Shown one piece after another: positions 1 through 64,000 of a stretch of 64,000 nucleotides of DNA. The notes below the pieces were generated by a model. That model saw nothing but the letters and a program-made list of their open reading frames with translations. It ran no database searches and was not told where the DNA came from. Source of the DNA: a virus; the IMG/VR virus record IMGVR_UViG_3300032322_002195, positions 44,838 through 108,837 of that record, one strand, 5' to 3'. The translations under genes were made by a program, and so were the position numbers. How positions within the stretch are numbered: the stretch's first letter is position 1; every line of letters begins with the position of its first letter.

Positions 1-375
1 TTCTTGAGCAACGTTATTTAAGTTTGTTTTCATTTCTTCAGAATTTACTGGTATTTCAACATTTAAATAAAATGTTACTTCACAACTCATGAAGCTTCTC
101 TTTCCTTTTCTTATACCAGATTCTCTCAAATCTAAATCAACAATTGTCATTTCTTTGTTTAAATTTAAATTTGATGAATAATTAAATAACGTTTGTTTTA
201 TTTTCTTGATTAAATTTCTAATAGCTCTGTTGTAATTTCCGTCACAATCTTCTTTTGGTTGGGACCATGCAGAAACGTTTAAATAAACTGATTTTGGGTT
301 TTTGTTATTTACGCTCCCAAAAATAACGTTAAAGTCGTTAAAAATACTAGATTTTATTTCTTTTCCTGTTTTCAT
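1..375 (-). CDS. hypothetical phage protein, partial (runs off window edge)
   Basis: ATG at 375, open frame MKTGKEIKSSIFNDFNVIFGSVNNKNPKSVYL... to base 1; absent from ORF track because truncated. Confidence 0.75.
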   Translation of the reverse strand, partial: MKTGKEIKSSIFNDFNVIFGSVNNKNPKSVYLNVSAWSQPKEDCDGNYNRAIRNLIKKIKQTLFNYSSNLNLNKEMTIVDLDLRESGIRKGKRSFMSCEVTFYLNVEIPVNSEEMKTNLNNVAQE

Positions 376-432
376 ATTTACCTGGTTTTTTATAACACAA
401 GTATAATGAAAAAAAATGAATGTGTCAAGCGA

Positions 433-771
433 TTATTTTAGCTTATCCCACAAAGCAATTGTAATACCGATTGCTATTTGAACAAATGTAATTATAGCTA
501 TTGCAGCTGCCCAACGATTCTTTTGCCTATATATTTCGTCTTTAGCCTCTTTCATTTGACTAGGAGACCAAACATCATTAACCTTTTCAATCCATTTAGC
601 ATGTGTATCTACTTTTCCTTCAACATTTTTAACCTCAGTAAGTTTTTGGTTCAACTCAGAAAAACGAGTATCCATGTCAGTTCTCATTCTGTCATAGTTT
701 TCATTAAGCCTCTCAAGTTCTTTTAAAACTAGCTTACTGTAATCACCCCAAGTTCCTGTTTCTTCACTCAT
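433..771 (-). CDS. coiled-coil protein with C-terminal transmembrane helix (possibly holin-like)
   Basis: heptad-rich N-terminus, C-terminal WAAAIAIITFVQIAIGITIALW. Confidence 0.6.
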   Translation of the reverse strand: MSEETGTWGDYSKLVLKELERLNENYDRMRTDMDTRFSELNQKLTEVKNVEGKVDTHAKWIEKVNDVWSPSQMKEAKDEIYRQKNRWAAAIAIITFVQIAIGITIALWDKLK

Positions 772-773
772 GA

Positions 774-992
774 TTATAATTTAACGTTGTTTAGTATATT
801 AGTTATTTTTAAACACATTTTTTCGTAACACTTTATTTTAGTTACTGATGATTTTGATTCCGATATTTCATCTTTACCTTCTTCAATGATATTTTTTAAT
901 TCTTTTAAAATTAAAAAATTTTCATCTTTATGAGTTGTTTCACAAATTTTTTGTGTTAATTCTCTTAATTTTAAAATATTTTCATTATACAT
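774..992 (-). CDS. hypothetical protein
   Basis: 72-aa ORF tightly packed in the operon. Confidence 0.55.
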   Translation of the reverse strand: MYNENILKLRELTQKICETTHKDENFLILKELKNIIEEGKDEISESKSSVTKIKCYEKMCLKITNILNNVKL

Positions 993-1000
993 TGGCGTTA

Positions 1001-1792
1001 TTAATTTTCTTTTAAAGTATTCTTAAGGTCTATAATTTTAGAAATATTTTTTATAAAATCCTCGTTTATTTCTTGTTTATCATTTAATAATCTGTCTTTA
1101 ACCCTTAAAAGTTTGTCTTTTGTTTCTAAATCAGAACCATCTAGTTTCTCATTAATCAAATCAATACACTCTCTTACAACTTTACCATAAACCTCTTTTT
1201 TCTGTTCATCAGTAGATTCGATTATAACTTTAAGAATTTGTTTTTCTGATTTATCCAAAGTGCTGTATTTTTGATTGTATTTCTCGACCATGATAGTAGT
1301 CAACATACTATTAGGTAATTCTATACTTTCAGAAATTACTTTTTCTTTGTTATTTACGATATAATCAATTATTTTGCTAGTTGCTTCAACAATCACATCA
1401 ATATTCTCTGGAGATTTACTTGTGAATATAAGAGTAGAAATACTTTCATAAAGTTCTTTTTTATCGTCTAGTACATCTTTTTCAAATAAAAGATTTTGCA
1501 CCAATTTTGAATTTGCTTCAAATATTTCTTTTTTATCGTATTTAGAAAACAAATCAATATTTTCTTTTACAAACATATTAGCTTTATTGATATCTTTTTC
1601 TACTTTTTGCTCAATGTTGGTGTAAACTAAAAATTGAGTTTTAAGTATCTCGTTTTCTTTTAAAGACTTAACATAGTTTTTAAACAAGTCTTTTTTTGGC
1701 TTATCCTCTGACATAACGCTTTCGGCCAAAAGTGTGTTATAAACACTTTTTATGTGACCAAAATTTTTTGTTATTTGACTTAAATTTGTCAT
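1001..1792 (-). CDS. hypothetical helical protein downstream of portal (possible head assembly protein)
   Basis: 263-aa ORF; ATATTTAT motif upstream; position next to portal. Confidence 0.6.
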   Translation of the reverse strand: MTNLSQITKNFGHIKSVYNTLLAESVMSEDKPKKDLFKNYVKSLKENEILKTQFLVYTNIEQKVEKDINKANMFVKENIDLFSKYDKKEIFEANSKLVQNLLFEKDVLDDKKELYESISTLIFTSKSPENIDVIVEATSKIIDYIVNNKEKVISESIELPNSMLTTIMVEKYNQKYSTLDKSEKQILKVIIESTDEQKKEVYGKVVRECIDLINEKLDGSDLETKDKLLRVKDRLLNDKQEINEDFIKNISKIIDLKNTLKEN

Positions 1793-1837
1793 ACCTTTAA
1801 TTTACTTAATAAATATTGTTATTTTATGCAAAAGAAT

Positions 1838-3922
1838 TTATTCTCCTAACATTTTATCGATTCCATTTATCATGTCATCAACATCTTTGTTTATTTTTAC
1901 GTTTTTGTCGTAAATTTTTACTCTTTCGTTAATTTCTTTTTTTATCGGGTTTATAGATTCTAGCAAAGCATCAACAAATCTACCTTGATAATGTTTGGTT
2001 CTATCATCTAACTTTTTAGCTAACATTTTTTTCTGTTCTTTCAATATTTTATTAACCTTTTTAACAGATTCAGTTACTTCAGTTGGAGCAGCCTCTTCAG
2101 CTCCAGCCTCTGTACCAGCTTCTTCAGCTCCAGCTATTTCAGCACCTGTTTCGGCTTCACCCCCAGCTTCGGTAGCGGCTTCACTTTCACCACCTTCTTC
2201 ACCACCAAAATCTAAGTCTTCACCACCTACTCCTCCACCACCAAAAGAGCCACCTAATCCTCCACCACCGCCAGTTGAACCACCAGATTCACCTTCAGCC
2301 CCACCAGCAGCCTCACCACCTTCTCCACTACCACCTTTAAGTGCTAATTTAAAATCACCGTAAACTCTATCCACGATATCAAACATACCAGTATGTTTGA
2401 TAACATTTGCTGAATTGGCCAATTCAGCAGCAGCAGCTTTTTCAAGCCTTTGTTCTAACAAATCTTTTTTGATTTCATCATCAGACATACCAAGAACATC
2501 TCTTTTTGCACGAGTCATTGACATCGCAGCAAAGCCATTACCAGCATCAGAAACTGCGTCTTTATAAAGAGTAACTTTGCTTTGTAAGTGTTCTACTTTA
2601 AGCATTTCTGCTTGAGTAGATGGATTATTAAGAGTAAGTGTAAAGTTATCAAAATCTTCGTCAAAACCTAACAAATACAAATGAATAATAGCTATCTTAT
2701 TAAGTTCTTGAAGCATTGATTGTTGTATGCGATTAATAGTCCTTGAAAAACGTATATCTTGCAATGCAAGGTTTTTACCTTCACCAGCTGTCTCATCAAA
2801 ACCTAAAAATGGTTTTGGAACACGCAAAGCAGTGAATAGATTATTCCTCAAATATTCAATATCAGCAATTTGGTCCAAGTTAGAAGCACCAGGAAGTGTA
2901 TCAATTGGATTTGGTGCATCTTCAGTACGAACAGGGATGAAAAAATCTTGGTCATTTGATAACTGATTGTATCTAAGGTCCATTTGACCAGTTTGTGGGT
3001 CGGTAATTGGAATTCGTTTAAACCTATCAGCTATTTCATTTACATATGCTGGTACGTCTGCGTCTTCAATATTACCAACATATATTTTATAAACACGTCT
3101 TTCTGGTGCACGAGTAACACGATATACCAACATAGAGTCTTCTGATAAAATAAGTTGTTTCCAAATACGTCTGGCTTTCTCTAACATACTCGTACCATAA
3201 GGCAAACGTCTATCATCACCAGTTAATCTAAAGTGAGCTATTTGCCAAGAATTAAATTCAACATCACGACCTCTCCAATAAAATTTTACTTTATCAGCAA
3301 CCGCAACATTTCCGTTTGGTGTTTCTCTACCAGTAATCATATCAAACAAACCGCTTTCCCTTCTTTCCATTTCATAGTTTGGCATTTGTTTTCCGCCAGT
3401 TACTCCGTGAACATCATCAATATTTAAAAACACAAAGTTATCACCATATTTTACAGTATTCCTTGTCCACATTGGTAACGATGTATGTATATCTAATCTA
3501 TTAAAAAATAAATCTTCTAATATCCCCTTAACACGACTACTATCAGAATAAACATTCAATACTTTTCCCTTGTCATTAAGAGTTGTTGATTCTTCAGCCA
3601 TTATATCTAATGCAGCAGCAATAATTGGATAAAACTCCATAGCCTCAAAATCTGAGTAAGAACCAATACGAGTTGTTTCATAGTTTATTGATTGTTGAAA
3701 AAGTCCGCTCTCAACCTTTTTCCACATCTGAGACAAATACTTGTTTTGTTGCGCTTGCAACTTAGCTCTTTCAAAATCAACTTTATTATCTGTTTTAAGC
3801 AACACATCGTTACCCATATTGTAACGTTGTGGTTGTGGTTGACTTTGGTTTAGTTTTGCTGAATCAGGACCTAATATTTGTCCCAATCTTTGAAATATAG
3901 TTAAATTTTTATTTTCTGCCAT
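1838..3922 (-). CDS. T4 gp20-like portal protein with Gly/Glu-rich C-terminal extension
   Basis: motifs YGTSMLEKARRIWKQLILSEDSMLVYRVTRAPERRVYKIYVGN, DFFIPVR, IDTLPGASNL..IADIEYL, ALRVPK. Confidence 0.93.
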   Translation of the reverse strand: MAENKNLTIFQRLGQILGPDSAKLNQSQPQPQRYNMGNDVLLKTDNKVDFERAKLQAQQNKYLSQMWKKVESGLFQQSINYETTRIGSYSDFEAMEFYPIIAAALDIMAEESTTLNDKGKVLNVYSDSSRVKGILEDLFFNRLDIHTSLPMWTRNTVKYGDNFVFLNIDDVHGVTGGKQMPNYEMERRESGLFDMITGRETPNGNVAVADKVKFYWRGRDVEFNSWQIAHFRLTGDDRRLPYGTSMLEKARRIWKQLILSEDSMLVYRVTRAPERRVYKIYVGNIEDADVPAYVNEIADRFKRIPITDPQTGQMDLRYNQLSNDQDFFIPVRTEDAPNPIDTLPGASNLDQIADIEYLRNNLFTALRVPKPFLGFDETAGEGKNLALQDIRFSRTINRIQQSMLQELNKIAIIHLYLLGFDEDFDNFTLTLNNPSTQAEMLKVEHLQSKVTLYKDAVSDAGNGFAAMSMTRAKRDVLGMSDDEIKKDLLEQRLEKAAAAELANSANVIKHTGMFDIVDRVYGDFKLALKGGSGEGGEAAGGAEGESGGSTGGGGGLGGSFGGGGVGGEDLDFGGEEGGESEAATEAGGEAETGAEIAGAEEAGTEAGAEEAAPTEVTESVKKVNKILKEQKKMLAKKLDDRTKHYQGRFVDALLESINPIKKEINERVKIYDKNVKINKDVDDMINGIDKMLGE

Positions 3923-3968
3923 AATATTGTTTTATTATAATTTAAGTTTTAATTCTAAAAAATAAAGA

Positions 3969-4202
3969 TTACTGCACGTAATCACATTCTACGTATGCTA
4001 ATCTTTCTTGCTCACCAATAGGACTAACTGCTAAAGTATAAACATAATTGGTTATCCAATCTTGACCTTGACTTCCTGATATTGCATTACAGAAAAACGG
4101 TTTTTTTGTAATGTTTTGTTTTTTTATGATATTTGATTGAATTGGTGACCATTTATAAAGTATTGGACCATATGTTTTAAGTACAAATGTATTTTTTGCC
4201 AT
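3969..4202 (-). CDS. hypothetical protein
   Basis: 77-aa ORF between terminase and portal. Confidence 0.55.
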   Translation of the reverse strand: MAKNTFVLKTYGPILYKWSPIQSNIIKKQNITKKPFFCNAISGSQGQDWITNYVYTLAVSPIGEQERLAYVECDYVQ

Positions 4203-4213
4203 TTTATTTAGAT

Positions 4214-5995
4214 TTATTTCATTCCATTAAATAACCACATGTATTGACCTAAAGGGTCTTGCATATTTTTAGAAATAGCTGGGTTAAATTTAGGTTTTGG
4301 CGTTGTCGCCTTATTTCTGTTTTCTTTGCTAACAAAACTACCAGAAGCTGGTTCTTCTTTTACCGATGGTGAACCAACCACCCAACTACTTAGCATAGCT
4401 TTGTTTTGTTTTTCTAATCTTTCTAGATTTTTAAAAGAATGTTCTACAACCCATAAACACATAGCCATTGCCATTAGCAAATCGTCATGATAACCATCCA
4501 TGTGGTCTGGTCTACCATTTTTGTAAATAAATGTTTTCATCTCAGATGTCATTCTAACCGAACGAATTTTAACAGCGTCCGTTCTAATTTTAAATTCTAA
4601 GTTTGAAATCATTGGTAGACGAACTGATGTTGCGTGAAAACCTGGTATTTTATTATCTTTATTATAACTAGTTAATTCTCTTTGTTTAGAAGATAAAACT
4701 TTTCCATTTTGGCTATCATAGTGTAATCTTTTATAATTAAATTCTAGTAATTTAAGAATAGTTGAAACACCCATACCACCAGTTGCATCCACCACAGTGT
4801 AAGCCTTGTATAAATTTCCATATTCTTCAACAATTTGAGCCAATAAATCTGGTTGTATCTTTCCTTGATATTCTACGACTTGCTCCATGGTTGTAAAATC
4901 CAATATAACCATTGTTGAAGAATCCTCTCCATCACCTCTGGATACGTCCACACCCATTATGTATTGATGTCCCTCTTGTGGCTCATCCCAAATCCATATT
5001 TCACCCTCTGGGCCAGCGGTATATAACGGTTCTCTTACGTTGTTTTTGTTTTGGAATTCAATGTGTTCTTCGTCAATAACGTTACCACCTGAACCAATGA
5101 AAGACACGTCCAATTCTTGTGCAATCATCTTAGCATCATTATTCATACCACGACACATTTCTTCATACCATGAAGATGTTGGTTTCCAACCTCCCAAAAT
5201 TCTTTTTTCGTAAGAATTAAAAGTAAATTCAACCTCATCTTCTGTCACTTCATCTTTGACCCAACGTAAATCTTTATTGTAACGCAAGTCTTCATACCAT
5301 TTCATTTCAATAATATTGAAATTGTTTTCCTTTTTCCTAGCTTGGTCATATGTTTTGTAATAAAGTGCGTCCATACCACGAGGTGTTGATATAAGAGTTG
5401 CTTTGCCACCAGTACCCAAAGCCGTCAAAGCAGCACCAAATACTTCGGCACCATTATCAATATATGCGGCTTCATCCATAACTAAGTAAGTTGGAGTGAA
5501 ACCACGCAACGCATCTTTAGATGTAGCAACCGCTTTTACACGACTACCATTAGGTAATTTTATTTCTTTTTTAGAGTCAGTAAGGAATATTGACTTTTCT
5601 TCATTTTTTTGATTACCATAGTATTCAGAACCCCAAACCCATCTTGGTAATTGAGAAACAAACTCTTTAATTTTTGCCAAAAATTCAAACGCCAACTCTT
5701 GTTTGTTGGCAATGATAAGAACAGCTTCTGGGTTTTCAGCATCAGCAAAACCAACCTTTATTGCCATATAAGCTGCCGTTGTCGTTGATACCCCAGCCTG
5801 TCTTGGTTTTGTGATTAAATTAAACCTATGCTTTTCATAAGCATAGATTATTTCTTTTTGTCTTGGGAATAGCTTAAACGGTACAAACCCTTCTTGAGTT
5901 TTATCAAATGTTTCCAAATAAGTCTCAATACCATATATCGGACTTGTTAAACATTTGGCATATTCTTTAAATATTTCTGTTTTTGTTAATAGCAT
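4214..5995 (-). CDS. terL: terminase large subunit (T4 gp17-like)
   Basis: LFPRQ Q-motif, KPRQAGVST Walker A, LVMDEAA Walker B, ISTPRG motif III, nuclease motifs MGVDVSRG and HDDLLMA. Confidence 0.95.
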   Translation of the reverse strand: MLLTKTEIFKEYAKCLTSPIYGIETYLETFDKTQEGFVPFKLFPRQKEIIYAYEKHRFNLITKPRQAGVSTTTAAYMAIKVGFADAENPEAVLIIANKQELAFEFLAKIKEFVSQLPRWVWGSEYYGNQKNEEKSIFLTDSKKEIKLPNGSRVKAVATSKDALRGFTPTYLVMDEAAYIDNGAEVFGAALTALGTGGKATLISTPRGMDALYYKTYDQARKKENNFNIIEMKWYEDLRYNKDLRWVKDEVTEDEVEFTFNSYEKRILGGWKPTSSWYEEMCRGMNNDAKMIAQELDVSFIGSGGNVIDEEHIEFQNKNNVREPLYTAGPEGEIWIWDEPQEGHQYIMGVDVSRGDGEDSSTMVILDFTTMEQVVEYQGKIQPDLLAQIVEEYGNLYKAYTVVDATGGMGVSTILKLLEFNYKRLHYDSQNGKVLSSKQRELTSYNKDNKIPGFHATSVRLPMISNLEFKIRTDAVKIRSVRMTSEMKTFIYKNGRPDHMDGYHDDLLMAMAMCLWVVEHSFKNLERLEKQNKAMLSSWVVGSPSVKEEPASGSFVSKENRNKATTPKPKFNPAISKNMQDPLGQYMWLFNGMK

Positions 5996-6074
5996 ATTAT
6001 TTTAACTATAAATATGCCAAAACACAATAAAAACAATTAAGACCCCAATTGGAGCCTTAATTCATTTGTTTTTA

Positions 6075-7337
6075 TTATTTAAACAAGTCTTCAAAATCAA
6101 ACCCTTCATCCAAATCATCATCTGGCTTACCACCCATTAACTCGTCCAAATCAAAGCCTTCGTCTTTTATTTCATGATGAGTGTTTATTTCATTCATCGC
6201 TTCGTTAAATTCATCGTTTTGTATTTCTTTTTTGATTTCTTTAACAATGGTTTCTATTATAATTTTACCCTCTTTGGTACCAGCCATAATTTCTCTCATC
6301 TTTGTATTGAACTCTTTAACAGGCAAAGCCGCTAAATCGCAGTAAATTTGATGTTTTAAATGAAAATCATCTGGCTCAATCATTGAAGCAAATCGACCCC
6401 ATAGACTTGGACCTAGCCTCATATCCCATGGCTCAGCTGCTAAAAAATCAGCTTTATTTATAACATATTCACCAATTCTTTTTTCTTTTGGTAAACCATG
6501 TGCCGATATAAGTTCCATAACACCCTTTACTAATTCATGAATAAGAACTGGAAATACCATTGCTTGAGCATATATTACTGCTTTTGGGTTTGATTGAGTT
6601 GGAAATTGAACTCTTACAACACCACCGTTAACACCATTATCCATTTCTGGTATAATATAATACATATAGTCAGCAGCGGACATCATTTTAGCGTATTTGT
6701 TTGGTAAGCGTGGGTCAAAATTAGTCAATTCATCATCAACCATATGGTACATGTGGTTGGTTTTTTTAGCAGCACCTTGTATCATTGCATTCAAAAACCT
6801 ACGCTTATAAACTTCTTCGTTAGCGCCAACCATTTCATCATGATTCATAAACTCAACTTCCATGGCCATTGGTTTTGGATTCTTTTTGGTTCCAACCATA
6901 GTTATCTCTGTTGTCAATTCAGCATGAATTTCAACAATATCTTCACTCATATCAAACTCTTCACGAATCATTTTTTCAGCCAATTTCTCCAAAGCTTTTT
7001 TATGTTTTGCTTCTATACCGATGGTTTCATATACCATCGGCATCATTTCTTTCAAAACATTTGAATTATTTATTACATCAACATCGTGAGCTCTTTTATA
7101 GCGATTGGCAACTTCTTTAAAACGTTCACCCATTATTTTCTCTTCAAAAGTAGATTCATCATTTTCTGGGAAAATAGGGTGTTTACCCAAAGAATGTTTT
7201 CTCAAAACCAAATCTTCTTCAAGTTTTGGGTGCATTCTTTCAGTTAACCCTTCTGGATATAAAACACCCTCGTTTAACGTTTTAGGTTTGTTACTTTGTT
7301 TAAGTGCGTTTTCAACTATTTTTCTGTAGTTACTCAT
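6075..7337 (-). CDS. hypothetical, probable virion/head protein
   Basis: 420 aa, N-terminal TLNE motif, LIHELVKG segment, acidic tail. Confidence 0.6.
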   Translation of the reverse strand: MSNYRKIVENALKQSNKPKTLNEGVLYPEGLTERMHPKLEEDLVLRKHSLGKHPIFPENDESTFEEKIMGERFKEVANRYKRAHDVDVINNSNVLKEMMPMVYETIGIEAKHKKALEKLAEKMIREEFDMSEDIVEIHAELTTEITMVGTKKNPKPMAMEVEFMNHDEMVGANEEVYKRRFLNAMIQGAAKKTNHMYHMVDDELTNFDPRLPNKYAKMMSAADYMYYIIPEMDNGVNGGVVRVQFPTQSNPKAVIYAQAMVFPVLIHELVKGVMELISAHGLPKEKRIGEYVINKADFLAAEPWDMRLGPSLWGRFASMIEPDDFHLKHQIYCDLAALPVKEFNTKMREIMAGTKEGKIIIETIVKEIKKEIQNDEFNEAMNEINTHHEIKDEGFDLDELMGGKPDDDLDEGFDFEDLFK

Positions 7338-8241
7338 TATTTATATTTTTTACTTTGATAATTCTTTTTGTTTTACCCTCAGATAATTGAGCGTTTTGTT
7401 GTTCTGGTTTAACTTTAGACATGTCTTTTAATCCACTTATTAATTGTGATAAACCATTTCTAGGCACACCAATCATTTCAGCAAAAGCTGCTATAACCTC
7501 TCTTTTAGCTACTGGTGTTTTTATAGTTGTAATAACATTTGAAGGAATTCTTTTTTGTATTAAATCCATTAATTTTTTTGCTTTGATATTCATTTCTTCA
7601 TCACTTTCCTCACCAGTTGGCGTAACTTCGTTTACAACATGTTTTTTAGGTCCAAATACCTTTCCTTCAAAGTATTTTTTAAACTCCCTAATTCCCATGT
7701 ATCTCTCCTCGTCAAGCATATTTGCTTTAGCCAATTCTTCTATTGTTTTAAACTTTCTAAATTTTCCAGTTTTCTCATTAACAATATAATGCCTGAATTC
7801 ACCAAGACCTAATGTTTTATTTTCATTGGCTGTTTCTTCTTTTACCTCCATCGCCTCTTTCATAGGTTTTGCAATATTTTCTTCAAAATATTGCATATCA
7901 TGAATTATATTGTCACCATTATCATCAACGTCATCATAACAATAAACCGCTAAAACAACTTCTTTATTTGGCATTAACCCTCTAACCATTTGATATCTTT
8001 TATCACCGATAGAAAATGGTTGTGATATTTCACCAGTTTTAGAATCTTTAACATTTGATAAATATTGTATTGTTGATTGGTCTTGTGGTTGAATAACGTT
8101 ATCGATTTCAGTTATTTTTTTATCTATAGGTAGAATATTAACTTTTTGACCTTTTAAATCAGAAATAGTTTGTTTTAGTTCTGATTTAGGAATCATAATA
8201 GTTGGCGTTTCAACTTCTTTTATTTTATTTTGTTTCTCCAT
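7330..8241 (-). CDS. hypothetical, probable head-associated protein
   Basis: 303 aa, ITE/MKE/VNE/LSE motifs, overlaps neighbours. Confidence 0.6.
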   Translation of the reverse strand: MEKQNKIKEVETPTIMIPKSELKQTISDLKGQKVNILPIDKKITEIDNVIQPQDQSTIQYLSNVKDSKTGEISQPFSIGDKRYQMVRGLMPNKEVVLAVYCYDDVDDNGDNIIHDMQYFEENIAKPMKEAMEVKEETANENKTLGLGEFRHYIVNEKTGKFRKFKTIEELAKANMLDEERYMGIREFKKYFEGKVFGPKKHVVNEVTPTGEESDEEMNIKAKKLMDLIQKRIPSNVITTIKTPVAKREVIAAFAEMIGVPRNGLSQLISGLKDMSKVKPEQQNAQLSEGKTKRIIKVKNINNE

Positions 8242-8638
8242 GATATTGTTGGTTATAATTTAATATTAGGTCTTTTTCATATAACTTTTCTTCAACTTCT
8301 TTTATTTTTTCTCCAAATTTAAAACAAAGTCTTTTTTCTGGATATGAGTCATAAGCATTAATGTTTTCCCATGCCAATGCAATAACACCATCAACAGCAT
8401 CCCATACGGCAAATGTGTCACTGTTTTGAATAACATCTAATTTTAATTCAGACTCCAAACGTCCAACTTTTTTAATAAAATTGTCATGAGGGGCTTGTGG
8501 TCTACCAGAAGCTGGAAAAGTATCCCATTCTTCACCATCAATATTTTTACTTGTATCTGAAAATATAAATTCAAACAAGTAATTACCTTGATAGTTTTTG
8601 CCAACCATGTTAACATATATGAGATACAAATCTTTCAT
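8225..8638 (-). CDS. hypothetical phage protein
   Basis: 137-aa ORF translationally coupled to neighbours. Confidence 0.65.
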   Translation of the reverse strand: MKDLYLIYVNMVGKNYQGNYLFEFIFSDTSKNIDGEEWDTFPASGRPQAPHDNFIKKVGRLESELKLDVIQNSDTFAVWDAVDGVIALAWENINAYDSYPEKRLCFKFGEKIKEVEEKLYEKDLILNYNQQYHGETK

Positions 8639-10224
8639 TATTTTTCAGCTTTTGGGTCTGGTTGAACGTTAGGCATTGGAAGAAAAGGTTTATTTTTTCT
8701 ACTTGGTATGTTTGGTTCACTAGGTTTGGTTTCAGGTGTTACTTTAGGTTTGACAACTGGTTCAATAGTAGGCTCTATCATAATATCATCTTCTCTGAAT
8801 GTTTCTCTTAACATATTTTTAATAATGTTTTTAGGTTCAAATATACTTAAATTTTCTGATATAGACAAGTTCTCGTTGCTCTTTTTCCCCCAACTTTTAC
8901 CTTTTTTAGGTGTACCACATGCTGAAGGTGTTGGCCTACAAGCTGGATATTTTCTATTTTCACCTTCTTTTCTACCACAAGGTTTGCATTTTTTCCTACC
9001 AGTTTTCTCATCTGTTCTACATGTGTTGCAATCTACCCAACCTTGTGATTTTCCTTCACCACCTTGTCTAGAAAACCACCCATGAAGACCCTGTTCTTTT
9101 TCTTTAGAAAAATCAGTCTTTTTAGACTCATTCATTTTTTCATCTTTGGCTAAAAATGCATCAATCCACGCTTGCAATTCATGAACATCTGGCGCATATT
9201 CCTTTCCCTTTTTTCTAGTGATAGCACTATGAGCCAAATTAATTAATTCTTTGGTGTATTCTTCAGATTCATTTGTTTTTTTTCTACCTTGACAATGTGC
9301 TCTTTGGCTAAATCCTTTTGGATTGTTGCAATCTATGCTTCTTTTGTATTTTTCAGACCATTTTTCTTCAATTGAGGCTTCTTTCAAAACAGAGATATCG
9401 TCATAATCTGAATTTAAAATTTTTATTTGTGTGTTTTTAGCAATTACATTATGTTTATCATCAACATAAATAAAAGGACTAGTCCATAAAATTAAATCCC
9501 CTAAATACATCACCATTTGGAAATGATTTGTTGGATTTTTAGATTTATTTTTAAACTCCACTTCTTCAACCCCACCAACTAAATCATTTGATATCTGATA
9601 TAATAAATGACGAGCCACGTTTTCATTTATATCAGCCAAATTATCATCATAGTCAATTTTCCACATAGGAATCCACTCTGTTTTCATTCTTTCATTGAAT
9701 TTTTTGAATGGGATTTTATATGATTTTATTTTTTCAATTATTCCTTTTATTGTTTCATCTTCAGACTCATTGGTTTTATTTCCCCAATTAGCAGCACCGA
9801 CCTTACGACATTGAACTAGCGAACCTGAACCGTAGGCACTTGGCCATACATCATATCTAGCTCTAACTTTATAATAACAAGCGTCTTTTTTACCTTTTTT
9901 CTTTTTTCCTTCTTCAATTGCTTCATAAACAACCAAATCATCATCAAACTTTGTTTCAATAATTTCCACCATCAAATCACCAGAACCCTTAATAACTCTA
10001 TGAAAAGTATTCTTAGGAATAAAAAATTCTTCATTAACATTTAATTTTTTTGGTAACTCATTGTCAAATTGTACCAACCAATCGTTTTCATTTAAAGGAA
10101 TTACAATTCTGTCTTCTTTATCACGATGCCATACCAATTCATCACTTTCAACAAGATTTGAGAAAGTTCTTCTAATCACATTACCATTTTTTTCTTCACT
10201 ATATGGTTTCATATTACTTTTCAT
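8638..10224 (-). CDS. modular protein: N-terminal cupin-like domain plus several basic Cys-containing modules
   Basis: WHRDKEDR...FIPKNTFHRVIKG cupin-like signature; modules DACYYKVRARYDVWPSAY, KWSEKYKRSIDCNNPKGFSQRAHC, WVDCN..PCGR..YPAC separated by xNE/xEE. Confidence 0.65.
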   Translation of the reverse strand: MKSNMKPYSEEKNGNVIRRTFSNLVESDELVWHRDKEDRIVIPLNENDWLVQFDNELPKKLNVNEEFFIPKNTFHRVIKGSGDLMVEIIETKFDDDLVVYEAIEEGKKKKGKKDACYYKVRARYDVWPSAYGSGSLVQCRKVGAANWGNKTNESEDETIKGIIEKIKSYKIPFKKFNERMKTEWIPMWKIDYDDNLADINENVARHLLYQISNDLVGGVEEVEFKNKSKNPTNHFQMVMYLGDLILWTSPFIYVDDKHNVIAKNTQIKILNSDYDDISVLKEASIEEKWSEKYKRSIDCNNPKGFSQRAHCQGRKKTNESEEYTKELINLAHSAITRKKGKEYAPDVHELQAWIDAFLAKDEKMNESKKTDFSKEKEQGLHGWFSRQGGEGKSQGWVDCNTCRTDEKTGRKKCKPCGRKEGENRKYPACRPTPSACGTPKKGKSWGKKSNENLSISENLSIFEPKNIIKNMLRETFREDDIMIEPTIEPVVKPKVTPETKPSEPNIPSRKNKPFLPMPNVQPDPKAEK

Positions 10225-10666
10225 TTTTTTCTTGCCATTTATATGAAATAGAATCTTCTTTAATAGGTCCTCCTTTAGCCCATGTTCTACAGCTTCTAGC
10301 CGAATGACACTTAAAATGATGCATCCAACAATACCCTAATCTTCCATCTTCATCAGAAACTGGCCCTGGCATGCAATCATCCATTCTCGGAGATATATCA
10401 AAAGCAACGCAATTTCCACATTTAGATTCCATAGCTGCTTCAACGCTAGTATTCCAATGGTCGGCTATCTTTTCCCAAAAATCAGCTGGTTCATCAACAT
10501 TTAATGGACCATACTGAATATGTGGTTCGTTTATCGCAGCATCTCTATTTTTGGTGTTTAATTCCAAATCTTGAGTTGCTTCAGGACATTCCATTTCTGG
10601 TTTGCCCAAAAGTTGTCTGTTTTTACGTTCAATTAAACGTTGTTTTTGTTTTGATATTCTGTTCAT
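10214..10666 (-). CDS. Cys-rich putative metal-binding protein
   Basis: CGNC..F, GYC, C..W pattern; likely start ATG 10666 (MNRISKQ). Confidence 0.6.
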   Translation of the reverse strand: MNRISKQKQRLIERKNRQLLGKPEMECPEATQDLELNTKNRDAAINEPHIQYGPLNVDEPADFWEKIADHWNTSVEAAMESKCGNCVAFDISPRMDDCMPGPVSDEDGRLGYCWMHHFKCHSARSCRTWAKGGPIKEDSISYKWQEKNEK

Positions 10667-10680
10667 AATTAATATTTTTT

Positions 10681-12381
10681 TTACCACCATGTACCACCAC
10701 CAGCTAAACCTAATGATTTAGCATATCTTGGTAAACGACATGCCCAGTAGCCTGGAGATGTTCTATCAGTCTTTGAAGGACAGTTATGTCTATCAGAAAA
10801 AGCTTTTCTAGCTTTAGGGTCTCTTAATTTAACAGCCAAGTTACCACCACCAGATTTAGCACCGAAAGAAACTTTTTTAATGTTACCAGACTGAGGGTCT
10901 CTTACATAAACATAAAATTTCTTTGAACCACCTCTTTTAGGTTTACCTAGTTGAACTTTTTTACCTTTGTACTTGGCTTCATTTAAAGTTCTATTATTCT
11001 CATAATTTTTTAAATCGCCAATAACAACATGTTTACCGTTTTCAGCATTATATTTAACTATAAGCGTTTCATTCCCTTTATCATCATCACCTATAAAATA
11101 GTTTACATTATCATTGCTCAAACTAAAATATAAATTTCTACCATAATCGTCTTCTTCACCTGTCATTACTTTATCCCCAGACGCTGATTCGATAGCTGAT
11201 TTAATCCAGTCAAAACTCTCCTCAAACTCTTCATAAATAAAGTTCATTTTTATCTTCTTACCTTCAATTATGATATATTGATTATCAAATTCGTTAACAA
11301 TAAAACCATCATTCTCATTAAGTTTGATTAAACCTTTTGAATATAAAGCTTTAACTTCTTTAATTAAATTGAAAAATTTTTCAGAACCAATTCTATATAT
11401 CGTTTCATTCAAAGGTATTTCATTTTCAATATGGTATTTTAAATCATCTGAAATTGGTGTTTCTGTATGCAATTCCATTGGTGCCGACCATTCATCTTCT
11501 GAATCTACGTGATAATCGTTCAATCTACCCTCAATAAAGTGATAAACTTCTTCAACATCATCAGCTGAAGTCGCTATGTGGTCCAAAGCCCAACCATGTC
11601 CATCTGATAATAAAGCATCAACCTCATCATAATTCATTTTTAATAATTCACCAGCAGCGTGATGGATTGTTTTTAGATTTTGCCAAAACATGTAATTGTT
11701 TGATTCTCTTTCAATTGGATTGTGTGTTTTTTGATATTCAGCCTCTTCGCTACCTTCTGGCGCAAATATGCTTAATTTTTTAGGGTTTATTGTCATCATA
11801 TTTTCTTCAATCCCCTCTTCTCCACCAAAATCTAAATTTTCATCATCCGATGGCTCTTCTGCTGGTTGCTCATCATCCATAGGCTCTTCCGCTGGTTGTT
11901 CATCATCCATAGGCTCTTCTGCTGGTTGCTCAGATGACATATCATCATCTTTACCAGAAGATTTAACTTTATTAATAATGTCTTTTTGGTCTTCAGCATC
12001 CATTTCAGACGTATGGGTAGCTGATAATAACGAGTTAATTGCAAATTTTTCTAATTCAAAATCTGGTTGACCTTGTTCCTCATTATATTTTCTGAGTGAT
12101 TGACCTAACTTTCCAGTTAGTTGTTGGATAAATTTCTTTGGGTCTGATTCCTCGTCTGCCTCAACACCAGCATCAAATGGCTCATCATCAAATGGTTTAT
12201 CATTTGATTTAGGTTGCTCCATAGGGGCGCTATCAACAGATGCTGGCTCTTCAGCTGGGGCTTCAGCTGGGGCTTCAGCTGGTTCTTCAACTGAAGCCTC
12301 TACATCTGGTTGACTAGACGCTGGTAACTTTAATTTGTATTTTGTTTCTTCGTCTAAATTACTTTTTAGACTTTTTTTTTT
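10681..12381 (-). CDS. acidic modular probable head protein; frame is open 53 codons upstream of the first ATG (12222), back to the A10 run
   Basis: upstream in-frame KKKSLKSNLDEETKYKLKLPASSQPDVEASVEEPAEAP...; C-terminal basic module KKFYVYV...KVSFG...RHNC...GYWAC. Confidence 0.65.
   Translation of the reverse strand, partial: KKKSLKSNLDEETKYKLKLPASSQPDVEASVEEPAEAPAEAPAEEPASVDSAPMEQPKSNDKPFDDEPFDAGVEADEESDPKKFIQQLTGKLGQSLRKYNEEQGQPDFELEKFAINSLLSATHTSEMDAEDQKDIINKVKSSGKDDDMSSEQPAEEPMDDEQPAEEPMDDEQPAEEPSDDENLDFGGEEGIEENMMTINPKKLSIFAPEGSEEAEYQKTHNPIERESNNYMFWQNLKTIHHAAGELLKMNYDEVDALLSDGHGWALDHIATSADDVEEVYHFIEGRLNDYHVDSEDEWSAPMELHTETPISDDLKYHIENEIPLNETIYRIGSEKFFNLIKEVKALYSKGLIKLNENDGFIVNEFDNQYIIIEGKKIKMNFIYEEFEESFDWIKSAIESASGDKVMTGEEDDYGRNLYFSLSNDNVNYFIGDDDKGNETLIVKYNAENGKHVVIGDLKNYENNRTLNEAKYKGKKVQLGKPKRGGSKKFYVYVRDPQSGNIKKVSFGAKSGGGNLAVKLRDPKARKAFSDRHNCPSKTDRTSPGYWACRLPRYAKSLGLAGGGTWW
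11848..11931 (-). repeat. 30-bp coding tandem repeat x~3 (QPAEEPMDDE)
   Basis: GGCTCTTCYGCTGGTTGYTCATCATCCATA repeated on + strand. Confidence 0.8.
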
Positions 12382-13274
12382 ACTTCACCTTCGGTAAGTC
12401 TATCAATGATTGCGTCCATATTTTTAAGTGCGTTAAAAATACTTAGTTTGGATTCTTTAACCTCACTTTTTTTTGCACCAGCAATCTTATCAGCGTAAGT
12501 AATTTTGTCTTTTGGTTCAGCTAAAGCTGCAAATTCTTTTTCTTTTGCAGTCATTTCTTCGCCTTCTCCCATATCAATCATCTCATCAATAGCTTTTTCA
12601 GCTTCAGTCATTTCAACCTCATCCATATAAGCTTCTTCATACATAGATTCATACATAGATTCGTCCATTGCTTCATCCATCCCATTTTTTTTCTTAACGT
12701 CCATTACACATGCTTCATACTTGTCTTTGTTTTCTCTACCAACACTAGCTGTGCAAATAGCCCATGGATTATTTTTCTTTTTTGCCTCATCCATATACAT
12801 TTCATCCATAGGGGTGTTTTCTTCCAAATTTCCATGACCTGTAAACCCATTGCCTTTCATTTCAGAAAAACCACCAGCCATAGGCATGTTTTCAGTCAAA
12901 AGATTGTCATTTAAAAAAACATTTATTTCACCATCATAGTTATACGCTTCAGCAAGACTTCTGAACTTAAGATTCAAATGCTTTATAGCTTTTGCGTAAG
13001 AAGGATAAGCTTCTTGTTTTTTATTTTGTAAACCGCCAATATACTTGAAATCTTCAGCAACCAAATTTTTGATTTTATCAGATTTTTTAATATACCATTC
13101 GTGGTTTTCTCTTACAATAGCATAAGCATTCCCATCTGGTCCAACCTTTGTCAATTCCACTACGATATTAGATTTGTTTTCATTGATTGGTTTTATCCCC
13201 ATCAATTGTTTCATACGCTCATTTATTTCATGACCCTTTAACCCTATTGGATTAATTAGTATATTTTTTTTCAT
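12366..13274 (-). CDS. probable head/scaffold-like protein ending at a slippery A10 run
   Basis: many MDE/MYE/INE motifs; ends GTA AAA AAA AAA GTC TAA. Confidence 0.65.
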   Translation of the reverse strand: MKKNILINPIGLKGHEINERMKQLMGIKPINENKSNIVVELTKVGPDGNAYAIVRENHEWYIKKSDKIKNLVAEDFKYIGGLQNKKQEAYPSYAKAIKHLNLKFRSLAEAYNYDGEINVFLNDNLLTENMPMAGGFSEMKGNGFTGHGNLEENTPMDEMYMDEAKKKNNPWAICTASVGRENKDKYEACVMDVKKKNGMDEAMDESMYESMYEEAYMDEVEMTEAEKAIDEMIDMGEGEEMTAKEKEFAALAEPKDKITYADKIAGAKKSEVKESKLSIFNALKNMDAIIDRLTEGEVKKKV

Positions 13275-13331
13275 ATTTTTAAGTCTATTTTTATCTTTTA
13301 TTTTAAATAAATATCTTATCTTTTTTAAAAA

Positions 13332-13601
13332 TTATCTAACATCAGTGTCTCCATACCTATCAACAACAGAGCTTCCTTGATAAACATCATTTTTATCACC
13401 CAAAAGAAAACATCCAGTCCCACCACTTATACTTCTTACCAAGATTGATACTGTTGATGAAGCACCGACAGATACGCTGGTTCCGTTTACAACAACTGAG
13501 CACCCAGCATTTCCACCATATATCTCACTATATGTGTGTGCACTAAAAATAGGTGTTTGAGCAGGTACGATTATTGAATATACATTATTAAATTTTGGCA
13601 T
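13332..13601 (-). CDS. small beta-rich probable virion protein
   Basis: Ser/Gly/Val-rich 89 aa, ATATTTATA upstream. Confidence 0.55.
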   Translation of the reverse strand: MPKFNNVYSIIVPAQTPIFSAHTYSEIYGGNAGCSVVVNGTSVSVGASSTVSILVRSISGGTGCFLLGDKNDVYQGSSVVDRYGDTDVR

Positions 13602-13638
13602 ATTTAAAATATTTTCTTATAAATATCTGTAAAAATAA

Positions 13639-13663
13639 AAAAGCACCTAAATTAGGTGCTTTT
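13639..13663 (-). terminator. intrinsic terminator after thyA
   Basis: AAAAGCACCTAA-A-TTAGGTGCTTTT inverted repeat with T-run on minus strand. Confidence 0.65.
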
Positions 13664-13696
13664 AAAAAATATCATACAATTATTTTTACAAAATGT

Positions 13697-14932
13697 TTAA
13701 TTAGATAAAGGTAAATTTATTTTTGGGTGAGATTTATAATTTTCAAGGGTAAAATCTGTATTATCTAAATGTGTTATTAAACTTAAATCCTCAGTTAACG
13801 ATTTGAAAAAGGAATCCGTTTTACCAAAAATCAATTTTGGTAGTGGGTATGGTTCTCTAGTTCTTTTCGGAACGTTCAAATTATCAAATAAATCATGTGA
13901 CGGAAAAGTTACGTTTAATAAACGTTTAGTGTCTTTTTCGTTTATTTCATACATCCGTTCAATTCGCTCATCCAAAGTCAACTTCCTACCAATCTGTTCT
14001 TTTAACCCGTCTATATGATTTAAATATATATGACAATCACCTAAATTACCAATTAATTCGTCAGGAACCATGTTTACCATCTTCGCAATTATTTCTAATA
14101 GCAAACCATAACTAGCTATATTAAAAGGTAGACCAAGACCTGTATCCACTGAACGTTGATTCCACATTAAAGAGATTGCTCTAGTTGGAATTTCACAATC
14201 ATTCATTATTTTAATGTTCAAATCTTTTATATATGAATTTGTTTCAGTTCTAAAATTCTTAGTATTGGGTTTAAATATATCGCATCTTTCTTCATAACTC
14301 AACTCTCTTGTATAAAATTGAAAAAAGTTATGACAAGGTGGAAGTACGCATTGGTCTAATTCTCCAACATTCCAAGCTGATACAAGAAGTCTCCTAGAAT
14401 CTGGGTTTGTTTTAATTTCATTGATTAGGTTTGCGATTTGGTCTATCGAATATTCGTCATAGACTCCATTCACTTTTGTATTACTCTCGTAACCAGTCCA
14501 ATTTCTCCACTGCTTACCATAAATTGGACCTAATTCACCCCACTTTTTAGCAAACTCATCATCTGTTTTGATTTTGTTGATGAACTCTTCTTGAGATAAC
14601 GGATTGATATAAATAGGTCCTTCACCAATAGGTTTCCAATTATTAAACCAATTCTTATATGCGTCACCCACCCAAATAGTATTACCTTGTTCTAACAACC
14701 ATTTTAAATCAGTTCTACCTTGTAAAAACCAAAGCAACTCAGTTACTACTGATTTGAAATGAATTTTCTTGGTTGTAAGCAATGGAAAGCCATCTTTCAT
14801 AGAATGTCTTATCTGTCTACCGAATACAGATAGAGTGTCACCATTTCTTGTTTCTTTTTTAGTACCATTATCAAGAATGTCTTGACATAGTGCTAAATAA
14901 TCTTTATCTAATTTATTATTCATAACTTCCAT
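13697..14932 (-). CDS. thyA: thymidylate synthase ThyA with large insertions
   Basis: FPLLTTKK, ELLWF, LGPIYGKQWR, PDSRR, LPPCH, QRSVD.GLGLPFNIASY, GDCHIYLNH. Confidence 0.96.
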   Translation of the reverse strand: MEVMNNKLDKDYLALCQDILDNGTKKETRNGDTLSVFGRQIRHSMKDGFPLLTTKKIHFKSVVTELLWFLQGRTDLKWLLEQGNTIWVGDAYKNWFNNWKPIGEGPIYINPLSQEEFINKIKTDDEFAKKWGELGPIYGKQWRNWTGYESNTKVNGVYDEYSIDQIANLINEIKTNPDSRRLLVSAWNVGELDQCVLPPCHNFFQFYTRELSYEERCDIFKPNTKNFRTETNSYIKDLNIKIMNDCEIPTRAISLMWNQRSVDTGLGLPFNIASYGLLLEIIAKMVNMVPDELIGNLGDCHIYLNHIDGLKEQIGRKLTLDERIERMYEINEKDTKRLLNVTFPSHDLFDNLNVPKRTREPYPLPKLIFGKTDSFFKSLTEDLSLITHLDNTDFTLENYKSHPKINLPLSN

Positions 14933-14963
14933 AATTTATTTTATTTTTATTTGTTTATTTATT

Positions 14964-15170
14964 TTAATAACTGTTAAGTTTTAATAGTTCGTCTTTCTCA
15001 TATGATATTTCAAATTCTCTATAATTGGCACAATCATCTATTGAATTTAATTGATAAAGATAATAATCATTTGTGTATACTGTGATTGAAATTATAATTT
15101 TAGGATTCTGTTCTTTATCGGTTTTGATATAAACATTGTCACCTATATTATATTTTGTATTAATTTTCAT
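14964..15170 (-). CDS. small hypothetical protein (KYNIGD N-terminus)
   Basis: 68-aa ORF coupled to neighbour. Confidence 0.55.
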   Translation of the reverse strand: MKINTKYNIGDNVYIKTDKEQNPKIIISITVYTNDYYLYQLNSIDDCANYREFEISYEKDELLKLNSY

Positions 15171-15570
15171 AACTTTCTATTGTTTTATCGTTGTATGTTA
15201 TTGTTATTAGTTTGGTTGGGGTTGTTGTGTAATATTCATTATCAAACTCAGGAGTATTGCTTTCATCATATTCCATTCCTGTCTCATAATTGTTTCCGAA
15301 CCAAAGTTTATACCTTTCTGAATACGTTAAATTTCTTTCTTCAATTTTTAATCCCCAACTTTCAGAGAATTCTTTATTGGTTTTGATTCGGTAGATGAAT
15401 TCTTCTTGAGTAAGAATAGTTAATGTTTCAGGATTACTAAACATCATATCAATATGAGGTTGTGAACCGATAATATCACCACATTCATAACCATCTTTAA
15501 TCTCAGATGCATTAAGCAAAAAATTATTGTAAACTTCGTGAATAATCTGATTGTATTTATCTTTATTCAT
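15160..15570 (-). CDS. non-catalytic protein resembling ThyA insertion segments
   Basis: LTQEEFIYRIKTNKEFSESWG vs ThyA LSQEEFINKIKTDDEFAKKWG. Confidence 0.65.
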   Translation of the reverse strand: MNKDKYNQIIHEVYNNFLLNASEIKDGYECGDIIGSQPHIDMMFSNPETLTILTQEEFIYRIKTNKEFSESWGLKIEERNLTYSERYKLWFGNNYETGMEYDESNTPEFDNEYYTTTPTKLITITYNDKTIESYEN

Positions 15571-15582
15571 AGTTTGCTACGG

Positions 15583-16062
15583 TTAATCGTTAGCAGATGT
15601 AGGCTCTGGGTTAGACGCTTTGTTGTATTCACCTATCCGAGCTTCAACTTTGTTCAACAAAGAAGCGTCAATTTTACCAGTTGAAATATAAGAACCAATC
15701 AATACGTTCATAGCCTCAAGCATTGTTTTGGTCTTAACTTCAGTTGAAACGCTATCCTCAGCTGCTTTCAATTCATCAACTTCTTTTAAGATTAAGGCCA
15801 AAGAAGCGTCACTTAATTTGTCAAGTTTTTCAAAAATTGTATATTTTTTCTTGATGTGAGCATTAAAAACCGACCCGTTGCTATCAGCGGTTTCAAATCT
15901 CATGTAATCACTCGATGCAACATCAGGATACTTGTACTGACCACCATTATTGAAGATAACTGTTAGTTCTTTTGTTGCAGTATCATAAACTGAACCGCAA
16001 ATAGTAGAAGACGAATACATCGCCTTAATTTTTCCGTTTTTTTCTTGTCTTTTAAGAATCAT
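15583..16062 (-). CDS. KTSC domain protein
   Basis: SSTI..SVYD....LTVIFNNGGQYKY.DV....Y..F..ADSNGS.FN.HIK..Y. Confidence 0.8.
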   Translation of the reverse strand: MILKRQEKNGKIKAMYSSSTICGSVYDTATKELTVIFNNGGQYKYPDVASSDYMRFETADSNGSVFNAHIKKKYTIFEKLDKLSDASLALILKEVDELKAAEDSVSTEVKTKTMLEAMNVLIGSYISTGKIDASLLNKVEARIGEYNKASNPEPTSAND

Positions 16063-16077
16063 TTTGTTTTAATTTAT

Positions 16078-16302
16078 TTATTGTGCATGTGTTTTGTAAG
16101 CTTCAATATCTTTTAATTGAAAAATTTTACCAGTGCTAGTCAACGAACCGTTTATTTCATCACGCTCGTCAACCACAACGATAATGTAATCACCAGTTAT
16201 CATAAGACCACAGTCATTAAAAGTTAACTTTATATTAGATAGATTATTTTTTTGACTTGCCTTAACAAGCAATTCAACTTTTCCAAATTTTGGGGCTGTC
16301 AT
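16078..16302 (-). CDS. hypothetical protein
   Basis: 74-aa ORF with TAtcTTTG promoter box at ~16318-16325. Confidence 0.55.
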   Translation of the reverse strand: MTAPKFGKVELLVKASQKNNLSNIKLTFNDCGLMITGDYIIVVVDERDEINGSLTSTGKIFQLKDIEAYKTHAQ

Positions 16303-16397
16303 TATTTACATTTTATACAAAGATACAAATATTTATTCATACAATCAAGTGTTGTAAGTTTAAAAATAATTTAGTATATTTGCCAAAAGCCGAACAG

Positions 16398-18896
16398 ATG
16401 AACAGAGATGTATATCCTAAAGTAAAGATTATTATTAACGAATCTATGAAAGAAGCTAAAACCTTCAATGATTCAAAAGTAAGACCAGAACATTTGGTTT
16501 TATCTATCTTAATGGATTATGATAATGAATGTGTTAAAGCGTTAAATTTTTTAAATGTAAATACATCAGAATTATATGATAGATTATCTGACCACCTTAA
16601 AAGAAGCGATATAAATCCTAGAATAAATGTATATTTAAAAAAAACCATTCCATTTTCAGATGAAACAAAAGTTATCATAAAATCTTTGGATGAAGAATGT
16701 GAAAAATTAAATGACAATATGATTGATACGATTCATATTATGTTGGCCATTTTGATTAAAAAAAATGAAATAAGTGAAATGTTAAATGAATTTTATGGTG
16801 TTACATATGATAGTTTTAAAAATGTTATAAAAAATATGAAAGAAGAATACAACAACGCATATGAAGGTGACGAAATAAATGATGAGAATGAATCATTCAA
16901 AAAGAAACCAAAGCAAAATGATAACAAAAGTAAAACCCCAGTTTTAGATAATTTCTGTAGAGACGTATCAAAGGCTGTTGAAAAGGGTGAAATAGACCCA
17001 GTTGTTGGGCGTACTGTTGAAATAAAACGTGTTTCACAAATTCTTTCTAGAAGAAAAAAGAACAACCCAATTTTGATTGGTGAACCAGGCGTAGGTAAAA
17101 CCGCTATTGTAGAAGGTCTGGCTCAATTAATAAAAGATGGTAACGCACCTAGAACACTAATTTATAAAAGAATTTTTACATTAGATTTGGCTTCATTGGT
17201 TGCTGGTACAAAATATCGTGGACAATTTGAAGAGAGGATGAAAGCCGTTTTGGAAGAATGCAAGGCCAACCCAGATATAATTCTTTTTATTGATGAATTA
17301 CACACTATTGTTGGTGCTGGAAATGCTTCTGGGTCATTAGACGCTTCAAACATATTCAAACCAGCTTTAGCACGTGGTGAAATACAAATTATTGGTGCTA
17401 CCACATTGGATGAATATAGAGAAAATATTGAAAAAGATGGTGCGCTTACCAGACGCTTTCAACAAGTATTGGTTGAAGAACCTACATTGGAAGAAACAAA
17501 AACCATTCTAATGAACATCAAAGAAAAATATGAGAAACACCATAAAGTAACTTATACTGAAGAAGCTATTGATGAATGTGTTAAACTATCAGCTAGATAT
17601 ATAATGGATAGGTCTATGCCAGATAAAGCAATTGATGTTTTGGATGAAGCTGGTGCAACAACAAATGTTGTTTTAGAAAAACCAGAAAAAATTAAAGAAT
17701 TAGAAATAAAGAAAAATCAAATTTTAGAAAAGAAAAAAGAAGTTGTCTTAAAACAAAAGTATGAAGAAGCTGCTAAGCTTAGGGATGATGAAAGGAAAAC
17801 TCTAGACCAACTTCAATTAGCTATGAATGAATGGAATGAGTCTTTAGATAAAAAAACAACTGTTGTTGGTGTTGAATTAATCTCTGAAGTTGTATCAATG
17901 ATGACAGGAATTCCTTTAACAAAGATTTCAATTCAAGAAAGCAAAAGATTGATTAATCTAGATAAAGAATTAACTGGTAAGATTATAGGTCAAGATGATG
18001 CTGTTATTAAAGTAGTTAAAGCAATTAAACGTAATAGAATTGGAATCAAAGATAAAAATAAACCTGTTGGAACCTACATTTTCCTTGGTCCCAGCGGGGT
18101 TGGTAAAACTTTATTAGCAAAATTGTTGGCTGAACATGTCTATGGGGATTCTGATGCTCTTATTAGAATGGATATGTCTGAATATATGGAAAAACATTCT
18201 GTTTCTAGAATGGTTGGAGCCCCTCCAGGTTACGTTGGTTATGAACAAGGTGGACAATTAACTGAAAAAGTTAGAAGAAAACCTCATTGTGTTATTCTAT
18301 TCGATGAAATTGAAAAAGCACATGAGGACGTATTCAACCTACTTCTTCAACTACTAGATGAAGGTCACTTGACTGATGGTTTGGGTAGAAAGATTAATTT
18401 TAAAAATGCTTTGATAATAATGACATCAAACATCGGTGTTAAAGAAGTAAACTCTTTTGGTAAAACTTTAGGTTTTGAAACGGCTGCTTCTATTGTCAAC
18501 GAAGAAAATAAAGCTCGTGATATCATTGAAAAAGCTTTGAAGAAAAAATTTAGACCAGAATTTTTAAACCGTATTGATGAAGCTATTATTTTCAGGGGTT
18601 TAACTGAAGAGGATATTCATAAAATAATTTATCTAGAAGTTGAAAGTTTAGAAAAAAGATTAAATGAATTGAATTTTAAACTTAAAATAAGTAACGAAGC
18701 TGTTGAATTTTTAGCAAAACAAGGATACGATGAAGCTTATGGTGCTAGACCCTTGGCCAGAGCAATACAACACTATGTAGAAGACGCTATTGCGGATGAA
18801 ATACTAAACGAAACAATAAAAGAAGGTGAAACAATTTCAATAGGTTTAGATAAAGAAAAAATAACGATAAAATCAATAAAATCAAAAACAAAATAA
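16398..18896 (+). CDS. clpC: ClpC-type AAA+ chaperone/protease ATPase subunit
   Basis: Clp N-domain, GEPGVGKT and GPSGVGKT Walker A motifs, UVR-like [23 protein letters not shown] ClpP-docking loop; start moved to ATG 16398 because a TAtaTTTG promoter lies just upstream. Confidence 0.92.
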
Positions 18897-18938
18897 TTAA
18901 GGGCCAGAATTTTCTGGCTCTTTTTTATATTTATTGAT

Positions 18939-19670
18939 ATGATTGAGGATATTCTAAAAGATAAGTATGGTAATTATTTAGTTGGCTTAGACATCTATGA
19001 AAATAGAGGTAGTCTTAGATTGTCTAGAATTATTATAAAACCAGAATATATGGGTAAAGGTATTGGTAGCAAAATTATGGAAGATTTGGTAGAGTATGCT
19101 GACAATAATAAAAAAATAATCGTTCTGACCCCATCAAGTGATTTTGGCGGTAATAAAAACCGTTTGATACAATTTTATAAACGTTTTGGTTTTAAACACA
19201 ACAAAGGCCACCATAAAAGTTTTGAATTTATGGACTCTATGATTAGATATCCAAATTTAAATGAAACTATGAAACCATTTATAAAAACTTTACTTAGAGA
19301 AAGTTTGATGACTAAAGAAGATTCTGTTATTAGACAAGTTGTTGATTTTGTTAATTTTTCTAAAGAATTCTTAGGTATTGACGATGATATTAAAGTTAAA
19401 TTGGCATTTGAAAGGACACCAGATTTAAAAACAACAGCTTATTACAGCACCAATGGTTTTGTGGTCGTATACGCAAAAGATAGAGCCATAATAGATGTTT
19501 GCCGTTCAATAGCTCATGAGCTAGTTCATCATAAACAAAACTTGGATGGGAGACTTAGAGATGCTGCTCGTGATGGTGAAGACGGTTCACCAATAGAAAA
19601 TGAGGCAAACGCTATTTCTGGTATTATAATTAGAAAATACGGTAGACTTAATCCAGAGATTTATGTGTAA
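18939..19670 (+). CDS. GNAT acetyltransferase fused to HExxH zincin-like domain
   Basis: YMGKGIGS acetyl-CoA motif, FYKRFGF; IAHELVHHKQ...ENEANA. Confidence 0.75.
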   Translation: MIEDILKDKYGNYLVGLDIYENRGSLRLSRIIIKPEYMGKGIGSKIMEDLVEYADNNKKIIVLTPSSDFGGNKNRLIQFYKRFGFKHNKGHHKSFEFMDSMIRYPNLNETMKPFIKTLLRESLMTKEDSVIRQVVDFVNFSKEFLGIDDDIKVKLAFERTPDLKTTAYYSTNGFVVVYAKDRAIIDVCRSIAHELVHHKQNLDGRLRDAARDGEDGSPIENEANAISGIIIRKYGRLNPEIYV

Positions 19671-20520
19671 CACAAAACAACTTTTACGAGAAGAACTTTA
19701 TTTACACAATAGAAAAAAACTATTGTCTGAACAATCTCTATTGATTATACAAGATGATTTTTACGTCAAAACAACATTAGGTATCGATAAATTCCTTTAT
19801 GAAAATAATTTATTTGAATACAAAAAATTAATAATTGAACAACAAATAATTATAGAATCAATGCTAGTTTCTATAAACAATTATTTAGGTAATATGGTTC
19901 AAAAAGGTAAAGAAAAATCTTTGCAGTTAATGAATGATATTAAAAATGTTAAAGATTTAGCAATATTATTTAAAAATATTTTACTGGACCCAAAATTGAT
20001 GGAAGAAGCTATTGAAAATGTTAAAAATGCTATTAATAATCAGTTGGATAGAATTAAATTGTTGATAGAAAAAGTTATTCAAGTTATTTCTGTAAATTTG
20101 GTTGGTTTTACAGATAAATTAAAAACTTTTTTAGATAATGTTTTAAAATATGGTAAAGAATTCCTTGATAAAAAAGGCTGGGTTGGCTTTATAATGGGGT
20201 TAGGATTAGCCGTGTTATTAACATGGGTTAATAAAAATTGGTTGGAAAAATTAGGGGGTGTAGTTTTGGACAAAACGATAGAGCAAATTAAAAACATTGA
20301 GTCAGTTATAAATATTTTCAATAGCTTAAAAGATTTGTCATCATACGTTGCCAGTAACTTAGGTATTGAAAACATCCTAAAATGGTTTATAAATTTTGGT
20401 ACTAAGACTCAATTAATTGGTGTAACGTTTTTAGCAGCTGAAATAATCAAAATAATTTACGATATTTTAGTCCCAACGGTTAGAGACGTAAAAACAAGAT
20501 TTAATTTGTCAAAAACTTAA
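19663..20520 (+). CDS. hypothetical helical/membrane protein
   Basis: 285 aa with hydrophobic GWVGFIMGLGLAVLLTWV. Confidence 0.55.
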   Translation: MCNTKQLLREELYLHNRKKLLSEQSLLIIQDDFYVKTTLGIDKFLYENNLFEYKKLIIEQQIIIESMLVSINNYLGNMVQKGKEKSLQLMNDIKNVKDLAILFKNILLDPKLMEEAIENVKNAINNQLDRIKLLIEKVIQVISVNLVGFTDKLKTFLDNVLKYGKEFLDKKGWVGFIMGLGLAVLLTWVNKNWLEKLGGVVLDKTIEQIKNIESVINIFNSLKDLSSYVASNLGIENILKWFINFGTKTQLIGVTFLAAEIIKIIYDILVPTVRDVKTRFNLSKT

Positions 20521-20699
20521 TAAACTGCTCATGTATAATAAAAAAACTATATTAGAATCTCTAAAAAGATTATTAGAAGCCAATAAAAATAAAGTTGATA
20601 TTGGTGATGAAATACATTTACCAGACCTTACGATGAAGAAAAAAGATTTATTAAAATATCTAAAAAATACTTATAACATAATTCTTAAAGAAGATTAAA

Positions 20700-21338
20700 A
20701 TGAACACAATTAAAGGTGGTAAAGCAGATAAAATGTCTGTTGAAAACATTGCAAATAAATTCAACGTATCTGTTGAAAAAGTTAAGGCACAAATTAAAAA
20801 AGGTGTTGAGATTGAAAAAGAACACACCAATGATAAAGAAAAAGCAACAGAAATAGCCATGGACCACGTATCTGAATTTCCAGATTACTACGATAGAATA
20901 GAAAAAATGGAAAAGGATGCTAAGAAAAAATGGGAAGTTAATGAATCAAAACTTATTATTAAGAGTTTATTAAAAGAAGGTCTTACTAGAAAAGAAATTA
21001 TTGATTTTTTCTTGGAATTAGGTTTTTTCTTGTCTTTAAATTTAGCAAAAGTTCAACAAGAGGCAAAAGATTCTAACTCATTAACCGAATTAAATCTAAT
21101 GATGCAAACTATTAGTAAACCATTGATAAACGGTAAAAATATTTTTGAGTTAAATAAAGAAATCAGTTCAATAGTTAATAACCCTAAAATGTTGTCGGCA
21201 CTATTAGGGCAAGTAAAAAATTTGATAGAATATGTTGAACCTAGAATAAAAAAATACGTTAAAGATAGTGATAAAAAAAATATATGGCTTAAAAAAATGG
21301 ATAATTTTAAAACCATATATTTGAATATAATTAAATAG
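20700..21338 (+). CDS. DUF5661-like domain protein
   Basis: KGVEIEKEHT...IAMDHVSEFPDYYDR motif. Confidence 0.65.
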   Translation: MNTIKGGKADKMSVENIANKFNVSVEKVKAQIKKGVEIEKEHTNDKEKATEIAMDHVSEFPDYYDRIEKMEKDAKKKWEVNESKLIIKSLLKEGLTRKEIIDFFLELGFFLSLNLAKVQQEAKDSNSLTELNLMMQTISKPLINGKNIFELNKEISSIVNNPKMLSALLGQVKNLIEYVEPRIKKYVKDSDKKNIWLKKMDNFKTIYLNIIK

Positions 21339-21816
21339 TGATTTCACCAACATACTCGTGACTAAAACAAATTCGTTTGTTGTCAAAGTAATGTTCCTTG
21401 TACATATTCTTAACCGTAACATCCTTACGCAATTTTCTATTTTTGCTGGTGCCAACCCAAAGTGGTGACTTCTCCCTGTAATGGCCCATGCGTGGATGAC
21501 TAGTTCTAGAAAAATATCTGTGACCTTGGTCAATATGAATCTGACCAATCGCATCTGAAAATCTCACTCCAATTCCCATACCTTGATAATCTGGAAGAAT
21601 AACCGTTCGATGACCACGCCATGCATTTTTTAATGTACCGCTAGGCAAAGTTAAAGTTGCTCCAAATGCAACAACTTGGTTTTCCCAAACCCCTACATAA
21701 CATCTAGCTGCTTTATTTATATTTCCATCTAAATAGTGATGGTCTTTAAACATTCCCCAACTATCATAGTTTGTGCGATATATTTTGATAGTGATTTTTG
21801 GTCGGACAAAAAAAAA
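21331..21816 (-). CDS. GNAT acetyltransferase domain, probable -1 frameshift continuation of the upstream ATPase
   Basis: HHYL, RTVILPDYQGMGIG, SRTSHP; frame open upstream of ATG 21753 (VRPKITIKIYRTNYDSWG) to the T9 run. Confidence 0.8.
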   Translation of the reverse strand, partial: FFFVRPKITIKIYRTNYDSWGMFKDHHYLDGNINKAARCYVGVWENQVVAFGATLTLPSGTLKNAWRGHRTVILPDYQGMGIGVRFSDAIGQIHIDQGHRYFSRTSHPRMGHYREKSPLWVGTSKNRKLRKDVTVKNMYKEHYFDNKRICFSHEYVGEITI

Positions 21817-22418
21817 CCGTGAAGCAATTCACCAGTATCCGTATTTAAAACCCAATCAGGTTCCAACCAATCAATGATGTCATAATGACATGTTGATAGA
21901 ACAACATTTTCAATATCATTACTTTTGATATATTTTGATAAAGCTACGCTAGCTGCTTTTGCTACGTTACGGTCAACAACGCTGGTATATTCATCAATAA
22001 CAGCACCAGTTTTAAGCTTTCTGGCTAAGTCAGCTCTGAATTTCTCACCATTGGATAAAACATCATATGGCTTATACCACGAAGGGATTGAATTAAAACC
22101 AACAGAGCTAAGTCTGTTGACACCATTGTCTGGTGTGTCAAAATGTGATATGACTGCTTTCTTAGATTCCCAAATAGGGTTCTCTTCTGAACCAAAATGC
22201 CGTAATAAAGTTGATTTTCCAGACCCTGAAGAACCTACAATCACACCTAATTTAAAACTTTTAGGCAATTTTTTTGGAAATTTCCATGGATAAAATTTTG
22301 AAGTGCCGTCAAATCGGCAATCGAATGCCGTTTCTGTTGCCGAAATAAATTCATCTTTATTAACTGAGCAAATCAAAGGCTCAGATTCTTTTTCCAATTT
22401 CTCAATCAAGTTATCCAT
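21729..22418 (-). CDS. ABC-type ATPase domain
   Basis: GSSGSGKST Walker A, LSNGEKFR signature, VIDEYTSVVDR Walker B, STCH switch. Confidence 0.85.
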   Translation of the reverse strand: MDNLIEKLEKESEPLICSVNKDEFISATETAFDCRFDGTSKFYPWKFPKKLPKSFKLGVIVGSSGSGKSTLLRHFGSEENPIWESKKAVISHFDTPDNGVNRLSSVGFNSIPSWYKPYDVLSNGEKFRADLARKLKTGAVIDEYTSVVDRNVAKAASVALSKYIKSNDIENVVLSTCHYDIIDWLEPDWVLNTDTGELLHGFFLSDQKSLSKYIAQTMIVGECLKTITI

Positions 22419-22516
22419 ATGTCACAAAAATATATTAAATTTGTGACAAGTAAAGACAAAAAAATGGCTAGACATTTTGAAAAAAATGCCCAGCCATTAA
22501 TATTTTAATAGTGTGA

Positions 22517-22729
22517 TTATTTCTTTTTAACCTCAGTCAAAGATTTGACAGCAGCCTCTAATTTAGCAATTTTACTTTCCAGTACTGTTGCTTTATCTGA
22601 TTTATTTTTAGCTTGTTCGTTAATCCACTCTTGTTTTTTTACAGCAACAGCTTCGTTAACAATTTTGTCAATCAAATCGACTAATTCACTCTCTTTAATC
22701 TTAACTGTTTTTTTTGCTACTTTTGACAT
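22517..22729 (-). CDS. small coiled-coil probable head-internal protein
   Basis: VKIKESELVDLIDKIVNE; ATATTTATA upstream. Confidence 0.6.
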   Translation of the reverse strand: MSKVAKKTVKIKESELVDLIDKIVNEAVAVKKQEWINEQAKNKSDKATVLESKIAKLEAAVKSLTEVKKK

Positions 22730-22987
22730 TTGTTTGAGTTTTATAAAATCTTATTATTACTATAAATATATCGAATTTATAAAAAAGATTCATATCGTTT
22801 AAAAATCTTACTCGTCAACTCTAACCACATCAAATATAGTAAGTAAATCGTATAAATTAAGTCTTTTAATTTTGGAAAAATATTCCTGAGCTTCTATTAG
22901 TGAATTAGCTATCGTGTAAGTTATTGTCTCACCAAAACTGTTTTTAAGTGCGTATTTATTCATTTTTAATTTTTATTATTAAATAAG

Positions 22988-23518
22988 TTAACATAATTTA
23001 TCAGCACATGATGAACTAGCGTAAGCATCTGGTTTTATTTTAAAATCATAACCCATTCCAAGTATATAACCAACAGCATGTTGTAATGCTTTATTTGAAT
23101 CATATGTTGGATTTGGATTGATATCAGCATGAATTTCAAGTTTAACTCCATAAGAATCCAATAAGCTTGCTATACTGTAAGCAGCTTCAATAGATTTACC
23201 AACTTCATAAACCATTCTTTCATTTATGATTTCTTTATCTGCTAATTTTCTATTAGTTTGTTTTGTTTTAAATGTGTGCATATGAGTGTGAGATATCACA
23301 ATACCACCACGACCAACAATAACACCACCACCTAAATCCTCAAAAGTTGAAATTAAAATTACAGTAACAAAATTATATTTTGGACCACTAATTTTTTGAG
23401 AGTCAGTCCCAATTGAAACCTTTAATGTGTATCCCTTTTCAACTTCTTCTATTATAATACTTTCTAAGTAATCATTAATAGGTACTGTAATTTTTTTGTT
23501 GTTTCTTTTCCATTCCAT
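22988..23518 (-). CDS. RNase H-like YkuK/DUF458 family protein
   Basis: IGTDSQ, EVGKS, LEIHADIN, IKPDAYASSSCAD. Confidence 0.8.
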   Translation of the reverse strand: MEWKRNNKKITVPINDYLESIIIEEVEKGYTLKVSIGTDSQKISGPKYNFVTVILISTFEDLGGGVIVGRGGIVISHTHMHTFKTKQTNRKLADKEIINERMVYEVGKSIEAAYSIASLLDSYGVKLEIHADINPNPTYDSNKALQHAVGYILGMGYDFKIKPDAYASSSCADKLC

Positions 23519-23579
23519 TTTATTTAGTTTTTAATTTTGTTATTAATAAAAAAAACCCCAGTTAATTCTGGGGTTAAAT

Positions 23580-24992
23580 TTAGTTTATTAAAGTTTGTGG
23601 TAACAAACTTTTTAATTTTCTATAATTTTCCACCCCTATATCTTCTTCTCTTACCCCTAGTCTATGTAACGAACCACCGTTACTTTTATCCAAATAAGAA
23701 ATTTCATACGGTATATCTTTAATTATATTTCCAGTTAGGTTCAAAAAAACAAGATTTTTAAGATTGCCAATTTCACTTGGCAATTTTTTTATTTTATTGT
23801 CCGTCAGAACCAACATTTCTAGAGTTGTCAAATTACCTATAGATGGATGTAAATCAACCAATCCAGCTCCAGTTATAATAAGCTGGTCGATTAATTTAAA
23901 TTTACTCATGTCTGGTAATTTTGGTACTTCTCTTCTCATAATTTTTATTGTCGGTACATTCTCATGATACATTTCAAACAAACTCTCAGAAAAACCAAAC
24001 TTGATTAGAAAGTCTAAATATTTGTTTGAATCTAATCCCTTTTTGTAATCTTTAGCCATTCCCATCAATTCCTCATAAAAGAAATTACTTAATCCTTCGC
24101 TTTCCACCAAAACATTTTCATAAATTCCAACATTTTGTGCGTTCTTTCTGTCTTTTAATTGACCCGTTTCAAAATGTATTTGAAACAACTCATCCGATTC
24201 TTTTGTAAAAAATTTGTTATTTATTATAATATAAATATCAGAGTTTTCACCGTTTGGTTTTTTATAATTTTGAGTGTAATTCTTAAACATACCATTGCCT
24301 TCTTTAGCCGTACACCAGTTGGCAAATTTATCAAATATAACATTTGCAGATGTTGTCTTTGGAATAAATAATGTAAATTTTCTATCCCTTACTGGTATTT
24401 CAGCTTGCCCAGACTCAACAAATTTATTCATGGTCCTCTCAACAGCGCTTGGTTCTCTTTCAATAAATGGGTCCACAGCATCAAAAAGTTGAGCCAATGA
24501 CTTGTATTGATTGATATTAGTCGGGTCGCTAATGTGTTTAAGACTATAACTAGCAGAACATAATTCCTTAAATTTCTTTTTTCGTTTGTTGTCTTCAAAC
24601 ATAACAAGATAAGTTTTGGCTTGTGGCAAATCTTCAGTTACAAACCTAGAAGCTTGCGCCATTTCTTTTTCAGAACCTGTTTTGATGTACCTAGTAAAAG
24701 TGTTTAACATCCATTGCAAATACATTTTGTTTTCCGTTGGGTCTGCAACAACCATATCAGCAAACACATTTGAAGCAACACTAATCTTTTTTAAGATTCT
24801 ACCCTTTTCATTAAACCTAGTAGAGTTAATAGCAATAACTTCTCCACTATTTGTTAAAATAGGGTTGCCTTGAAAACCTAATTCTAAAAGTTCTTTTAAC
24901 TTTAAATTAGTTCTTTCAACATCAATGTTTTCAAAAACATCAAACTGCTCAGCCAAAAAAGTTAATCTATCTGTTATATTAGACTCTTTCAT
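23580..24992 (-). CDS. protein with C-terminal leucine-rich repeats
   Basis: LHPSIGNLTTLEMLVLTDNKIKKLPSEIGNLKNLVFLNLTGNIIKDIP; central NWCTA motif. Confidence 0.8.
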   Translation of the reverse strand: MKESNITDRLTFLAEQFDVFENIDVERTNLKLKELLELGFQGNPILTNSGEVIAINSTRFNEKGRILKKISVASNVFADMVVADPTENKMYLQWMLNTFTRYIKTGSEKEMAQASRFVTEDLPQAKTYLVMFEDNKRKKKFKELCSASYSLKHISDPTNINQYKSLAQLFDAVDPFIEREPSAVERTMNKFVESGQAEIPVRDRKFTLFIPKTTSANVIFDKFANWCTAKEGNGMFKNYTQNYKKPNGENSDIYIIINNKFFTKESDELFQIHFETGQLKDRKNAQNVGIYENVLVESEGLSNFFYEELMGMAKDYKKGLDSNKYLDFLIKFGFSESLFEMYHENVPTIKIMRREVPKLPDMSKFKLIDQLIITGAGLVDLHPSIGNLTTLEMLVLTDNKIKKLPSEIGNLKNLVFLNLTGNIIKDIPYEISYLDKSNGGSLHRLGVREEDIGVENYRKLKSLLPQTLIN

Positions 24993-25039
24993 AACACATT
25001 TTAAATCAAAGATACGAAAATATTTTTAACAAGACAAGA

Positions 25040-25381
25040 CTATGGTAAAAATCTTTTCATCAAATCATCGTCCAAATATTCCTCAACCCTACGCTTTAAA
25101 AACCAAGTTAAATTATCAAAACTGTCAGAATCCCTATTTATAACATCTAATAAAACTATGTTTGGATTTTCACCGTCAGTTAACCTATATTTTATCTCGT
25201 CTATAACGTCTGTACGATTATAACTCATAAGTTGTTGTAATATAACACCATAAGTTTCCCATCTAGCCTCTTCATCCTCATTCAATGTTTTCACAATATT
25301 ATTCACATGCTTTTGGTACGCTTTATCCAGTGTAGTTTTTTTTCCTTTTGTGGGTATTATTAACAAATTAAAATCCCTCAT
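25040..25381 (-). CDS. hypothetical protein
   Basis: 113 aa; ATATTTATA upstream. Confidence 0.55.
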   Translation of the reverse strand: MRDFNLLIIPTKGKKTTLDKAYQKHVNNIVKTLNEDEEARWETYGVILQQLMSYNRTDVIDEIKYRLTDGENPNIVLLDVINRDSDSFDNLTWFLKRRVEEYLDDDLMKRFLP

Positions 25382-25422
25382 AAGCGTATTTTAAATAGAA
25401 TCGTTATTTACTATAAATATCT

Positions 25423-26460
25423 TTAAAGTCCCATTTCACCAAGCTTTTGAATAACATCTTCTACTTTTGTCTGAGCATCAATCGAATAATTTACTCTATC
25501 TAAATCTTCAACACAAAATCGAGTGATATTTGTTTGAAATTCATGCCATTTAGGTGTAACATCGCTAACCATAACTACATGAGTACCAAGGGCCCAAGCC
25601 AACCAACTTAGCCCAGAACTAACCCCTAAATGAGCTTTAGCGTGATATATGTCTAACGCCCTTTTTTCCAAAGATATATCGCCAGTCAAATCAATTACAT
25701 TTCTTAAATTTGTTGGTTCTTTTGAAATAACCAAAACTTGGTAGTCTTTTGAACCCAAATAATCAACAACTTTTTGCCACCCATCTACATCTTTCCATTT
25801 TTTTATATCTGAACTCCCATGTTCGGACAACGTCACGTAATTACCTTTTATTCTTGGCGATAAATGCTTACATAAAATACTCAAATCTGGCCTAATTTCA
25901 ACACGGTCCAACCCCAATGTGTCAGTTGCAACTATTTGTAATGGTACTTTGCTAACTTTAACAGGGCAATAATATGGGTTGTCATCATCACTGGCCCCAA
26001 TGTAATATTGGGTATAAACATTGTCAATTTGTGTATTTGGTTTTACAAATAAAATTTCTGGATATGCATCTATAAATAAATTATTATAAAAAGTAGAACA
26101 AATAACTGTACATTGATGTTTCTTTCTGAATTCTTCAACATATGGCATCCAAGCAATGTTATCACCCAAAGCATATGCGTCAAATTTAATAAATATTTTT
26201 TTACCATTTGGATTAAAAAATTCATGATAAACAGGTGTACCATCCTCATCATCAATAATTATTAACCAATTGGTAAACCATTGTTTTGTTTTTGCTACAA
26301 TCGTTTGATTTGTTTGACATGAACCAGAACTAACCAATCCTTTATTAAACTCATAAAAGAAAACATTATATTTTTTAGGTATGTCCCCAATAATGCTAAC
26401 CCTAGGTGCATTACCTTCTTTTGGTAATGTCGTTACATAACTAACTTTAAAACAATTCAT
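25423..26460 (-). CDS. GT9-like glycosyltransferase (autotransporter O-heptosyltransferase-like)
   Basis: ALGDNIAWMPYVEEFRKKH.C, IDLTG, GVSSGLSWLAWALG. Confidence 0.75.
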   Translation of the reverse strand: MNCFKVSYVTTLPKEGNAPRVSIIGDIPKKYNVFFYEFNKGLVSSGSCQTNQTIVAKTKQWFTNWLIIIDDEDGTPVYHEFFNPNGKKIFIKFDAYALGDNIAWMPYVEEFRKKHQCTVICSTFYNNLFIDAYPEILFVKPNTQIDNVYTQYYIGASDDDNPYYCPVKVSKVPLQIVATDTLGLDRVEIRPDLSILCKHLSPRIKGNYVTLSEHGSSDIKKWKDVDGWQKVVDYLGSKDYQVLVISKEPTNLRNVIDLTGDISLEKRALDIYHAKAHLGVSSGLSWLAWALGTHVVMVSDVTPKWHEFQTNITRFCVEDLDRVNYSIDAQTKVEDVIQKLGEMGL

Positions 26461-26461
26461 T

Positions 26462-26782
26462 TTAAAAATTTTTAATCTTATAATATAATCTTTCTAATTC
26501 TGGTGTAAACACCTTTACATCTTCAATTGTCTCGATAATCGAATCATTAGTGCTATTTTCTTCTGTCAATATATATTGAAGTTCTTTAACTTTTAACATG
26601 TCTTTTATGGAATGTTTGAGTTCTAAAACTACTTGATTGTACGTGGCCCAAACTTTTCTTTTTTCTGTTGATTTGGCCATAAGGTTTTCAGTGACTTTAA
26701 TTTCGTATTCGTGTTCTAAATTAGATTTAAACCCACCATACTGTTCATCAAGAACTTTCCTTATTTTAGCCTTTAAGTCCAT
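26462..26782 (-). CDS. hypothetical protein
   Basis: 106 aa; weak similarity to 25040..25381 (W.TY...L..L). Confidence 0.55.
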   Translation of the reverse strand: MDLKAKIRKVLDEQYGGFKSNLEHEYEIKVTENLMAKSTEKRKVWATYNQVVLELKHSIKDMLKVKELQYILTEENSTNDSIIETIEDVKVFTPELERLYYKIKNF

Positions 26783-26786
26783 ATCA

Positions 26787-27125
26787 CTAATTCATAGCCA
26801 CATTCTTTGACAAATTATAGTTATCATCAATGTTCCCAAAAACCCAATCTTTAATAACTTGTTGTGTAAATTCTTCACCCATCTTGTACTTGTATTTCAT
26901 ATACTCATACAAAGATTTGGGTGAAATAACCTCACCATCAGCCCTAACCTCAATCATGGGTGTTTCGTAATATTCACCACCTTCACGAACAAATTTTTGA
27001 ACAGCTTCATAATTCATGTCTAAATCCTTTTTCATCTTTTTAACCATGTTTGAATGAGCACTTTCGTTCAGAGTTTGTTTTAAACGATTAAATTGTCCCT
27101 CTGTTATTATAATCTTCTTTTTCAT
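26787..27125 (-). CDS. hypothetical probable head-internal protein
   Basis: N-terminus KKIIITEGQ...LNE. Confidence 0.6.
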   Translation of the reverse strand: MKKKIIITEGQFNRLKQTLNESAHSNMVKKMKKDLDMNYEAVQKFVREGGEYYETPMIEVRADGEVISPKSLYEYMKYKYKMGEEFTQQVIKDWVFGNIDDNYNLSKNVAMN

Positions 27126-27174
27126 ATCTATAAATATCTATTCACAATAAAAAAGGGCTCATATGAGCCCTTAA

Positions 27175-27498
27175 TCACAATAACAAATTATTTATTTTTT
27201 GTTCTATTTCATTTTTAGGTTTAAAACCACTGAATCTATCAATTATTTCACCGTTTTTGATGAAAATTAAGGTAGGGATACCCCTTATACCGTATTTAAC
27301 AGCTGCTCCAGAATTCTCATCAACATTTATCTTACCAATGTTAATTTTATCATTATCTTTGAATTCTGTAGAGAGTTCATCAATTATTGGGGTTAACATT
27401 CTACATGGACCGCACCATGGTGCCCAAAAATCCAATACGGTTATCTCTTTTTCTTTTAAAACACTTTCTAATGTGTTATCAGTTACTTCTAATGCCAT
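27175..27498 (-). CDS. trxA: thioredoxin
   Basis: LDFWAPWCGPC, YGIRGIPT. Confidence 0.95.
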   Translation of the reverse strand: MALEVTDNTLESVLKEKEITVLDFWAPWCGPCRMLTPIIDELSTEFKDNDKINIGKINVDENSGAAVKYGIRGIPTLIFIKNGEIIDRFSGFKPKNEIEQKINNLLL

Positions 27499-27558
27499 TT
27501 ACTTAAGTTTTATTTTTTGTTATAATTATAAATATACAAAACAATTTTGAAATAATCA

Positions 27559-27810
27559 ATGTCCGATTCAGAAATTATTTGGAAGTACCTAGACCGTGAA
27601 TACCCTAATGACCATTTGGTTATTTATTTGTATGTTTGTGGGAATGTTAGGAGTAATAAAAAAGCTCTAACAAGTGTCTGCGATTCAATCAAAACTATAT
27701 TTAGCCCACCAATTAATGAATCAATTATTAAATCAACAGTCACTGGGTTTTTAGAAAATAAACTTAAACTATATAAAAAAGGTGAGATTCAAGTAAAGTC
27801 TTTATATTAA
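27559..27810 (+). CDS. hypothetical protein
   Basis: 83-aa ORF. Confidence 0.5.
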   Translation: MSDSEIIWKYLDREYPNDHLVIYLYVCGNVRSNKKALTSVCDSIKTIFSPPINESIIKSTVTGFLENKLKLYKKGEIQVKSLY

Positions 27811-28122
27811 ATAATATCACCACAATTTGGAAAAAATTCTTTTACCAATCTGACAGGTTCTTCAAACTTTTCAAATTTACGCAATGAAAAAAAGTTTAAT
27901 ATATATACCCCACATTCTTCATTACTAAAAGAAAATATATCAGTTAACATCCTAGAAATAATTGATATATGGCTAATTTCTTGTTTTGACAAAACCCTAT
28001 CATTTAAAGAAGCTGCCATCAATCTACAATAACTAAAATGAGTCATGCAATTTGTTTGTTTGTAAAGTTTTAAAGTTACTTCACAAATTAATAAATAAAC
28101 ATGGTTATCAAATTTTTTCATT

Positions 28123-28395
28123 ATGTTTGATGTAATATTTATAAATATGTGTACTGATATAGACAAAAATCTCGTAAAAAAATTTTTAGTATTAAATTAT
28201 CCAGTTTCTAGGATAAAACATAATCTAAGATTTAGACGAGCTATAATTTTAGATGATGGAAGTTTTTTTATACTAGGTGAAAACAATCAACAAACACTAA
28301 AGTATAAATTATTAGAATCACTTAAAATAGTGTTTAATTACGAAGATTCAGACCTATTAAAAATATTGGATACTTTATTTCCATCCAAATCTTGA
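28123..28395 (+). CDS. hypothetical protein
   Basis: ORF resembling 27559..27810 at N-terminus (KFL..NYP / KYL..EYP); true start may be 28147. Confidence 0.45.
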   Translation: MFDVIFINMCTDIDKNLVKKFLVLNYPVSRIKHNLRFRRAIILDDGSFFILGENNQQTLKYKLLESLKIVFNYEDSDLLKILDTLFPSKS

Positions 28396-28980
28396 TTACC
28401 AATACTCAATCTTTTTTAACGTTAATTGTGTCCAATAATGACAATTGTACCCATCTATGCTACCCTCAACTTCTTGTATCTGAATAGCAACCAAACTATC
28501 TTGTTCACTTATTGTTTGACCGCTAAAAGGTCTAGCAGAACCACCCATTAACGATTGACCAAAAACTGGGTCCTCAACTATTCTATGGTCGTATCCAACA
28601 TAATAAACAGCGTATTGTTTAGTTGTATCATCATTTAAGATGAAATCACCGTAGCCTGGGAAATTAATGGGTTTGTAAAAAGAATATGTTGTGTAATTCC
28701 TAATGATAACCTCTATATCAAACATTGGACCACCCCACCTTAAACTTGAAGTGTCCTTGTTATCACCAAAATGTCTATAAACCTTTCTTTCCCCAGTTTC
28801 ATTGTTGTCAACATACATAACCCCATCAACAACCAAAAATTTACCCCACATACTGATTCCAGTAATGCTGTCAAATTTAGGCTCCTTAAAAGGATATTCA
28901 TCTGTTGGTAAAACTTCTTTATGACAAGAATTAAAACCTAAAACTAAAAATAAACTAATTAATTTAAAATACTTTTTCAT
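28396..28980 (-). CDS. putative lipoprotein
   Basis: MKKYFKLISLFLVLGFNSC signal/lipobox; host-type promoter just upstream. Confidence 0.65.
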   Translation of the reverse strand: MKKYFKLISLFLVLGFNSCHKEVLPTDEYPFKEPKFDSITGISMWGKFLVVDGVMYVDNNETGERKVYRHFGDNKDTSSLRWGGPMFDIEVIIRNYTTYSFYKPINFPGYGDFILNDDTTKQYAVYYVGYDHRIVEDPVFGQSLMGGSARPFSGQTISEQDSLVAIQIQEVEGSIDGYNCHYWTQLTLKKIEYW

Positions 28981-29035
28981 ATTTGCTTTTTGCAAAGGTA
29001 TGAAAAATATTTTAAAAAACCAAACTTTTTATAAT

Positions 29036-29488
29036 TTACAAAGTAAATACAGTTATTTTTGCCAATTTAACCATTAAATTTCCTTCATTGTCATTAGCCA
29101 AATCAACCTCAACAGCATCGTCAATAGTTATAATTCCACGTCCATTTTCTAACTCCAATTCTACATTATCCCAATTAACATTTAATTTTATTATTTCACT
29201 ATTGGTGTCTTCATTGGTCACAAAAAAACTAATCTCAGTCTCTAATTCTTCAGGTCCTTCAACACTGTATAGTGATATATCTTTGATTCCCCAGCTTCTT
29301 CCATCTATTTCTATATCATAAAATAAACGTATTTTAACAGGTTCAATGTAATCAATATCATTACCCTTGTATTTCAAACCATAACTGTTAAAACTTACAT
29401 TAACGTCTTTGTTATATTTGTTTGAAGTAGCCTCATTCAAACTTGATTTAATCATTTCTAATTGACCTTCTGTAATCTTTATTCTCAT
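29036..29488 (-). CDS. hypothetical probable head-internal protein
   Basis: N-terminus MRIKITEGQ...LNE; ATATTTAT upstream. Confidence 0.6.
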   Translation of the reverse strand: MRIKITEGQLEMIKSSLNEATSNKYNKDVNVSFNSYGLKYKGNDIDYIEPVKIRLFYDIEIDGRSWGIKDISLYSVEGPEELETEISFFVTNEDTNSEIIKLNVNWDNVELELENGRGIITIDDAVEVDLANDNEGNLMVKLAKITVFTL

Positions 29489-29536
29489 AACTTTTTATAA
29501 ATAAATATCTTTATTTTTTTTAAAATTTTAGTATAT

Positions 29537-29995
29537 TTGTATATGGCTAATCTTAATTTTAAAGATGATTTGATTCTTTCTCAAACTGGTGAAATAAAAA
29601 CCATAAACTTTTTGGAACAAAAAGGATTAAAATACCTCTCATCAAACAACGATAATAAATATGATTTGATGATGGGTAAAGATGAAAAAGTCTTTACATA
29701 CGAAGTAAAAACTGATTTTAAATGTGCACCACTATTCGATACGGGAAATTTATTTGTTGAATTTGAATGCAGAAAACACCCTTCTGGAATATCTGTAACA
29801 AAATCAGATTGGTTTGTTACATATTTTATATACCTTGATGAATTATGGTTTATTAAAAGTGAAAACTTAAAAAAACTTATAAATGATAATGATTTTCAAA
29901 TATTTATTGATGCTGGAGATATCAACAGCGAAACAAAAGGTTATCTGATAAACAGAAAGAAATTCAAAAAACATTTTCATGTCTACAAAGTCTAA
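29537..29995 (+). CDS. PD-(D/E)XK family nuclease
   Basis: GE...YDL...YEVKTD...TGNLFVEF. Confidence 0.7.
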   Translation: MYMANLNFKDDLILSQTGEIKTINFLEQKGLKYLSSNNDNKYDLMMGKDEKVFTYEVKTDFKCAPLFDTGNLFVEFECRKHPSGISVTKSDWFVTYFIYLDELWFIKSENLKKLINDNDFQIFIDAGDINSETKGYLINRKKFKKHFHVYKV

Positions 29996-30566
29996 CAAAA
30001 AACCAAAACTTTTAATTGAACTTATCCCAACAACCTGCCATTATAGTAATGTAAGAACAACCGTTAAAAAAAAAGAATGGGACAAAATAAGATTTATTTC
30101 CTATGAATCGGCCAATAATAAATGCGAAATATGTGGCGATATTGGCAAAAATCAAGGTTATAACCACAACGTTGAATGTCATGAAATATGGGAATATGAC
30201 GATGAAAATAAAATACAAAAACTGGTTGGCCTAATATCACTTTGCCCAACTTGCCACCAAGTTAAACACATAGGTCGAGCCATAGCAATAGGTAAACATA
30301 AACAAGCCTATGCTCAACTCATGAAAGTTAACAAATGGACCCAAAAACAAGTAGAAGAACATATTTTAGAATCATTTGAAATCCATAAAGAAAGGTCAAA
30401 ACATGAATGGGAACTAAACCTATCAATACTCACTGAAGAACCATACAATATAAAAATAAAAAACTATACAACAAGAATATTTGAAGCGAAAAAAATTAAA
30501 AGAAAAAGAAAACGCTCAAAAACTATTCTAAAGAAAAAACCAAATAAAAGACCACCAAAAAATTGA
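29979..30566 (+). CDS. HNH-type Zn-binding endonuclease-like protein
   Basis: CEICG...ECHEIW...LCPTCHQVKH. Confidence 0.75.
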   Translation: MSTKSNKKPKLLIELIPTTCHYSNVRTTVKKKEWDKIRFISYESANNKCEICGDIGKNQGYNHNVECHEIWEYDDENKIQKLVGLISLCPTCHQVKHIGRAIAIGKHKQAYAQLMKVNKWTQKQVEEHILESFEIHKERSKHEWELNLSILTEEPYNIKIKNYTTRIFEAKKIKRKRKRSKTILKKKPNKRPPKN

Positions 30567-30571
30567 TGCTT

Positions 30572-31300
30572 TTAATGGTAATTAATTATAAACCATTCAC
30601 CTTCATACGTCTCAACCAAAGCCGTCTTTGATTCAACCCAATCACCAGAATTCATATAATTGATACCATCTATAACACTAATCTCAGCTTTATGAATATG
30701 ACCACATATAACACCGTCATAACCATTTTGTTTTGCATATGTAACCATATGGTTTTCAAAATCCCCAACATACTTTGTAGCTTGTTTAACACTATCCTTT
30801 ATAACCTTAGATAAAGAAAAATACTCCATCCCAACAAACTCACGATATTTGTTATACCACTTGTTTAACCATAAACATAAATCATAACCAATGCTACCTA
30901 TCTTAGCCAACCATTTCATGTCATTTATAAAAACATCAAAAATATCACCATGTATAACCAAATAACGCTTGCCATCAATACCAATATGCTCCATATCCCT
31001 TTTTATAAAAACATTGCCAATGTTAAAAGGAATAAAATTAGCTAAAAAATCATCATGATTACCCATCACCCAAATAACATCATTCTCTTGAGCAATTTCT
31101 AATATCTTTCTAATACATTTCATGTGATTCTCATCCCATTTAGAACCCCTATTTAAAGCCCAACCATCAATAATATCACCATTTAATATTAATTTCTCAC
31201 ACTTGTTATCCCTTAAAAAATTAACCACATCATTAGCCCTAGAATATTGAGACCCTAAATGTATGTCTGATAAAATAATTGTTTTGTAATTCATGACCAA
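30572..31300 (-). CDS. metallophosphoesterase, UDP-2,3-diacylglucosamine hydrolase (LpxH/YbbF)-like
   Basis: SDIHLG, GDIIDGW, GNHD, HGD, CGHIH, NSGDWVE. Confidence 0.85.
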   Translation of the reverse strand: MVMNYKTIILSDIHLGSQYSRANDVVNFLRDNKCEKLILNGDIIDGWALNRGSKWDENHMKCIRKILEIAQENDVIWVMGNHDDFLANFIPFNIGNVFIKRDMEHIGIDGKRYLVIHGDIFDVFINDMKWLAKIGSIGYDLCLWLNKWYNKYREFVGMEYFSLSKVIKDSVKQATKYVGDFENHMVTYAKQNGYDGVICGHIHKAEISVIDGINYMNSGDWVESKTALVETYEGEWFIINYH

Positions 31301-31983
31301 TAACCTATGTCTTTTTTAAAATATTCCTTATTATTTTTATTTAATAAATTTTTGATAAAATAAATTATAAAATTAGCAAACCCAAATTTTTTAAACCTCC
31401 TGTCATCAAAATAAACACTTTTTTTAACTACATAAAATTTATTTGGATTTACCTCTCTACTTAAAAAATAATCCTCACAATGCATCAATTCAACATCAAA
31501 ACCACCTATTGACCAAAAAACATCCTTTTTAATCATAAAAAATCCACCAACAACAAATGGTTTGTCTAATTTAGAACACATCACTATTAAATTAGTAATA
31601 TAATACGCTAACTTTACCCTTAAATTACTTCTGCTATCCAATAAAACCCCAACCAAATCATTCCCACCAATAATAGATTTAATACACTCAAAAATAATAA
31701 ACTTATCATCAAAATAACAATCCGCATCCAAAAAAAGAAAAATATCACCAGACGCAACCCTAGCACCATTGTTCCTACCAAAACTAGGTAAACCTCCCTC
31801 AATAACTTTTATAGGTAAAACATCCCTATATTTATCAATTACCAATAAAGTCTTATCACTAGAATTAGCATCGGCAATAATAATCTCATACTCTATAGGC
31901 ATCTCTTGAACCAAAATAGAATCCAATAATTTACCAATATACCGCTCCTCATTTTTACAAGGTATTATAATAGATAACTCCAT
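31291..31983 (-). CDS. family 2 glycosyltransferase
   Basis: SIIIPCKNEE, DANSSDKT, RNNGA, FLDAD, GGFD...ED. Confidence 0.9.
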   Translation of the reverse strand: MELSIIIPCKNEERYIGKLLDSILVQEMPIEYEIIIADANSSDKTLLVIDKYRDVLPIKVIEGGLPSFGRNNGARVASGDIFLFLDADCYFDDKFIIFECIKSIIGGNDLVGVLLDSRSNLRVKLAYYITNLIVMCSKLDKPFVVGGFFMIKKDVFWSIGGFDVELMHCEDYFLSREVNPNKFYVVKKSVYFDDRRFKKFGFANFIIYFIKNLLNKNNKEYFKKDIGYWS

Positions 31984-32088
31984 AACAATAAATACAAGTT
32001 ACATCATATAACTGTGTTAAGAAATTAATATCTTTAAAACTTAGCACAATTCGTTTTTTAAAATATTTATAAATAAATCCATACCCAA

Positions 32089-32949
32089 ATGAAATTTTTT
32101 AGACTAGAAAAAACATTATTGTTTGAAAACAAACCAATCAATCGCCCAATACAACAATTGGACGAAATAGATGCATTGGCCTCAACAATAGACGATAATA
32201 TCTCCAAAGAAGCAAATATACCAAAAGATGTTTTAAATAGTTTTAAAATAAAAGATAATTTAAATCAAGATATTTGGTCAGAAGATAAACTGAACCCAAA
32301 AATTAAAAAAAAATTAATCAATATAGCCAAAGATTTCTTGAAAGATATAGAACTACCAAAAGGTATCAAAATAAATGATATTATCTTTACTGGTAGCCTA
32401 GCAAATTATAATTGGTCAAAATTTTCAGATATAGATTTACATATTGTAATAGACTTTAAACAATTTGAAGCTGATGAAAAAATGGTGGAAGATTATTTCT
32501 ACGCCCAAAAATCAATCTGGAACCAAGAACATGATATAACCGTATTTGATTACCCAGTAGAACTATATGTACAAGATGTAAATCATGAACTAGTAGCCAA
32601 CGCTGTTTATTCAGTTCTTCGTGATAAATGGTTAAAAAAACCAAAACGTGAAGAATTTGACGTAGATAGAAAAGCAATCAAAGATAGCGCTGAAAAATAT
32701 ATTCATTACCTTAAAGATATTCGCCAAGACTATAAAGATAAACATTACCAAAAAGTCATTGATAAAGTAACCAAGCTAAAAAATAAAATAAAAAATATGA
32801 GAAAAGCTGGTTTGGAAAGCGGAGGCGAATATAGCCACGAAAATTTGGTTTTTAAAGTACTTAGACGAACACAATTTATGGATATATTAGATAGCTTCAA
32901 ATCAAAAGCATATGATAATCTCATGTCTATATCAGAACCTATGAAATAA
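32089..32949 (+). CDS. Pol-beta-superfamily nucleotidyltransferase
   Basis: TGSLANYNWSKFSDIDLHIV (GS...DxD) and VELYVQD. Confidence 0.75.
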   Translation: MKFFRLEKTLLFENKPINRPIQQLDEIDALASTIDDNISKEANIPKDVLNSFKIKDNLNQDIWSEDKLNPKIKKKLINIAKDFLKDIELPKGIKINDIIFTGSLANYNWSKFSDIDLHIVIDFKQFEADEKMVEDYFYAQKSIWNQEHDITVFDYPVELYVQDVNHELVANAVYSVLRDKWLKKPKREEFDVDRKAIKDSAEKYIHYLKDIRQDYKDKHYQKVIDKVTKLKNKIKNMRKAGLESGGEYSHENLVFKVLRRTQFMDILDSFKSKAYDNLMSISEPMK

Positions 32950-32961
32950 ATCTTATATAAT

Positions 32962-33723
32962 ATGAAAGATTTTATCAGAAAAAAACTTCACGAAGCAATA
33001 AAATATTTGCCATATAGTGACAAAGAAGAATTAAAAGCAGGTGGCCCTTACTCAAGCCTTAGTAACCCGTCCTATAAACTAGACATAAATAAAATTAGAT
33101 ATAGAATGGCAAAAGCCGCTAGCATCGCCAATGAATATAAACAAAAAACTGGTGATGATAAATACTTCATGCTCCCAGATGATGGTGAAGGCTTCTATCA
33201 AGTAGAATTTAAACATGATGGTCAAATAAAAACAAAACATATCAGAGCCAGTGCCGATATGCAACAAATTGACCAACCATTCAGACCCACCGATGTAGGA
33301 ACCTGTAATTCATTTCAAAATATCGCTAGATACTGTTTCGTAAAAGCTGGTAAAAAATTGCCAGATGGTAAATTTAGCGCTGGCGCTAGCCCAGCTGAAG
33401 ATGCCGCTAATAAAGCCCTGCTAATATTTAAACACGAAATCCTAGATTTCTACAGTGACGCTGGTTATGGTGATGAAAAATCAGCCCAAATATCCAAAGA
33501 AAAAATGACCGACAAACAAGCACAACATAAACTTAAAAAAGACCTAGAAACCAAAATAGGTAGAAGACTTAGAGATGTTGAATGGTTCAAATACCTACAA
33601 ACTGGTGAAGAACCAAAACAAAAACAAACCCTGTCAATAGACCAAGAAAAAGCTGACGAATTTGAAAAAAGACAACAAGCAGCAATGAATAGAAGAGCAA
33701 CCGCACTGGCAAGATTAAAATAA
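32962..33723 (+). CDS. hypothetical probable head-internal protein
   Basis: MKDFIRKKLHE N-terminus. Confidence 0.55.
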   Translation: MKDFIRKKLHEAIKYLPYSDKEELKAGGPYSSLSNPSYKLDINKIRYRMAKAASIANEYKQKTGDDKYFMLPDDGEGFYQVEFKHDGQIKTKHIRASADMQQIDQPFRPTDVGTCNSFQNIARYCFVKAGKKLPDGKFSAGASPAEDAANKALLIFKHEILDFYSDAGYGDEKSAQISKEKMTDKQAQHKLKKDLETKIGRRLRDVEWFKYLQTGEEPKQKQTLSIDQEKADEFEKRQQAAMNRRATALARLK

Positions 33724-35091
33724 ACCTATATCCACACCCAATTCATTAACCTCCATATGTACCTTGTTGTAATTACCCACATACCCTTTTTCCTCAGCTT
33801 CAACCAAACCCATTTCTTCGCTAACCATAAAATCAATTAACTTTTTGTTAACCAATTTAACCAACTCTTCAGGTGCGTTAATATTGTATTTGCCCTTAAA
33901 CTGAACATTTTTTAATATCTTCTTCTCAACATTTCTATACTGAGGAATCTGTCCATCAATACTCTCTTTAATTTTAAATGACTCAGTAACATGTGAAAGC
34001 TCCAATGTATAACCATCAACATGATATATCGCACAAGCCCCTCTATCAACTTTATTCATATATGTGCCAACACAATGATTCTGAACCATACCCTCAGCCA
34101 ACATGTCTTTGTTGGTCGATAATAACTTGAATCCAGAAAAATTGGCAAATGCTTTGAATATTGGCCGTACATTTAATTCAACCTCCAACTCACTTTCTAA
34201 CAAAATGTTGGTTATCTCTCTGGCCCAAATATCATGCTCAGTCTTTAATCTATTTAAACTCCACCTACAATTTACCCTCCTACCAAGTATCCTAGCCATT
34301 CTACATGTGTCATAAAAATATTCCGAATTCAACATTTCCTCAGTCAAATGCTCAACCCCATCCAATATCTTCATAAAACCCCTCCAAATAACAATACCTT
34401 TTTTACCACCTGTAACAATTTGACCAAATCTTTTACTACTTAAAATAATCTCACCCAATTTGTGATGAACTCCAAGCACTGCCAAACTCATATCTTTTAA
34501 CTTGAATATCTCATCCTTGACAATTTTGTTGAATGTCAACCTATAAGAAACTTTGCTCTCATAAACTGTCTTGAACCAATGAAAACGTTTTTTAAAATAT
34601 TGAAAAATTTTAGAACCTAAAATCCTTTCACTGGTCTTATTAACATAAACTGATATATTCTCACAATCACCTATGAAACCTCTTAAAAGTTCAAACGTTA
34701 ATGGTTGAATTTTTTTATTATTGGTATACCAAAATTTTTCCTTTCGATATATAACACTAGATATCTTTTTTTGAGAACTGTAAATTTTATTGGTCGTGCT
34801 TATACCAAAATAATTTATAAAATGACTAATTTCAAATTCACCATTCTCAAATTCAAATAAAACAACTCTGTTAAATGAAAAATTATTTTTTCCCTTGTTA
34901 AAAAATTTAACCCTAGCTCTAAAAGGAGACTCCTTGTAAACCCTAAACAATTCGGAAACATTTGTCTTGTCAGACTCGTAAATTAATGTGTATGTTGGCT
35001 TAACCAAAACCCTATCCTTCTTGCACCTTTTCTTTATAGGTTTATCTTTTATCTCAGTTATAACCCTAGGCTCATTAAAAAGTTTTATCAT
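33715..35091 (-). CDS. PcfJ-like domain protein
   Basis: EHD...LAEGMVQNHCVGTY...YTLEL...QFKGKYN. Confidence 0.7.
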   Translation of the reverse strand: MIKLFNEPRVITEIKDKPIKKRCKKDRVLVKPTYTLIYESDKTNVSELFRVYKESPFRARVKFFNKGKNNFSFNRVVLFEFENGEFEISHFINYFGISTTNKIYSSQKKISSVIYRKEKFWYTNNKKIQPLTFELLRGFIGDCENISVYVNKTSERILGSKIFQYFKKRFHWFKTVYESKVSYRLTFNKIVKDEIFKLKDMSLAVLGVHHKLGEIILSSKRFGQIVTGGKKGIVIWRGFMKILDGVEHLTEEMLNSEYFYDTCRMARILGRRVNCRWSLNRLKTEHDIWAREITNILLESELEVELNVRPIFKAFANFSGFKLLSTNKDMLAEGMVQNHCVGTYMNKVDRGACAIYHVDGYTLELSHVTESFKIKESIDGQIPQYRNVEKKILKNVQFKGKYNINAPEELVKLVNKKLIDFMVSEEMGLVEAEEKGYVGNYNKVHMEVNELGVDIGLF

Positions 35092-35136
35092 AAAATTTTA
35101 TTTATCTACAAAGGTATACAAAAGATTTAAATTTAC

Positions 35137-35316
35137 AAAATTTTCCCAAAAAAAAATTTTTTCAAAAAAGGGTATCCTTATTCTTAACTTAAAATTTCCC
35201 CAAAAAATTTTTTTCAAAAAAGGGGTGACCATATTTTTAAGTCAAAATTTCCAGAAAAAAATTTTTTTTAAAAAAGGGGTATCCTTATTCTTAACTTAAA
35301 ATTTCCAGAAAAATTT
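35137..35316. repeat. ~53-bp direct repeats x3.5 with A/T tracts
   Basis: AAAATTTCC..AAAAAATTTTTTTCAAAAAAGGGGT units starting ~35137, 35191, 35244, 35298. Confidence 0.85.
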
Positions 35317-35331
35317 TAAACGGATAATCGT

Positions 35332-35419
35332 ACCCCCTTTATAGGGGGGTCAAAAAACCCTACGGGAGGGGGGTAACGGGGGAGGGGGTACGGAGGGGGT
35401 CCTATACGGGGGGAGGGGT
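35332..35419 (+). other. palindrome plus G-rich tract (G-quadruplex potential), candidate origin core
   Basis: ACCCCCT-TTAT-AGGGGGGT followed by four T(A)ACGG(G)nAGGGG units. Confidence 0.6.
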
Positions 35420-35630
35420 TAGATTGTTATGATGGTGCAAAGGTAGTAAAAATATCCATATAAACAAACTTTTTTGAAAATATTTTTATCTTTGTTAAAC
35501 AATGTATTTTAAAGCGTTTTAAGCGTGTTTCATATTGTTTTGGGGTATTGATATAGGTGAGGGGTTAAAAGTTGCTATAAAGCAAAAAAACCGCCTTTTT
35601 GGGGCGGTTTCTTTGTTTGGTTTGGTTTGC

Positions 35631-36515
35631 TTAGTTTAATTCGGCATAAACCAATTGGTGGGCTGTTTCGTTCATTTTTGCAGCACTTGCAAAAAGAATT
35701 GTTTCTTGGTCACCTTCTGCGAGGTTGTGAGTAGTGTACCTTGTAACACCTTGCAATAGGCTGAAAAGGTTTGCGCCTGTATTTTGCATTTCAATTGCTA
35801 CTGATTGATTGATAGCATCCAAAATGTTACGTTTGCGGGTATTAAGGTCGTTGTATTCTTTAACATCATAGCCTGTCAAAGCAGTCAAAAAGGTATCAAT
35901 ATCTTTTTGTTTTACTGATTTCAAAACTGATTGGTTAAGTAGTTCCACATGGTTTCTAGTCATTTCGGCAGCTTTCAAAATTTCATTGGTGAAATAAGAT
36001 ACTTTGATAACATTGCCTTTGGTATTTTTCATAGAAAGGTCAACGTCTTTTTGCCAATTTTTAGCACCATTTGCACACCACAAGCGAAGGGAATAGAAAC
36101 CGAGGGAAATTTTTGTTTTTCCATCAAAACCTGTTCTGAATTCCAAAGCCGTTTCCAAGGCATCGCCTACCATTGGGGTTTTAAGTTCGTATTTTTTGAA
36201 AGGGATACGGAAAGCTACTTTTGAACCGCCACGATATTCTGTATAGGTCAATTTTGAAAGGTCAAGATTAAGATTAGACTGCAATACAGAGTGCTGAATT
36301 GAATCCAAAAACAAGTGTAAATCCATTGGTTCAAAATCTTTACCAACAACACCCAAGGCATTGCCTCCGTTTGATTTATAGATACCATAGGCATCGGGTG
36401 AATTGTAACCATCAATACCTGAATGCAATTGGATTTTTTTGGCTACCAATACTTGGCTTTTAAGGTTTTCAAATGAATTCATTTGGTTTTCGATTGTTGA
36501 AAGGATGTTTTCCAT
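35631..36515 (-). CDS. DUF932/DUF945-like phage protein
   Basis: LGVVGKDF, RGGSKV, TGFDG, RLWCANG, FSLLQGVTRYTTH. Confidence 0.7.
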   Translation of the reverse strand: MENILSTIENQMNSFENLKSQVLVAKKIQLHSGIDGYNSPDAYGIYKSNGGNALGVVGKDFEPMDLHLFLDSIQHSVLQSNLNLDLSKLTYTEYRGGSKVAFRIPFKKYELKTPMVGDALETALEFRTGFDGKTKISLGFYSLRLWCANGAKNWQKDVDLSMKNTKGNVIKVSYFTNEILKAAEMTRNHVELLNQSVLKSVKQKDIDTFLTALTGYDVKEYNDLNTRKRNILDAINQSVAIEMQNTGANLFSLLQGVTRYTTHNLAEGDQETILFASAAKMNETAHQLVYAELN

Positions 36516-36689
36516 TTTTTAAATATTTAATTGATTAATGATGGGGCAAAGGTAGTAAAAAAATTGAAACTACCAAATTTTATTTTAATTAATTTGAAAA
36601 AGTTTATTAACAATTAGGTTGTTAATAACTTTATTTGGTAGATTGAAAAATTTTTATTATATTACGCACGTGTGTATGTGTATAAAAAA

Positions 36690-36763
36690 ATATAAGGCAG
36701 GTTGGAGTATACTCTTCCGTTGTTTTTTGAACCCCAGCCCGTTGTTTTTGAATTATCAACGGG
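36690..36763 (-). repeat. conserved non-coding element, copy 1 (hairpin + GAGTATACTC core), downstream of a promoter
   Basis: 36690-36717 is the exact reverse complement of 62273-62300. Confidence 0.85.
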
Positions 36764-36864
36764 ACAAAGATAGGGAATAAATTTGTAACTACCAAATTTA
36801 TTTTAATTTATTTATAAAAAAAAAGCACCCTATTAATAGAGTGCTTTTTTGTGGTGTGTTTATG

Positions 36865-37383
36865 TTATTCAGCGAACATAATTTTCGCACCGCATTTGAT
36901 TTCTTTGATACCTGACAATTTGACAGTTCTCACAATAATATCATTTTCAAGTTCTTGGTTTGTTGCTTTGCTTGGTGCTGGTTTAAATTTCTTTATAGTG
37001 GAAATTTGCTCGTCTGTTGCTTCAATACCATCTACGAAGTATTTTAGCGTTTTAGCGTTATTACAAGCGAAAAACAAATATAAAGCGGTTGTATCTTTTT
37101 TATTGCAAACGATTGAGCCGTTAAAGCCATCATTCACTTTCTGAAACCAATTTTCTTTGGCTTCAAAATCTGCTTCTTTACCTTCTTTCTCTCTGCGATT
37201 GTTTACCATATTGGTATAATTCGCATTAAGGAGCATATTGTAATTAACCATTTTGGTAATTTTGGCAGTTGCCAATGGATTGCCCCTTTTCAGTTGCTTT
37301 TCTTCTACGATTGCGGTCATTTGTGCGAAAGTAGCAGAACCGCCATCATTGATAAGGGTTTCGATAATTGATTGTTTGTTCAT
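36865..37383 (-). CDS. hypothetical phage protein
   Basis: 172 aa with own promoter and downstream terminator hairpin. Confidence 0.7.
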   Translation of the reverse strand: MNKQSIIETLINDGGSATFAQMTAIVEEKQLKRGNPLATAKITKMVNYNMLLNANYTNMVNNRREKEGKEADFEAKENWFQKVNDGFNGSIVCNKKDTTALYLFFACNNAKTLKYFVDGIEATDEQISTIKKFKPAPSKATNQELENDIIVRTVKLSGIKEIKCGAKIMFAE

Positions 37384-37563
37384 ACGTTTGTTTGTTTAAT
37401 TGTTTAACGATGATGCAAATAAAGGAATTATTTTTGACATTACCAAATTTAAATGAATTTATTTTAAGTTAGTTTATCAACATTTTTTTGTTGATAACTT
37501 AATTTGGTAGTATGGAATTTTTTTTGTACTTTTGCAAACTTTTTTCGGATATGTATAAAAAAA

Positions 37564-37625
37564 ATATAAGGTAGGTCGGAGTATACCTTCCGTTACCTTG
37601 TGAGCAACGTCCCGTCTGATTGACA
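37564..37625 (-). repeat. conserved non-coding element, copy 2 (diverged)
   Basis: ATATAAGGTAGGTCGGAGTATACCTTC at 37564-37590, promoter at 37629+. Confidence 0.75.
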
Positions 37626-37689
37626 CTGCAAATATAAAAAAAAGGTTTGAGATTACCAAACCTTTTTGAAAATAAATTTGTTAAATTTT

Positions 37690-37929
37690 TTACCACCTAT
37701 CATACCACTTTGAAGCATAGTAGTTTCTTGCTTTTTTATGGCTTTGTTTTTTAGGTTTCACATAGTAGGGTGTTTTGCTTGCTTTCTGTCCCCAAACTAC
37801 TTCCGTTCCTCTTGATATGGGTGTTGGCGCACCTTTACCCATAGAAACTGAATAGCAAGGTGATGTAGTGCTGCAAGAGCTAATAAAGAGGGTAAGAGCT
37901 GCGAGGGTTGATAATACGATTGTTTTCAT
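37690..37929 (-). CDS. small basic lipoprotein
   Basis: MKTIVLSTLAALTLFISSC lipobox; start after promoter. Confidence 0.6.
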   Translation of the reverse strand: MKTIVLSTLAALTLFISSCSTTSPCYSVSMGKGAPTPISRGTEVVWGQKASKTPYYVKPKKQSHKKARNYYASKWYDRW

Positions 37930-38057
37930 GTTTGTTTGTTTTAGTGATGCAAAGATAGACAAGTTTTTGATATTTCCAAATTTTAAATGAATTTATTTTA
38001 TAAAAAAATTTTTGGTAGAAAATTTGGTAGATTGAAAAAAAGTTTGTATATTTGCAG

Positions 38058-38128
38058 TGTTGTAAATGGTTCACAAGGTGTCTGAAAGTGGACTAACCAA
38101 ATACGCAGGTCAATCGACATTTACAACA
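38058..38128 (+). ncRNA. candidate small structured RNA
   Basis: starts right after a TAtaTTTG promoter; closing stem TGTTGTAAATG/CATTTACAACA. Confidence 0.5.
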
Positions 38129-38129
38129 T

Positions 38130-38229
38130 AGTCAGAGAAGCATGATTAGGTTATATGCCCTACTTGGGTTGAAGTAGTTACTTCGTAATTCCGCATGGGT
38201 GATAGCAGGTTCGAATCCTGTCCTGACTA
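38130..38229 (+). ncRNA. tRNA-like RNA with enlarged non-canonical anticodon arm
   Basis: acceptor AGTCAG/CTGACT, D-stem GCAT/ATGC, T-arm GCAGG-TTCGAAT-CCTGT. Confidence 0.65.
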
Positions 38230-38315
38230 CTAATTAGACCAACCTCCTTCCCATTAGAACAGGACGCTCAGGATTTAAGTAGGGTTTGATTCCCCTTAAT
38301 TAATTGGTCAATTTT

Positions 38316-38394
38316 GGTTAAATGGCGTAGCTGGATAGCGCAAGGATAGTGGCAGACCCCACCCTTTACACAGGTTCGAATCCTGTTTTAACCA
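38316..38394 (+). ncRNA. tRNA-like RNA without a canonical anticodon loop
   Basis: acceptor GGTTAAA/TTTAACC-A, D-arm GCGT..GG..GCGC, T-arm ACAGG-TTCGAAT-CCTGT; central AAGG-ATA-GTGG-CAGACC-CCAC-CCTT. Confidence 0.7.
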
Positions 38395-38496
38395 CGAATG
38401 CAGTTCAAATCTGCTCGTTGACTGAGGTTATGGTAAGTAGACTATTGAGGTACGCACTCAACTTAGAAATAAGGTAGAATGAAGTGAACAGTCAAA

Positions 38497-38526
38497 AAAA
38501 AGGGGTTGCTAATGCACCCCTTTTTT
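38497..38526 (+). terminator. bidirectional intrinsic terminator ending the ncRNA cluster
   Basis: AAAAAGGGGTTGC-TAAT-GCACCCCTTTTTT. Confidence 0.75.
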
Positions 38527-38532
38527 ATTTAT

Positions 38533-38550
38533 ATGTACGCAAATGTGTAC
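38533..38550. promoter_or_regulatory. ATGTACACA-AA-TGTGTACAT palindrome family (other copies 48525-48542, 62959-62978, 63157-63176)
   Basis: four near-identical intergenic copies. Confidence 0.7.
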
Positions 38551-38991
38551 TATTTTTTTAGGTTAATGAATCTATTTTTTGTTTCACCTTTTAATCGGTA
38601 ATTAAATTTGAATCCAGAGCCATCTTCAAATTCAATCATTTGAATTGGGAGTTGGAAAGAGAAGTGGTTTTTTTCTATTTCTGATATTGCTTGTTGAAGT
38701 TTCATATTAATTTATTTAAATGTTATTGAATATAAGAGCCACATAAAGCAGAGTAAATAGGGAACCCAAAAAGATTATTGGGTAATAGAACTCTAATGGA
38801 TTTGATTTCCTTTTTTGGTTTAGGGATGATAAAACTTGTTTCATTGTTTTGATTATTTAATTGATAGGACAAAGATAAGCAAATTAATTTAAACTACCAA
38901 ATTTATTTTGAATTTTGAAGACCTACTCAAATATTTTATTAAAAACCAATTGGTTGCAAAAAGGTATGTATATATGATAGTTATAGGTAAT

Positions 38992-39162
38992 TTAAAAACT
39001 GACCATGTGCCAAATTTTACATTCTATATCTAATTTAAGTTGTTGCTCTTTAATTTTGCTTTCATTAGCCCAGTAATATTTCCAAAATTCATCATCTGAT
39101 TGAAATTGTCCTATTTTTATTTCTTTCGTTTCAGCAAAATTAAACATAAAGTACTGTTTCAT
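38992..39162 (-). CDS. cassette-borne hypothetical protein (56 aa, below ORF-track cutoff)
   Basis: MKQYFMFNFAETKEIKIGQFQSDDEFWKYYW... fills cassette 1. Confidence 0.55.
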   Translation of the reverse strand: MKQYFMFNFAETKEIKIGQFQSDDEFWKYYWANESKIKEQQLKLDIECKIWHMVSF

Positions 39163-39284
39163 AATTCAGTTTTTAAACATACCTATAACAAAGTGTATAA
39201 GTAATGTGGCTAAATAAATTTAGTTCTAAGTTGAAAGTATGTGCAAAGCCACACTACTCATACACTCAACCGTTAGCGGTAATC

Positions 39285-39545
39285 TTAAAGACACTCCGCA
39301 TATTCAATATATTCTTTATGCCTTTGTCTAAAATGATTGAGATGCCATTTAGACCTTTCAATAAATTCTTTCGGTGCATTTTTACTTTCGAGCCAATAAA
39401 GGTGGTTCTTTTCCTTTTCAATCATTCTTTCGACAAAAGGTATTATATCGTTTACCATTTGCTCCTTGAAAGAAAGACTACCGCTAACAACAGGTTTATT
39501 CAATGCGGGTTTTCTGCTCCCAAATAACATTTTTAGTAATTTCAT
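39285..39545 (-). CDS. cassette-borne hypothetical protein starting inside the attC-like site
   Basis: ALNKPVVSGS is encoded by the attC arm and core site. Confidence 0.6.
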   Translation of the reverse strand: MKLLKMLFGSRKPALNKPVVSGSLSFKEQMVNDIIPFVERMIEKEKNHLYWLESKNAPKEFIERSKWHLNHFRQRHKEYIEYAECL

Positions 39546-39622
39546 ATTTTCTGCTTTTAAGTTAATTTATCTGTTAATTCTAGCACTAAATAAACCTGCG
39601 GTACGTTAGCAGAAAAAGTTTG

Positions 39623-39913
39623 CTAAAACCTCTTTCCACAATTATTGCAGTGATAACCTCTATGAGTTCGTACTCTGTCTTGGGTACTGTGAAAGCAAAC
39701 TTCATCTGCTAACACAGTACATAACTTTTTTTTTAGGTATTTAATTACATCAGCCCAATATTCATCATTAGGAGAAAAACCTATATTTGATGCTATTTTT
39801 TCGGCACACCAAATTGCTATCCTTATCGAAATGGCTTCTTTTGTTCCTCCTGAAGATGGTGCATATTCATACGCTTCATCAATTAGTTTTTCTGCTTGTT
39901 GTTCTACTGTCAT
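39623..39913 (-). CDS. hypothetical protein with cassette-derived Cys/His C-terminus
   Basis: junction VLAD = GTGTTAGCAGA core site, then CFH...YHCNNCGKRF. Confidence 0.6.
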   Translation of the reverse strand: MTVEQQAEKLIDEAYEYAPSSGGTKEAISIRIAIWCAEKIASNIGFSPNDEYWADVIKYLKKKLCTVLADEVCFHSTQDRVRTHRGYHCNNCGKRF

Positions 39914-39969
39914 TACTTGTCGTTTTTAACTAATCATAATTGATTATTTGATAAGACAAAGATAAGCAA

Positions 39970-42706
39970 TTAATTTGAATCTTCCAAATAAAATTTTACA
40001 AAAGGTTCCATCTTAAATTCCTTTACAAATTCGTATTGTTGGTCTTTTGGGATTACATCCAATAATTCTCTTATTCTTGGTGTATCGTTAATTAAAAAAC
40101 CACCAGTCATAAATTGTTGTCCATCTTTTTCAATAGCTGCTAAACTATTTGTTTTATTGATAGCATTGGCCAACAATATAACTTCTTCATATCCATTTGT
40201 GTCAGGTGTAATGTGTAAAATTTTCATTTGTTTTGATTATTTAATTGATAGGACAAAGATAAGCAAATTAATTTAAACTACCAAATTTATTTCAATCGTC
40301 ATCTCTCTCAAATTGCGATAAAAAATTTTGTACCTTATCGTTTAAATCTTTATGTTCTTTTTTTAATTTAGAATGATAACTTTGATAATAGTTTAAACCA
40401 TCAATAAGAGCTTGTTGTTCGCTTTTGGCATGAATTGCTATATTAAAACCAGCTACGTTATCCCAAAGATAATACCCATCCGTACATTCTGTCAAAATTA
40501 GTCTATCAGTTTTAAATACATTTCTAATTGCTTTTCCCATGATTGATTTTTTGATAGGGCAAAGATAAGTAATTAATTTGAATCTACCAAATAAAATTTG
40601 ATATTATTTTTATTTACTGGGGTTACATAACCTTTTAAATAAATTAATTCATTTTCTATTTTGATTGGAACAAATATTCCACCATTAATATAAACCCTGC
40701 CAACAATCCTATATGGTTTATTTAATTCAATGTTTTCTATTGGTGTTTTGGTTGCCAATAAATAAGCAGCTGTCATACTCATAATTGATTATTTGATAGG
40801 ACAAAGATAAGTAATTAAATTGATATAAACAAAAAAGGGTGAAAATATTTTCACCCAATTTATCATCAATCAAAACGCTTTTATAATGTTGGATATTTTT
40901 CTAGGAATTCGGTATAAACTTCATTAGGATTAATTTCAACGCTGGTATCTTTATATTTCATTACCAAATATTTCACAAAATTAATTTTATGATTGATAAA
41001 TGAATTATCATTGCCAGCAATTATTTCTTGAATATCATTTAAATGTGATGCGATGATTAGAGATACTTTTGCCATGTTGTTTAATTATTTGATAGGACAA
41101 AGATAAGTAATTAATTTAAACTACCAAATTTATTTTTGTGGAATAGTTACTCTTGTTAAGATAAATTCTTCTTGAAAATCTCCATTATCCCATTTGATTT
41201 TTGTTAATTGGAATTGTTCTTCTTTTGGTCTAAGGGAATTCAAGTATTCAACACGACCCATTTTAACACCTTGTGAATTTTTTCCTGAGTGACCAATTCG
41301 GTTAAATTCATTTAATTCCTCTTCGCTTAAGAAATCTAACGTTTTACCATTAACATGACCCAATGAGGTGCTTATTCTAAAATTTTCTATTATCATTTGT
41401 TTTGATTATTGATAAGACAAAGATAAGTATAAAAAACGAAACCACCAAATTTCTTTGATGGTTTCTTTTAAATTAGTTTAAGATTTCTTGAATGCTCGGC
41501 TTATCCAATTCTGCCTTATAATCTGCCAAAATCTTTTCAAATTCGGGAAGACATTCAGCAGCCGTTTTTCCTTTTAAACCATAATAGTCTTTTAAATCTT
41601 TTAGCTTAATTCCTTTGAATTTCATTCCAAGTGAAAGGATTTTAAGATTATAGCGGTGTGTAGCCAATTGATAACCAAAGTAATCTATTTTTTTGTTACC
41701 CATTGAAACACTTGGTGTACTTAATTCACCATTTCTAACTTGTTGTTGTGCTTGTTCGAATTTTGTCATTGTTTTAATTATTGATAGGGCAAAGATAAGT
41801 AAATTAATTTAAACTACCAAATTTTTATTTAGAATTTTTTTTGTCACCCTCAAAGACAAACCCACTGGAAAACCACCATAGAGCCAACCTGAAAGACCAA
41901 TAAATATTTCTACCATGATTACGCCCATTGATATAACATTCATAGGCTTTTTTTACTCTGTATTTTGTAATTTTCATACTGCAAAGATAAGTAAATTAAT
42001 TTAAACTACCAAATTTATTTTTTTCCCACCGCACTACTGATAACTTCTAAATCTGAAATTCGTTCCATTAAGGCATCAATCTCATGTTGCATTTTGTCCT
42101 TATCGTCTTCAAGTTCTACAACCGCTGCGATTAGGTCATCAATCTCATGTTGCATTTTGTCCTTATCGCCTTCAAGTTCTTCAATCTCTGCGATTAGGTC
42201 ATCAATGATGCTTTCAAAATCTCTTTTGGCGATATCAACTCGCCTTGATAAACGTGTATTATCCATTTTAAAATTTGTTATTGATTATTGATAAGGCAAA
42301 GATAAGTAATTATTTTGAATTTACCAAATTTATTTCAAAAAAAAAGGGAGAAATTTCTCCCTTTTATTTAGTATGCACTTGTTGGCATATTTTGATTTTG
42401 TTCGTAGCTTTGGCTTTCCCATTCAGAATCTGGGTTTGTAAGGCTATGGTAGTATTGTTTAAGTTGTTCAGCTATTTTATCTAACTTAACTTGTTGTTTG
42501 TCGGTGCAAGGTTTTCGGTAAGCGTTTATTGTGTTATCCGAACAAACCCTACCAAGCAAACCACCACCTAAGTAATTCTGATAACTTGTCATTTTTTCAC
42601 CCTTAAATCCGAGAGTATCCAAAGATATTTCAATTCCACCACCACGTGAAGTAATTTGTGAACGTAGTGTGATTTTTTCAAAGTCGATTTGTTTTGCTTT
42701 TGCCAT
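39970..42706 (-). CDS. run of small single-promoter hypothetical genes (39970-40227, 40292-40540, 40573-40782, 40881-41075, 41130-41396, 41473-41769, 42015-42266, 42368-42706)
   Basis: each ATG lies ~15-30 nt downstream of its own promoter repeat; 42015-42266 has an internal 63-bp duplication. Confidence 0.75.
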
Positions 42707-42826
42707 TGTTTAATTATTGATAGGGCAAAGATAAGTAATTCATTTTAATCTACCAAATTTATTTTCAAAAAAAAAAAAGGATTGCATTTCTGCAACCCTT
42801 TCTCATCATCAATCAAACAAACTTAT

Positions 42827-43501
42827 TTAACTTTCAGCAACAAGTAGTGTTTTATACTCTTTTTCTGTTAAGTGTCTTGGTGTTTCCAATTCTTTGTAAC
42901 TACCTTTTGGTTTAATCAAAATACAATCACCTTGTCGGATAATCTTTTCAATCTTTCCTTTTGGCACATTCGTTTGAATAGTCCACGCAATACATTGAAT
43001 AGCGTTTACTTTATTTATTTCGTAATTCCAACTATTCTCGTTATTCGTGTTATACACACTACGAGGTTCAACCCAAATAAGATATTCTCTGTCGGTTGAT
43101 GTATCTTTGCATTTCACATAATATGAATTTTGCATTTTTTGCCAACCCTCTAACCCTTCACTAAATACTTCACCACTCACTTCATAAAGTTCATAGGTAT
43201 CATTGAATGTATGTTCAACAACTTCACCATTCTCTGTTACCCAAGTGGTTGATTTTGTCAGCGTTTTTGAACTAAGTAATTTAGGGTTTACTTCTTTAAC
43301 TAACCTATCCAACCCAAAGATAAGCATACCAACCCTTCTTTGTTCCAAATTAGGCAACCCAGCAATTTGTTTAAAAGATAGTGGTTTGATGTCTGCCCAA
43401 ATGTCTTCAAGTTCGGGGAAAGGACAATTTTCGTGTTTCAGTTTAAGTAAACCACACCCTAAATCATAAGGGAATTTTGTGTTGTTGATAACGATTTGCA
43501 T
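42827..43501 (-). CDS. protein resembling the C-terminal part of DUF6745-type proteins, with an RQGD tail
   Basis: NLEQRRV...G.DR, YELY, VKCKDTSTDREYLIWVEP, AIQCIAWT, IIRQGDC. Confidence 0.55.
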   Translation of the reverse strand: MQIVINNTKFPYDLGCGLLKLKHENCPFPELEDIWADIKPLSFKQIAGLPNLEQRRVGMLIFGLDRLVKEVNPKLLSSKTLTKSTTWVTENGEVVEHTFNDTYELYEVSGEVFSEGLEGWQKMQNSYYVKCKDTSTDREYLIWVEPRSVYNTNNENSWNYEINKVNAIQCIAWTIQTNVPKGKIEKIIRQGDCILIKPKGSYKELETPRHLTEKEYKTLLVAES

Positions 43502-43572
43502 ATTGTTTAATTTTTATTTAAGACAAAGATAAGGGGAATTTTTCAATTCCCCAAATATTTTTCTGTTTTTTT

Positions 43573-44211
43573 TTAATCACTATCTCTGTAAATTGTGTAT
43601 TCTCTACTCACCGTCAAAGTAAGGTCATTACCAACAAGCACCAAATCTTCGTTATCTTCATTTGTAGTGAAAACAAACCAATCAGTAGCTTCACCTTCTG
43701 CATCTTCGGGTTCAAAGGCATAGCAAGATTGAATGATTTTTTCTTCCAAACTTTCAACCAATTTTTCTTGTTTGTCAGTTAAGATAAAATCTTTTTTGTA
43801 ATTGATAGTGAAATTACCTTCTTCACCATTGAGGTTATCAACAAATTCAGAAACAAAAGCAGCTTCTTCATCAGTTAATGAAACTTTTGTTTTACCATCA
43901 AATCTTTCACTCCACTCACTTTGAGCATTTTTTATGTAATAAAAATCATCTTCATCTTCATTTAAAGTAATTTCAACGCAACCACTTTCACCTTGATAGT
44001 GTCCGTCTGAATTTACATAAAATTCAACATTGTTGTAAGTTTTTCTGTCAAAATAATCAACCAATTCTTGATTTTCAACCCATTCATTTTCTTTGTCAAA
44101 AATCTCAATGTCGGTATCGCCCATACTATCTCCACCGCAATTAAATTTAAAATTGATGTGGTCAATACCCAACTCTTTCCAAAGTTTTACGATTTTTTCT
44201 GTTTGTTCCAT
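43573..44211 (-). CDS. DUF6878-like acidic protein
   Basis: LGIDHINFKFNCGGDS...GESG.V.I. Confidence 0.55.
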   Translation of the reverse strand: MEQTEKIVKLWKELGIDHINFKFNCGGDSMGDTDIEIFDKENEWVENQELVDYFDRKTYNNVEFYVNSDGHYQGESGCVEITLNEDEDDFYYIKNAQSEWSERFDGKTKVSLTDEEAAFVSEFVDNLNGEEGNFTINYKKDFILTDKQEKLVESLEEKIIQSCYAFEPEDAEGEATDWFVFTTNEDNEDLVLVGNDLTLTVSREYTIYRDSD

Positions 44212-44268
44212 TTTTTATTTGATTTTTAATTTACAGCAAAGATAAACATTATTTTTGAATTACCAAAT

Positions 44269-44664
44269 TTATTGTCTTATTTTTTCCAAAAATTCTTTTG
44301 CGGTTAGTTCCGATTCGGGATTGTCAATGTTTTTAACTCCGTTACACATCCACGCTTGAACTTCCAAATGTTTCAAATAGTCTTGTGGTGTTGGCACAAA
44401 TCTCATTTTAAAATCTTCTGCGATATGCAACATAGCAATATCAACCGTATCAACACTTTTGCCATCGGAATTTACAATGTTATACCCAAAGATTTTAGGT
44501 ATGATAGTGTAAGCAAACCAAGTGTTATGTGTTAATAACCTTGATGAATTGTTATTCATTGTAGCCTTTGGGCTATCAAGTAATTCGTGAATTGGTAAGT
44601 AACATTCAACACTACCACCCCACCTTTTAACCGAACTCTTTGCGTGTATCATTGGATTTGCCAT
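44269..44664 (-). CDS. DUF6915-like protein
   Basis: MANP.IHAKSSVKRWGG...YLPIH..LD.PK...R.LTH...IFG...NSDG...HIAED...VPT.QDYL...WM. Confidence 0.7.
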   Translation of the reverse strand: MANPMIHAKSSVKRWGGSVECYLPIHELLDSPKATMNNNSSRLLTHNTWFAYTIIPKIFGYNIVNSDGKSVDTVDIAMLHIAEDFKMRFVPTPQDYLKHLEVQAWMCNGVKNIDNPESELTAKEFLEKIRQ

Positions 44665-44730
44665 AATTGTTTGTTTATTTGTTATTGATTATGGTGCAAA
44701 GATAATAAATTATTTTGAACTACCAAATTT

Positions 44731-44973
44731 TTATTTAGAATTTTTTAATACCTCTCCAATAGCTATATGCAAATCTTTTAATTGTTCTCTTGTCATATAA
44801 GGTATCATCATTGTATGATAGTACAAATTCCTACGTTCTGAACGACTATCGTGGTCTGGATATAGATTATTATCTTCAATGCTAATATAACCAACATTAC
44901 CAGTTAAACCAACATATATCTTATGCCCATTAGCATAGGTAAATCTTTGTGCAAGTTTTTGTTGTTTTGCCAT
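44731..44973 (-). CDS. hypothetical protein
   Basis: 80-aa ORF in array. Confidence 0.55.
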   Translation of the reverse strand: MAKQQKLAQRFTYANGHKIYVGLTGNVGYISIEDNNLYPDHDSRSERRNLYYHTMMIPYMTREQLKDLHIAIGEVLKNSK

Positions 44974-45060
44974 TTTAAATTACTTTATTTAAAAATAAAA
45001 ATGGGTTGTTTCCAACCCATTTACCCCCCATACTGAATCATCTACTGAAATCCATACTGC

Positions 45061-45327
45061 TTAATCCCAAACTCTACTAATAGTTGCATTAAACGGATTG
45101 TATTCAATTTGTTTCCCAAGAACCCAATTTCCTTGTTCAACTTGCAAACCTTTGTGTTCAGCAAAATTGCCATTAGGTTCTTCGTGTTTCAATACACTAT
45201 TTTCTTTTACAGAAATCTCTGCAAAATCTGTTAGCGTATCTTCCGTTGAAAAGCTACCATATAAGGTATGTTGGTTTGCACCTTCACCTTTTAGGATTGT
45301 CTGTTTTGTTTTTTTACGTTTTGCCAT
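45061..45327 (-). CDS. small His-motif protein of the type that accompanies DUF6745 genes
   Basis: GEG.NQH, LKHEE...EH....G.W....QIEYNP....RVWD. Confidence 0.55.
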   Translation of the reverse strand: MAKRKKTKQTILKGEGANQHTLYGSFSTEDTLTDFAEISVKENSVLKHEEPNGNFAEHKGLQVEQGNWVLGKQIEYNPFNATISRVWD

Positions 45328-45742
45328 TTTGTTTAATTTTATGCAAAGATAAGAAAAAAATTTTAATCTACCAAATTTATTTTGAAATTAATTTAAATAA
45401 ACTCCATCCAATAAAATCTGATAAGCCAGACTCAATTCGTTTGGTCTATTGAGACGCAAATTAAATTCGGTTGAAATCAATTTCAATTGTGGTAAAAGCA
45501 TGGAAAATTTCATTTTACTTTATTTAAAAGTTTCGTAAAGTTTTTGAATTTCAGAACCTGTCAACCATTTAGGTAATCTGTCTTGAGAACCAATAAGGTT
45601 TGATTTTCTTAGGATTTTAATCTGCTCCTCTTGTGTTTTAGCCCTCCACCATTGAAGGGCTAAACTTCTATCTTCGTTGCTAATATTATCCATTTTTTTA
45701 TTATTGAATGCAAAGATAAGTAAATTAATTTAATCTACCAAA

Positions 45743-47692
45743 TTAATTTTCAATTTCTTCAACTGAACAATAATCGGCAATATCCACCAATGGAATTCTA
45801 CCATAATCACGAGAAGAATAATGCCCTTGACTTTCGTAGCGTTTTACGAACTTCTTGATTTCACTTTGGAGTTGGCTTTCAGTATAGGTTAGTTTATCCA
45901 TACGGATATCAAAACCATCAGGTGAAAGAATACGGAATCTTTTTTTCATTTTAATTTATTTTAAATTTAACAAAATGTGATAAGGCATTAACATAATGTT
46001 GGGACTAAACCTCACTTCTTATGTATATTTACTTCGTTATCTCCTTATCACACTATGCAAAGATAGTAATTATTTTGAATCTACCAAATTTATGCGTAAA
46101 TTATTTCACCATTCCATTGTGGGTGTGAATACATTTCGGGGCACAAATAACAATCGTACCCTCTTTCTTCAAGGTCATCAATGTATTGGTCATATTGGTC
46201 AGCCAAGATTTGAACGTGCGTTCCCTTGTCAAATACTCGTACAGGCGATTTGTCGGTCTTATCTTCGTGTGAAGTATCCCAAGTTCCGTTGATAAAGATG
46301 TTGATTAATGTGTTCATGTTTTGATTATTTTGATAGGACAAAGATAGTAATTATTTTGAATCTACCAAATTAATTTGATATTCTTTTTTCTGTTTTAATT
46401 TGTTCAGTTTCATATTGCTCGGCAACAAATAATATTTCTTCCAACACATCCTTTGACAAATTCTCATACGCAACTTCGTAATCGTGTATGCTGTCGCTAC
46501 CCATACTGCTACAATCATATACTCTAACTTCAACTGATTTATAGTTAAAGTATTCTGCCAATGCAATCAAATCACCCATTTCATTTACAACTGGGCTGTT
46601 ACTTGGTTCTACTTCACCGCTACCAAAAGGTTCAAACTCTCTAATAATGGTTTTAATTTGTTTGATGATTGATTTCTTAGTCTTAGCCATGTTTTAATTA
46701 TTTTGATAGGGCAAAGATAGTAATTATTTTGAATCTGCCAAATCTTTTTTCAATTTTTTTATCACATTTAAATCAGCCTCAATCGGACCAGCTACAGCTG
46801 CAATGGAATCCTTAACACTCAAACCCCAAAAATCTTTATTCCAAATTTCAGTACGGAATTTATCAATTACGCTTTCACAAGCTGAAAGACTTTCTTTATC
46901 CAAACCCTTATAAGTTTTGGAAGGCTTTAACCCAAATAGGGTAAAGAAATAATGTTGCTTAACAAGCTTAATTGAATTACGAAAATCCTGTTCCATGATT
47001 TTAATCTAATTTTTCTAAATTCTTATAAAGAAAGATAACTTCATCTTGTTCTTGTTCGGTTAATGAATCCCCAAGAATTTCAAGCTTATCAGCTAATTCT
47101 TGTGATGCTTGACCTTTCTCTTCAATTTCTTGGTTAACCAAATTTTGAAGTTCAATAAATTCTAATGCTTTGCTCATGTTTGATTGATTTGATAAGACAA
47201 AGATAAGAATAAAAAACGAAACCACCAAATTTATTTTGATGGTTTCATTGAATTTTATTTTATTTCATTGGTTTGATAAATCACTCGTTTATATAACTGG
47301 CCTTCATGTCTTGGAGTTGCAACAATCACATCAACGATTTGATATGTTTCATCCTTAGCCAAATAAATAAATTCAGTTAGAACATTACTTTCAACTTTTT
47401 GTTTGCGATTACGATTGTAAAAATCGGTTATGTCAGTTTCAACAATTACAATTTCTGCATCTTCAACAGATACAATAAATCTTGGATTAATTTCAATATT
47501 ACCACCTTCTACCAATAACAATTCCCAAAAACCATTTAATGCCTGTTCCTTATTAATCTTAGTAGTATAATAAGTATCTGTTGAACCACCTAAACCACCA
47601 CCATAACTCACAAGTATTTTTTTAACTTTTTTGGTTCTATGAGATAAAATTCTTGCTGGAGAGCAAGGTACACCAATTTGTATTGTTTTCAT
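45743..47692 (-). CDS. run of small single-promoter hypothetical genes (45743-45949, 46090-~46317, 46370-46690, 46724-46996, 47001-~47177, 47255-47692)
   Basis: promoter repeats upstream of most; several ORF-track starts extend into the promoter and are probably too long. Confidence 0.65.
45976..46052 (-). ncRNA. candidate structured leader/small RNA
   Basis: closing stem TGTGATAAGG/CCTTATCACA directly after the promoter at 46058. Confidence 0.45.
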
Positions 47693-47835
47693 TTTTAATT
47701 ATTTTTTGATAAGGCAAAGATAGTAATTATTTTGAATCTACCAAATTTATTTCAAAAAAAAAAATTATAAATAAAGTAAAATAAATTTGTTTATATCAAT
47801 ATTTTATCTATCTTTGCCCTATCAATTTAAAACAA

Positions 47836-48093
47836 ATGTCAAAACAAACTCAACGTAGCATTAGCGAAATCGCTCTAGAAATTCGCAAAGATTGGAAAGC
47901 AACTTCCAAAAATGGTATCTATTTTGGTGCTAAACCTTATTTAGAAGCTATGGAAATGCTTACCGATAAAACAAGCCGTTATGGTTATGATTCAGCTTCT
48001 AGCATTATAAACTACTTCTTAGCTAATGCTTCAACTTATCGTGGAACCAAAGCAAAAGAATTAAAAGCTGAATTGAAAGCGATAATCAAATAA
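47836..48093 (+). CDS. conserved-looking small phage protein
   Basis: EIRKDW, YFGAKPYL, YFLANA..RG; own + strand promoter and terminator. Confidence 0.7.
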   Translation: MSKQTQRSISEIALEIRKDWKATSKNGIYFGAKPYLEAMEMLTDKTSRYGYDSASSIINYFLANASTYRGTKAKELKAELKAIIK

Positions 48094-48203
48094 AGTAGTA
48101 TAAAATTAAGGCTCCAGATAATCTCTGGAGCTTTTTTATTTTCAGTACTTTTAAATGAATTTGTTTACAGTGATATATTTACTGTAAACTAATTTATTTA
48201 AAC

Positions 48204-48506
48204 ATGGAACAAAAATACTTCTTCGGTTGGGATAATATCAAATGGTTTATCTCAGAAATTTGCAAAATCTATTCATCACAACCTTCTTTCTTTTCTAAGA
48301 AAAGAATTGAATCTGGAATCGCTTTTATTATTGCTCAATGGGGAATGATTTATTTCCTAGTTACTCACTCATCAGCTTTAACGATGGGTGAATTTTTATT
48401 ATGGGCGACCACTGAATTTGCCGTATCAGGTTATATAATCAATCAAATTCAGAAAGAAAAAAAAGAAATCGTTTCGGAAGAAAATCCACAACAACTTAAT
48501 GATTAA
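48204..48506 (+). CDS. two-TM membrane protein (holin-like candidate)
   Basis: FSKKRIESGIAFIIAQWGMIYFL and second hydrophobic segment. Confidence 0.55.
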   Translation: MEQKYFFGWDNIKWFISEICKIYSSQPSFFSKKRIESGIAFIIAQWGMIYFLVTHSSALTMGEFLLWATTEFAVSGYIINQIQKEKKEIVSEENPQQLND

Positions 48507-48557
48507 CGGAGCTTAGCTGAATCCATGTACACAAACGTGTACACCATATAAAATAGC

Positions 48558-49005
48558 CAAACCCCTGTCCACATTTCGGGCTCAGGGGTTGACTTTTTCT
48601 AATAATTGGCCGCATATAAGCTGCCTTCGGTTGTTAATGCGGGCATAGCCGCCCGCTGGCTGAATTAAGAGGTGAGAGCCCACCCCAATCAATCGGCTCA
48701 AACTGATTGAGATGTCACCACTTTTTGGCTCAATGGGATGCCTTCCCACCGACTTACGTCCCTTGGCAGGGAACCTTTTTCGGATGTTTGGGTACACAGT
48801 GCCAATCTGCCTTTCGGGAGGGGCTGATGTCCCATTTTTAATATAAGGTTTGACCGACCTTAGTTAATCCTTTTCAGGGGATACGGATGGTGCATTAGCA
48901 TACATATCACTATGATGTTTTTTGTAATCCTAGGACAGCTACCACAGTCTACATCCTAGGTACTCAACGCTTTTATAACTAATGTGTAAGTTAAGCGTAA
49001 ACTTA
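48558..49005 (-). ncRNA. candidate large structured ncRNA (~450 nt)
   Basis: GC-enriched, no credible ORF, own promoter at 49011-49042, many hairpins. Confidence 0.65.
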
Positions 49006-49061
49006 CAAGACAAAGGTAAGAAATAAATTTGATATTACCAAATTTATTTTCAATTTTTTTG

Positions 49062-49185
49062 CGGTCATAATTGGACTCGAACCAATAAGATGATGCTTAT
49101 ATGTCGTTATTCCTAGCAAATTGGTATTTATCATTTCCAAGTTGCCGCTATCTGATTAATCTCTAGCTTTACGACTAATATGACC
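49062..49185 (-). ncRNA. tRNA-like RNA with ~90-nt non-tRNA central domain
   Basis: acceptor GGTCATA/TATGACC-G, T-arm ATTGG-TTCGAGT-CCAAT; own promoter at ~49212. Confidence 0.65.
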
Positions 49186-49431
49186 AAGTATTAATTTCAA
49201 TGAACGTGAGACAAAGGTAAGAAATAATTTTGATATTACCAAATTTATTTTACCTTTTCAATGGCTGAAGATATTATCGTTCCTAATATAATTAATAATG
49301 ATTGGGTACCGATAATTTTTAAATAAATTTCGTTTTTATCACTCCAAAGAGCAAGTACGGCTATTGGAAACATACTAAGTAATATCAACCCAAGAATAGC
49401 GTTAATAGTTTTTTTCATTTTTTTGTTTTTG

Positions 49432-49505
49432 TGCGCCCTGCTGGGCTCGAACCAGCGACCTATTGATTATGAGTCAATTGCTCTGACCAACTGAGCTAAG
49501 GGCGC
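49432..49505 (-). tRNA. tRNA with CAT anticodon (Ile2-like; Met not excluded)
   Basis: GCGCCCT TA GCTC AGTTGGTCA GAGC A ATTGA CTCATAA TCAAT AGGTC GCTGG TTCGAGC CCAGC AGGGCGC A. Confidence 0.93.
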
Positions 49506-49519
49506 AAATAATTATATCA

Positions 49520-49777
49520 TTATTTACTTTCTTGAATAATAAACTTCCCTTCGATAAGTCCATACTTGGATTTTTCTTGATAAGAATAAACCTCAACTGA
49601 ATCGGTTGATTTCATCGGTTTTGTCAATATCCAAAGTTGGTCATCTTTCCAAGAACAATTCATCAATTTTTGATTTTTTTCTAAGGTAAATGTTTGGGTT
49701 TGTCCATACTTTTTAACCAATACGTTATCGCAACTGGTTAAGGAAATTATTCCAATAAGTAATAATAGTTTTTTCAT
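49520..49777 (-). CDS. small lipoprotein
   Basis: MKKLLLLIGIISLTSC. Confidence 0.7.
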   Translation of the reverse strand: MKKLLLLIGIISLTSCDNVLVKKYGQTQTFTLEKNQKLMNCSWKDDQLWILTKPMKSTDSVEVYSYQEKSKYGLIEGKFIIQESK

Positions 49778-49791
49778 GTTTTATAATTGTT

Positions 49792-50322
49792 TTATTTTTT
49801 ATTTGTTTTATGCCACTTGTCAACGTTTTCCCAATTTAGCATAGCTAATGCACCTAGAAGTGATTTATCACGTGGTTTTTGCAATCTTGCATATGTTTCA
49901 ACATTATCAATCATAACCTGAATGATTTGATGATGCTCAAGTGTTTGAGCCGTTTCAATCGACTTATGTATTTTTATGGTTGCTTTAACAAAATCCATTT
50001 TAATTAGGTTGAATGATAAGACAAAGATAAGCAATTATTTTGAATCTACCAAATTTATTTTTAATTGTAAATGGTCGAATCCTTTTATTTTATTGGTTGG
50101 TAAACCATTACGTTTCCACATCCCACTAATATAACCCTCATGCAAATTTGGTTTGCCCATATAAGGACACTTAACCATACCAACAATAATATTATCCAAA
50201 GGCAACCACCTTAGATTTTTTACTGGATAACCCTCAATGGTTTCTGTTATTTTATTTAATTCCTCTGTTTTCATAAGGCAAAGATAAAAATAAAAAATGA
50301 GATTACCAAATGATAACCCCAT
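49792..50322 (-). CDS. two small single-promoter hypothetical genes
   Basis: likely starts MDFVKAT and MKTEELN downstream of promoter repeats. Confidence 0.6.
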
Positions 50323-50340
50323 TTTTTTTTGAAACTTTTT

Positions 50341-50868
50341 TTACTCGGCAAAGTCAGGTTTTATTTCAGCATACCCGATTGGTTTCTTGCTTTCAACTGA
50401 AATAATATCTCTAGCCCACGTTCCAATGTACTTATTTTCACCTTCAAAGTCACCACCACCCCTGCCGTTTCCTTCGCACGTAAGCAATGGTAGAGGGTGT
50501 ATTTTAGTTCCTTTCCACATAGGGATTTCAGAAACCGAAAACTTATCCACAAATTGCTTTTTGGTGTGGTTTACAATGTAACGTGTTTCAGTTGTGGTAA
50601 ACCTTTCCGTAGGTTTAACTTTTTCTGTGTCCTTGCAACGGCCATACAAATTTGTTTTTCTGCCTTTGCATTCATCGGCATAGTCGCCAGCCCATACAAC
50701 CCTTTGAGGTTTGTTTTTGATTAGGCTTTCAAAGGCACTCACAAAATCATTTCCAATGTCGGAATGTTCCATGAGTTTAAGCCCATTGTCGTATTCGTGT
50801 GAATACATCCAAGATTTTACTGTTTTTTTGTTTTCAGCAAGCAAAATTGGTTTAAAATACTGTCCCAT
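50341..50868 (-). CDS. hypothetical phage protein
   Basis: MGQYF, GLKLMEH, VWAGDYAD, IHPLPLLT..GNGRGGGD. Confidence 0.7.
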   Translation of the reverse strand: MGQYFKPILLAENKKTVKSWMYSHEYDNGLKLMEHSDIGNDFVSAFESLIKNKPQRVVWAGDYADECKGRKTNLYGRCKDTEKVKPTERFTTTETRYIVNHTKKQFVDKFSVSEIPMWKGTKIHPLPLLTCEGNGRGGGDFEGENKYIGTWARDIISVESKKPIGYAEIKPDFAE

Positions 50869-50957
50869 TTTTTTAATTATTTAGTTGATTAGTGATGCAA
50901 AGATAGTAAAAAAAATGACACTACCAAATAGTAGTGCCACTTTTTTTGAAACTTTTT

Positions 50958-51734
50958 TTATCCGTTGTAAATTGTTTCTAATTGTTCATACAATTTACCC
51001 TCGCTTGTACTAAACACAAAGTGCTTAACAACGGCTTTCAAACGCTTAATCATGTGCTTATGATTATAGCCCTCTGTTCTAAGCATGAGCTTAATAAGAG
51101 CTTCATTCATTTGTCGTGTGTTTGGCACAATTTCAGCACACTCACTCACACAATCAATGAGTTCATCACCTTTTACTTTATTCACAATTTCAAACCTACC
51201 TTCTTTTACCATTTTGGTAGCCTTGGCTCTGTTTTGCATTGTATATGCTTGAATGATGATTGACACCTGCATATCAGAATAAGTGAGGTTCATTGCATTT
51301 TTCAGCAAACGATAGTCTTTGTTTCCACTTTCAGCCCAACCATGAATGTAGTCAGCTAATTTCCATGATTTGCTTGTATTGTTCAAGTCAATCATAAGTT
51401 GAGTTGTTTCAGCTTCACTCTTTGAATCCACAACGGTACAAGGAATATTATATCCTAAGTCCTTTAAACAATCACTCAAATGCTGTCCATCAACAATATA
51501 ATACTTGTTTTTCTTGCTATCCCACACCACAATCACATTACGCAATACACCATTTCGCATTACTGATAACTTCATGCTCAAAGAATGCTGTTTATTAATT
51601 GGTCTGTTTTTAGGTAGCACCGCTAATAGTCCATATTGGTCTGGGGTGATAACAACCATTTTGGTTTTTGTTTCGCTAACCATTGCGATTTCGTTTGTTT
51701 TTGACATTTTATTTATTATTTGATTATGAGACAA
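50958..51734 (-). CDS. ParB/Srx-like N-terminal domain protein
   Basis: NRPIN..H, YYIVDGQHL, LN...KSW...DY. Confidence 0.7.
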   Translation of the reverse strand: MSHNQIINKMSKTNEIAMVSETKTKMVVITPDQYGLLAVLPKNRPINKQHSLSMKLSVMRNGVLRNVIVVWDSKKNKYYIVDGQHLSDCLKDLGYNIPCTVVDSKSEAETTQLMIDLNNTSKSWKLADYIHGWAESGNKDYRLLKNAMNLTYSDMQVSIIIQAYTMQNRAKATKMVKEGRFEIVNKVKGDELIDCVSECAEIVPNTRQMNEALIKLMLRTEGYNHKHMIKRLKAVVKHFVFSTSEGKLYEQLETIYNG

Positions 51735-51916
51735 AGATAAGGAGAATTTTTTAAACTACCAAATTTATTTTAAACTTTTTTTACGCACCAATTAAATCCA
51801 AAAATTCTTCACAACTGAAGTTTATGTGTTAAATCACTATACCAATCTTCAACCATTATGTAGTTACATAAATAGAAATGTGAAAAGGGGTAAATTTTAA
51901 CTTACCCCTTAATTCC

Positions 51917-52435
51917 TCACGAATGCATATCGACAAACACTACCCAAAGTTTGCCATCGCCACTATCGGTTTGAGTTACACCGCACTCATCATAAGAGAA
52001 TGCGTAAAAGTTATCTTCCAATACATTAAATTGGTTTGATACCTTCTCACCGCTTTTTCTACGGAAGGCTTTGATTTGTTTTATTGATTTTATCTCATAC
52101 AAAAACTTGGCATACTTCTGCAACGACCACAATTCATTTGTATTGAAGCTCTCAACCTTTTTGCCTTTAGCCAATAACTTTTTGGCTGTTTCAGTGTATA
52201 GGTCAGACTGCATCCAACCTTTAATCATTTTGTTGATTTTGGCAATGGTATTGGTATTCTCATCGGGTTCATACCGACCATCAGAGGCTTTGTAAACCTC
52301 GTTATCTTCACTTACCGCACCACACATGGTACGCCAGTTGTTTTCGTTTCCCCAATCCATGAGGAAACTTTCTGCTTCTGAACAAGCATCTTCGCCATTC
52401 TCGGCTTTTACTACTACTAAATGTAAATTGTGCAT
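51917..52435 (-). CDS. hypothetical phage protein
   Basis: MH.LHLVVV N-terminus and VVFVDMHS C-terminus. Confidence 0.65.
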   Translation of the reverse strand: MHNLHLVVVKAENGEDACSEAESFLMDWGNENNWRTMCGAVSEDNEVYKASDGRYEPDENTNTIAKINKMIKGWMQSDLYTETAKKLLAKGKKVESFNTNELWSLQKYAKFLYEIKSIKQIKAFRRKSGEKVSNQFNVLEDNFYAFSYDECGVTQTDSGDGKLWVVFVDMHS

Positions 52436-52510
52436 GATTTATTTATTTAATTGATTAGTGATGCAAAGATAGTAATTATTTTGAATCTACCAAATTTATT
52501 TTAAACTTTT

Positions 52511-53332
52511 TTACTCGGTAGTTTCTTTGACTTTCAATAACTTGTCAATTTCAGCAACCCTTTCATATTGCTCATCAGCCAATGCAAGTTCTTTTAATTT
52601 ATTTAAAACAACCACAGCATAATCATCAACAAGATATTGTTCTTCGTGTGCCAATACTACAAGGCTGTCCGTAAACTCATCCAGTTCATCTTCCACGTTC
52701 TCACATAGGTAGTCCACAAGATAGTATTCATTTTCGTCACGAATCTCCATAGCCATTTTTAATGCTTCGGGGCTACCACCTTTTGGTACGTTTTCACCAA
52801 TACACTCTCCATTCTCTAATGTATATTCACCAACATTGTACCCAAAATCTTCATCAGCATATTCTACTTTAAAACGCAAAGTAGAATATTTTTCGGACAT
52901 TACCAACATAGCCCCCAAAGGTGTACTCCACGCTGTATGGAATTCAATGATAGGTTCACTTTCATTTTTTAATTGGTCGTAAGCATTCCACTTTGTACCC
53001 CAGTTGGCAATTTGCCAATCATACCAGTTGTCGTGTCCAAATTCATCATTGAATTTGTCAGACATCTCTTTGGTAATACCACGACTAACACCCCATTGCT
53101 TTTCAATGTCGGATAGTTCATTGTTGGCTATTCGTCTTTCTTGCTCATCATATTCCTTTTTAGATATGATTTTTGTAGGACTTTGTGTACCTTCCAATTC
53201 CTGTGGAATAGGTGCAAACGTATTGAAGTCAATAAATTGGTCTTCTCTTGTGCCTTTGATTTCAGCAAGACACTTTGCTACTTCTTGTTCATTACCGATA
53301 ATTGTAAGTCGATTGGTTACGTGATTAGGCAT
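52511..53332 (-). CDS. DUF1281/YubB ferredoxin-like domain protein with C-terminal UVR-like motif
   Basis: MPNHVTNRL, WYDW.IANWGTKWNA, F.TAWSTP, YADED; ADEQYERVAEIDKLL. Confidence 0.7.
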   Translation of the reverse strand: MPNHVTNRLTIIGNEQEVAKCLAEIKGTREDQFIDFNTFAPIPQELEGTQSPTKIISKKEYDEQERRIANNELSDIEKQWGVSRGITKEMSDKFNDEFGHDNWYDWQIANWGTKWNAYDQLKNESEPIIEFHTAWSTPLGAMLVMSEKYSTLRFKVEYADEDFGYNVGEYTLENGECIGENVPKGGSPEALKMAMEIRDENEYYLVDYLCENVEDELDEFTDSLVVLAHEEQYLVDDYAVVVLNKLKELALADEQYERVAEIDKLLKVKETTE

Positions 53333-53411
53333 AATTATTTTTTTTTTAATTGATTAACGAGGGCAAAGATAGTAATTAATTTGAATCTACCAAATTTATT
53401 TTAAAATATTT

Positions 53412-54510
53412 TTAATACCCAAATTCAGGTTCAATTTTTACCTTTGATTTTATCCATTTGATAATCTCATCAGCGTAATATGAAGTGCTAAGGTCACAAA
53501 GGAATTCAGATAATTTCCATTCAGCATCTAGCTCATTTGCCAATACAGTGCCTCGTGTAAATTCTTTTGCTTTGCTTTGGTCAGAAGATTTTCTGCTACC
53601 AGTTGAGAAGTCCCATTCTTTACCAATTACTTGAATTATTTTGCCAGTGATTTCTACGGTAATTACACCGCCTTGAGCAACTTCGCCTAATTTCCAAGTT
53701 TTTGTTTTTAAGTTTCTAGGTTTAGCCATGTTTTTAATTGATTAACGAGGGCAAAGATAGTAATTAATTTGAATCTACCAAATTTTTATTCGGAAATTTT
53801 CAATTCAACTTCACCAACTTCAAATAAATCTAAATGAAGTTTTTGAATTACTTCAAATAAATTTCCATCTACTAGATAATAAAAATCTTCTTCTAAGGTA
53901 ATATTAAACGTTTCTTGAATCGTCTTAGAATGACGAACCCATAAATTTTTAATATACTCCCTTAAATCATTTTCACCGCCAACTAATAAGACTCCACTCT
54001 CGTCTTCATCACGGACTTGTACCAATTGATATATTTTTGTCATGTTCTAAATTTTTTCAAAATAACCTTGATGTGAAAAATAAAAAGTTTCTCCATTATC
54101 TATCTTATAAAGAATATCATTTGAAATAATGTCATTTGAAATTATGATAACAACCTCATCAAAGATTTCATTAGCATAATCAAAAACCCTAACTTTATCA
54201 CCCTTTTTTAAATTTATGGTTTCCATCTTACTTTATTTAAAAGTCACATCCACCCTTCTTTTACAATACCAGCTTTGCCATCAACCATTCGCCATATCTC
54301 TGCCCATTCACCCCATTCTCCTCTACGACTTCTTAATACAGATATGTTGACTTCCAGATTTTCCTCCAGATGTCTTTTCATATTCTTCACCAATTCCCTA
54401 TATGTTGGATATTGAATGGTTTTATATGGACTACCTTTGCCATAACTATTGGAATACTCCCTTCTCGTTTCGTTGGTAATTATTGTTACCTGTGGTTTAA
54501 AGTTGCTCAT
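53412..54510 (-). CDS. small hypothetical genes (53412-53729, 53786-54043, 54244-54510)
   Basis: ORF track plus promoter repeats. Confidence 0.6.
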
Positions 54511-54527
54511 GGGACAAAGATAAATAT

Positions 54528-55097
54528 TTATTTTGAATTCACCAAATTTATTGTGTTAAATTCTTTGATTATTTTCTTTAACTTTTCAACATACATTGAA
54601 TCCTCAGCATAATTCGCCCTTAAATATTGAAAATATTCCTCCTCCGTTTTTATATCATTAAGGTATGCAGCGGCAAACATAGCATAATCTTGTACACTTT
54701 CCCTCCATGAATTATAATAAGCATGACCATTCTCAACACCTGAATTGGTTGTTGGTCGCTTGGTAGCCTCTTTCATCCCAAATAAATTATTATTCTCCTT
54801 GAATATATTTGATTTAAATTCATTCGTCTCCAATACAGCTTGTGCCAAAACAATATGGGGAAACCTTAGATTTAAATCCAATATGTATTCTTTTAACTTA
54901 TCTTTCGAAAATTTGGTGTTTTCTTTGATTATAATCGCTTTTGTTTCATTGCTGATATACGATATGTCATTTATCCGTTTTAATGCAATAAATGCAAAAA
55001 AACTCATCAAAACCAAAACAATCAAAACACAAATTAAAATAACCCTATTCGAAATATTCTCATAGGTTAAGCTTTTTTTGTTAAATTTATATATCAT
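54528..55097 (-). CDS. GH73 glucosaminidase-like peptidoglycan hydrolase with N-terminal TM anchor
   Basis: AQAVLET, NNNLFGMK, Y.SWRESVQDY, YAED..YVEKL. Confidence 0.8.
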   Translation of the reverse strand: MIYKFNKKSLTYENISNRVILICVLIVLVLMSFFAFIALKRINDISYISNETKAIIIKENTKFSKDKLKEYILDLNLRFPHIVLAQAVLETNEFKSNIFKENNNLFGMKEATKRPTTNSGVENGHAYYNSWRESVQDYAMFAAAYLNDIKTEEEYFQYLRANYAEDSMYVEKLKKIIKEFNTINLVNSK

Positions 55098-55102
55098 TTT
55101 AT

Positions 55103-55249
55103 TTAAATTAATTTATTTTCTACTGAACGCCCTACTGAACCCCATACTGAACGACTTGCTGAACTCAATACTGAACGCCATACTGAATTCCATACTGAAT
55201 CCTGTACTGAATTCCCTACTGAATCACTTATTGATTTACCTATATTCAT
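55103..55249 (-). CDS. SVxx tetrapeptide-repeat mini-protein (48 aa, not in track)
   Basis: MNIGKSISDSVGNSVQDSVWNSVWRSVLSSASRSVWGSVGRSVENKLI. Confidence 0.65.
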   Translation of the reverse strand: MNIGKSISDSVGNSVQDSVWNSVWRSVLSSASRSVWGSVGRSVENKLI

Positions 55250-55428
55250 TTTATTATATTTCTAGTTGGTCTCCTTACTGAATCCCTTACTGAATTCCGT
55301 ACTGAATTCAATACTGAAATAATTACTGAATTCCGTACTGAATTCAATACTGAATTACTTACTGAAATCAATACTGAATTACTTACTGAATTACTTACTT
55401 TATCTTTAACTGATTTACCTATTTCCAT
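55246..55428 (-). CDS. SVxx tetrapeptide-repeat mini-protein
   Basis: MEIGKSVKDKV-(SVxx)n-RPTRNI. Confidence 0.7.
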   Translation of the reverse strand: MEIGKSVKDKVSNSVSNSVLISVSNSVLNSVRNSVIISVLNSVRNSVRDSVRRPTRNIIK

Positions 55429-55534
55429 GTCTTATATTTCTGGTTGGTCTACTTACTGAATTCAATACTGAATTCCATACTGAATCAAATGCTAAATTAC
55501 TTACTTTAAACTTAATTGGTTTACCTATTTCCAT
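55415..55534 (-). CDS. SVxx tetrapeptide-repeat mini-protein (39 aa, not in track)
   Basis: MEIGKPIKFKVSNLAFDSVWNSVLNSVSRPTRNIRHGNR. Confidence 0.6.
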   Translation of the reverse strand: MEIGKPIKFKVSNLAFDSVWNSVLNSVSRPTRNIRHGNR

Positions 55535-55549
55535 AATCAGCCAAAATTA

Positions 55550-57764
55550 TTAAATATTAGAATGTTTTGGCTGATTTCTTTTATTATAATCAGCCAAAAT
55601 CCTTTTGTATTTAGCTAAATAATCCTCATATAACCCAATGTTAATTTGTTTTAATTTATTTAAATTAACAGGGGCTAACGTTTCACTAGGTTTCTTGGTT
55701 CCCAATCTTATTGCTCGAATTCCGTTTTCAATATTTTTTATATACAATTCCTCAGCTGTCATCACATTTATTTTTTAAATAATCTTTCCAACGCCTTTTG
55801 TTGGTCAATTTTTTCTCGCACCTCTTTGGCTGTCAATAAATGTACATACTGGAAGTCCCACGCATCGCCCAAAGGTAGGTGAACCAACTCAACTGGTTTC
55901 ATACTGGCAACCATATACTCCGCATAGCCATCAGCCACAGGAAAACGTATGATTTCACCAACATTTTTTTCGTTGTTGTGTTTCTGTAACATAGCCTTTA
56001 ATTCTGCTTTGTATTTATCACAAGCTTTCTCATAACCATTGATATTGCTAAAATCCAATTCGGGTACTTTGATTGATTTGGGTGCTAAATAAACTTTTGC
56101 CATCGTATTATTGTTTTTGATTATGATACAAAGATAAAAAAAAGAAATGACACTACCAAATGATAGCGTCACTTTTTTTAAAATAAATGTTGTGGTATGT
56201 TGGTATTCAATACCTCTTTGCCCTCTGCTTTGGCTTTGGCAATAGCGTTCTTTAATACCTCACGACCATTCGGTGCACTAACCAATTCAGCAATGGTAAT
56301 ATTACGACTGCCACTTTTCCATGTAAGTTGTGTGTAACCATTAGGTGTTTTTATACACAAACTTGTGAGCATATCCTTTTGTAACTTCTTGTCAAACTTG
56401 GCTTGGTCTTTGGCTTTTAACCAATCTTCCAACAAAAGGTCAATCTTAAATTCTAAATTCATTGGAAAATTAAAAACACTCGGTAACCCCAAACAAAATT
56501 GTTCAGCTTGTTTAAGCAATTCACGTTTGCCTTCGTAGGCATGATAAAAGGTAGAACCACCATGCCCATCATTTTTGGCATAGGCTACCTTTACATCGTT
56601 TACATACACATCAGCAACAAACGCATTGGTTTCCTCTGACATGGCTTCACTAAACTTGATGTTCTTTAATTGAATGTTCATGTTTTTTTATTGATTTAAG
56701 GCAAAGATAAATAAAATATTTTAATCTACCAAATTTATTTTGAATTATTTATAGCTTCAAGCCAATTCTCTAATGTTTCAAAATACCCATCACCTTCATC
56801 AGCCCAACTATAACCCTCAAATTCTTTCTCAAATTTGTCAGTCCAATCCTCCGCAAGTTCATATATTCCACCAATACCTTGCGTTTCTGATACCTCTTTT
56901 ATATTACCCCTAGGTTTGTCCGATAATCTTTCAATGGTAATAAATGAAACAATCTCATGATACGTTTCAAGCCATGATGAAAATCCGTTTGGAAATACTT
57001 TATTCATTTTACTTTCGTTTAATTGATTAAGGCAAAGATAGTAATTATTTTGTAACTACCAAATTTATTTTAAAAATAAATCCCCCTAATTTCTTAGAGG
57101 GATTTTTATACTACTTTATTTAACTTGCCAAAGCAACAAATGATTTTTGGATTTCTTTGTCAATTTGGATTAATTCATCCAAAGTGCTTGTGTTAGGCAC
57201 TTTATCTTTATGCGAGTATTGATACCTTCTATACTCCAACCCCACAATCTTATACACAACAATTTCTTTTCCACTTTCAAGTTTATGGGTTACCCTATCT
57301 CTTTTAAAATCAATGAAAATTTGCTGATAGTTCATACCATTGCAATAATCATATCGTGAATCTGAACTTGCGTATGGTCTTTTTTTGCTGACAACAAACA
57401 AATACATCTCATTGTATTCGTTTTTGGACAAAGGTTTTTCTTGAGTACCTTCGATTAATTTTTCGATAGTACCCTTCATATCTTGGTACATAGAATGACC
57501 TATTTGCACATCGAATACTTTCCCATACTCTTCCTTAAAGGCTTTCAATTCTTCTTCAAATTGATTTAGAAACACCTTCATCATCGTAAGGTTATGCTTT
57601 GTAATGGTTTGCTTAAACCTATCCTCTTCTTGAATGCACTCATTGATTGTATCAAAAGAGAATCTTTTACCCCCACCTACCTTTGGTTTTGGATTAATTC
57701 GTTCAAACTCTTTGATAAGGTCATCCACCAACCCTTGCTGAAATGATGTTAAATTGTTTGTCAT
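55550..57764 (-). CDS. hypothetical genes (55550-55765, 55768-~56103, 56178-56681, 56735-57007, 57120-57764)
   Basis: ORF track plus promoter repeats; 56178-56681 has SEET.AF.A...NDGHGG motif. Confidence 0.65.
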
Positions 57765-57826
57765 TTTTTTAATTATTTAATTGATTAACGAATGCAAAGA
57801 TAGTAATTATTTTGTAACTACCAAAT

Positions 57827-58018
57827 TTATTTTGTTGAATTTCTTACTGAATCATCTACTGACAACCATACTGAATTCTCTACGTCATGTACTGAAATCC
57901 ATACTGAATCAATTACTGAATCACTTACTGAATTACCTACTGAATTAGTTAATGAATTCCTTACTGAATACCATACTGACTTACTTATTTTACCTTTAAC
58001 TGGTTTACCTATATTCAT
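57827..58018 (-). CDS. SVxx tetrapeptide-repeat mini-protein
   Basis: MNIGKPVKGKI-(SVxx)n. Confidence 0.7.
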   Translation of the reverse strand: MNIGKPVKGKISKSVWYSVRNSLTNSVGNSVSDSVIDSVWISVHDVENSVWLSVDDSVRNSTK

Positions 58019-58028
58019 ATTACTTTAT

Positions 58029-58779
58029 TTAAAAATTAGCCCTCAAATCTCCATAAGCCAAAGGAATACCACAATTTCCCCATTGAACATTTCCATCCAA
58101 ATACTCTTGCTTCATTTCAGTTGTAATAGTATCCAATAAATAATCGTATGCTATTTTCAACATTTCTGGTCTGTTGGTAGTTGGTGGATAAAAACCAAAT
58201 ATGTTATCCCTTGAATTAAGAATAAAGAAAATAAATACCCTACGTTTACCAAGTCCATATTGGTGAATATCTACCAACTTCTTAAACTTCGCAAAACTTA
58301 TTGGTTCACCAGTCTCCGTAATTAAACCCAATTCCTTCATCTTATGGGTTAAAATTGATATTGGTAATCTCATGTCTTTATTGATTTAATTGATTAAGGC
58401 AAAGATAAATAAAATATTTTAATTAACCAAATCTTAATTTAAAAATTTGTTCTTTGTATTTTTCATCTGTCAAAAAATCAGAAAAAAACCTATGCCTGAT
58501 TTCAGTTATTTTACCACCAGTCGTTGTGAAAAAATCATCCCCATCAGTTAATAAATCAGTTTTATGTTTTTTCATTTCACCATGTAATAACTTTTCAGTT
58601 TCAGCGTCTATCTTAACTGATGTGTTATGAAGAATACTTACTTCATTTACATTAAGAATAATTTGTTTCTCACCTATTTTAGTCCTCTTATCAAAACTAA
58701 AACTAATGTTACCAATAGGTATTAAATTAAAATTTTTTGTGCCTGTGAATTTCATGATTTGATTATTTTGATACCGCAA
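58029..58779 (-). CDS. two hypothetical genes (58029-58373, 58423-~58755)
   Basis: ORF track plus promoter repeats. Confidence 0.6.
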
Positions 58780-58846
58780 AGATAAACATTATTTTGTAAC
58801 TACCAAATTTATTTCAAAAAACCCCCCTAATAAATTAGAGGAATTT

Positions 58847-59101
58847 TTATTCTACTTTATTTAAAATTCTTATAACTACTGAATCCCATACTGAATTCCT
58901 TACTGAATTAGTTACTGAATCACTTACTGAATTCCATACTGAATCCTCTACTGAATCATATACTGAATCCTGTACTGAATTACTTACTGAATCATCTACT
59001 GAACGCCATACTGAATTACCTACTGAATCATCTACTGAACCCCATACTGAACGCCTTACTGAATTCCTTACTTTATCTTTAACTGATTTACCCAAATCCA
59101 T
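58847..59101 (-). CDS. SVxx tetrapeptide-repeat mini-protein with its own promoter and terminator
   Basis: MDLGKSVKDKV then 16 consecutive TTCAGTA-N5 units; promoter at ~59121, hairpin at ~58820. Confidence 0.75.
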   Translation of the reverse strand: MDLGKSVKDKVRNSVRRSVWGSVDDSVGNSVWRSVDDSVSNSVQDSVYDSVEDSVWNSVSDSVTNSVRNSVWDSVVIRILNKVE

Positions 59102-59275
59102 ATTTAAAGTTTTAATAATGCAAAGATAAATAAAATATTTGATTCCACCAAATTTAATTTAAACTAGCTAATGCTAATAAAATTAATTCATCCAAAATTA
59201 CATATATCGGAACCCCTCGCTCCTTTGCCCTTATTTCCAATTCCTCAATCGTTATATTTATCATTTTTATCCTAA

Positions 59276-60118
59276 TTAATTTAAAACCATTTCCTTCTCA
59301 CCTACCTTTGAATAAAGTTCATTTAACTTTTCTTCAAGGGTTTGTGTTTTTACCACAAACCCACTAGAAAAAGCTAATTTGTTTTTTTCACCTCCACCTT
59401 TGCCAGTCATGAATTTATATTTCAATCCTAAAATAACACCTTTTGGTTTTAAGAAAGTTAAATCATCTTCATCCCCACTAATTACTTCAAACCCTTCATA
59501 AGTACTTGGTAATTTGTCAAATACAATCGCAACGTTTTTCCCCTTATTCAATAATTCAATTGCCTTAGCATGATTGGTTTCAGAACGACTGAAAGTCAAA
59601 TGATAATTGCTTGGTAATGCCTTTTCAAACCTTGTATGATTTTTTGTGTAATCATAAAAAGTTATATCACTATGTTTTTCAAAGATATTTTTACCCTCAA
59701 ATATCTTAAATTTCTCAAATACAATATCAGCAGTACCATTCAATCTTACCACCAATTCATGCGTAAGTTTAAATTTAGTTTTTAAATTGGTAATCTCTTC
59801 GTCAAGTTGATTCATAAAACCAATTCTATCTCTTAAGAAATATTCGGTCTTATCAATGCGACCTTGCATTACCTTTGGAAACATACCACCATTTCCACTA
59901 CCTACTAAACAAGTTGCGGCACAACCAGTCGAAGCATGAGAACATAAATTAATACCCTTGCTATTATTCGTATAGGAACTTAAATACATAATAGCTGTTT
60001 TGTAAGGTAAACCCTTTTTGTTGTAAACGTTTTCACCTTTCACTGTTTTGGCGTTGTTAAATGTCAATAATTGTTTGTTGTATTTCATTTTATTATATTG
60101 ATTAATTATCGGGTACAA
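59276..60118 (-). CDS. Gp88-like (radical-SAM-like CxxxxxxCxxxC) phage protein
   Basis: LCSHASTGCAATCL, VRLNGTAD, FYDYTK, NYHLTFSRSE; likely start MKYNKQ at 60088. Confidence 0.7.
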   Translation of the reverse strand: MYPIINQYNKMKYNKQLLTFNNAKTVKGENVYNKKGLPYKTAIMYLSSYTNNSKGINLCSHASTGCAATCLVGSGNGGMFPKVMQGRIDKTEYFLRDRIGFMNQLDEEITNLKTKFKLTHELVVRLNGTADIVFEKFKIFEGKNIFEKHSDITFYDYTKNHTRFEKALPSNYHLTFSRSETNHAKAIELLNKGKNVAIVFDKLPSTYEGFEVISGDEDDLTFLKPKGVILGLKYKFMTGKGGGEKNKLAFSSGFVVKTQTLEEKLNELYSKVGEKEMVLN

Positions 60119-60206
60119 AGATAAGCATAATTTTTAATCTACCAAATTTTTATTGTATAATCGTAAAAACTTTTTACTTTCTGATATTTATTATTAAATT
60201 TAATTT

Positions 60207-60821
60207 ATGAAAAAATGTAATATATGTAATTTGGAAAAAGAAATAGATGCTTTTACTAAAACCAAATATAAAGGTGAGATAAAATATAGACCTACCTGTA
60301 AACAATGTACTTCTGAAAGAGTTAAAAAATGGGTAAATGATAATAAAGAAAAAAGAAAAGAATATATTAAAAATTATTCGAAAATTAATAAAGATTATAT
60401 AAATAAAAAAAGCCGAGATTATTATAAAAATAATACTGAAAAAGTCATAAAGTATTCGATTGAATATAAAAAGAATAGAAGAAAAAATGATGAGGTTTTT
60501 AGAATAAGTGATAATTTTAGAAAATTAATTCAAAAATCATTTCTAAAAATAAACCATAAAAAAACTTCTAAATCAATTCATATTCTTGGCTGTTCTTATG
60601 AAGATTTTAAACTACATCTCGAATCAAAATTTGAGTCTTGGATGAACTGGGATAATTATGCGAAATATAACACAACACCTAATTATGGTTGGGATATTGA
60701 CCATATTATACCAATATCATTGGCTAAAACTGTTGAAGATGTTATTAGATTGAACCATTATACCAATCTTCAACCATTATGTAGTTATATCAACAGACAT
60801 ATTAAAAGGGATAAAATTTAA
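60207..60821 (+). CDS. HNH homing endonuclease
   Basis: N-terminal CxxC...CKxC; WMNWDNY...WDIDHIIP...LNHYTNLQPL; inserted opposite to the array. Confidence 0.85.
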   Translation: MKKCNICNLEKEIDAFTKTKYKGEIKYRPTCKQCTSERVKKWVNDNKEKRKEYIKNYSKINKDYINKKSRDYYKNNTEKVIKYSIEYKKNRRKNDEVFRISDNFRKLIQKSFLKINHKKTSKSIHILGCSYEDFKLHLESKFESWMNWDNYAKYNTTPNYGWDIDHIIPISLAKTVEDVIRLNHYTNLQPLCSYINRHIKRDKI

Positions 60822-60970
60822 TTGTTTATCGGGTGCAAAGATAGTAAATTATTTTAATCTACCAAATTTATTTTCAAAAAAATCCCCCTAATTTCTTAGA
60901 GGGATTTTTATTTTAATTAAGATAAAAGTTTTTACCTTAGCCGTATGAATGTTTTAAACCTTAAAATATT

Positions 60971-61609
60971 TTACCATTCTGGTTTAGACATATCTTTTTT
61001 TAATTTATCTATTAATGAAAGTAAATCATAATCAGTTTTTGGTTTGACGTTATAAAATTCAAGTTCATTTGAATTAAATGATTCGTCAACTGATACCTTC
61101 CAATTTTCAATAGCGGCTCTTGATAATCCAAGTATATTGTTTTCCCCTGAATAATGTACTATCCAAGATTGCCCATTAAATTTATTGATAAAGAAAACAT
61201 TTTCAATATCTATTATTGGCTCATTACCTATAAATTTAATTTTTAAAAATGTTTGCCCTTTTAATACTCCACATTTAGTTATATTTCCAAATTCAATAAA
61301 CGTTTCATCAACTTTATAATCACAATCAATTTCGTATTTATATTTCGTGTCTTTACAAGATATTGTAATTGTAACATCCCGTTTATCTTTACCTAATAAC
61401 CCCCTACCAATAATTTTACCAGTTTCTGGGTCTTTCATTTGGATTACATTATTTGCCGAATTAAATGTATTAGCAAAAAACGACAATGCGTTACTATACA
61501 AAATTTCTTTTGTAAAACTTGAATCAACAGAAACAACTTCTGAGGTCGATTGTCCAAAAGAATAAAAATACAAAAATAAAATATTAAAAAGTAAAATAAG
61601 TTTCTTCAT
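60971..61609 (-). CDS. secreted DUF4468-like protein
   Basis: signal peptide ending SFGQ; LY.NA..F..TF.SANNVIQMKD.ETGKIIGRG. Confidence 0.65.
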   Translation of the reverse strand: MKKLILLFNILFLYFYSFGQSTSEVVSVDSSFTKEILYSNALSFFANTFNSANNVIQMKDPETGKIIGRGLLGKDKRDVTITISCKDTKYKYEIDCDYKVDETFIEFGNITKCGVLKGQTFLKIKFIGNEPIIDIENVFFINKFNGQSWIVHYSGENNILGLSRAAIENWKVSVDESFNSNELEFYNVKPKTDYDLLSLIDKLKKDMSKPEW

Positions 61610-61735
61610 TTGAATGTTTAATTAAATTGTTTATGCAAAGGTATTGAATTAATTTTAAACTACCAAATTTATTTTAAAAAAAAATCCCTCCATATTATAT
61701 GAAAGGATTTTTATTCTACTTAATTTAAAATTGGT

Positions 61736-62074
61736 TTATGATTGTGAAATTAAAGAAACCATTCCATTTTCATCCGCATTAAATTTTTCCCTAGCAAATG
61801 TTATAGCTTCTCCCCTTGTTTTAAACGATTGAACACAAATCCATTCATCACTATGTGAATTCGGAATGTCAACATAAAAGGTCTCAGTTCTTTCATCTAC
61901 ATCATCCACAAAAGTTGGTTCTTCAATATCCCCTTCTTCATAAGCAGCTATGGTATGATTAGGATAATCAGCTTTCGCATTCTTTAATTCCCGATATACC
62001 ATAAATGATGATAAATCACCAGACTCCCATTCCTCCCTAGATAAAATAGGTTGATAAAAAATTTCTTTACTCAT
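61736..62074 (-). CDS. hypothetical acidic protein
   Basis: 112 aa with own promoter. Confidence 0.65.
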   Translation of the reverse strand: MSKEIFYQPILSREEWESGDLSSFMVYRELKNAKADYPNHTIAAYEEGDIEEPTFVDDVDERTETFYVDIPNSHSDEWICVQSFKTRGEAITFAREKFNADENGMVSLISQS

Positions 62075-62230
62075 TGTATTATTATTTTTGATTATACCGC
62101 AAAGATAGATAAATTTTTTAAACCACCAAATTTATTTCAAACTTTTTTATCCCCCCCTTATATATTAATATTGTATATGAATTTATTTGAAAATAAATTT
62201 GGTGGTCTCATTTCTTTTACCTATCTTTGT

Positions 62231-62300
62231 CCCGTTGTTAATACAAAAACAACGGGCTGGGCTAACAACTTAGAAGAGTATACTCCAACCTGCCTTATAT
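62231..62300 (+). repeat. conserved non-coding element, copy 3 (inverted relative to copies 1-2)
   Basis: promoter TATCTTTG 62222-62229, hairpin CCCGTTGTT/AACAACGGG, 28-bp core. Confidence 0.85.
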
Positions 62301-62664
62301 CCTAATTTGTTAAAATATGTTAAAAATTTGGTAATGTCAAAATTTGTTTGTACCTTTGTGCTTTAACTTTAATCTTGTCTATATGATTCGGTATGTTAAT
62401 AACTTTGTTGATAACTTCAAAAAGAAAAATTTGGTGGTTACAAAAAGTTTTCATACCTTTGCTTTCACTAACTTAACGTGTATTCTAACATGAAACGAAT
62501 TTAAATACATACATATCTCAAAAATTTAACACCCCTTAAATAAAGGTCGTGTTATGCCCACTCCATAAGGATGATGGGCTATTCGTGTTTGTCCATGTGG
62601 AACAATTCACCCTTTCCCAAAATTCTGGGAGAAAATTCTTAAAGAGTTTACGAAAGGTATTATG

Positions 62665-62782
62665 TTTTATAACTTTATATAACTTTATATACCTTTATAT
62701 AACTTTATATATCTTTATAGATTTTTATAGATGTGTGTTTATAGATTTTTATAGATGTTTATTTATGTTTTATAGATATTTT
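62665..62782. repeat. AT-rich ~10-bp periodic repeats
   Basis: AACTTTATAT/ACCTTTATAT/ATCTTTATAG/ATTTTTATAG units. Confidence 0.75.
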
Positions 62783-63181
62783 TTTTGTGGTCCTCTGGGT
62801 ATATTTTATAGGTTTTTGTAACCATTTGATTATCAATTCCTAATTTTCATTTAAATTCCAGACACATTTTCCCACTTTCTCCCACTTTTTTCCAGAAATT
62901 CTTAAAAATCCTCAAAAAAAGCTTAACGTGCTAACGTGGGTACGGTTTTGCTGGGGTTATGTACACAAATGTGTACATTTTTAGGGTATTACATTTAAAA
63001 TTTTATACAGTTTATGTGATATAGTTTTTATTATTAGGTTGTTATATAATATGGCACAATTTTTATTTTATTTTCTGGGTTTTTCACGTTATTTTTTTTA
63101 GGGTTATGGAATATTGTCAAATGGTGTTATATATTTTTTAATAGTAAAAATAGTTTATGTACACAAATGTGTACATTGGTT

Positions 63182-63409
63182 TTAAGTCAATCTATTTTTA
63201 GCCCGTCTAATTGGTCGAATGACAGAATTCCTTACTGAACGCCATACTGAATCAATTACTGAATCCCATACTGAACTCCCTACTGAATCCCTTACTGAAT
63301 CATATACTGAATCATCTACTGAATTCCATACTGAACGCCTTACTGAATTCCTTACTGAATTCCTTACTGACTTAATTATTTTACCTTTAACTGATTTACC
63401 TAGTTCCAT
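63182..63409 (-). CDS. SVxx tetrapeptide-repeat mini-protein
   Basis: MELGKSVKGKI-(SVxx)n-RPIRR. Confidence 0.7.
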   Translation of the reverse strand: MELGKSVKGKIIKSVRNSVRNSVRRSVWNSVDDSVYDSVRDSVGSSVWDSVIDSVWRSVRNSVIRPIRRAKNRLT

Positions 63410-63611
63410 TTATTATATTTTGAATTTGTCTGGTTACTGAATCCCTTACTGAAAGCCATACTGAATTACTTACTGAATCACTTACTGAATCATATACTGA
63501 ATCATCTACTAAATACCATACTGAACGCCTTACTGAACTCCGTACTGAATCACTTACTGAATTCGTTACTGAATTAGTTACTTTGCTTTTAACTGAATTA
63601 CCTAGTTTCAT
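63396..63611 (-). CDS. SVxx tetrapeptide-repeat mini-protein
   Basis: MKLGNSVKSKV-(SVxx)n; 14-nt overlap with next gene. Confidence 0.7.
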   Translation of the reverse strand: MKLGNSVKSKVTNSVTNSVSDSVRSSVRRSVWYLVDDSVYDSVSDSVSNSVWLSVRDSVTRQIQNIINGTR

Positions 63612-63753
63612 TTCTTATATTACGGGTTGGTCGCATGACCGAATCATTTATTGAATCTTGAATTGAGTTATATACTGAATTCGTCACTGAATCACTTACT
63701 GAATCATATACTGAATCTTTTACTGAATCACTTATTGATTTACCTAGTTTCAT
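63598..63753 (-). CDS. SVxx tetrapeptide-repeat mini-protein (51 aa, not in track)
   Basis: MKLGKSISDSVKDSVYDSVSDSVTNSVYNSIQDSINDSVMRPTRNIRNETR. Confidence 0.65.
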   Translation of the reverse strand: MKLGKSISDSVKDSVYDSVSDSVTNSVYNSIQDSINDSVMRPTRNIRNETR

Positions 63754-63967
63754 GTCTTATATTTCTGGTTGTTATGACTACTGAATCATATACTGAATTC
63801 CTTACTGAATCCAATACTGAACTCCGTACTGAATTCCATACTGAATTCCATACTGAATTAGTTAATGAATTAGTTAATGAATTAAATACTGAAATCATTA
63901 CTGAATTATTTAGTGAACGCCATACGGAATCACTTACTTTTTTATTTACTGGTTTACCTAGTTCCAT
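63740..63967 (-). CDS. SVxx tetrapeptide-repeat mini-protein
   Basis: MELGKPVNKKV-(SVxx)n-TRNIRHETR. Confidence 0.7.
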   Translation of the reverse strand: MELGKPVNKKVSDSVWRSLNNSVMISVFNSLTNSLTNSVWNSVWNSVRSSVLDSVRNSVYDSVVITTRNIRHETR

Positions 63968-64000
63968 TTTCTTATATTTCCAGTTGAATTATATACTGAA
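63958..64000 (-). CDS. SVxx mini-protein, 3' end only (array continues beyond window)
   Basis: ...SVYNSTGNIRKWN*. Confidence 0.55.
   Translation of the reverse strand, partial: SVYNSTGNIRKWN

Follow-up and report, generated by a model that had tools for sequence, protein, structure and literature searches.

A short array of about 0.75 kb, in which two imperfect hairpins separate three cassettes, was found in the genome of a large freshwater phage. The window, that is, the whole stretch of 64,000 nucleotides analyzed, covers bases 44838 to 108837 of a 108.8-kb (~109-kb) IMG/VR virus contig. CheckV rated this contig as 32% complete, and it is therefore probably part of a phage of some 300 kb. 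DNA nearly identical to that of the phage was found in lake-water metagenomes from several studies. The array has a GC content of 31.6%, the same as its flanks, and its features are listed in Table 1. The Rfam scan, run on a database that holds no attC family, matched only tRNAs, among them a tRNA-like gene (38316-38395, plus strand; Rfam tRNA, 46 bits) to which ARAGORN assigned no anticodon ('gg' at position 36) and a normal tRNA-Met (49431-49505, minus strand).

Table 1. Features of the cassette array and its surroundings (window coordinates; R1, covariance model of the site family)
Feature	Position	Strand	Description
Promoter repeat of next gene module	38844-38908	−	65 nt; 100% identical copy at 40228-40292
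Segment 1	38980-39189	−	Ends at 38980 (GTTATAGGTA) and 39180-39189 (TACCTATAAC) 10/10 complementary; 19 nt at 84%
Segment 1 gene	39162 down to 38992	−	56 aa
Site A (attC-like)	39177-39284	−	Hairpin 39190-39271 plus boxes; full-length R1 match
Hairpin A	39190-39271		Stem of 20 nt, 18 Watson-Crick pairs
Segment 2	39272-39488	−	Ends 39272-39286 and 39474-39488 complementary, 15 nt at 93%
Segment 2 gene	39458 down to 39288, stop 39285-39287	−	57 aa; AGGAG-N5-ATG start
Segment 2 alternative ORF	Start at 39545, in the loop of site B	−	86 aa
Site B (attC-like)	39476-39617	−	Hairpin 39489-39604 plus both AAC/GTT boxes; full-length R1 match
Hairpin B	39489-39604		Stem of 16 nt, 14 Watson-Crick pairs
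Segment 3	39605-39713	−	Ends 39605-39624 and 39694-39713 complementary, 20 nt at 90%
Junction piece	39714-39724	−	11 nt, sense strand TTATGTACTGT, preceded by G
96-aa ORF	39623-39913	−	63-66-aa phage gene plus 30-codon read-through
Promoter repeat	39931-39995	−	72% copy of the 65-nt repeat (family D1) with TAnnTTTG box

An earlier sequence-only reading of this DNA had described three adjacent segments with complementary ends and two imperfect inverted repeats between them. All of the complementary pairs were present, the segments starting with GTTA and ending with TAAC, both inverted repeats were real, and the five stems formed by the segment ends and the hairpins abutted exactly. The end of the array was moved from 39713 to about 39723, with 11 extra bases lying between the host gene and segment 3. 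In their plus-strand form, hairpins A and B read TAAC-AA-stem...stem-NNNAC(C)-GTTAG, and with the TAAC...GTTA boxes the two sites measure 96 and 130 nt, within the attC range of 57 to 141 nt. Eleven GTT-anchored inverted 9-mers no more than 250 nt apart occurred in the 108.8 kb, three of them inside these 734 bases, and the remaining eight were mostly A/T-rich runs. A scan of the whole contig for the pattern AAC-spacer-stem...stem-spacer-GTT returned only hairpins A and B as strong hits. The arrangement of complementary ends and hairpins exceeds chance.

The genes in this region are small minus-strand genes, each behind a near-identical promoter repeat with a TAnnTTTG box of the Bacteroidota type, and the repeats frame single-gene modules. 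The repeat upstream of the 96-aa gene would drive this gene together with the cassettes behind it. A scan for sigma-70 promoters and terminators yielded nothing above shuffled sequences. In contigs from two lake studies, position 38867 was joined to 39955 inside the repeat, with 15 shared letters at the joint, and this deletion variant lacks 38868-39954 (1087 bp), corresponding to the 96-aa gene and the whole array. It was the only presence/absence variant seen, stretches of the lake runs lacking contig cover not being counted as absence, and its joint lies between promoter repeats and not at G↓TT. The joint shows that strains of the phage lack the whole module through recombination between promoter repeats, a gain or loss that concerns the module holding the array and not the cassettes themselves.

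The 96-aa ORF at the gene-proximal end of the array was compared with nine orthologues (86-90% identity), which matched residues 1 to ~64 only; most of them stop directly after KYL(K/N)(K/N)K at a length of ~63-66 aa. The conserved part of the gene runs from 39913 down to ~39725, homology with the orthologues ends at the 11-nt junction piece, and the last 30 residues (C-x-H...H-x3-H-C-x2-C) are encoded by this piece and segment 3. The suggestion that the Cys/His C-terminus derives from array DNA beyond the junction was thereby borne out. The stop of a 63-66-aa gene has thus been displaced by the array, with read-through for 30 codons into segment 3. The fused frame runs open across segment 3 to a stop 17 nt short of the end box, an arrangement also seen in cassettes 1 and 2, and no other frame of the segment reaches such a stop. 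Segment 3 may accordingly be a former cassette ORF, deprived of the hairpin and start it once had and now joined to the gene upstream. On this side the array lacks a clean site, the 11-nt piece occupying the place of the hairpin; the piece resembles the 3′ foot of a hairpin site (..CTGYT-GTTA) and is probably the remnant of a truncated one. The proposed purpose of the system, to capture and fuse mini-domains, extrapolates from this single fusion. The Pfam zinc-finger match of the Cys/His tail was weak (E 0.054), Pfam and PHROGs gave nothing significant for the cassette proteins and their neighbours, and the ESM Atlas returned no usable match for the cassette-2 protein. At L231:1052-1400, one metagenome copy of the 63-aa gene is joined in frame to the gene that follows, owing to a one-base difference in the length of its terminal A-run (..KYLNKKNMKKLEL..); in two other copies, L232 and L233, the 63-aa gene ends at that point.

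A search with the foot of hairpin B (AACGTWCCGCAG ... TGYTGTTA) across prokaryote genomes, one for each species, gave at least 120 matching stretches. Among the matches listed, a large share came from Bacteroidota, often several per genome, and included Flavobacterium, Prolixibacteraceae, Lentimicrobiaceae, Chitinophagales, and Bacteroidales; for the listed matches from other phyla, a follow-up scan mostly found no hairpin site. The bacterial loci carry arrays with up to 10 sites per 8 kb, most often 123-126 nt long. Their consensus reads ..YTAAC-GTTCC-stem...stem-T-GTTA.., and successive cassette ends are complementary, as in the window. In the alignment of 80 bacterial sites, compensatory changes were found in 17 of the 18 stem pairs, and one G.T pair was invariant.

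A covariance model, R1, built solely from those 80 chromosomal array sites of Bacteroidota, matched site B at full length with 74.1 bits (E = 1.4e-15) and site A at full length with 53.1 bits (E = 1.4e-10); elsewhere in the window and the 109-kb contig it found no match at E ≤ 10. As the model was derived from bacterial sites only, hairpins A and B belong to the site family of the Bacteroidota arrays. Further viral contigs carried R1 matches, namely, G003 (31.5 kb, 95% complete) with 10 sites, L087 with 7, and G002 and G004 with 4 each, and near-copies of site B were present in L005, L087, and L200. The sites of G003 (IMGVR_UViG_3300033074_000270) form two arrays, at 8418-11520 and 16517-17671, on the coding strand. 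The G.T wobble at columns 33/140 of alignment A2 was present in 80/80 bacterial sites and in both window hairpins, with the neighbouring pairs covarying freely, and is a candidate mark for strand selection or recognition.

Both hairpins are clearly more stable on the minus strand, as several of the G.T or G.U pairs formed there correspond to C.A on the plus strand. The RNA sense (minus) strand gave −42.5 versus −29.7 kcal/mol for the other strand at one hairpin and −35.8 versus −30.2 kcal/mol at the second. The reconstituted circular sites fold as one long hairpin (DNA parameters, minus versus plus, −23.8 versus −18.1 and −20.7 versus −17.1 kcal/mol) with a one-sided bulge of 3-5 nt beside AAC, an inner stem of 20 bp, and conserved G.T pairs. 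The folding ('bottom') strand of site B is the minus strand, which is also the coding strand.

Copies of cassettes 1 and 2 were found in viral contigs that are otherwise unrelated to the phage and in a lake metagenome. The cassette 1 protein (56 aa) has a homolog with 98% aa identity in locus L006, where the GC content is 44% compared to 31% here. Site A and segment 1 are ~99% identical in L006, the match running from AAC↓GGTTGAG, where hairpin A begins on the coding strand, as far as CCTATAAC↓T, and the homology ends at AAC↓G and TATAAC↓T, outside of which the sequences are unrelated. Relatives of the segment-2 protein were found in L003, L004, L005, and L087. The block common to the window, L005, and L087 begins where hairpin B does, at TAAC↓GT(A/T)CCGCAGG, and ends at CCGCTAAC↓G, and site B with segment 2 has three different neighbours on each side in these three; in L003, segment 2 is paired with another hairpin. 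In an all-against-all blastp comparison, the cassette-bearing contigs had essentially just the cassette gene in common with the phage. One lake-metagenome contig contained exactly 39272-39610 at 94% identity between unlike flanks, further lake contigs were identical over 38879-38982 and continued with 631 other letters, and hairpin A occurred alone in different contexts in lake metagenomes. Homology thus breaks at the GTT cores (G↓TT) in L006, in L005/L087, and in the lake contigs, the very point on which the sequence-only reading had staked its case, and the units move with the boundaries expected if their complementary ends come from a G↓TT crossover. From these boundaries, the unit on the coding strand consists of the hairpin, a GTTA-box, the gene, and a box ending in TAAC; on the plus strand the same unit reads G↓TTA...TAAC-hairpin-G, which is the classical cassette geometry.

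Hairpin and ORF types were also reassorted, the window sharing its ORF type with L003 and its hairpin type with L005 and L087. Alignment A3 (window 39235-39650 on the minus strand, L087, L005, and L003) contains a 33-nt leader (GTTAGCGG...GCAAATG) that is 100% identical in all four. Exchange must therefore also take place at the second box or in the identical leader, between hairpin and gene, and homologous recombination across this leader thus shapes the cassettes as well. Excision at the cores was not directly evident in this phage. Copies of segment 3 were found neither in the viral contigs nor in any fetched locus, the cassette-2 protein had no relatives in 185,579 species genomes, and the sole blastn match to phage records was 240 nt of a neighbouring gene in a 462-kb uncultured phage. 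A 15-mer scan of the viral contigs with the end box of segment 2 was set aside, as nearly all of its 85 matches were due to chance and only those in L050, L075, L087, and L067 were relevant.

The genes were correctly noticed to run opposite to the canonical cassette orientation, their coding strand being the folding strand and the hairpin lying 5′ of the gene. In viral contigs, the longest ORF between sites was on the same strand as the AAC-GTTCC...T-GTT reading in 15 of 17 intervals, compared to bacterial arrays, in which it was on the opposite strand (canonical, with the genes on the top strand) in 90 of 112. Inverted ORFs are a general property of the phage version. The one 'opposite' interval of the window was rejected as a shadow ORF, the substitutions in cassette 2 fitting the minus frame and not the antisense frames. 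Among the cassette-2 copies, the minus frame showed 10 synonymous versus 6 nonsynonymous codons and differences by codon position of 6/0/12, indicating purifying selection.

That cassette 2 starts inside the attC-like site, as had been supposed, remained unproven. This cassette has both starts, ATG 39545 in the loop and ATG 39458 in the cassette body behind a conserved AGGAG (AGGAG-N5-ATG). The hairpin-encoded extension, with 0-1 synonymous versus 3-4 nonsynonymous changes, shows no purifying selection, and we lean towards the internal ATG 39458 rather than the loop ATG. An open frame of 35 codons or more follows 20 viral sites, about 12 of which are independent (the window, G004, and L087 carry cassette-2 copies of one hairpin type). 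Among the 20, an in-frame ATG lay within the site in 16 and the GTT box was read as a codon in 14, and several have no later ATG. Given the frequency of such in-site ATG codons, loop starts are plausible as a rule.

In agreement with the earlier observation for the window, the search for intI found no integrase there or in the 109-kb contig, and the PF00589 domain was absent from this contig and from G001, G002, G003, and G005. As G003 is 95% complete and has no tyrosine recombinase, arrays lacking an enzyme are not just an effect of incomplete contigs. In bacteria, a Xer/IntI-like recombinase adjoins sites of the window's family in at least 10 bacterial or MAG loci (10 of ~120 loci listed), and where the layout was read (L163/L223, L220, L158, L103, L127, and L115) the array lies directly downstream of the recombinase and is codirectional with it. 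A XerD-like recombinase at the 5′ end of the array was thus present in bacterial arrays and absent from the 32%-complete contig. The array-associated tyrosine recombinases are 360-391 aa long (L223, at 1147-2322, and L220) and reach 202-234 bits with the XerA/'integron integrase' model. With the IntI model TIGR02249 they score 193-212 bits, below the cut-off of 265, and the alignment comes in two pieces, between which positions 179-237 (the IntI-specific insert) are missing. In five bacterial genomes with such arrays, no protein exceeded the IntI cut-off. Since the associated bacterial enzyme is Xer-like and lacks the insert, the terms 'IntI' and 'CALIN of a classical integron' are too specific.

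A shorter Xer-like homolog of 278 aa (L200:3436-4272; 37-40% identity), a member of the array-associated family, follows the near-copy of hairpin B in L200. This locus (L200:2315-6357) is a prophage-like region of the MAG Bacteroidetes Day2-2_bin-746 (CAIWDF010000098.1) with the gene order methyltransferase-like gene, hairpin-B near-copy, 97-aa ORF starting in the loop of that hairpin, 278-aa recombinase, and 531-aa large serine recombinase. The Xer-like gene of G004, located 6 kb from the array, was rejected as the cognate enzyme, being only 25-29% identical to the array-associated family.

Taken with the R1 matches and with the cassette copies bounded at the cores, the claim of integron-type mobile cassettes with attC-like folded sites held up, and positions 38980-39723 very probably represent a short row of three mobile gene cassettes that belong to the integron-like system of Bacteroidota. 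We read it as integron-like, not as a canonical IntI integron. On the coding strand, each unit comprises the folded hairpin site, GTTA with a cassette-specific box, the small gene with its stop, and a complementary box ending in TAAC. For the recombination chemistry and the acting enzyme, in an array that may still be active in this phage, we infer the following scheme. A tyrosine recombinase would act on the folded single strand, cutting and joining at the 5′-AAC↓G-3′ core (G↓TT on the plus strand) beside the hairpin. The excised circle would re-form one long hairpin from the unit's own two ends, which would be why the ends of each segment are complementary. With a small early gene and its promoter in front of it, the array has displaced the stop of that gene and is presumably cotranscribed with it. 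The recombinase would be supplied in trans, either as the Xer-like enzyme associated with the arrays of the host or as a short phage homolog encoded in the unsequenced two thirds of the genome.

Beyond this, we tentatively propose that Bacteroidota phages keep their own pool of 'flipped' cassettes, possibly using folded sites of the host type and the Xer-type recombinase family. Each site might also serve to start translation, its loop providing the start codon and its 3′ arm the coding sequence for the first ~20 residues, and recombination might swap early genes between unrelated phages and occasionally build new proteins, such as the one with the Cys/His tail. If so, there would be a lineage of integrons whose members IntI-based tools fail to recognize as complete.

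Of the other explanations, a classical integron CALIN, with genuine attC sites served by a canonical IntI from the host or from elsewhere in the phage, fits the AAC/GTT boxes, the cassette-specific complementarity, the G↓TT boundaries, and the 96-130-nt sites. CALINs in virulent phages have been published, including one in a Polaribacter phage, with some sites recombining with IntI1, and the published P12002L_attC1, read on the coding strand, is comparable in layout (AAC-G..stem..T-GTTAGG) (PMC9892861). It is nevertheless unlikely, because the five array-bearing bacterial genomes contain no IntI protein above the cut-off and their recombinases skip the IntI insert, the spacer geometry is asymmetric, and the ORFs are oriented opposite to canonical cassettes, off the top strand. 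Very improbable is the explanation that the hairpins function in RNA, as terminators or in processing or translation control, and are shared by ordinary homologous recombination at intergenic repeats in the manner of T4-type modules. The much greater stability that G.U pairs give in the mRNA sense strand, the start codons often located in the loop, the shuffling of modules in this genome by promoter-repeat recombination, and the reassorted hairpin and ORF variants would all suit it. However, the same sites are antisense to the genes in 90/112 bacterial intervals, so an RNA role is not the conserved function; cassette-specific end complementarity is not explained by a role in RNA, the 4-base core at which homology breaks is the same between unrelated flanks in contigs of different GC content, and the sites are systematically linked to a tyrosine recombinase gene. 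A chance cluster of inverted repeats in AT-rich DNA has next to no probability, for common as inverted 9-mers are in a 31% GC genome (4483 pairs within 2.5 kb), it is refuted by the model E-values of 1e-15/1e-10, the exact abutment of five stems, and the recurrence of the units elsewhere. Two further candidates were rejected: IS200/IS605-type or PATE elements, as there is one hairpin per unit and its sequence differs between units, and dif/Xer modules, as the loops are 35-76 nt and not a 6-bp spacer.

Integrons are viewed as bacterial gene-capture devices defined by IntI. Under the integron-like reading preferred here, a Xer-like enzyme that has no IntI insert appears to carry out the same cassette logic, in a cassette system common to Bacteroidota chromosomes and their phages, and surveys that rely on IntI would fail to count such arrays as complete integrons. 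The copies of cassette 1 (98% identity, GC content of 44% versus 31%) show that small early phage genes move as discrete units between unrelated phages. If active, the system would allow phages to exchange host-takeover or counter-defence genes rapidly and would also give rise to new fusion proteins. The array in the window is small and has no enzyme of its own; its value is that of a clean, well-bounded example with population-level variants.

Three known systems were compared with the array. Promoter/stem-loop module shuffling in T4-type phages was reportedly described by Arbiol et al. in 2010. The phage resembles this in having early genes behind near-identical promoter repeats and a module gained or lost by recombination between the repeats, which accounts for the 1087-bp module indel, but not for the hairpin-bounded cassettes inside it.

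Integrons have been reported in Bacteroidota (PMC8618304). With classical and sedentary chromosomal integrons and with CALINs, those of phages included (PMC4889954, PMC9892861), the array shares single-gene cassettes, imperfect hairpins with AAC/GTT boxes, the lack of an integrase in the array, the G↓TT crossover, complementary cassette ends, and strand-asymmetric folding. It differs in that the recombinase associated with its site family has no IntI insert and in that its sites, as folded, show a one-sided bulge and an invariant G.T, compared to the symmetric unpaired spacer and extrahelical bases of attC, whose fine structure also includes L boxes; the sites are akin to attC in principle, though not in their geometry. 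The phage hairpin moreover lies 5′ of the gene and may carry the start codon, and no attI or Pc was recognized in the window array. In Polaribacter phage P12002L (L238), R1 matched 39113-39254 on the minus strand (32.8 bits, E 6.5e-6), between gp55 and gp56. The attC1 of this phage (30005-30058), located on the strand that codes for the methyltransferase genes, is a 55-nt version of the same box-bulge-stem layout. At the two P12002L sites that Qi et al. 2023 published, R1 gave no match, and the connection with their IntI1 assays is therefore weak.

In rAID-1 of Bacteroidales (Ross et al. 2019, preprint 10.1101/471110), a XerD-family recombinase lies 5′ of a codirectional array of single genes separated by repetitive intergenic sequences, which the authors called 'reminiscent of integrons'; their criterion for the recombinase is an identity of at least 44% to B. 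fragilis BF9343_RS08045. The rAID-1 layout is also that of the bacterial arrays from which the site family of the window was defined. The array in the window, in contrast, is located in a phage, has no recombinase, carries its genes on the opposite strand relative to the sites, and encodes tiny uncharacterized proteins, compared to the immunity genes of rAID-1; in the portion consulted, the published text neither defines the sites as folded hairpins nor reports phage copies. Literature searches returned no paper linking phage CALINs with rAID-1, describing flipped phage cassettes, or defining these folded sites. Phage CALINs and rAID-1 are each already published, and the link between phage and host arrays and the inversion of the phage cassettes appear to be new.

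Follow-up and report, generated by a model that had tools for sequence, protein, structure and literature searches.

A probable new family of modular structured RNA with a constant 54-nucleotide core in large freshwater phages

Within a 64,000-nucleotide stretch of a virus record (IMG/VR IMGVR_UViG_3300032322_002195, positions 44,838 to 108,837; hereafter the window), a segment of about 450 nt next to tRNA genes had been proposed, in a first-pass annotation made from the letters alone, to encode a highly structured RNA that belongs either to a class such as GOLLD and ROOL or to a new one. Is there a real RNA gene at this locus, is it known, and what might the RNA do? The 108.8-kb record is about 32% complete by CheckV, the window encodes portal, large terminase and ParB-like genes, and the relatives of the window phage are phages of 200–360 kb. 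The segment 48545–49004 on the minus strand is very probably a real non-coding RNA gene of an uncatalogued family, and this family is narrow, being found within a small group of large freshwater phages.

The locus is set apart by its composition and its signals, both of which the first-pass annotation had picked out correctly. The GC content is 0.48–0.51 at 48500–48900 versus 0.27–0.33 (about 0.30) in the surroundings, and an ORF check found no convincing ORF from about 49004 to about 48545. The promoter of the gene (Table 1) exactly matches a 32-nt repeated motif, of which the window holds 27 copies versus 0.07 expected by chance, and an equivalent promoter architecture precedes every homologue of the RNA. 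We take its TTTG/TAnnTTTG pattern to be the sigma-type consensus of Bacteroidota. From these signals, the 5′ end is predicted about 7 nt past the –7 box, and the 3′ end in the U-rich tail after the terminator. The terminator hairpin is flanked by U-runs on both strands and therefore likely serves both directions, probably also ending the convergent gene P0003; a simple terminator scan omitted this hairpin because its loop has 15 nt.

Table 1. Positions of the RNA gene, its parts and its neighbours in the window, and of boxA-led stretches in other contigs
Feature	Positions	Strand	Details
P0003	48204..48506	+	100-aa protein with two hydrophobic segments; convergent, constant neighbour of the RNA
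Palindrome	48526..48543	.	7+7 with 4-nt spacer; between RNA terminator and P0003 stop; kept in 5/5 variants
RNA gene	48545..49004	-	about 460 nt; ends predicted from promoter and terminator
Terminator	48545..48590	-	8-bp GC-rich hairpin (48560-48590) and U-rich tail
Extension	48591..48666	-	about 75 nt, only in the window/L148 type; 6-bp GC hairpin at 48639-48656
Long bulged hairpin domain	48667..48723	-	closing helix, 3+5 bp; inner helix, 14 bp
3′ bulge of bulged hairpin	48676-48680	-	GGCUC, 5 nt, complementary to the loop
Loop of bulged hairpin	48695-48700	-	UGAGCC, 6 nt
Constant core	48722..48775	-	two hairpins, 54 nt, nearly invariant; begins GGU
Core end	48722-48729	-	GCC and five A
Core hairpin 2	48730-48752	-	9 bp with two G-U pairs; 5-nt loop
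Core single-stranded segment	48753-48758	-	YGUAAG
Core hairpin 1	48759-48772	-	5 bp, variable tetraloop
Window-specific 5′ domain	48776..48984	-	hairpins CCTAGGA, AAGGT and CCT-GAAA-AGG; 8-bp bulged helix enclosing a GAAA hairpin
5′ terminal hairpin	48985..49007	-	8 bp; replaces the small leader hairpin of relatives; followed by a degenerate remnant of the boxA leader
Promoter	49011..49042	-	-33 TTTG at 49039-49042; -7 TAccTTTG at 49011-49018; exact match to the 32-nt motif
tRNA-like RNA	49062..49185	-	7-bp acceptor stem and T arm; own promoter at 49212-49243
57-codon ORF	49245-49418	-	hydrophobic N-terminal half; between tRNA-Met and tRNA-like RNA; absent from the L148 allele
tRNA-Met (CAT)	49431..49505	-	Rfam 74.9 bits; ARAGORN
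boxA-led stretch, L186	539-1100	+
boxA-led stretch, L188		-
boxA-led stretch, L189	1198-1750	+
boxA-led stretch, L187	4251	+
boxA-led stretch, L190	2094	+

The promoter copies span 28993–62461 of the window, nearly all on the minus strand, and since each heads a short gene or RNA, this region is a cassette array. As had been noted on first inspection, the RNA gene lies beside tRNA genes, with tRNA-Met upstream on the same strand. The tRNA-like RNA next to its promoter lacks normal D and anticodon arms; ARAGORN misses it, and the Rfam tRNA model gives it 15 bits, which is below threshold. In the relatives, the same slot holds a different hairpin RNA of 100–170 nt that shares the first dozen bases. 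Predicted duplex energies between this upstream small RNA and the large RNA were no better than those of shuffles in any of the five variants. Elsewhere in the window, at 38316–38395 (+), ARAGORN predicts a tRNA but calls an anticodon of two bases and leaves the type undetermined; the Rfam tRNA model gives this tRNA 46 bits.

We compared the RNA with known families. No family of Rfam 15 matches it at the gathering score in a scan of the window. At E ≤ 10, the 1.3-kb slice 48300–49600 returned nothing on the RNA itself; the regional matches were tRNA-Met and its reverse-strand echo, the 15-bit tRNA-like element and one chance lncRNA. Four homologue loci likewise gave no match at E ≤ 5. Membership in GOLLD or ROOL, one of the two options raised at first, is thus rejected for want of a covariance-model match at any of these settings, and RNase P RNA, tmRNA, group I and II introns, known self-cleaving ribozymes and phi29-type pRNA are rejected since their Rfam models do not match either. 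The two ends of the window RNA do not pair with each other, and it has neither a T arm nor a CCA end. As far as covariance models tell, all these classes are excluded. The first-pass annotation had likewise seen no hallmarks of RNase P, tmRNA or introns, and its suggestion of a possible new class, which a strong Rfam match would have deprived of novelty, stands for the window RNA and its homologues alike. A twister-like resemblance of CUGCCAA...AAAAGUGG was also considered and dropped, as the bases vary among the variants and twister models do not score.

GOLLD and ROOL RNAs, the closest known systems, are borne by phages and prophages, measure several hundred nucleotides, contain no ORF, fold intricately and have an unknown function (PMC12286853). 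They often adjoin tRNA genes, GOLLD env-38 lying downstream of a Met-tRNA, and GOLLD consists of one conserved and one less conserved part (PMC12286853). The window RNA resembles them in being phage-borne, with tRNA-Met 430 nt upstream and with portal and large terminase genes in the same window, but its family is shorter (about 320–460 nt versus 580–800 nt) and its constant part is central and comprises just 54 nt. Among other phage RNAs, the stable RNAs C and D of T4 and their like are non-coding, lie among phage tRNA genes, have an unknown function, measure about 120–140 nt and are processed from the tRNA transcript. The window RNA is also a non-coding RNA among phage tRNA genes; unlike the T4 RNAs, it comes with a promoter and a terminator of its own, and it folds differently. 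To our knowledge, orphan structured RNAs are numerous beside the tRNA genes of large phages and none has a known function; the window RNA represents a new, uncatalogued family among them.

Relatives were found via neighbouring-gene anchors and a conserved-motif scan of viral contigs and metagenomes. This yielded four further variants in freshwater viral and metagenome contigs, namely L002 (identical in L057, L158 and L160), L067 (identical in L164), L168 and L148. All variants have the same layout of promoter, RNA, terminator, 7+7 palindrome and convergent P0003 homologue. Wider searches added no member to the family. Blastn against a phage GenBank collection gave no match to the window RNA, and nhmmer with the window RNA or a three-sequence profile against 146 related loci returned only close relatives. 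The covariance model of the core (R1) found nothing beyond the known copies over 1.45 Mb of related loci; furthermore, R1 and the core-plus-hairpin model R2, with G018 as a positive control, showed the family to be absent from 48 related phage records, 8 of which are at least 90% complete. A core pattern matched 7 times in 185,579 prokaryote genomes, all of these matches being chance or coding.

The constant convergence with P0003 raises the idea that the RNA is an antisense regulator, in the manner of a type I antitoxin, acting on P0003 through the common 3′ end. The RNA is indeed always convergent to the gene of this small hydrophobic membrane protein, which has no PHROG match, and the two share a two-way terminator hairpin. 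However, the P0003 homologues in dozens of other, more distant phages have protein genes downstream rather than this RNA, so the pairing with the RNA is not obligate. Moreover, the overlap covers the terminator only, the core lies about 200 nt away, and the overlapping part differs between the two types of the RNA described below. We consider such a role very improbable.

Comparison of the variants revealed that the RNA is a mosaic. Between the window and L148, identity is 90% at 50400–49520 and 98.4% at 48775–47800, while everything in between, that is tRNA-Met, the 57-codon ORF, the tRNA-like RNA and the 5′ domain, is replaced. Between the window and L002, only the core and the P0003 side are common, with 94% identity in the core, 76% in the adjacent protein gene and no similarity in the flanking RNA. 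The breakpoints of these recombination events, 48775/48776 and 48721/48722, are the exact edges of the core. Because the breakpoints fall at both of its edges, the core appears as the fixed point around which modules are shuffled. The RNA is thus modular, with a swappable 5′ domain, a constant core, a bulged hairpin kept in shape and a terminator. The initial proposal of a structured RNA of about 450 nt therefore holds as regards a structured non-coding RNA, but not as regards one conserved fold, given the exchangeable modules around the 54-nt core. Past the far end of the gene, the palindrome is kept although the neighbouring 3′ domains of the RNA differ.

Contigs of three other DNA runs, which come from three studies and of which two are labelled freshwater metagenome, match the window at 48350–48775 and continue directly with the promoter at 49211. 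The L148-type allele, at about 320 nt the shortest of all, is thus the common one. Conversely, the sequence 48776–49005 is private to the source sample of the window. No homologue of the 5′ domain was found in any collection searched, the hits being just short chance matches in five related records and two coding chance matches in IMG/VR. Folding energy gives the same picture. The 5′ 230 nt alone fold no better than shuffles (z = –1.25; 25 of 200 shuffles as good), whereas the core with the 3′ half reaches z = –3.0. For the whole RNA z is –2.3, with 1 of 100 shuffles as good, which is better than chance but not dramatically so; the relatives lie much farther from their shuffles (z = –5.8 and –4.9). 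The fold signal of the window RNA thus stems from the core and the 3′ half, and 48776–49005 is a one-off allele without comparative or thermodynamic support. All eight hairpins listed in the first-pass annotation are present in the minus-strand sequence where it had placed them. Relatives support TCCCT/AGGGA, TGGGA/TCCCA, TCTCAATCAGTT/GATTGATTGGGG and the terminal hairpin among these, but not CCTAGGA/TCCTAGG, AAGGT/ACCTT and CCT-GAAA-AGG, which lie in the unshared 5′ domain. Comparison with relatives thus backs only the 54-base core and the 3′ half.

We then examined what these two parts conserve. In the core, 48 of 60 aligned columns are invariant among the five variants, and hairpin 1 shows C-G/U-A covariation; model R1 scores the window copy at 89 bits. 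The bulged hairpin that follows occurs in two sequence types without detectable similarity, one in the window and L148 and the other in L002, L067 and L168. Both types begin at the identical base after the core and fold into a closing helix and a perfect inner helix of 14–15 bp, with UGAGC contained in the loop and GCUC in a 3′ bulge of 5–6 nt. Model R2, built from the other type only and without the window, nevertheless aligns the window copy from end to end, with a score of 79 bits. Ten pairs in helices 4 and 5 of this hairpin have changed on both sides, and these helices remain 90–100% paired. Downstream, the other type carries a stronger hairpin with a U-tract at the place of the window terminator. 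In the extension of the window/L148 type, one population variant at 48651 turns a C-G into a U-G pair, and the remaining variants from other samples fall in loops and linkers. Over the core and 3′ hairpin together, eleven pairs have changed on both sides, and 97.4% of alignment cells form standard pairs, versus 87% in shuffles and 36–50% with the partners slid. The covariation score is 0.37 versus 0.18 in shuffles (none of 500 as high) and at most 0.14 with the partners slid, in an alignment of five variants that represent two or three lineages (essentially two), contain few independent events and were fitted to the structure.

Could the locus encode a small protein instead? In each of the five variants, a frame of 64–93 codons does run through the core without a stop. 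However, the variants share no start codon, the flanks of the core are unrelated at the protein level between the two types, and the core substitutions, about 11 in number, are all non-synonymous in the sole frame open in all five, those in hairpin 1 being pairwise compensatory. Indels that would break the frame separate the 5′ domains of the relatives. A GC-rich sequence in an AT-rich genome is in any case expected to contain few stop codons. For these reasons we reject coding and rate a protein gene in this frame as the least probable of all the readings considered. Since the core substitutions change amino acids yet compensate each other, base pairing rather than an ORF is what the homologues conserve, a point on which the first-pass annotation had made its proposal depend, and the window RNA reads as non-coding.

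Folding energy does not discriminate between the strands, the plus strand folding about equally well (z = –2.4); it is the promoter, the terminator and the G-U pairs that support the strand assignment. The G-U pairs occur in hairpin 2 and helix 5, and since the opposite strand would have C-A in their place, they fix the minus strand. The equal folding of both strands, the breakpoints at the core edges and the conserved palindrome nearby would also suit an element that works at the DNA level, such as a site of recombination, replication or protein binding within a GC-rich spacer. Yet a dedicated promoter and terminator bracket every variant, the G-U pairs and compensatory changes indicate RNA helices, and the leader of the relatives contains a boxA. 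There is thus only a slim chance that the locus is such an element.

What might the RNA do? We give an even chance to the reading that it is a stand-alone structured non-coding RNA of a new narrow family that acts in trans via its core as a decoy or scaffold. In this proposal, the gene would be carried in an RNA/tRNA cassette slot by a clade of large phages from freshwater whose promoters are of the Bacteroidota type, and its product would act in trans during infection as a folded particle. The functional site would be the core, with its single-stranded YGUAAG, its 9-bp hairpin containing G-U pairs and its GCC-AAAAA tail, which may dock a partner from the host or the phage, most probably a protein. 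The flanking helices would confer stability and be free to be swapped. It is the conservation pattern that points to a decoy or scaffold role: because 54 nt with single-stranded segments are invariant while the helices merely keep their shape, the RNA resembles a recognition platform on a stable scaffold. The natural recombinants in effect dissect the RNA, and a constant 54-nt core amid swapped domains points to the functional site; the L148 allele would be a convenient construct for structure and binding work. A search of the 109 kb of the phage itself for targets of the single-stranded core segment found none. Two tertiary contacts were discarded. One is a kissing interaction, for which the loops of the core hairpins are complementary in the window but not in L148 and L067; the other is an H-type pseudoknot of the core GAGCC with the bulge, for which there is no linker to cross the stem.

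The same core features could alternatively mark a processing site. Hairpin 2 followed by G-CCA would then act like a tRNA minihelix in directing RNase P and 3′ trimming enzymes, and the transcript would be a precursor that is cut at the core and splits into a 5′ RNA and a 3′ RNA functioning separately, which would explain the independent exchange of the two sides. Consistent with this, the modules recombine at the core edges, and the 9-bp stem, whose third and fourth pairs are G-U, leads into a purine, CCA and a run of A; the tRNA-Met and tRNA-like RNA of the phage have similar purine-C-A-run trailers, and the gene stands in a row of tRNA and tRNA-like cassettes. However, the loop has 5 nt and is no T loop, the stem has 9 bp rather than 12 and begins with U rather than G, and tRNA and tmRNA models do not score on hairpin 2 even at E ≤ 10. 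Besides, in most minimum-energy folds the GCC can pair with the GGU at the core start instead. Processing at the core is accordingly improbable in our judgement.

Besides the trans-acting decoy or scaffold that we prefer, the bulged hairpin suggests a second mode of action, in which the RNA assembles with itself: the UGAGC loop of one molecule would pair with the GCUC bulge of the next to form head-to-tail dimers, rings or cages, while the core would provide a further contact or a place for cargo. Loop and bulge are complementary over 5 Watson-Crick pairs in both unrelated hairpin types, at about –7 kcal/mol each and with a chance of 0.002–0.011 per type, the register differing by one pair between them. 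The unpaired bases of loop and bulge are kept while 8 of the 15 intervening helix pairs have turned over. Because they sit 14–15 bp apart on one helix, by helix geometry they should be unable to meet within a molecule and could pair only between molecules. There is precedent in the cages of ROOL and GOLLD, which are held by quaternary kissing loops and loop-to-bulge stem-loop daisy chains, one such quaternary contact having earlier been taken, from covariation, as a tertiary contact (PMC12286853). ROOL and GOLLD form RNA-only multimeric cages, whereas for the window RNA only the loop–bulge complementarity is seen. A similar logic operates in phi29 pRNA, whose hairpin loop and bulge loop are complementary and pair only between molecules to form rings; the pairing in the window RNA would follow the same logic, but this RNA has no sequence or fold similarity to pRNA and no link to packaging genes.

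Several points weaken the case for self-assembly. Both hairpin types have GAGC and GCUC by descent, and the two cases therefore do not count as independent. The core contains the same heptamer as well, which makes alternative pairings possible. The L148 allele, at its size, falls well short of the 580–800 nt of ROOL and GOLLD, and among the known variants there is no third lineage with a changed yet complementary loop–bulge pair. Self-assembly is therefore unlikely, albeit the foremost of the alternatives; a little less likely still is a self-assembling ribonucleic particle whose core is a functional or catalytic face, such as a new self-cleaving or ligand- or protein-capturing motif. If this holds, Bacteroidota jumbo phages would possess a compact, modular RNA akin to pRNA, ROOL and GOLLD. 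The loop–bulge complementarity offers a concrete and cheap handle on the question of RNA self-assembly.

Returning to the trans-acting RNA with a docking core, the relatives may reveal how its transcript is completed. In four of four relatives, the RNA begins with a small hairpin and a 20-nt leader with a perfect boxA, 20–30 nt past the –7 box. This leader runs into a long-range helix UUGGUU.../...AACCAA, which encloses the 5′ domain. That domain measures about 190 nt in L002, L067 and L168 and only 33 nt in L148; one pair of this helix changes from G-C to U-A between the long and short forms. Many indels of lengths not divisible by three separate the three long 5′ domains, whose hairpins show compensatory changes. 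Searching for the boxA consensus GYTCTTTAANA (PMC5725501) inside 48558–49005 gave no match, even with one mismatch allowed. The window copy is thus a recombinant allele that has lost the hairpin-plus-boxA leader and carries a unique 5′ domain. As its 5′ half is unsupported and its boxA missing, it could be a poorly functional recombinant.

The relatives resemble the rrn leader in their succession of a small hairpin, a perfect boxA and the 5′ strand of a long-range helix. They differ in that no rRNA lies downstream, the window allele itself lacks a boxA, and Nus binding in the relatives is putative. By analogy, the boxA would recruit host Nus factors and thereby allow the structured transcript, which is not translated, to be finished; the leader suggests that these phages borrow host antitermination of the rRNA type to make the RNA.

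The 20-nt leader with its perfect boxA also heads other promoter-led stretches, ORF-poor by eye, in unrelated IMG/VR contigs (Table 1), and it may be a general mark of non-coding RNA genes in these phages. L186, L188 and L189 have in common an RNA-like unit of about 480 nt that ends in a strong terminator. In L187, about 260 nt downstream of the boxA leader, positions 4513–4566 (+) give a sub-threshold but clear match to twister-P1 (49.3 bits versus a gathering score of 67.2; E 2e-8).

What the first reader, a model, noticed from the sequence alone, without database searches (positions are those of the whole stretch)
55103..64000. Multigene family of (Ser-Val-x-x)n mini-proteins encoded by a fixed-7/variable-5 12-bp repeat
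Seen: at least 10 paralogues in four loci (three at 55.1-55.5 kb, 57.8, 58.8, five or more from 63.2 kb on). Each has a conserved head M(E/K/N/D)(L/I)GK(S/P)(V/I), 3-16 units and often an RPxRNI tail that overlaps the next start. The unit is TTCAGTA+N5. Synonymous positions are almost invariant (TCA GTA, and the preceding codon ends in T), while the two variable residues come from a small set (R,W,S,D,Y,T,L,G then N,D,R,S,G,I) in a different order in every copy. One copy has its own promoter and terminator, supporting expression. Inference: a combinatorially diversified repeat system. Options are variable binding or amyloid/solenoid-like decoy peptides with a two-residue code, or a nucleic-acid-level array (protein-binding sponge, antitoxin-like RNA repeats).
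Basis: partly seen in the sequence, partly recalled or inferred. Interest (0 to 1): 0.85.

Follow-up and report, generated by a model that had tools for sequence, protein, structure and literature searches.

The report
Stand-alone Ser-Val tetrapeptide-repeat phage mini-genes
An uncultured freshwater phage carries ten tiny genes made almost only of a four-residue repeat (x-x-Ser-Val), free-standing copies of a fast-changing tract that thousands of phage and prophage proteins carry internally; a similarly built tract in mycobacteriophage Tweety tunes escape from a bacterial defence, but what these copies do is unknown.

Summary
Nine complete and one cut minus-strand mini-genes (39-84 aa) sit at four loci. 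Each is a head (M-x-[LI]-G-K), 3-17 units of x1-x2-Ser-Val, and a short tail. Ser-Val is TCA-GTA in 80 of 88 cases (log10 P about -74 under this phage's codon usage).

These are protein-coding genes, not a nucleic-acid motif array. The repeat matches the internal tract of DUF6745 (PF20530) and other multidomain proteins (E down to 1e-44; 3907 cluster representatives). In 63 loci from bacteria, archaea and phages, the same 7 nt are frozen within a gene, yet 23 different heptamers occur between genomes. Only Ser-Val is conserved.

Pham et al. 2007 described the same 12-bp pattern in mycobacteriophage Tweety gp54, later shown to be a counter-defence protein tuned by repeat number.

AlphaFold2 and ESM Atlas both model a mini-protein as one long helix. 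The nearest relative found lacks all four loci although the flanking genes are syntenic, so these are accessory cassettes.

This scan has already reported the same kind on other DNA (54 findings in at least 33 genomes). Function remains inferred.

The parts
55103..55249 (-). mini-gene, 48 aa, last of a three-gene cluster; followed 6 nt later by a glucosaminidase-domain gene
55246..55428 (-). mini-gene, 60 aa; its stop overlaps the next start by 4 nt (ATGA)
55415..55534 (-). mini-gene, 39 aa, shortest copy (3 Ser-Val units); 14-nt overlap with the next gene
55535..55605 (-). leader with three copies of a 12-nt element (TTTTGGCTGATT and its complement) that form a strong hairpin just upstream of the first mini-gene start; possible regulator
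   Evidence: MFE -18.9 kcal/mol, z = -4.0
57827..58018 (-). mini-gene, 63 aa, with one in-frame 3-nt deletion in a unit; starts 10 nt after the stop of the 114-aa gene 58029-58373 and has no promoter of its own
58400..58431 (-). Bacteroidota-type promoter that would drive gene 58029-58373 together with mini-gene 57827-58018 (inferred)
58847..59101 (-). mini-gene, 84 aa, 17 units, monocistronic
   Evidence: AlphaFold2 model is one helix over residues 3-83, pLDDT 79.7
59121..59152 (-). own promoter (TTTG-N-TAnnTTTG type), ending 20 nt upstream of the ATG at 59101
   Evidence: 67 such sites in the window against 8 expected
58817..58848 (-). terminator-like 14-bp hairpin with U run, directly after the stop codon
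   Evidence: z = -3.08
63182..63409 (-). mini-gene, 75 aa, last of the tandem chain at the contig end
63396..63611 (-). mini-gene, 71 aa, 14-nt overlaps on both sides
63598..63753 (-). mini-gene, 51 aa
63740..63967 (-). mini-gene, 75 aa
63958..64000 (-). 3' end of a tenth mini-gene, cut by the end of the contig; the array probably continues beyond it
   Evidence: read; contig end
42827..43501 (-). 224-aa conserved protein, remote homologue of the C-terminal half of DUF6745; only a candidate relative or partner, and its link to the mini-genes is weak
   Evidence: hhalign 96-97% probability, E 3.5e-9 and 2.2e-11; a relative that holds it lacks mini-genes

Best explanation
What it is. These are real, expressed protein genes. 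Each encodes a free-standing copy of the variable tetrapeptide tract (x1-x2-Ser-Val)n that many phage and prophage accessory proteins carry between two domains (most often with DUF6745; a similarly built tract occurs in Tweety gp54). Each product is probably one long helix, or a flexible rod, of 3-17 units with a different surface. Net charge ranges from -3 to +9.

How the DNA pattern arises (inferred). The fixed-7/variable-5 pattern is not a binding motif. Recombination or slippage in 12-nt register keeps the Ser, Val and preceding third-position bases identical within a genome. Because this always happens in frame, it changes unit number and order. Selection keeps the two exposed residues diverse.

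Where the genes sit. They are accessory cassettes placed between early-type genes. Most are co-transcribed with neighbours or chained by overlapping stop and start codons.

Likely function (by analogy only). They are a quickly re-tunable protein-level module in phage-host conflict, such as counter-defence or a decoy.
For: Shown:
- Start codons, one reading frame and unit phase are kept in 9 of 9 complete copies. The only within-array length change is an in-frame 3-nt deletion.
- One copy has its own promoter and terminator.
- The 84-aa copy matches proteins with the same tract inside larger architectures at E down to 2.8e-44, most with PF20530. P0010 and P0014 are stand-alone homologues with the same head and tail. 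A profile finds 3907 cluster representatives.
- In 63 loci the 7 nt are near-invariant within a gene but take 23 forms between genomes. Examples are 63/63 C-AGT-GTT, 69/69 C-AGC-GTG and 41/41 C-TCG-GTC.
- Sister phages G001 and G002 have 36 and 5 intact mini-genes (motif count) beside DNA that is 91.6% identical.
- The closest relative found (G003, syntenic genes 57-86% identical) has the flanking genes adjacent and no mini-gene at the loci compared.
- AlphaFold2 gives one helix at pLDDT 79.7. The ESM Atlas model is the same (pLDDT 0.77), and virus-only clusters of 65-86 aa look alike.

From papers:
- Tweety gp54 has a 12-bp unit with invariant first six bases and invariant third codon positions (PMC2884959).
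- Its defence-escape mutants change repeat number and overcome Phrann gp29/gp30 (PMC9262239).
Against: - No expression data were found.
- The function rests on analogy with a protein whose end domains the mini-proteins lack.
- Tweety gp54 is not DUF6745 and has an Ala-Ala repeat, so homology to it is unproven.
- Inside a full DUF6745 protein the tract is modelled at pLDDT below 35. Ser, Val, Asn, Asp and Gly are poor helix formers, so the helix may be wrong.
- Adjacent identical units are not more frequent than chance, so simple recent slippage is not visible.
- The window phage and the G001/G002 pair, which shared no detectable non-repeat homology in the flanks compared, use the same heptamer TTCAGTA. 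This needs either transfer of arrays or a constraint that I cannot name.
Confidence: 0.6

Rival explanations
1. Exchangeable inserts for a core protein. The mini-proteins act in trans by docking onto a repeat-less DUF6745-like core, so one core can carry many alternative helices.
For: In sister phages G001 and G002 a repeat-less DUF6745-like protein (402 aa, homologous to P0021, which has the tract inside) lies directly upstream of the mini-genes. Earlier notes of this scan report such docking models in other phages (not checked here). The window encodes a remote homologue of the C-terminal half of DUF6745 at 42827-43501.
Against: The held 108.8-kb contig has no full DUF6745. The 224-aa homologue lacks the N-terminal domain and the first half of DUF6745. 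It lies 12 kb away. It is conserved in a complete 298.8-kb relative (G004) that has no mini-genes.
Confidence: 0.15
2. Selfish or neutral by-product. A recombination-prone 12-bp minisatellite, broken off from a DUF6745-type gene, spreads as small ORFs that are tolerated but do nothing.
For: Presence is patchy. The loci are absent from the nearest relative and from a complete relative. The frame stays open partly by construction, because x1 is NNK and x2 is NNT. Arrays break assemblies at contig ends.
Against: Heads, starts and phase are kept in 9/9 copies here and in 41 copies (36 + 5) in the sister phages. One copy has a dedicated promoter and terminator. Stand-alone forms fill several virus-only Atlas clusters of 51-76 members. 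The variable residues are far more diverse than the synonymous sites.
Confidence: 0.15
3. Nucleic-acid-level array. TTCAGTA spaced every 12 nt acts as a DNA or RNA sponge or binding array, and the ORFs are incidental.
For: Synonymous sites are frozen far beyond codon bias. The window phage and the G001/G002 pair share the same heptamer although no other homology was detected between the flanks compared.
Against: Homologous arrays elsewhere use 22 other heptamers and keep only the encoded Ser-Val. The arrays are strand-specific with conserved ATG heads. No Rfam family reaches its gathering score (best 27.8 bits against 70, E 0.073).
Confidence: 0.05
4. Programmed hypermutation, such as a diversity-generating retroelement acting on the 5 variable bases.
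For: [quoted passage not shown]
Against: The adenines inside the fixed heptamer (TCA, GTA here; AGC elsewhere) never vary. No reverse transcriptase is present in the contig. Bacterial arrays use a closed set of about six unit types, with either AGG or CGG for Arg but not both.
Confidence: 0.03

Closest known systems
Internal tetrapeptide tract of DUF6745 (Pfam PF20530) proteins of bacteria, archaea, phages and prophages
   Same: Same x-x-Ser-Val unit in the same frame. Same 12-bp DNA unit with 7 frozen bases. Sequence match down to E 2.8e-44.
   Different: There the tract sits between an N-terminal domain of about 75 aa and the 206-aa DUF6745 domain. The variable residues come from a small set (W/R/G then D/A or D/N). 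Here the tract stands alone with a 3-residue cap and a wider residue set, in ten copies.
Mycobacteriophage Tweety gp54 (phrog_3416; Che8 gp57, PMC gp51)
   Same: Tetrapeptide repeat on a 12-bp unit with an invariant dipeptide, invariant third codon positions and a variable dipeptide that includes W/G. Repeat number differs between related phages. It is non-essential and sits among early genes (PMC2884959). Repeat number tunes counter-defence (PMC9262239).
   Different: The fixed dipeptide is Ala-Ala, not Ser-Val. It has end domains of about 140 aa and 40 aa that the mini-proteins lack. It has no Pfam family and is not DUF6745. It is one gene, not a family.
Second architecture with the same tract (e.g. 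P0048, P0052, P0094; some with DUF551)
   Same: Identical Ser-Val tract.
   Different: The tract is flanked by a 130-aa N-domain and a 50-aa C-domain ending in a conserved W-R-L-H motif. Neither domain is present in the contig.
Bordetella phage BMP-1 bbp36 VR2 (as described in PMC2884959)
   Same: In-gene tandem repeat with a fixed part and a 5-bp variable part. Copy number varies between isolates. The gene is non-essential.
   Different: The unit is 24 bp (19 fixed + 5). The protein is unrelated. Not examined here.
TAL effector repeats with repeat-variable di-residues (from general knowledge, analogy only)
   Same: Near-identical repeats, at the DNA level too, with two variable residues per unit.
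   Different: Units are 34 aa, and a DNA-reading function is known. There is no sequence or size relation and no evidence for a code here.

Membership tests
DUF6745 (PF20530) proteins | C-terminal DUF6745 domain of about 206 aa | tested here: not met
   No Pfam hit in any of the five mini-proteins scanned. No PF20530 or phrog_31813 match in the contig. Only a remote half-domain homologue in a separate gene at 42827-43501.
DUF6745 (PF20530) proteins | Internal x-x-Ser-Val tract homologous to that of family members | tested here: met
   E 2.8e-44 to 1e-8 against proteins carrying PF20530. Profile search finds 3907 representatives.
Tweety gp54 type (phrog_3416) | Conserved N- and C-terminal domains flanking the repeat | tested here: not met
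   The mini-proteins have only a head and tail of a few residues. tblastn with the gp54 ends finds nothing significant in the contig.
Tweety gp54 type (phrog_3416) | 12-bp unit with fixed dipeptide codons and fixed third positions, and variable first and second positions of the other two codons | tested here: met
   Entropy profile compared with the description in PMC2884959.
Tweety gp54 type (phrog_3416) | Counter-defence activity tuned by repeat number | not testable with these tools
   Needs a host and a defence assay.
Diversity-generating retroelement target | Reverse transcriptase, template repeat, adenine-specific changes | tested here: not met
   No RVT_1 in the contig. Adenines of the heptamer are invariant. 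The contig is only 32% of the genome.
Pentapeptide or other beta-solenoid repeats | Period of 5 (or coil of 12-20) with beta structure | tested here: not met
   The period is 4. No Pfam repeat family matches. Both models are helical. Models of repeats can be wrong.
Non-coding minisatellite or RNA repeat family | No conserved frame; conserved nucleotide motif across carriers | tested here: not met
   Frame and starts are conserved. There are 23 heptamers across carriers. No Rfam family reaches its gathering score (best 27.8 bits against 70, E 0.073).

The most novel reading that the evidence does not exclude
In-register recombination on a frozen 7-nt scaffold may be a general, so far unnamed way of generating diversity, used from mycobacteria to archaea. 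It would shuffle a small pool of two-residue cassettes and change tract length without ever breaking the frame. Large phages would then have released the tract as a library of free helices that serve as interchangeable specificity modules against host defences.
Probability: 0.2. Interest if true: 0.8.

Novelty: new variant of a known kind. Interest (0 to 1): 0.6.

Why it matters
A similarly built repeat in Tweety gp54 is so far the only tract of this design shown to set the outcome of a phage-defence encounter, and it does so through its length.

Stand-alone copies offer the simplest test object for this tract. A 40-84-residue peptide can be synthesised, its structure measured, and its effect on defences assayed without the end domains.

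The cross-genome result also matters. The same seven bases are frozen within each gene but differ between genomes, across 63 loci. This turns a curiosity noted once in 2007 into a family-wide rule. It poses a clear evolutionary question: how are synonymous sites held still while the neighbouring bases vary?

Tried and rejected
- Pfam and PHROGs on five of the mini-proteins gave only chance-level hits. Weak PHROG matches of tract-bearing proteins to a tape-measure family (phrog_1272) look like composition effects.
- Fold searches of a full DUF6745 model found nothing (Foldseek best E 0.28; VIA-align best Z 4.5, on the low-confidence helices only).
- The homodimer job on the 84-aa protein gave no verdict (score 0.00). 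It counts neither way.
- No RNA holder was listed among public runs.
- The lay of four DNA runs used contigs only. X1 holds the sequence exactly and is probably its source. Short contigs from lake and freshwater runs cover parts. One X2 contig lacks 12 nt in the 58.9-kb array, and one has two 3-nt gaps near 57840. These may be paralogues or relatives, so they are no proof of population variation.
- An exact scan for the head/tail junction in viral contigs found none.
- Rfam found nothing above chance.
- Pfam and PHROGs found nothing for the 224-aa protein.
- The DNA-mimic idea was dropped because net charge runs from -3 to +9.


Full report
**Setting.**
The window is the last 64 kb of a 108,837-bp viral contig that CheckV rates 32% complete. 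It has about 30% G+C. It encodes a portal, a large terminase, a thymidylate synthase and an ATP-dependent protease. Between 36 and 62 kb nearly every small gene has its own Bacteroidota-type promoter, TTTG-N17-23-TAnnTTTG. There are 67 such sites against 8 expected, almost all on the minus strand. A tRNA-Met is 96.5% identical to that of Flavobacterium phages. Parts of the region occur in lake and freshwater metagenome runs. This looks like a large freshwater phage of a Bacteroidota host.

**The observation.**
Nine complete minus-strand ORFs and the end of a tenth have the described build.
- After M-x-[LI] the protein runs in one phase of four residues. The first two units are degenerate (G-K-S-V, K-D-K-V), followed by 3-17 units of x1-x2-S-V and a short tail.
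- Ser-Val is TCA-GTA in 80 of 88 cases, and the preceding codon ends in T. This phage's long ORFs use TCA for 32.5% of Ser and GTA for 27.3% of Val, so log10 P is about -74.
- Arg at x1 is AGG or CGG and never AGA, which is the phage's usual Arg codon.
- The five variable bases read NNK-NN. The 85 units hold 37 distinct 5-mers. x1 and x2 are linked more than chance. Identical neighbouring units are not enriched.
- One unit has lost 3 nt, in frame.
- In the tandem chains the stop of one gene lies inside the G-K codons of the next head, giving a 14-nt overlap. Part of the conserved tail is therefore the next gene's start region read in another frame.
- The 58.8-kb copy is a complete unit with promoter, ORF and terminator hairpin.
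- The 57.8-kb copy follows a 114-aa gene by 10 nt.
- The 55-kb cluster follows a strong hairpin and runs into a glucosaminidase-domain gene.

**What it is related to.**
No Pfam or PHROG family fits the mini-proteins. A database search with the 84-aa copy finds the same tract in other proteins:
- a few stand-alone proteins with the same head and tail (P0010, P0014);
- very many longer proteins, down to E 2.8e-44, most carrying DUF6745 (PF20530) after the tract and a 75-aa domain before it;
- a second architecture with other end domains.

A profile of 28 mini-proteins finds 3907 cluster representatives. The ESM Atlas shows several virus-only clusters of 65-86 aa that look alike.

Two related viral contigs carry the free-standing form. 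G001 has 36 intact mini-genes by motif count (41 profile matches). G002 has 5 (6 profile matches). Both lie next to a repeat-less DUF6745-like gene. The two contigs are 91.6% identical over the 2.2 kb that end in the first mini-gene. That gene has the same head in both but is 57 aa in one and 99 aa in the other, with different units.

**The fixed-7/variable-5 rule is family-wide, and the seven bases are not a motif.**
I fetched 80 loci from bacterial and archaeal genomes. They include Mycobacterium, Xenococcus, Thalassoglobus, Prevotella, Dehalococcoidia, Saccharibacteria and Nanoarchaeia. In each I counted codons in the tract.
- In almost every gene the third base of x2, the Ser codon and the Val codon are identical in all units. 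Examples are 63/63, 69/69 and 41/41.
- The heptamer differs between genomes. There are 23 forms in 63 loci, and they use both Ser codon families.
- Bacterial tracts vary essentially at two bases. This gives W/R/G (NGG) at x1 and D/A or D/N at x2. Each genome uses either AGG or CGG for Arg.

What is conserved across life is therefore Ser-Val and a short list of exposed residues. What is conserved within a gene is sameness of the DNA. This rules out a shared DNA or RNA recognition motif. It also rules out adenine-directed hypermutation, because the adenines in the heptamer never vary and no reverse transcriptase is present.

The simplest reading is inferred rather than shown. Frequent recombination or slippage in 12-nt register homogenises the units, while selection keeps x1 and x2 mixed.

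One point stays open. The window phage and the G001/G002 pair share the heptamer TTCAGTA, although the 20 kb of each sister contig beside its array holds no non-repeat ORF with a detectable match in the window's contig. Transfer of arrays between phages would explain this.

**Structure.**
AlphaFold2 with the family alignment gives one helix over residues 3-83 at pLDDT 79.7. The Atlas model agrees at 0.77.

In a full DUF6745 protein the two end domains are confident (about 90), but the tract is below 35. The composition is poor in helix formers.

I take 'long helix or flexible rod' as the working model. With a period of 4 the Val stripe would wind around a helix by 40 degrees per unit, and the hydrophobic moment peaks at 90 degrees. 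Net charge ranges from -3 to +9, so the copies differ in surface and are not DNA mimics.

The DUF6745 fold matched nothing solved.

**Accessory nature.**
A 224-aa protein of the window (42827-43501) led to relatives.

The closest, G003, keeps the gene order of window 54.5-60.1 kb at 57-82% protein identity. Its flanking genes are adjacent, with only a promoter between them, where the window has the 55-kb cluster and the 57.8-kb copy. At the position of the 58.8-kb unit it carries a different small gene. No mini-gene is found anywhere in its 97 kb.

A complete 298.8-kb relative (G004) also has none. The same search finds 11, 41 and 6 matches in the window's contig, G001 and G002.

The mini-genes are therefore cassettes gained or lost at several intergenic sites.

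**The 224-aa protein.**
It is a remote homologue of the C-terminal half of DUF6745 (hhalign 96-97% probability, E 3.5e-9 and 2.2e-11). Its family is conserved whether or not mini-genes are present, so its link to them is weak.

**Known precedent.**
Pham et al. 2007 (PMC2884959) described Tweety gp54. It has 48 tetrapeptide units on a 12-bp repeat. The first six bases and the third codon positions are invariant, and the other positions vary (G/W/Q, then S/Y). They read this as selection for variation. They also noted different unit numbers in Che8 and PMC, absence from Llij, and a likeness to VR2 of Bordetella phage BMP-1.

A 2022 review (PMC9262239) reports that Tweety mutants escaping the Phrann gp29/gp30 (p)ppGpp-synthetase defence map to gene 54 and differ in repeat number.

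I checked gp54 itself. It has Ala-Ala units, its own end domains, phrog_3416 and no Pfam family. It is therefore a functional and architectural analogue, perhaps a distant relative, and not the same family.

**Earlier notes of this scan.**
The scan has already reported the free-standing form on other DNA: 54 findings in at least 33 genomes, including G002. They gave me the Tweety lead, which I verified. They also gave the docking idea, which I could not test.

**Verdict.**
The reading as a combinatorially varied protein repeat is supported, and the nucleic-acid reading is not. The tract belongs to a catalogued but unstudied family, and its free-standing multi-copy form was not found in the papers searched. 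Function is inferred only by analogy.

Noticed in passing
window 42827-43501 (-): A 224-aa protein with its own promoter. It belongs to a very conserved family (1256 hits, 64-99% identity, no Pfam or PHROG) and is a remote homologue of the C-terminal half of DUF6745 (hhalign 97%).
   Followed up: partly
window 62100-63180: ORF-poor block between the mini-gene chain and the early genes. It has three plus-strand promoter copies (62198-62229, 62327-62358, 62430-62461) with no ORF behind them. The third is followed by a structured stretch of about 130 nt (62468-62600, z = -2.84). Also present are 10-bp and 24-bp tandem repeats at 62668-62781 and two copies of the 20-nt palindrome ATGTACACAAATGTGTACAT (62959-62978, 63157-63176). 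Possibly small RNAs plus an origin or operator region. About 700 bp of it is conserved in relative G003.
   Followed up: partly
window 55535-55605 (-): Three copies of a 12-nt element form alternative hairpins directly upstream of the first mini-gene of the 55-kb cluster (z = -4.0). In relative G003 a promoter sits at this place instead.
   Followed up: partly
window 36000-62200, mostly (-): About 55 near-identical Bacteroidota-type promoter repeats (AAATTTGGTAG...TATCTTTG), one per small gene. The stop codon of the upstream gene often lies in the first bases of the repeat.
   Followed up: partly
window 60207-60821 (+): A His-Me finger (HNH-like) endonuclease on the opposite strand, inside a 2-kb segment absent at this position in G003. 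G003 has three paralogues elsewhere, so this is probably a homing endonuclease.
   Followed up: partly
window 59276-60088 (-): A GP88-family protein (PF17338, phrog_1617) of unknown function, between two mini-gene loci. It is conserved in G003.
   Followed up: no
window 38316-38395 (+) and 49431-49505 (-): ARAGORN reports a tRNA-like gene with an undefined two-base anticodon and a tRNA-Met. The latter is 96.5% identical to the tRNA-Met of Flavobacterium phages of the elemo group.
   Followed up: no
L051, L067, L096, L101, L103, L106 (bacterial and archaeal loci): A minority of tracts hold two Ser or Val codon forms side by side (e.g. GTT 13 / GTC 8; GTA 6 / GTG 6). This looks like two sub-arrays caught during homogenisation and may show how the heptamer changes over time.
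   Followed up: no
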